DNA of 64,000 nucleotides. It comes from Auanema rhodensis. Taxonomy: Eukaryota > Animalia > Nematoda. This document shows, piece by piece, positions 1 through 64,000 of the stretch (its first letter is position 1; every line of letters begins with the position of its first letter). The stretch lies in contig OZ059899.1 of NCBI GenBank assembly GCA_964057225.1, positions 12,462,001 to 12,526,000 of the forward strand, given 5' to 3'. Position numbers and translations under genes: made by a program. A model generated the notes under the pieces. The model worked only from the letters and a program-made list of their open reading frames with translations. It had not been told where the DNA came from and made no database searches.

Positions 1-622
1 CTCGCAGCGTAGCCCAACCCATACGACATAAGCCATCTTTAATGATGGTAGCTTCATAATAATATTTTCCTATTATATAATAATTATAATTTGTAATGAT
101 AGTATGCGAGAAATACCTTTAGCATGTACTCCAGCCATGCAACGTGCACCACACCATTGTCCATTTTCGCTGCTACATTCGAGTTCTCCTTGTCTTAAGC
201 CTAAGCCAGCATCTCTATCACCAATATTCATTTTCCATCCTTGCTTAACTAATTTGAAGATTGAAAATACTCTGTATCTACAACCATACTTAATGATTTG
301 GTTTTAACTTTAGGATCAAGAGCGCTTTTTCTATTTTCCCAAACAATCTGAACCACAGGCAGACAAAAAGCCCCCGTTTTACCACTTCCAGTTTCTGCAG
401 CCTGGATTCATCTTTTATTCGAGAAAAAGAAAAGTTTAACTTACTATGAGAACATCTCCCCCTCCTAGAATACATGGAACAGCTTCACATTGAATAGCCG
501 TTGGGATTCTTACAATAAGCGATTATAGCTAGAACAAAATATCAAATTACTTACTCCCATCCAATTTTGGAAACAGACTCAGCTAGTTCAGGAATAACAC
601 CAAGTTCTTCAAAAGCCGTCAT
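1..622 (-). CDS. DDX1: DEAD-box RNA helicase DDX1 (5' part; continues beyond window start)
   Basis: Spliced translation [56 protein letters not shown] (Q motif, motif I). This is followed by the SPRY insertion characteristic of DDX1 (...WCGARCMAGVHAKGKYYYEATIIKDGLCRMGWAT). ATG at 622, short GT-AG introns. Confidence 0.93.
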
Positions 623-630
623 AGCTGGAA

Positions 631-700
631 CTGATAAATAGGTCAATGACGTCAACTCAAACAATAAAATAGAAAAAATGAAAATGAAACATTTTTAACA
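631..700 (-). promoter_or_regulatory. Probable trans-splice acceptor and U-rich intercistronic element upstream of DDX1
   Basis: Minus strand reads TTTATCAG|TTCCAGCT-ATG, preceded by U-rich TTTTCATTTTTTCTATTTTATTGTTT. Only 198 bp separate the LeuRS stop from the DDX1 ATG. Confidence 0.6.
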
Positions 701-820
701 TTCAAATTTTGAAAAAAAAAATTTATCACTTGTAATTCCTACGTTCCTAATATATTATAATATTTAAAATATATGTCAACAATAACAATAACAATCATAC
801 AAAAACCTAGGAAACCCGTT

Positions 821-4459
<3,639 letters not shown>

Positions 4460-4473
4460 ATTTGTTCCATCAA

Positions 4474-4480
4474 CTAAAAT
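4474..4480 (-). promoter_or_regulatory. Probable trans-splice acceptor of lars-2
   Basis: ATTTTAG lies 14 nt upstream of the ATG at 4459, with no obvious upstream donor. Confidence 0.5.
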
Positions 4481-5233
4481 TCTTTTTGAAATTCTCACAC
4501 TGCAAAAGAATAAAATACTTTCGACGAGGGGCGAACAACATCTTCAATCTAAATATTGCTCAAGATAAAATTGTTTATATTAATCTAAGCTTACAACTTC
4601 ATGAATTGAACAATTTAAAGCAGAGTATGTCCAATAAATTAACAATTTAGAACTCTAAGCATAAAGTATACATATATAGAAATATATAGATATATATAAT
4701 TTTATATAATTATATACACCAATCTAAACTGTTTAGTGTCAGTGACCTCGTAGAAAATAGAGAAAGGGTAGATAGCATATAAGAGTAAAATATAGAGAAT
4801 ATTACCGAATGGCATGAAACAACATTGAACGAAATACACTGAACATTATAATGCATTTTACAAATTTGGTTGGGGTACGGAAGGTGCTGCACAGCCGGTA
4901 TGCAAACGACAAGGGTCATCTCTGATAAACAAGTCATGATTTCTCTTTAAGAACCAAGAAGAAAATAAACCTAACCAATATGATTATAAGTTGATGCAAA
5001 TAAAACCATCATTTATTTACATTATAAAGAAGTGGATACATGACGAAGCACCTAAGCTCTATTGGACAAGTTGTAAGATCATAAATTGCTACCCAAAAAT
5101 GATAATTTGATAAGGTGCGCTAGAAAAACAGCGACAGGAAATGCTTCATATTTTACGCAATTCTGTAGCAAAAGTTTGGAATGTGCACCTGCTCAGAAAT
5201 AAAATTGAGATAATAAATAGTCTATAAATCTGA

Positions 5234-8200
5234 TTATTCAAAACAATTAAATCGTGGGAAAGTAGAATTATTAAGCCATACATTGACTTTTTCACAGCGT
5301 GGCTGATCAAAAATTAATTTTGGATCCAGACGTTTATGCTTCGCATACTTCAAATAGTCTACATCCTGAATAAACGAATTATATATTAGTGAAATAAACA
5401 TAAGAAGAGTTACCTCGTTTTCATCCCCGTCCTTTTCTGAAGAACAACCCGAATCACTTCTTCGGTCTAGTACAGCATCAGCCGATGAATCCGAAAGATC
5501 AAATACGATATCAGAAGAAGATTCTTCAGAACTCAATACATCACCTACAGCTTCATCATTCTTAAAATAATAATTTGAATTGTAAACCATGCACATCCCT
5601 AACCAATACGCTAATATCAAGATGAGATTTGGTTTGTCGTAAACGTTTAATCCATTCACGTCCTTTAAAGGATTGTTCAACAGTAGTCCCTAATTCTCTA
5701 GGAGGCGTTCCCAGCCAACATTCGACATTAGCGCTGGAAGAATTAACAAAAACACCCGTCCAATCTTGTAGTATACGTTCTGCAGTATGTGATCTAAAAT
5801 TAACGATAATAACAAGTAGAGAATAAAAACAATACCGTTGAAGTAACCGTGCTCTAATTCGTTGTCCTTTATCACTATCTAATTGTGGCATTTCTAGGAT
5901 TGGGAGTAGCTGTTGAATAGTGCAAGGAGTTACATTGCTATCACTGGGGCCGTTCCTGCACATGATACTTATAAAGCAATCATGAATCATAAAACCTTTT
6001 TACCTTTTCTCTTTCACTGTACTTTCTTCTTGTGAAGCTGTAGGTTCAGTAGGTTTGCTAGGATTAGGCAAAAAAGGATTATGTGAGGGGGCTGTTCCAT
6101 TTTGTCCTCCTGAATAATAATTTAATTTAAAGCCCTGCAGGGAAAAATCACCATCTCCCTTGTCCTCATCATCCTTCTCTTTGTCGTAGCTCTTTCTGTT
6201 GCAGTATTTAGAAGCTATTAAGGAGAGTCGTTTTCCTTCTTCGTCATCTGATGCTTCAGATGAAGAACAACTGAAAACAAAGAAATTTGAGAATATACCA
6301 AAAATTCAGGCGGATCAACAAACCTTGTGCTCCGCCGACTTCTGGCTATGAAACGCTGGTGCTGCTCGTAGCGCCTATGGGAAAAGCAAATGAGAATGGT
6401 ATAAAACATAAAACAAATAAAAAAGAGCAAGGACAGATTTGGTGCAATTTTACCTGCAGACGTCGGGAGAAACAACAGCATGACGAGGACGTATCATACG
6501 AACGGCACTGTAAAGTATTAGTGAAGCGGACAATTCGATACGTGTTAATAGGTTAAAATGCAAATGGATAACATATGGAGGAGCAAAAGCATTTGTGACA
6601 AAAAAAATTGTGATATGTTTTGAATACAAACCTATAAGTAGTCGGCTGTTGGGTAGATCCTGTACTTTTAGAAGGCTGCACTGGTCCATGGCGAGTTAGA
6701 TGTACTAAGCCTGTCGAAGCACTTCTGAAAAAAAGAAAAATTATTAACATTATAACTTGAAAACTTGCCGATTGGTTCTCGCTAGACCATCAGTTGGACT
6801 TGCCAACAAACTACTTGAGAAGGAAGAATCACCTTCCTCGCCTTCTTCACAAATACCTAGACAAAATATAACACTTAATGCAAAATATAAAACGTCGATA
6901 CCTAGCAGGTGAGGTGACGATGACAATTTTCTCATTCCACTACTCGAAGAAGCAGGGGCTACTTTCAGGCGAGCGAAAGAGGATAAGGTAGAAATGGCTT
7001 AAACGAGCAAAATAATAAAAAAATAAACAATTAGAGAAAGAAAAACGTACAAGGAGATGCTCTTCCACTACTACTAGGAGGAGGTGAAGGAGAGCGACTA
7101 CTTCTCAAGCTCTCAGGACTTGCAGCTCTTCTCGTATTTCCTGTGAAGAATTTAATATAGAAAGAAGTGTGAATAAAGCATTACCTAAACGGCTAAACTC
7201 TAAGAGATCATGCACAGCCTGTGGACTTATTCTGTCCTTCCCACTTCCACTAAACATGGATACAGAAGGTGAGGAATTTCTGTAAAAAAAATATTTTAAA
7301 ACTTTAAACGGAAAAATTAGATTGTTATTAAGATTATCTCTAACGCTCTCTCAATAGGGTGTATAAAATAAAAAATATCATGCTTCAATAAAATATTAGT
7401 GCGTAAGTGGCATGCAATAAAAACGAACAAAATACTGATGTTACAACATTGAAATGAAGAGTTAATAGTTGAGCTTCAATAAAAATAAACCTTCGAACAA
7501 GTCCACGAAGACTTCTGTTAAAGTTGAAATTTCCATTCCTGTCTTCTTCCTCACGTTCTGGCTCCGAGAAATTTCGAATGAAGCGAGATCTAAGTGTTGC
7601 GCATGCTGAATTCTCTTTTGCCGTATTTTCTCGATTTAAAGAAACTGTTTCAAGCGTATTATTACGATCTTCAATAATGGGCGACAAGTCATCAAAAGTA
7701 GCACATGGGCGCCCAATAAAAAGAGACACAGGACGGTCCGTGGGCTCAGAAGCAGATATATCGATATGACTCACATGCACATCGTCAGAGTTTTGATGAG
7801 CCCAGCTTTTCACAGAAATACTGTCCATAGATAATTGTCTAAAGAAAGACAAACACATAACACAAAAATAAATGGCATTCAAAAAAAACACTGAAGACAC
7901 ACAAGTAAATGCACCTTATTTTGACATAAAAACAAAAATATCCTACCTACTACTTTGTCGACTTGATTTCAAATATGTTGACAATTCTTCTTCACTTTCT
8001 TCCTTCAAATATTCGTTTATTTCTATACAATTTTAAGTTTTTCTAACCTTCAATATAGTGCAAGGTCTGGCCCGCCAGGAATTAGATCTACTACGACAAC
8101 GAGATCCAGCCACATTGGTCGCACCGGTTTTCTCCCTTTAAATTAACAGTTAAATGTTAAGTTTCGTCGAAAGTACAAACCCTTCCAGTGGGTCTTCGTC

Positions 8201-9694
8201 GGGAATCGGGTCTGATTCTTTGGCCATTAATTCTTTTGCCTTTTCTTCCCTGCATGACGATAAAATTCTCTCAGCGAGAAGATAGTAGGTAGCAGTTAGC
8301 GAATTGTATTCATCATTTTCTAGTGCGCTAAAATAATGATTTTACCGAGAACAGGTTATAGTTTAAAAAACCTGATAATTTCATGTTCAGAACCTATGCT
8401 TCCAGCCACCATCTGTTCTACAATGGTGGTATGCGCAGAGTGGGGTAATTCATGTTGCACAATCAGCGGTAAAGCCTATTCAAAAATAAATTTTATAAGT
8501 AAAAGTCATAAACATCCATACCGATGCATGGCCGCGATCACCCGCTGAAACCCAAGAATTGCTTACGATTTCAGGTAAATTAGCCCGTTTAGAAGGTTCG
8601 CGAACAAGCATTCGTTGGATTAAGCTAAAACGTTCAACATTTTAATATTTTGATATACACCATTCCTTACTTTTTACATGCTATGGACAACGAATCTGGT
8701 AAAGAATATTTACAATCTAAAATTCTGGTTAACGTCTCCGAATCATTCGTTTCTTGAAAGGGTAATCGTCCACAAACAAGCATGAAAAGGATGACACCCA
8801 ATGACCAAACATCTTAATTGCAAGAAAACAAAGTATTAAAACTGAATAAAGAACATACCGACAGCAGGAGCATCATATGCATCACCGAGAAGAATTTCTG
8901 GAGCAGAATATGCTAGACTGCCACACGAAGTTAATAACATCTTTCCGGGTTCATATAAATTACTGAACCCAAAATCCGTCAATTTAACCATTCCAATTTT
9001 TTCGAAAAAAACAACATTTTCAGGCTGAAAGAAAAGAATAAGAAAGTTATAAATAGAACAACATTACCTTCAAATCTCTGTGAACAACGTGCAAACGGTG
9101 ACAATAATCGATGGCAGTAATTATTTGCGAGAAATATTGTTGTGCTAATGGCTCAGCTACTCCCTAATAAATTGATAACAATTATAACGCAAAACTAAAT
9201 TAATCACCCACCTTTTCATGCCTCACTATGAAATCATGCATATCATAATCGCCCAATTCCAGACACAAAAACAATTTTGTTTGAGTGTCGATAACTTCAT
9301 ACAATCTTACAATATTAGGATGCTGTACTAATTTCATGCATCGCACCTTAAGAAATTAGTTTGAAAAAATTTATGAAAAATAGAACCTCCTGCATTATAT
9401 GTGCTTCAGATACAGGGTCCAAATTAGTTTTGTCGATTATTTTGCATGCCACCTGGTATGAATTGAATTATATATTACTTGTTCAAAAATATTCTAACCT
9501 TTTCGCCCGTGAATACATGTCTTGCTAGCTTCACAACTGCAAAATGCCCCTGACCAATCGTATGTTCAAGATCATACAAACCAGCTATACGAGCATCTTT
9601 TATATGCAAAAGTCTAAACTTCCAGTATATACAAGAATAAAAAAGGTAATGTAAGACTTTTTTCTTGAAGTAACCTCTGACGCCATCGCGGCAT
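5234..9694 (-). CDS. SNRK: SNF-related serine/threonine kinase (SNRK) with long Ser-rich tail
   Basis: Kinase domain [30 protein letters not shown]...[14 protein letters not shown]...TDFGFSN...[29 protein letters not shown], typical of SNRK. The tail has the SNRK-like [13 protein letters not shown] motif. The start is ambiguous (ATG 9694 with donor at 9674, or ATG 9686). The stop at 5234 is my best estimate. Confidence 0.9.
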
Positions 9695-10468
9695 ACAAAA
9701 CCTTCTTATCTGTTTAAACGCATTAAACTCTGAAAAAATAAGTGTTACAAGAATATAACTGGTAAGAAGGAAATGAAAAGTGATAACTGAATGATTAGCA
9801 CGCGAAATAAAATTATGCAATTAAACAAGAGTTTATGTTATATGGACATGCAATCTAATAAATAAAAGTTGCAGTAAAGATTAAAAACAAAGAAAGACTA
9901 TTCTACTTACTAAATAAGCTTTTTTTCAGAAGAATTAAGCTGATTTTCTAATAAATGCAACCGCTCTCTGGGTCTGCATAAACAGAAATAAAAATACGTG
10001 AACATACGATTGTACGTGGAATTTCGTTGCCGTGATTATCATAGTTTTTTATGCACACAAAGTTTGATAAATTAATTGTTTCAAAGCTTAAAGCTTGTAG
10101 TTAACTTTTTAGCTAATTTATAATAATGTGAACGAGAAAAAAACTCAGGTAGAGTCTGCAACGTTGATAAGATTGGGTGCTTAGTTATCAGCCGTTTTAA
10201 TTTTAGATATGATAGTAATATTTTACGCATATTTTTCTCTTATTTCGCATACAACCAACTTTCATATACATAACATGAAGACCATAAATTCTGGATGGCA
10301 GATAAAATTAGAATGACTTTCAGAACCTAACCAAATTTAGTTCTAAACAGTTCTATTGTCCTTCGAATTTTCGGCGATAAACTGATTTAAGTGAATAGGA
10401 CAGATGATTATCATGTGACTTTGTTAATGAAAGGAAATGTGGAAGAAAAAAGAGAGAGGGGAGCGCAC

Positions 10469-10718
10469 CTGGTATTTAGACATATTTACTTTTTCGATAA
10501 GAATTGTTGCTAACATAACGAAAAGTTTTCATGTAGCACAATTCACTAACTACTGAGCGGAAGAAAAAATGAAAGAACAACGGAAGAGGAAGAACAAAAC
10601 GAAAGCGGAGGAAAGCGAAATAGGTTGATTCAGTTTCAGCCCTGCTTGTAAACGGACTATTTTCGGCAGAAGAAGCCATTCAGTAACGACTAAGGAAGGA
10701 TGTTGAAGCCTCATAAGC
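10469..10718 (-). other. Possible non-coding 5' exon of SNRK carrying uORFs
   Basis: Acceptor TTTTCCTTTAG at 10719 and donor CAG|GTGCGC at 10468 could splice to the TTTTTTCAG acceptor at 9730. Contains ATGs at 10714 and 10679, both closing within the exon. Confidence 0.35.
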
Positions 10719-12616
10719 CTAAAGGAAAAAAGTCAAACAGAGTGAAATATCCTGGTTGAGTCTATCCAGGCGTTTGTGCAACAGAACGAAGGGAATATAG
10801 AACGTGTTTATGTCATCTGCAGAACAAAAGTTTTGTCAGGTGAACGTGTGAATGCTTATTATAGCGAGGCAATTCACTTCTGACTCTAGCTAAAATGAAC
10901 AGATGAATGGTTGGAGTATTGAAAGAGTAATTTTAGATGCGCCAGTGATCCATAAGATAAGTGGCTATGATATAGGTTCAATTTCAGGCAACGTTGATGT
11001 ATTTCCTGATTTACTGGAGTTAAATATAAAAGTTATTAGAACCTATTAAACCTAGATTCCAATCGAAATGAAAGCACTGGGCTGAGCAAGAATAGATCAA
11101 CTTCAATGATTGGTGTCGTAGTGTCGGCAAAATTAAAAAAAAGCTGTCAGCAGCAAATGAGAGGATGGACAACTCGATAAAGAAAACTAAAGCAACCATA
11201 ATAAGTGAGTGCATGATACAGATATATTATTTTCAGAGCAAAGTTAGCCATAATTCTTGGGGAAGGCTCGATATAAGTCGGACCAGCTCATGTGTTCACA
11301 ATATAGAAGGAAGTAAGTAAAGAAAAAGTACAAGTAATATGTACTCCAGAATTCAGTCATAGTAACAAAATATGGCAACAATCAAAGAATACCGTCTTAT
11401 GTCGATATGTCGTCATAAAGCATTATCATACATTGAATCCATGATTTCCAAAGTTGCAGAGATTGTTATTCGAGGCTTGCTACCCGTGGTGATAAGAAAA
11501 AAGAGAAGAAGCTGCAGAGAGAAAGATATCTCAACGATCTCTCACTTTGGCACTTATTGAAAGCTGTCCGAAGTACAATTCACAGAGAAAGAATGATCAT
11601 CTTCAGGAAAATCAGTGATGACCAGTAGGATAGTCGAGGGAACATAGGGTCTACGAGACATTCTGACGACAAAGAAAGCCATCACTATAATTGAAATTGA
11701 ATTGTGCCTCTCAGTCGGCTAATCAGGGCTCAGGCACAAAATCGCATAACAGAAAAACGCAAAAAAGAAGAAAACGGCGGCAATATCGCAAACGGAGCTC
11801 AGGCTTTTCGCCGTTTCAGTACGCTCGAAATCATTCATTCGAGGGAGGCATGCTGGAACAGACTAAAACTAGCAACAAAAAAATAAAATCATGCTGAAAG
11901 CGCCCAAAATAATGTCTGGTAACAACCAGCATGCCCATGCCATACACTTCCTTGTAAAGTCGTGTTAAAAACGTTGAGTGTTGTGAGAAATCCGTTATTC
12001 AAATGTCGATTGCTCGGCGGAATTTAGAAATACCTAGTTTGACATTCTCACACGCACGATTCCATTCTCTAACCTATATTAAAAACAAATCCACTAATCA
12101 TATATCAATAAAATGATGTAAGATAGATTGACTGAAAATCAATTGCCTTGTGAGTGCCTCTTTTGCCCTTTCTTTCCTTTGAAATTTTAGTGAATAAGCT
12201 TAATTCTGTCACTATTTTGTTACGTAGCTTCTTACTTTTAGCTATTATCAAACTTACTTGACTTATTTTTAGTTATTAAATATTATTATTACTTTTTTTG
12301 GGATAATAATTAAACTTTTTATCTCTATCATTCAATGGTAATTTATGCTTATTTTCTTGGCTTCATCACTGATTAAACCAGCAGTCCATTATAATTTTTC
12401 CGCTGCAATTGGCAGGAATTAAAACGTAATACTCCTATTCTAGTCAGTTTTCTTGAGGAAAATTTTGTTTTCGATGAATTCGAAGTCAAATGCGGTCGTT
12501 ACTACAGAACCGATGCTGTCACATCAGAAATACCCTTGTTTTTATTCCGGAAATTTGAATTTAGCATTAATATCTTTGGTATAAGCATCAGAAACAAGTA
12601 ATATAATTGTCAAAGT

Positions 12617-12622
12617 TTTATT
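12617..12622 (-). terminator. Candidate polyadenylation signal of the SERTA/IER-like gene
   Basis: AATAAA on the minus strand ~555 nt after the stop at 13177. Confidence 0.45.
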
Positions 12623-13019
12623 AAATCATTACACATTAAATAAATAAAGGCAAGACTACAAAAATATGCTCTCGTTGCTACGGGAATAAAAAATGAACAA
12701 TTACCAGCCAGAACTGTGATGATCACACTAGGTCCAAAAAAGTCGACAAGACTAAGTTGAACTTCGATTGAGGTCAGTTAAATTACGGGACACGAGGTAC
12801 TCCGTAACGTAAAAACCACAATCAGAGAACAAAAGCATTATGAAAATCATTACAAAAAAAAGGTAGAGATCAACTTATTTTTACACGAATTATTAATTTT
12901 AGGATTTTTGAGTGCCTTATAAATTGAGCAAAGTAACACATATATGAACAAAGCTCGACAAAAACGAGAAACAAGAAAATAATTTTTAAATTGTACATAG
13001 AATAGTCGCATAGAATTGT

Positions 13020-13102
13020 GTTGTTCAGTGAAATCGTTCGAACTAACCCGTTTTCATGATTCTTTAAGAAATAAATAAATTCGAACTACCTCACTAAGCA
13101 AC
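13020..13102 (-). ncRNA. Candidate let-7-family pre-miRNA hairpin (or structured 3'UTR element)
   Basis: Minus-strand fold-back pairing GUUGCUUAGUGAGGUAGUUCGAA with UUCGAACGAUUUCACUGAACAAC. The 5' arm begins UGAGGUAG at 13093. G-U pairs make the minus strand fold better than the plus strand. Confidence 0.45.
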
Positions 13103-13176
13103 GAACGGACTACAAGCTACGGACCCGTATCAACTGCAATGATTGGGTATTGGTTAAAGTAATAAGTTACAGCGCA

Positions 13177-14626
13177 TCACAGTTTTAAACGTTTCTGATG
13201 AGTAACATCGGCGCTGGCTTCGTATGGAAACTGTAATTTTCGGACTGAGCATTTCGGGCGTAATAGGGATATGGCTCTACCTCACTACTCTTCCGCTTCT
13301 TTGGCGAAACTATTGGATTAATGGCATCGAGATCAGTCAAATTTTCTGAATGAGGTGGCGACATTACATCATCCGTTGATGATTTTTCTATCAACGGCGT
13401 CTGAAATAACGTGACAATGTGATAAAGTTTTACAAATGAGTCACTTACGTAAGTTTTCATTTCGGAATAGCTGTTGTTATTAAGGGAGAGGAAAAGCTGA
13501 TCACTGGGTTCTGCTCGAACGGGTTGCAGCGGGGAAGTGTTCCCGACGTCGCATAGTGTGGAAAGGGCGGACAACGGTTCCAATTCATACGACGTCATCG
13601 AAAGATCATATGTACTAAAAAACGCAATAAACACAAACACAGAAAAACAAAGATAGTACCTGTCGAAGCCATGTGTTGGAACTGTTGGAAGCGGAAGTGA
13701 AGATTCCGGACTTCCTCCCTCGGTGGCGGACTCAGAAATAGTGGAATAGCAATCATATATACTCAACCGGGGATCACTATCATCAAGACTATCAAGAGGT
13801 GATTTGATTTCGGCACGACTTTCAGCACCATCCCGACCTAGAATGTCGAATTCAACCTTAGTTATACTGACTGACTAATGTTACCTGTGAGGAACGATGA
13901 TCCAATCATGTAATCGTGATACTGATTAGAATCTATACACCCAGACGACAACCAACAATCATTCTAATGCAAGCAAATATTAATTCATCACTATGACTGA
14001 TATCTACCTTAGGTATATCATGATCATCCAGTAATTCCATATTGATATCACTGTCATCAGCTTCACAAAGAGAATTGTCTGATGGATCCACATCATCCAA
14101 ATACTGAAACAGGACGACGTAAAGCCATGGCAAGATCTTGTTTCAAAATATTTTAAGACCATGATCACAAAACTTTCACAATACAACGACTCTTACGAAC
14201 CCTAACATAATGCGCACTAGCATCATCGTTAAAATGAAGTTGATTCAAATTACAATCATAACTAGATGTTATTAATGGATTTGATGAAGACTGAAATAAC
14301 TCAACATATCTCCCATTTACCACAATTTGTTTATGTGAACTTCAAATACTATACCTCTTTCCCCTTATACTCTCTTGTATCTTCCTCCACTACCTTTTCC
14401 CCATGAGATTTCAGGAGGTCCGATACAAAGTTTTTGATAAGCACTCTAGAACACGGTACAAATAAAATATTTATTCATCAACTTTCATCTCAAACCTTTT
14501 CCTCATCGCACTACCTCCACAACCAGCTCGACGTTTTTCCATTTTGTCATTACATTTATCAATAGCAATATTACATAAGTGACCAAAGACTTCCTCAGTG
14601 AGCTGATCAAGAGTATACGAATCCAT
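13177..14626 (-). CDS. 334-aa acidic, largely disordered protein with N-terminal SERTA/IER-like helical motif and C-terminal basic NLS-like clusters
   Basis: Nine phase-consistent exons: 14626-14496, 14445-14355, 14290-14201, 14103-14008, 13963-13885, 13837-13660, 13614-13449, 13400-13281, 13230-13177 (1005 nt). Starts MDSYTLDQLTEEVFGHLCNIAIDKCNDKMEKRRAGCGGSAMRKRVLIKNFVSDLL and ends SPKKRKSSEFPYEASADVTHQKRLKL. The family assignment is by eye only. Confidence 0.8.
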
Positions 14627-17600
14627 TCCTATGCCTACCTAAAATGATAACGATGCATAATATCGGATATAAAAATTCAAAACAGGTGATACAAGAAACA
14701 GAGGAAAGAAAGTGCTTCTATTACTGGACGACCTTCAAACTTCAGTCGGAATGGCACAAAAGCAACACGTTTTCACTCGTCTTAGAAAGTGACAATGAGA
14801 AATAAGAATTCTAACAAAAATTACAAGACCTTTTTAGAAAAATTTGGTTGGGATGTGTATATAATAGACTGAGAAATTTATTTATATTTATTTTTGCGTT
14901 CAAAGCTGCTGGAAAAGCGCGGAGTAAGCCATAGGAACCGTATATTTCTCAAGAAAATATAGTTTTATGAAAATTTAAAAGCTAGTCCTGGTGTTTATTT
15001 GATTTAAAAAATAGAATGCACTTAGAATATGAAGTTGCTCATTATATGATTTCATATGAACATTCTATATCAAAAAATGTGCAGGTTTTTCTAAGAATCA
15101 ATTCTTTTCTAAAAGTATCGATTCTATTTCGATCTACAAAGGCTGATTCATAGCGAAAATGCTTCACCAAATACAGTGGACATGCTGGACAAGAACTGGG
15201 CCCCTTCTCTAATCTGGAGAATAATCCGAACAAGTAAGATGGAAATGAATTTCAAATTCAAGATGGCGCCCAGTGTTTTTGAGGAGCGGTAGATTAGCGA
15301 TGGAGCGCATAAACGACACTTGTTTAGATTTCGCAGGCGACATTCGGCCGTGTGTATGTGTGGTTGGCTGGCGGTGATGATGGTGTGGTGGACCCGACTT
15401 GGCTGCTGCTGGCTAAGAGAGGCTGTGGGGTTGTGGGCTGTTGCTGTGTGCGTCTATAATCGCCGACGACGACGACTAGAAGGGAAAAGAGAAAGAGATG
15501 AAATGAGATGGGGGAAAGCAAAAGAGAGAGAGAGAAGGGACAGAAACAACCCCAACGAGGTTTGCATGGACTAGATAACAATGAAGTACAAAGAGAAGCA
15601 GAGAACCTTAGATAAAGAGCACTCAAAATGGAGAATGTTAGACAGTCAGACACAACGACACACAGCCCTCACAGACCACAGAATGTTCGGGGCAAGGCAC
15701 TGCTGGCTGCGATATTGGTGTATCTGTCGATGAGGCCGGGGAGAGGAAGGCTGTTGTGCGCGCTCGCGCCAAATAATGTCAGAGTCAGACAAGAAAACAC
15801 AACGTGTATGCATTGTGTGTCTGCCCTATCGATTCTTTTTAGTTTTCGGGCCGTTTGAGAGAGAACAGGTATAGTGGAGAGACATGGACACACACAGACT
15901 GACAGATGGGCGAACAGACACATAGCCAATTGTGACGCTCTCTAATCTATACGCTCTATCAGAGGCGTCTTACCATCTGGCAATCTCTCAGTTTTTCAAA
16001 CTCTCTATCTATTTTATTCTCCGCTCAGTCCAGCTAGCACCCCCCCCCCTTTTTTCCCTCTGATGTGGAGTGGCTGACTGGGCTGAATGGTTGCTGCAAT
16101 GAAGGGAGGGGGGAAAGCCTAGAGACTTAAGAGTGTGGAACAAGGCGGGTTAGCCGTAGGTCAAATGAAGATAAATACAGCACGACAATCGCAGTCCTCC
16201 GATTTCGTTTCGACTCTTCTGTTAGAGGCCCGTGATTCATAGATAACGTGATTGCACCAAAGTTCTGTTTACCTTCCTATGTCGTCTAGGGACAGAACAA
16301 AGTGATAGAAGCATTTTTTTGTTCAAAATAACTGTAAAATGAAAATTTACCGAGTGTTAGTCATAACATGTACGTAAAAAATAAAACTATGGCAGAAAAG
16401 TAGTTTTCTTTTGAGCTTTCTATTGTTTCGTGTCATTTAAGAAATAATTTTAACAATTGAAATTAATCCGCTTTTCTCCTCATTTAATAACGAATGAAAC
16501 TAATCTAAAATATATCTGACACAGTATAGTGGAGTAGATTACCGTGAAAAGAGAGAGAGAGATCAGGATTTAAGGAAGGGACTTCGTATCTCCTTCATCG
16601 TATCCAGACCAATAAGATCAGTGCGATGGTGTTAGAGGTTCCTTATATAGACGAAACCATTTATTTATTTTAGATAAATGTTTTCTAATGAATCAGAAAA
16701 CTACTAAGCGTAGGCAAAGGTCTGAGTGTTCTTTATGAATGTCTGTATGATTATGCATTAAGGTGTGATGATAAGGAAACATGACGCAATTGATTAAACA
16801 AAGTGAAAATAACTAGCGGTTCTGATTAATTTTATACTAAATGAAATCTATATATAGTACATTATATATCGGTGAACAAATCTTGAACTAGCTTGTAGTT
16901 TCCTTCAGTCGTTATTTTGGACTCTAACCTCATTTGTAGGGAAACGAAATTTTGAGCCCAAGATGAAGAAAGAGGAACATATATTTATGTATTACTGTTT
17001 TATGCTGAATTTAAGATATAATCTGAGTACGGCTGATTAGAAATGAGTAAATGTATCACGAATATAGAATTTTCTCATAGCCTAAGCATTATACTGGGAG
17101 AGTTCCGGATTGAAGCATGATACTCTGAATGAAGTTCCGTATATTAGTGATTGAAGTATATGGATCAGAAGGATACACATACATCTACTCAGCTTGTTAA
17201 GGCTAAGTTAAAAAGTCCAGAAAGCCTATGAACAAATGGAAATGAATGGAAAAAGTCAGTTACAGCTGGTAGTACGAGAGTCTCAAATGACAAGTAGTAA
17301 TATGAGTTAACATGTAGTTGAATAAGAATCAAGATTTTAATTTAACAAAATTCTGAAGAATGTTAGACTGAAGCTTCTTGAAAACATATAAGAAGAAGAG
17401 CAGACGATGTTATAGAAAAAGTGGAGGAGCTAGAACTAAAAAAAAGCCCTGACTGACCAACGAAAGAGAAAATTTGACGAACGAAAAACAACGAGATACA
17501 ACCGTGCATTCTGTGTGTGAAAAAAACTAAATAAAGTTGTTCACGTAATCTACGTGAAATTAGAATACGCATAGACCTCACATGATGATTAGTTATGAAT

Positions 17601-18876
17601 GATTGTTACGAGTCGTATCCTATGCGAACGTGAACAAGTCATCTCATGATCATATGTTATTCTATGTAAATGCGGCAAAAAACGGCGCAACAGCGAAGGA
17701 TGAAGGCCACTGACATCATGTAGAGGTCGCGTGAACATCACCTGTGCAGACAGATAATCAACGGTCTTGTTAATGACCGTGTGAACCACGTGAGTTTTCT
17801 TGATTAACGTGAAATGAACTTGAACTACTTGTCGCCACGGGTAGATTGAGATGAGATCAACAAGGAGAGTAGACTAAAGTAGAAGAAGTAAGTTCAGAAA
17901 AAAAAGGAAAAAAAGAAAAGAAAGTTTGTAGTGTTGGCCAAGACAGAGATCCGGAAAATTTTTTTTCGCTAATTTCTTTTTTGGCAGGACTACATTGCAT
18001 CTCATTAATCCGTGCAGCATCGGATATCTATCTGGAGTCCGTGTAAGCTAATTATGCTCAAAATTAATAAGTCGCTTTATGAATATTCATTGAAGGGTGA
18101 ACACGAAATATACACTGCCTCATAGAATGAAATCACAACTAGCTAGTGCATTTGGAGCTTAGAAAAGGCAAAAATGATTTTTTTCTTAACGTAATCTCTG
18201 GAGATTATCCTAACGTGATATGAAAATGAACAAAGAAAGAGCTGAAATCCAAAAAAAAAATCAAACAATGAAAACTAAAAAAAGATTTTTTCTGTTCTTT
18301 CTCTTAGAAAAGCAGTACTTTGTTATTGTATAACATAAAGAAAGTGGCAAAAAAGAAGAGATAAGGGAGAGATATAGCAAGAAAGAGTAAGGGAAACAGT
18401 GTGATAAAGAGAGAGAGAGTGAGATAGAGAGAGACGGAGAAATAGTTAAGTAAATGTTGAAATAAACTTTTTATGTTAATTTCACGTATAATTAAGCTTC
18501 CATCTCCTAATTGTCATAATAGATACTATTATATTTAATTAGAACAACCCAGTCTTCCTAATTGAAGTTTGAATAAGTTGTCACTAGGCTGGCACAAGAC
18601 AATATGACGTATTATAGTGAGCACGTTGTTAGTAATTCTAATAAATTGAAATTCAGAAGGAGCAATATGAAATATTTAAATAATAAATATAACAGATAAT
18701 TTAAAAAAATATCAAACATCTGAAATTTATGATAATATTTAATTTCTTGAAAATATGATATAAAGGATAAGAATCAAATTGAATTATTTTATATTTTATA
18801 ATCTTTGATTGAACTGAAAAATTAATGAAAGACGCTTAGCTGAGTTTATTAGGAATTTTTTTCGAACAATTTTCTC

Positions 18877-18897
18877 CCAAAAATAGATATTTGTTTG
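18877..18897 (+). repeat. Dispersed repeat copy B1 (20/21 match to 29208-29228)
   Basis: CCAAAAATAGAYATTTGTTTG, plus weaker upstream similarity. Confidence 0.6.
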
Positions 18898-21800
18898 GTT
18901 TTAAGCGCTATAATGATTCATACGATGATATCAGAGAGAAATAGAGAGAAATCCAGCTAGAGAGAGGGGAGTTTGCTTTTCTTCGCAGAAAGTATTCACC
19001 ATTTTTACTCCAAATCCGAGAATTTCCCTTGGATATCAATCGTTAGTTCAAAACATATTTGTACAATGATCATGATGCTTAGATCAAATGCCAAACTATA
19101 ACCGAATTCATTCCAGAAAATGAAAACAGTTTCTGTTTCAAAAATGATTGGATTCGCTAAAATTCGTCGTCAGACAGATCCGCTTGCATCACAGAAGACA
19201 TTTGTTGTTCGCATACTGTTTATGGCTGAATAGAACGTTCTCGCTGAAAGTCATTCTGAATTTATTTGAAAGAAAAGATGAATCGCTTCCATTGAAATTA
19301 GCAATATATGCTGTTCGTAAACGTTTTAATAGCTCAATTCATCCGATGATTCTTGAAATAAGCATTCAACATAGAACCGTCTAAAATCTGAATCTTTTTC
19401 TAAGTTATCTATACTCACTGGGAATATTTACAATTTTTTTTGAATCTGGTCTGCGCTGGATTGTTTGAAAAAAAATCTTTTGAATGGTCCGATAGTGACG
19501 AAAGTGATCATTCATTATGTCAATTGAATATTTTGAGGTTACAAAAGTTCAGTAACTTACCTAAAGTTCAAATATTTACAAGAAAAGCTTTCAAGATCTT
19601 CATGATGAGCTAATTATCATAAATGATTTTCATCAAATATCTTGTGTTTGATCATCAAGTTTTCAATCTTGCCAGTTTAGTCTCGAATTGATTTGGTTGA
19701 TTGCTAACTAGAGAAATCGGCAAATCATAGAAAGAATGAGACTATGAGAGATAGTGAGAACTTAAAGAATTTTAGTTAAAGTTACAGATATATAGACCTA
19801 GAGAAATAGAGAGAAAGCCTGACGCAAAGTGATAAAGATATCAAGAATAAGGTTAGATCAGACAAGAGGGTACACAGAAAACATGGAAACATAGAATATC
19901 CATTTCCATCTTCATCTTCATCTACTTCTATATCATATATTTATATGGTTCTTCTCAGTATATTTTGTCTCTATATCTTTTAAAATTAAAGATTTGATCA
20001 TCATCTTCATCTTCATATCCATATTTTAAAGAAATTCATATGATCATTCAGTGTGATGTATATATAAATTATCTGGTTTGCAAGAATAATCATATCCCAG
20101 AAATACTCTTTCACCCAATCTTCTGCATTTGGATATTTCAACATCTTCATATGCATTTCCGGAGTCTATAAGCATATTCTTCCAGTATTAGACACTTTTT
20201 TATACTTATTTTCTGTTTTTATATAGCTACTATATATGTTAAAATATGTTAAAATAAGCTCATATTGTCGTTTACAATGCAGGAAAAGTTGCGAAATCAT
20301 CCTAACATTGATCCGATTTTTGGGTTCCTCACATCCTGCCTTCATGATAAAGTTACTTAATCAATTAAAATTCATTTTTCTTTCCATTTTCTTCATAATC
20401 TAACTGTGTGTTAACATCCATTTCTAAGCTTTTTTTTAACATTTTCAGTTAAAAAATGGTTTAATTTCACCAAGAAATTGATAATGATGGGTGAATAGTT
20501 CAGCAATTAACACACACGTAAATTCGATTCAATGACCGTTCTCGTTTCATGCTTCTTATTCGGTAAGACATGTCGCCCTTCTTTTGGTTCTTCTAATGAA
20601 ATCCTACTGATTGAATTTCATCTTACGGCTGTCCTTTATTTAGACATTAATAATCATCCTAACTATTATCGGTTTCTTTCGTTTCGCGTAAAAAAAATAA
20701 CTTATGCCATTATCCAGTGAAGTAATATACTCATTTTTCGTGTACATTTTTGAAAATATGATGAGAAATCATATCAGCAGAACACGATATTCTATATTTC
20801 TTCAACAAGAGATGTACATAGATCATGGTGCTGTATTCAACGACATCAATCATCTTCTTATTGGTTACATTAAGAAATGATGTGCATTCATATCCGGTTC
20901 AAGGTATCGTCTTACATACTATTTTTTTGGTTTTTTTAGGAGTTTTATCATAATTTATCGTTTTTTAAATTTTTTTACAAAACTAATGCAGTTCATTAAC
21001 AACGTTCTCTAAACACTTACTTTGGGAAATATTTGTTTTTCCTTTATCACCCAATTAATTTTTGATACCGAGCTTAGAATTAGCCTGTCCTCATCAAGTT
21101 TGTTGTTTAGCATGCCTTCAGGTTTCCTATAAATACCATTCATGCAACCTATTCTCAACTGCAAATGTCTTATTCTTGTATTTTAACCTTTTCCAATTAA
21201 ATCTCACAAATCCTTTCTTATAATTTCGAAATGTAATTTAGTTTTCTCTATCTGTCATGACAATAATTCGGATGTCCCTGGATAAATGCAACCGCGCGCG
21301 AACTATGATAAATTCAAAATGAAAGCTTTGATAAATGACGCAATTGACGTACACGACGTAGAAACATATAACGTAATGTAAAGAATGGTGGGAAATTAAG
21401 AAAAAGAGTTAACGAGATAAATAAAAAGGAAGAAATAATGAAAATAAAGATAAAAGAGATATAAACAGAGACAGCTGTAGTTATGCGCATGCGTTAGATT
21501 AATAAAGCTCGATTCTTCAAACTTGCTTCTTCTTCACTCATGTCAATTCTTCGTAGCTTATCGTCTTCAGCTGAAAGCTGATGGCTATAATCCCTCTGTC
21601 GCCTTGTATGCAATCGATTCTGAACTTTTTCCAATTTCACTTCGCAGTTGTTGAATAGTTTCGGCAACTGTATTTGATCTCCAATGAAAACCAGAAGTTA
21701 TTTTCAGTTGTCTTTCATGCTTATCTTGATGTAAATTGGTTTCTTAGACGATCTTCTCAAATTTTTATCTTAGTACAGCCCTTAAAGCATAGAAACATGC

Positions 21801-24800
21801 TTCATATATTCGATTGCGCTTTCATTATTCTAAGCCAACTTTATTTTTATTTTTTCTTCAAATTATGTTATATTATATAAAAATATGTTTGTGCTGTTGA
21901 TTATTTCAAAAATACGATTTCGAACGAACAAGTTGAAATTCGGTCAACTGAAATAATTCTCATCTTTCTTGCTGTGCATGGATTCTCTTCAGTTCCAAAG
22001 CCAAAAATTGTCCCATCAAATGCTATATATATAATTCGTGTTTCTTCTGACATCTTGACATATTTTCTATTTGGTCAGTCTTCTGCTCGAAAAGATGAGA
22101 AAGCAACAAGCGGTTGATACAAAGCCTTAAACGTTCAAGATGTTGAATATTCCTTCAGCTGATCTTCCTACTACTTCTTGCCTGAATGCTCTACTACTTA
22201 TCCTGATTCATCTACCAGCAATAGTCCTAATCGTTACTTTTGCATTGTGATTACGCCTTCTAACTATATCTTTACTACTCAGTTGTATGTGTTAGATTAG
22301 CTGATAGAGAGGGTTCTAAGACAAATAAATTTGAAGATACATCAGGTTTCATTATCTGCTTATACCATAGCATGTAATAAACATCCGTTGTCATTCCAAT
22401 CAGCTTCTCTTTTATTGTATTTCCTTCTAGCTAAATATATATATATGGTTATATGTTTCTACCAGACGAACATGTCTATCTCATACACATTCATATATTG
22501 TGACGTCAAACAAATACCATAAGCTTCATGATTTATATAATGAAATTTCAAATAAACAAGTTAATGAAATGATTAAAATCCTCAGAAGTTCCTTCTTTAT
22601 TCATGTAATCTCATCAGCTATATCCTCTTTGAAATTGGATTTCAATTTCTAACTTAGTAAATCATTCACGACTATATATTCCTCCATTTTCGTTATAGTT
22701 AAGATATGTGTCTGTTGTTTTCAAAAAAAATTTTTTCTTTGAATATGATGAATTATGACTATCTTTCATCTAATATTATTCCTGTTTGAGCATATCATAT
22801 ATAGCTGTCTGCCAGATTCTTCTTCCGGTAATGCGTAACCCTCTCTTTTCACTTTTACGTCATTTGTACAAGATGCTTGTCGCTCATGTCGTGAAATATT
22901 TCACTTCATATTTGATGACATAATCAAACGTTAAAGCATTTGGCACTTATAGAAATGAAAAAGAAGAAGAAGCCATTATTAGATCAGAACCCAAATCTAC
23001 ACCTTTAGAAGATAAGAGAGATAGAGTAGATGTAAGAGACAAGATGAACAGATTCTACGCATACATCAATGTTCGATGCGCAAGTGCCAGAAGTGTGCGA
23101 CCCGCCCAAACACCTTTTCATATACACAAGATTTTTCTCATATGGACTTAAACATGTTTAATCTAAAAGATTAAAACAGATTCGGCGATTACAAAATCAT
23201 AACGAAGAGAGAGAGGGCAAGTTCAGTTTTACAGCATCTTCATGCTGGAGAACAGTTTGTTGCAACACAGCGGTTGTGTCATCCTTCTCCGTATCGTCTT
23301 TAACTTCATTTCTTGAATACAGTGATTTTTCAGATGTTTTACACATGTTTCTCTGTAATTTCCTATTTATTTTCCTTGTTTGATTGATAAGCAACCCTAA
23401 ATTAATTTAACTATATCATATCATGCTGAATCCTCCCCAACTTCATCTCATCGCATCAGTGCTCAACTCGTCTAATTTGAACTTATTTGAGATATTTTCC
23501 AATATCTTTGATTTACAAAAATTTTATTATATAAAAACTTTATATTTTTCTATTTCTTTATTCTGTTATAATCATCTTATTAGAGAATTTTACTATTGTT
23601 CATGTTCATCGACTTTTGAAGCTTGAAAGCTTCTCCTCGTTAACTTTGCTGAAATTTATCTTAAAATCTCTCCAGCAATTCCTCGTAATCGTAAAAATTC
23701 TTTAAAATTAGTCAACTGGAAATTCGATATCCGTACTTTTGGCTTTTTTTCTGTTCATTCACTAAATGTTTCAATGGAACATTGAATAACCTGTGAATAT
23801 GCATGAATCAAACCCTCACAAACATTTGATTTAAATACGAATTGATGACTACACATTCTATGAAAAGGTCAAGCATTCTATCACCTTTATCTCCACTTCT
23901 TCTTTCTCTCCATCATGATCACGAGCATATTCTCCGTTGAAACCTTACAGTCGAAATAAGCAGTGTTAAATCTTTTCACTTGTAACCCACAACCTGTCTT
24001 CAATCATATTTTCTATTTACCAACCAATTGAAAAAAAACGAATACCATCTTGTTTTTGTTGTTGTTCAACTTCCAAACAGATTCACAGCATCTAACAGGA
24101 TCTTAAATATCTTGGTAGACTTTTAGCTTTCATTTCTCACATTCAAGAGCTGATGATATTGCTTTGACCTGTCATCTTTTAAAAAATTGCTATTGTTCAC
24201 ACTTACTTGTGTATATCTATCTGGGTTTTCGTATATGAGTAGGTTGAAATATCATTTCTGGATACCATGCAATATTATAAACTTGCATCCAGTTTTTTCC
24301 TTGTACATGTTGAAGAATTTCTATTTACTTTTGATAATCCTTTTAAGTTTATGGATTCTTTGCCATATAAGAATATACGCTTTCAAGTATAAAGATCTTC
24401 TTTGTAGCCTTGGGCAATAAAAAGGGTAAGACGCCAACAAGACGTAAAAAACCAAAGGATAAGAAGAGAGTTTAAAAGAAGAAGAGAAAAAGATGTGGTT
24501 AGTGAAAATGGATAAGAGAGGACGATTGAGGAAGAAAGCGAATGGTGAAAACGAGAAAGATAATACAAGATGAATATGTTAGATGCAGGTAGAAGAAGGG
24601 AAGAAGGACGTTGCATCAGATCTATTGAGGCGCGATCGCCGTCGCGGGACCTGATTTCGATTGCCTCCTCCCCCACCTCAAAAGACCTTTTAATCCAGGG
24701 TCCTATCCTCTTTAGGATAGTTGTCAAACGGTTATTCTATAGCCTATTCGTTTTAGCAGTTTCCAGATTTGTCCTTTTTGTCAAGAACCGCTAGAGCTGA

Positions 24801-24996
24801 AGATTGAAAGTTGTCACAAATTAATAGCCCCTTCTTCACTCCCTACTTCATAATTTCATTATTCAACTCCCTCTCTAATATTTTTCAAATTTCTAAAATC
24901 ATTCATAAAGTTTCTTTCTTAAACATGATTGTGTGTACTTTTTCTTAAACTAATTTAATTTTTAGAAACTGCAAATTTTCTTGTTTTTTCTGGAAA

Positions 24997-27078
24997 ATGG
25001 ACAGTTCAACTCGGAAAAGTAGAAATGAAGATAGATGTCTTGGTGGTAAGATGCATCTGAATGTAAGTAATAATCCAATTTACTAATCAGACGTTGTTCT
25101 ACCGCCTAGAACTTGACCAATTTTCAACTGAAAAGACTTTTTACAGACAGGAATGAAAATCCTCGTCACAATAGGAACTCTTGTTATCATCGCCTTAGTG
25201 ACGTTGCTGTACTTCAAGTTCCGTAAAGCAATGTTCGTGCTTTTAATTCCCACATTCATCACCGTGACGACTGTTTTCGGAATTATCTCAAAGAGAGATC
25301 GTCTACTTTGGCCCATCATCAGTGTTTCTGTAAGTGATTTAGCTTTGTTACATAGCTTCAACCATCGATGTTTGATGTCATTTACCCATATCTCATTTCC
25401 TATTTAGATAAGGGTTGAATTTGAACATGAAGAACATTTTTTCAACTGCTAATTCAGTTCGTAATCACAAATTCAAATCAAGTACATTCATCGCAGAGTT
25501 AAGATATCATCATTCTAAACGAGTACGGTCCAGCCGTCAGCATATTGCATTTCATAAATTTTTTTATATCTAAAACGAAACTTGAAATTTGGATCAAAAA
25601 AGCTTTTTTTATTCAATGATTTGACCAGACAGTTATTTTATTTCGTGCTATTCTGATATATTGCTGTCAAAATCAACATGAAATGTGTTAAATAAATGAA
25701 GAAAAAGAAGGGCATTAAGAAATTTTTTAAATGAAATTTCTATTCATCTCTCAATTTAGCAGCTATGCATGTATGTCTTTTATCAATTTTTTACTTTCTT
25801 CTTTTGAATTTTCAACGCATGAAACAGAATTGAAAGGAATATATGAAATGTAATATAATCACAATTTGAAACATACAATATTTGAGATTTTTCAAAGTCA
25901 GAAATTTCAATGCCAGTTTCCAAATATATTATTTTACTGTTCTTAAGAAGAGATCTTCATAAATTTATCATTAATTCACAATTCCGGTATAAAATGAAGA
26001 AATTAATTTGAAAACATGTTCTATTCATTTGAACATTTGCTAAAAACATGTAAATAATAATTACAAATATGATTTCAAATATGAATATATTATTTTAAAA
26101 AAAAATAATAATAATTTCATATTAAAATAAATTTTAAATGATTCATATATTATTCAAAAAAGAATGACGTAAAAGTTAAAATAACACGTGTTTTTGATTC
26201 GCAGATATACTTTTCAAAAAAACGTGAGACGTGAAATTTATTTAAACCATTTACGTCATCATGAAACGGTTGTATTTACTGAATTTCATAAAAAATAGAG
26301 AAGAAAGTATCAATTTTCCAATTAATATTAGCATTTTTTTCAGATGTTCCATGCCGTCCTATCAAGTTATGCTCTTCTGATATTCTCATTTTATTTCTTC
26401 TTTAAGCCATACTATATTATTATGATCTTAAACTGGGCTTTCAAGAGTAAGTTAAAATATTTCTAATTCTTTTAGCTATATTTCAACAAAATATGAATAA
26501 GAGGACATCTCTTTTTTGAAAAAAAAATCGGAAAGATCATTGTCATTGACATTAGAACAGAGAAATAGCAACTGAAGCTGCAACAACCAGATCCAGAAAA
26601 GCGTGAAATTGGCCTTTTATGAAACAGGTTTCATCATAATGTGTGATTAGGTGTCAATCAAACGTCTTCACTCTAAAAATGTCCTTTTACAACTCTTGAG
26701 ATGCATAGTATATGAATATCCACATTGATATTTGGTTCTAAAAGTTCTTTTTGATTTGAATAGAAAAGATCAATCTTAGATCTTCTCTCTCTTATTAGAA
26801 TTATGATGAAACTGGATTCAAGCTTCATACAACTTTAGCTGAAAACTTAAAAAAATGGATCAAATTAATTAACAATATATACTTTAGCTTTGCATACGGA
26901 GAAGACACCATCATATTACTTCCAATGTACATGCATCTATCTTGGTCTATTCGTCTTCCTTATCTTCAATATCTGGCAAGGAGTTGTATCATTCAGTTAT
27001 CGTAACTACTTACGTCTGGATCGTGCTCCATCTCGTCAACCAACAGTTCTCGTTGTTAACAAACCTGGTGTATATTAA
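24997..27078 (+). CDS. 180-aa four-transmembrane protein (LAPTM-like nematode family)
   Basis: Exons 24997-25062, 25147-25329, 26344-26446 and 26888-27078 with GTAAGT donors and consistent phases. N-terminal RCLGGKMHLNTG motif before TM1; four hydrophobic segments; ends NKPGVY. Confidence 0.85.
25864..25895 (+). repeat. Dispersed repeat copy A1 (32 bp identical to 30031-30062)
   Basis: ATTTGAAACATACAATATTTGAGATTTTTCAA, with diverged similarity in both flanks. Confidence 0.8.
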
Positions 27079-28609
27079 TTTTTTCTCCTCTCAAATCATA
27101 TCCCAACTTAGGAAAAGTGTTGTGATTTTTAAAATTTCAAGTCTTTCATTAGTAACAACATAAACATGAACAATGATTTTATTTGTTTGGCAAACTTTTA
27201 TGAGAAAGAAAACATCAAACCTTTTCAGTTCTGCCCACATATGACACTTTAAGCTCGTTGAAAACGTTTTGAAGTATTTTTGTTGTTAATATCTCATCTT
27301 AATTATCTGCTTTCAACTCATTTTTCATTTGAAAATGTTCTATTTTAGCTCATATTTCCTTTTTTTTCCCTCGGTTAATTTGAAAACTCTGTTGCTAGGA
27401 TGAACTTGGCCCGCTCCTACCCAGTTTGAAGCTTACTAACCTTTGTAGCTTTATTCATTTGAAATGGCTCTCACTGAATTAGCGACTAATCAGGATCTTA
27501 TGTATGTATATGCATTTATATGATTTTGTTTTTTTTTAAAGAAAAAAGCTATTTATTCGAATATTTTATATTATAAATCATTTTTTATAAAATATATTAC
27601 ATCCTGTCGTTTTCATGTCATATGTCGTATGTCCAAGAAAATAACCATATAAGGATAAGCATGAATAACTCTAATTTTCTTCAGTTAAAGTCGTTTAAAA
27701 TATTTTCGGATCATTTGTTTTTGAGGTCAAGTAGCATAATCTCGTGAATAAATTGAAGTTTTCGGTTTTTCTTCGCATTCGTTACATCATAATTCATGTG
27801 GTCTATTGAATTTCATGTAAATAATTGTAATTTATTTTTAATAAAAAAAATATTTCATTTTGAAATAATATTATGTAAATTTAAAAAAAAAAGCTCAAAT
27901 ACAATATATGTATATATAATATATATATTTATATATTTATATGAGATGTGAGGAAACAATAAGGAAAAGATCGAAGTAGGATATGGCGAAGATCAGTTAG
28001 AAACAATATAACGATTACCAGCTGATATTGGGTGGCGAAAGTATTTTTTTCTTAAAAAAATTAAAAATCTTACAATCTGAGGCAAATAATAATAATAATA
28101 ATATATAATTTCATATATTTATATTTATTATAATTAAATATATTATTAATAGGAAACTCTGTGCTGACTGATATCATTCAGCTTTTCCGCAAACGCTGAT
28201 GATAGCTGCGGGGGTGTTGAAGCTTTAAGCGCGCTTAGTTTGGTAATGACGATCGGTTTATTTGACAACGGTAATATGAAATCTAGAAGATCTGGTGACA
28301 TGTGTGTTACATAGTCACACGTACAACCGGATGTATATAAAGAGGTTGTTAGAAGATTTATAAAATATTTTAAAGACTAAAGAAGAGAAAGAGAGAGAGA
28401 GAGAAAGAGAGGGAGAGAGAGGAAGAGAGAGATAAAGAGAGAGAGAAAGGCAATTTTGCCTCAAATCGGAGCAATTTTGGAATGTAAGATACGAATTGTA
28501 CACGTAGCCAAGGCAAATCTCTATTTTCCAAAACAAAAAAATTAAAGAAAAAGTTGAAAGGAGTAGATATGGTTTATAGATCATAACTTAAGGGAACTTT
28601 TATTAAAAG

Positions 28610-59680
<31,071 letters not shown>

Positions 59681-59959
59681 CAGTCGGATGATCTCGATAG
59701 CCCGAACAACACAGATGCAGAAGCAAAAGACGTAGAAGGGACAGAGAGAAGAAAGGAAAAAATAGATGAGTTAGCTAATTAAGATAGTTAATTGAATCAG
59801 AATAGTGAATTAATTAGTTAGTTCAACACGGACGGCTCCTAGGAATTGGCTACAAGCACCTAGGTGCTGATGACGTGCTGAAGTACAAAAATATTTCTGA
59901 ATAAACTAGAATATAGCAATACAGTTAGACTGTCAGGTCACACAGTTATTTGAATCTTC

Positions 59960-60130
59960 TAAAAAACAAAAACGACGCGAAAACGACGTAACGTCGCTCG
60001 ACGGCTCGCTGAGAAGCTTCAATGCCAATAGGGGCGGGCTGCCGTCCGAATAAGGCAATCGTCTGGAGGGGCGTGGTTACTATTTGGACACGCCCATCGC
60101 CGGCTAGCGATTACTTCGGCTGCCTTCTTC
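59960..60130. promoter_or_regulatory. GC/CpG-rich proximal promoter candidate of the C2 gene, within the divergent C2-gene/paramyosin interval
   Basis: CCAAT 60025-60029, GGGGCGGG 60031-60038, GGGGCGTGG 60068-60076 and CACGCCC 60089-60095, about 350-400 bp upstream of ATG 59680. Confidence 0.45.
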
Positions 60131-62084
60131 GGCAACAAAACCATGGGACATGTGCTAGAAGCTGCAACGATGTAGAGCCAACTCGGAGACTGTGCAATGG
60201 CAGAGAGTAAGCATGCTGTTGGAGACTGAAAAGTCCATATTTCGTGTATATTATGAGATACTTTGTTACTTCAATCACTTTCATAAAGCCTGTATCATGT
60301 ATGTCATAATCTATTGTGTTTCCTCAGCTTCACATACAACCTCATTCGAACTCTCAAGTTATGCCATAAGATAGTGGGTGGATATGCCGAGTAATTGAAA
60401 ATAGCAAATAAAATTGAGAGAAAAGATGAGAAAAACGAACAGAAATAGAATTTCGGTTACTGTATAGATCGGAAGAGAGCAGCTTGAGCATCAGATGAAC
60501 AGATTTAGAGAGAGATCATAAAGAAATACGAGAGTAACAGAGAGGTAAATGAAAAGAAAAAGAGAGAGACTGAATTTTCGAGGCTTTACACCGTGCATCA
60601 TCAGCTGCGAATGAGAGAACCGGCTCATCAGTTGAATCGTCGTAAAGATCACAGCAGCTGTAGAGAGTCATTGTAGAGAGATTAGCTGAAAACCGTACAG
60701 TGAAGGAGAGAGAGTAAGACAGTCAGGTAAAGATGGAGAGAATGAAAAAGAGAGAGGGAGAGGGAGATAGAGAGAAACATATAGATAATCGAAATAGCTC
60801 TAAATGTTTTGAATGAAAAGAACCGAGAAGTGTACTGAAGGACTGTACAAGTCCGATTTCCGAATCAGCTCCAATCGACTTCTGTGACTGTCGTCTCAGA
60901 TCGTCATTCCCTCAATTTTTATTCGCGGCAATCATCTTTCAGATTAGACGAATTTGTTCTCGACTCGTATCTTATTCTATTCATTTACCATATCATAGTT
61001 TTGAAATTTTATAATTTTCAAAGAATTCTTTTGCTTTTCATTCTCATTCCTCCCCCCTTTTCCCTCCTAATATCTCTACGTGTATGTGTGTGTGTGTGAG
61101 GATGTGTATGTGAGCTATTCAGATACCAGTCGGTTAGCAGCATCTTCTCCGACGGACTACCGAGAACGAGGGTGAGAGAAAAGAGAAATCTGTGGCTCAA
61201 ATCTTTTCTTTTTCTCTCCAAAGCTATGGCCATGCTATCCATCCAGCTTTCAACTGATGAAGGTCGAGAGATACAGTCCCATTTCGCGAGAGCTCAAAGA
61301 TGAAGAGATGGAAGAGATAGAAGAAGCTAAAGCAGACGAGCTAAAGAGGTTGAGAGAGAAAAAGAGAGAACACAAACCCCTTCATCACCTTCTGTTCATA
61401 TCTCTCTTTTTCTATCTATTCTCTATTCTTATTTCTGGCAGGCTGTGCCTTCCGTCTGTAATTTTCCGACCTCTCCCATCGCATACCTGTTGGCATACTA
61501 TCTCTCATATCCTGTCTCTCAAAATATCTCTTTTCTCTTGAATCTCTTTAGCATTTTCTCTTTCTTTCTTTCTTCTATCCACCTCCTCCTGCTAGGGCCC
61601 AGCCCACACCCCCGGAGGCAGAAGCAGCAGTAGAGCAGTCGCGTGTTCTTCGCCTCTGCCATTTGGTCCGTAGTAGCCGACGGGCTGGCACACGGTCCCT
61701 CCAGCTTCTCCCTGATCTGTTTCAGATTTTTAGCTTTTCATCAAGCTAAAGCTTTATAATCTCATTTATATTTCGGTTATATCAATGTAACTAGATATGT
61801 AGATAATCTTCATTATTCAGTAATTCAAAGGCCATTATGATTCACAAATATAACATGTACTCGTCATCTATCATCAATTCTTTTCTATTTTTCTTCATTT
61901 TTCAATTATTTTCTGAAGATTTCTACAATATTTTGTGATTTCTGAATTCTACACAGTGTCTTTCAACTAACATTTCCGTCAATTTCTTCCTCTTCTCAAT
62001 GCTCGTTCTCGTTGTCGCCCATCTGATCACTTTCACCTCGTCATAGCAATGTGCACCGGACTTCTGAATTCTTATTCGACTTTA

Positions 62085-62091
62085 CTTTCAG
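62085..62091 (+). promoter_or_regulatory. Acceptor (probably SL1 trans-splice site) upstream of paramyosin
   Basis: CTTTCAG ending 44 nt before the ATG at 62136. Confidence 0.6.
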
Positions 62092-62135
62092 AGTCTCGAC
62101 GCACGCGGCAGCAGTATCACCACTAGAAGAGAAAG

Positions 62136-63417
62136 ATGTCCTTGTACAGAAGTCCGTCACAGGCTAACAACGTCTACAAGTCACCGTCGATGAGCGCCTT
62201 TGGAGCTCCATTCGGCTCAATGTCTGTTGCCGATCTCGGCAGCTTGACCAGACTTGAGGTACGGCTTCATCCAAATATTTCCGGCTTAATCATCTTAGTC
62301 ATCAACAATATCAGCAACTAATATATATCTATATACATATAATCATTTTAGGATAAGATCCGTCTTCTCCAGGAGGACCTCGAATCCGAGAGAGAACTCA
62401 GAAACCGTGTAAGTACTATAACCTAATATTAAAAACAAATATACTTAAAAATTGAGAGTTACTCGATAGCTTATTCAAGATACAAGTACTATGAAGTTGA
62501 TGTTTTTTTTACTTTCAAGCTAAGTGTGCCAATCAGTTAACTATCATGTATATACATATGTCTGTTCTCTCTCTCATTCTAACACATACACTCAATCTCT
62601 CTCTCTCTCTCTGTATCTATCTATCTAAAACTCTTAATAGAAGTAATCAATTCAAATATATTTTGTCACAAACTATACTATATGGTTAATTAATTCATAA
62701 TACATTGATTGAAGTTCATATATTCTTAAAACTATTCAATCATCACATCGTTTCTTTACCTATGCCCAGAAATTTTTTATTGGCTTTTTCTTCAGTTTCT
62801 TGTTTATCCAATCGATATCAAGTTGCTACCGCCATTTCGCGACATCTGACTGGCATACAGTCACGAGGAAGCAAAAGCTTCTCGTCAACGAACGACAAAA
62901 ATCTCGACTCTCACGTCAAACTGAACAAAAGATAAAATGCTTCCACTCGCTTAGCTTGAAACAATGAAAAACAAAAAAAAACTTATCAACTTCATTTGAA
63001 ACTTGGTGCAGCAAATGCTTGATCATGTTGTCAACATACACAAGATAATTCAATTCCATTTACAGATTGAGCGCGAGCGTGCCGATCTTTCAGTTCAGCT
63101 TATTGCTTTGACTGACCGTCTCGAAGATGCTGAGGGTACCACTGACAGCCAGGTTAGCTTGCCTTGAATGGTATAACACTGGGTATCATACTATTCAGAT
63201 TGAATCCAACCGCAAGAGAGAGGGAGAGCTGCTCAAGCTTCGCAAACTCCTTGAGGAGTCTCAGATGGAGTCTGAGGTAAGCTATCTGCCATCAGATGAC
63301 ATCATTCAACATTCACTATCCATTACAGGATGCTATGAATGTTCTCCGCAAGAAACATCAGGACTCTTGCCTCGACTACCAGGAGCAGACTGAGGCTCTT
63401 CAGAAGAAGAACGCCAA
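62136..63417 (+). CDS. unc-15: Paramyosin (first five exons; gene continues beyond window)
   Basis: Exons 62136-62258, 62352-62408, 63066-63152, 63199-63276 and 63329-63417 give MSLYRSPS...[77 protein letters not shown], the nematode paramyosin N-terminus. Confidence 0.97.
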
Positions 63418-64000
63418 GTACGGCTAGTTGAAACCAACATTCCGATCCCCCTCAAATCGTTCTTCTACCCTTCACCATCATCAACACTTCACTTGAATAT
63501 CCTCTTCTCTTATCCGCTATTCAAACCTTCAATTCCTATAATAGACTTGGATAGATCTCAGCAACGTTTTCTCATTTTCAAAATGTCTTCTGAAGATATT
63601 CGATTGGCTCTTGAACTATTCCTATCTAGAGTTTCAACTATTCGTTCTGCTATCTGTAACATGGCACAGAGAAGAAGAAGAAGAAGCCTATTCGATTCAA
63701 AGTTGATGTCTTGAATGAGAATGCTGAGATCGATTTGCGCATTATGATTTCAAGTTGTTGAGGTTGATATTCATTGTTAAGCATCATCGTTGCTAACAAG
63801 AATAATTACAGCTTATCGAAGCTCAATTGATCGTTTTTCCTCCTCTTCTTCTCAGTTTTTTTTCTTTTTCCCTCAATCTCTTATAGTTCTTGGTAGTTGA
63901 GATAAGATAGAAAATTGAAAAGATAGGGAGAAAGGACGAAGGGAATTCCACCATGCCAACAGCACTACCAACAGCTTTCCTTCACCATTCTCTCTTGCCT

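Follow-up and report, generated by a model that had tools for sequence, protein, structure and literature searches.

Members of the nematode let-7 family (let-7, miR-48, miR-84, and miR-241; Rfam RF00027 and RF00811) come from stable hairpins of about 80 nt in which U plus the seed GAGGUAG opens the 5′ arm. The seed of a miRNA is normally the most conserved part of its hairpin. Drosha is also known to cleave hairpins within mRNAs that do not give rise to a functional miRNA, e.g., in the DGCR8 mRNA, the known examples being from vertebrates and flies and lying mostly in the 5′UTR or coding sequence. Other structured elements reside in the 3′UTR itself. These include structured AU-rich elements (AREs), such as the TNF-alpha ARE hairpin, with class II AREs carrying the UUAUUUAUU nonamer, and the sites of double-stranded RNA (dsRNA)-binding proteins, i.e., Staufen-binding stems and ADAR substrates.

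Here we analyze a hairpin encoded by the minus strand at positions 13020 to 13102 of a 64,000-nt stretch of Auanema rhodensis DNA (the whole of which is referred to as the window). A preliminary description had put this hairpin forward as a new let-7-family miRNA embedded in the 3′UTR of a SERTA/IER-like gene. The locus has in common with the let-7 family the U plus GAGGUAG at the opening of the 5′ arm and a stable hairpin of about 80 nt. It differs from the family in that the seed is lost or absent in the sister hairpin of Auanema sp. JU1783, the 3′ half matches no member, no covariance-model similarity is detectable, and the let-7-like strand is the predicted passenger; in addition, the hairpin is part of a 3′UTR instead of an intron or a transcript of its own. 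With Drosha-cleaved mRNA hairpins it shares a pri-miRNA shape within an mRNA and a constraint on the structure, not on a small-RNA sequence, cleavage here being hypothetical, but unlike these the A. rhodensis hairpin has an AU-rich element within the upper stem. As in class II and structured AREs, there are two conserved copies of UUAUUUAUU in the UTR, one of them in a weak helix that possibly controls its accessibility, and the host resembles the gene of a labile regulator; described AREs, however, have no counterpart of the lower helix of the A. rhodensis element, which is long (about 20 bp), stable, and covarying. The likeness to Staufen and ADAR sites, at the level of predicted structure alone, consists of a long, near-perfect 3′UTR duplex with a lower half constrained in pairing and not in sequence, whereas the upper half of the Auanema hairpin is constrained in sequence. 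The data reported below indicate that, most likely, this hairpin serves the control of the mRNA as a structured element and is not a new let-7 gene.

Host gene and position of the hairpin

The main features of the locus, in window positions, are the following.

13177 to 14626, minus strand: host coding region, with the ATG at 14626 and about 8 exons; orthologous to the gene of a 333-aa Auanema sp. JU1783 protein
13177 to 13179, minus strand: true stop codon (TGA), after the last intron, placed by comparison with P0001 and the JU1783 gene (L012)
12600 to 13176, minus strand: host 3′UTR, with AATAAA at 12622-12617; 80 to 100% identical to JU1783
13020 to 13102, minus strand: whole stem-loop in the 3′UTR, with 31 pairs and a 12-nt apical loop; RNAalifold finds the helix with JU1783

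The best relative of the host protein is the 333-aa protein of JU1783, from whose gene a last intron of 50 nt (13280-13231) could be deduced; the conserved C terminus ends in HQKRLKL. With TGA 13179-13177 as the true stop, the hairpin begins 75 nt downstream, and the interval of 75 to 155 nt after the stop given in the preliminary description is right. The protein family is nematode-wide, being represented in Caenorhabditis, Heterorhabditis, and two further orthologues (L019 and L022) that, from accession and sequences, we take to be strongylids. A Pfam search of the host protein, made like the other protein searches with the individual exons, matched no family. ESM Atlas, on the other hand, gave a score of 0.90 to a SERTAD2 cluster, and there is a resemblance to the SERTA motif in the N terminus, whose conservation reaches 77% in nematode fragments from metagenomes. 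The designation of the host as SERTA/IER-like can thus be retained as a lead only, i.e., the SERTA label is plausible yet unproven, and the gene may, judging from these resemblances, be an unrecognized nematode SERTA/taranis homologue. Immediately before the start codon region, some 60 nt (14731-14790, minus strand) are 100% identical to JU1783 and could represent a 5′UTR exon or a promoter element.

Structure and strand specificity of the hairpin

Folding bore out the minus-strand fold-back at 13020-13102, with 31 predicted pairs. The 89-nt fold of 13017-13105 (minus strand) has a free energy of −27.7 kcal/mol, compared to −13.9 ± 2.9 kcal/mol for dinucleotide shuffles (z −4.8). From the base upward, the structure consists of a basal helix of 4 pairs, a lower helix of 10, a middle helix of 9 that includes the TTCGAA palindrome, and two weak A-U/G-U helices of 4 pairs each, topped by the 12-nt loop; between basal junction and apical loop, the 5′ arm is 35 nt long. 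This is the architecture expected of a pri-miRNA, namely, a stable hairpin of about three helical turns that folds better than shuffled sequence (31 pairs, z −4.8). The individual pairings proposed earlier were all reproduced: on the minus strand, AGUGAGGUAGUUCGAA (16 nt) pairs with UUCGAACGAUUUCACU at 15 of 16 positions, two of them G-U; the lower stem GUUGCUU/GAACAAC adds 6 of 7 possible pairs; and a weak upper stem of A-U and G-U pairs follows above the 16-position stem.

Comparison of a 141-nt minus-strand segment with shuffles, suggested in the preliminary description as a check, gave −37.9 kcal/mol and a z score of −3.1, with 0 of 200 shuffles as good. The plus strand of the same 141 nt is less favored (−27.2 kcal/mol, z −1.7) because the G-U pairs turn into A-C mismatches, as had been anticipated. 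The hairpin structure is specific to the mRNA strand.

Searches of the whole genome for paralogues, by DNA similarity, by a 22-mer pattern at 3 mismatches, and with a covariance model built from the hairpin, returned its own site alone. The hairpin is single-copy and therefore neither a repeat nor a MITE. Two 3-mismatch matches to the 22-mer pattern were rejected as paralogues, having no fold or being without the seed.

Folds of this stability are frequent: about 40 distinct 90-nt places reach −28 kcal/mol or better in the 64-kb window (both strands, 128 kb of strand sequence). Since stable 90-nt folds are so common, a few let-7-seeded hairpins per genome are to be expected by chance. The hairpin fold exceeds chance; the let-7 seed match by itself does not. 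The most stable single hairpin of the window is a G+C-rich one at 24591-24680 (minus strand, −40.4 kcal/mol, z −3.0), which is strand-specific (plus strand, −28.1 kcal/mol, z 0.0).

Conservation in Auanema sp. JU1783

A hairpin is present at equal UTR offset in JU1783 (−27.4 kcal/mol, z −5.3; antisense, −15 kcal/mol), where the helix has 25 uninterrupted pairs. The parts of the A. rhodensis hairpin differ in their conservation, as follows.

13087 to 13096, minus strand: fast-evolving lower helix, 5′ arm (positions 11 to 20 of the 13017-13105 fold); 5 of 10 nt differ from JU1783
13027 to 13036, minus strand: lower helix, 3′ arm (positions 70 to 79 of the fold); 3 of 10 nt differ from JU1783
13066 to 13086, minus strand: upper 5′ arm of 21 nt, invariant between the two species; holds UUAUUUAUU at 13078-13070
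13036 to 13054, minus strand: upper 3′ arm of 19 nt, likewise invariant; holds ACGGGU at 13051-13046
13056 to 13067, minus strand: apical loop, the center of which is the sole variable part of the upper hairpin
13086 to 13093, minus strand: UGAGGUAG octamer, consisting of the let-7 seed preceded by U, within the lower helix (5′ arm); not conserved in JU1783

The upper arms are identical at 40 of 40 positions (21 + 19 nt), with variation at the loop center. Nowhere in the UTR is divergence greater than in the lower helix, where 8 of the 20 nt are substituted, in every case without loss of pairing. Four of the changes are one-sided and proceed via wobble pairs, and one is a compensatory swap of U-A to A-U, the partner of which lies in the 3′ arm (13027-13036). 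The same arm carries the change by which the A·G mismatch of the A. rhodensis lower helix is a G-U pair in JU1783. Counted over the named structure, variation is one-sided in 5 pairs and compensatory in 1. Cells in register are paired in 98.4% of cases versus 29 to 55% with the partners slid by 1 to 3 columns, and RNAalifold, which is independent of the input structure, recovers the same helix with 30 pairs, none of them broken. In a simulation in which 8 random substitutions were distributed over the 20 lower-stem positions, with the same numbers per arm, at least 9 of the 10 lower-stem pairs survived in 0.7% of the trials (P about 0.007) and all 10 in 0.04%. These figures pertain to a comparison of two species, with a covariation that comprises one compensatory pair plus wobble-mediated changes, and are compatible with either gain or loss of the seed. 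Conservation in related species had been proposed as a further check on the miRNA, and in JU1783 it held for the hairpin and its upper arms and failed for the seed.

Protein searches, an exact-ORF look-up, and two metagenome scans for a third Auanema species yielded only JU1783 and distant orthologues, the latter being those of Caenorhabditis, the two presumptive strongylids, a metagenome fragment with 5′ exons only, and a 42%-identical metagenome locus. No comparable hairpin was found in the 3′UTRs of these distant orthologues; in those of the Caenorhabditis orthologues, L019, and L022, both sliding-window folding and the covariance model were negative. As the hairpin was not found beyond the Auanema orthologues, the element is young.

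The let-7 seed and similarity to miRNA families

The U plus GAGGUAG reported for 13093-13086 (minus strand) is indeed present in the sequence. The aligned JU1783 columns read AGAAAUGG in place of UGAGGUAG, with 4 of 8 positions different. The hairpin of this related species does not retain the seed, the region of which has the lowest conservation in a UTR that is elsewhere highly conserved. In A. rhodensis, two G's of the seed are engaged in G-U wobbles (A-U in JU1783), and a seed A is in the sole mismatch of the 16-position stem, so that the seed looks like tolerated drift.

The geometry of the hairpin permits 5p starts at fold positions 13 to 17. According to the Drosha measuring rules, the basal junction favors a cut near positions 16-17, while the apical rule allows 13 to 17, according to whether the weak terminal helix forms; use of the rules against the let-7 register was considered and abandoned. 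Of the two ends of the proposed duplex, the one bearing the 5′ end of the 3p strand (G-U, G-U, U-A, U·U) is much weaker than that bearing the 5′ end of the 5p strand. The strand-asymmetry rule states that the weaker duplex end favors loading of the strand whose 5′ end lies there, and the let-7-like 5p strand would therefore be the predicted passenger.

Rfam models gave 0 matches at the gathering score in the whole 64-kb window and, at E ≤ 10, no let-7, mir-84, mir-48, or mir-241 match in the segment 12800-13400. The matches obtained at the site are generic long-hairpin noise, such as the plant families MIR8562 and MIR2646, with 12 to 15 bits versus cut-offs of 211 to 245. The hairpin has similarity neither to the let-7-family covariance models nor to any curated Rfam cis-regulatory or small-RNA family. 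Positive controls from the same genome scored 44.6 bits (mir-1), 36.3 bits (lin-4), and 33.3 bits (the mir-84 model on another locus, L007; see below). With the seed absent in JU1783, no covariance-model match, and a 5p strand that is the predicted passenger, the central proposal of a new let-7-family miRNA was not upheld.

let-7 and other miRNA sequences in the genome

The assembly amounts to 180.9 Mb in 112 contigs, and the germline genome of Auanema rhodense has been reported as 180 Mb (10.64898/2026.08.27.747507). Whole-genome pattern searches with the canonical let-7 21/22-mer gave no match at up to 3 mismatches. Three near matches (L002, L003, and L010) were discarded as canonical let-7, not being hairpins. 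A genome-wide RF00027 search scored 57 of about 18,000 candidates and is not informative on let-7. An exact miR-1 sequence is located at C7:15076884-15076904; the genome also has a lin-4 hairpin (C5:8323477), the mature sequence of which is changed at 3 positions toward its 3′ end. Either let-7 is strongly diverged in A. rhodensis, or it is in missing sequence.

A let-7-family-like hairpin was found on the plus strand at L007:1016-1086 (G000:C7:8684015-8684085). It starts with UGAGGUAGUUUUAAAGUUAUGG, folds at −32.2 kcal/mol (z −5.3), and matches the Rfam mir-84 model with 33 bits (E 8e-5), below the gathering score; we consider it a convincing let-7-family hairpin. Another candidate, L008 near C7:7052368, was rejected as a let-7-like hairpin since it has no fold (z +0.46).

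Conservation and motifs of the host 3′UTR

The 3′UTR, of about 560 nt, is 87% identical to its JU1783 counterpart (L012:7432-7975) over about 370 nt and 80 to 100% identical per 40-nt segment as far as the poly(A) signal. Introns of the host gene, in contrast, are about 45 to 55% identical and essentially unalignable, the whole UTR being therefore strongly constrained. A 40-nt UTR block at 12665-12626 has no change relative to JU1783. This conservation suggests that post-transcriptional control of the host gene is unusually heavy.

Two copies of the UUAUUUAUU AU-rich nonamer occur in the UTR, at 13078-13070 and 12647-12639, both of them in JU1783 as well (2 observed versus 0.04 expected from shuffles, P 0.002). 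The UTR hence contains, in conserved form, the nonamer that defines class II AU-rich elements. The copy in the upper stem of the hairpin is weakly paired, through A-U and G-U, to the conserved stretch containing ACGGGU.

UACGGGU is found at 13129-13123 (minus strand), 48 nt after the stop. A UACGGG core is present in the 3′UTR of every orthologue fetched (L012, L013, L014, L015, L019, and L022, i.e., Auanema, Caenorhabditis, and the two presumptive strongylids) and may, from this distribution, be an old conserved site. Both the ACGGGU of the hairpin (13051-13046) and this UACGGGU are complementary to the miR-51/100 seed. About 20 nt 3′ of the hairpin, UGUACAAUU at 12997-12989 (minus strand) is conserved in JU1783, and a second match starts at 12635; the motif fits the FBF/PUF-type consensus UGURHHAUW.

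Discussion

We think that the hairpin is probably a lineage-specific (Auanema) stem-loop that is maintained by selection in the 3′UTR of the SERTA-like mRNA and acts in cis on the host transcript. The grounds for this are that the helix forms on the mRNA strand only, that it occupies the same offset in JU1783 despite introns of about 50% identity, that its lower half keeps pairing, and that its upper arms are invariant and carry UUAUUUAUU base paired to the ACGGGU stretch. The preliminary description had allowed for a structured UTR element as a fallback, and it is this part of it that the pairing-preserving substitutions in a strongly conserved UTR support. Drift in a helix constrained in pairing only is most likely the source of the let-7 seed.

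A hairpin with no function, shared by the two species through common descent alone, would be compatible with the small number of species compared (two), with the self-palindromic TTCGAA that supplies part of the pairing from both arms, and with the frequency of comparably stable folds in the window. The species are far apart, however, as judged by the approximately 50% identity of the host introns; the lower stem has changed at 8 of 20 positions with no pair broken (P about 0.007); and the structure is strand-specific in both species, all of which makes such an origin quite improbable. It is somewhat easier to envisage, if still unlikely, that the hairpin is a pri-miRNA-like Drosha/Pasha substrate outside the let-7 family, the cropping of which would destroy the host mRNA. 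A small RNA would in that case come from the invariant 3p arm, starting near GGUUAGUUCGAAC, or from the upper 5p arm, and the lower helix would be the basal stem. The 35 nt of the 5′ arm between basal junction and loop are pri-miRNA-like, and the combination of invariant arms, a variable loop center, and a covarying basal helix fits a miRNA precursor. The first 13 nt of the 3p product delineated in the preliminary description are identical in JU1783, and loading of the 3p strand would be favored by the weaker duplex end. Yet the whole UTR is equally conserved, so that the invariant arms are not specific evidence of a miRNA, and the upper stem is weak, rich in A-U and G-U pairs, and made of the AU-rich element; the Rfam miRNA families, moreover, give generic long-hairpin noise only. 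To our knowledge, no canonical miRNA has been described from within a nematode 3′UTR.

The let-7 interpretation can be recast as a young, species-specific family member with mature sequence UGAGGUAGUUCGAAUUUAUUUA from 13093-13072 and a seed born by drift in a pre-existing hairpin. What speaks for it is an exact U plus GAGGUAG at a geometrically possible 5p start of a stable hairpin in which a 2-nt overhang can be drawn, together with the state of the family elsewhere in the genome: no match to the canonical let-7 22-mer was obtained with as many as 3 mismatches allowed, and the 3′ part of lin-4 is diverged, so that the heterochronic miRNAs look unusually diverged here. Even so, the seed is absent in JU1783 though the flanking UTR is 87% identical, 3 of the 7 seed bases are in wobble pairs or a mismatch, and there is no similarity to a let-7-family model of the kind seen in the mir-84-like L007. 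Duplex asymmetry would moreover make the 5p strand the passenger, and chance seed matches are to be expected, such hairpins being common. In our estimation a let-7-family miRNA at this locus is very improbable, even in this young form.

If the hairpin is, as we favor, a selected cis-acting stem-loop, its helix of roughly 31 bp could be recognized as double-stranded RNA, the lower helix serving as the platform. Alternatively, the helix might gate the access of single-strand binders to the weak upper-stem sequences, the candidates being tandem CCCH zinc-finger ARE-binding proteins or a miRNA. Either role would set the stability or the translation of the host mRNA, which is apparently tightly regulated. 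The let-7 octamer would then be a by-product of neutral drift where the helix constrains only pairing.

A seed match plus a fold-back is insufficient to call a let-7 paralogue, and here a single sister-species comparison split the selected structure from the unselected seed. Were it true that drift has just made a let-7 seed and that Drosha crops the hairpin, a newborn let-7-family miRNA would have been caught at birth, in a genome in which the canonical let-7 was not found and with its production coupled to the destruction of a SERTA-like regulator mRNA. The failure to find canonical let-7 while miR-1 is exact may be of more interest to specialists than the hairpin. What the locus offers is a new, unannotated structured element in the exceptionally conserved 3′UTR of a nematode-wide gene, and the AU-rich element paired in its upper stem would make it a tractable case of RNA structure gating access to AREs or miRNA sites in nematodes.
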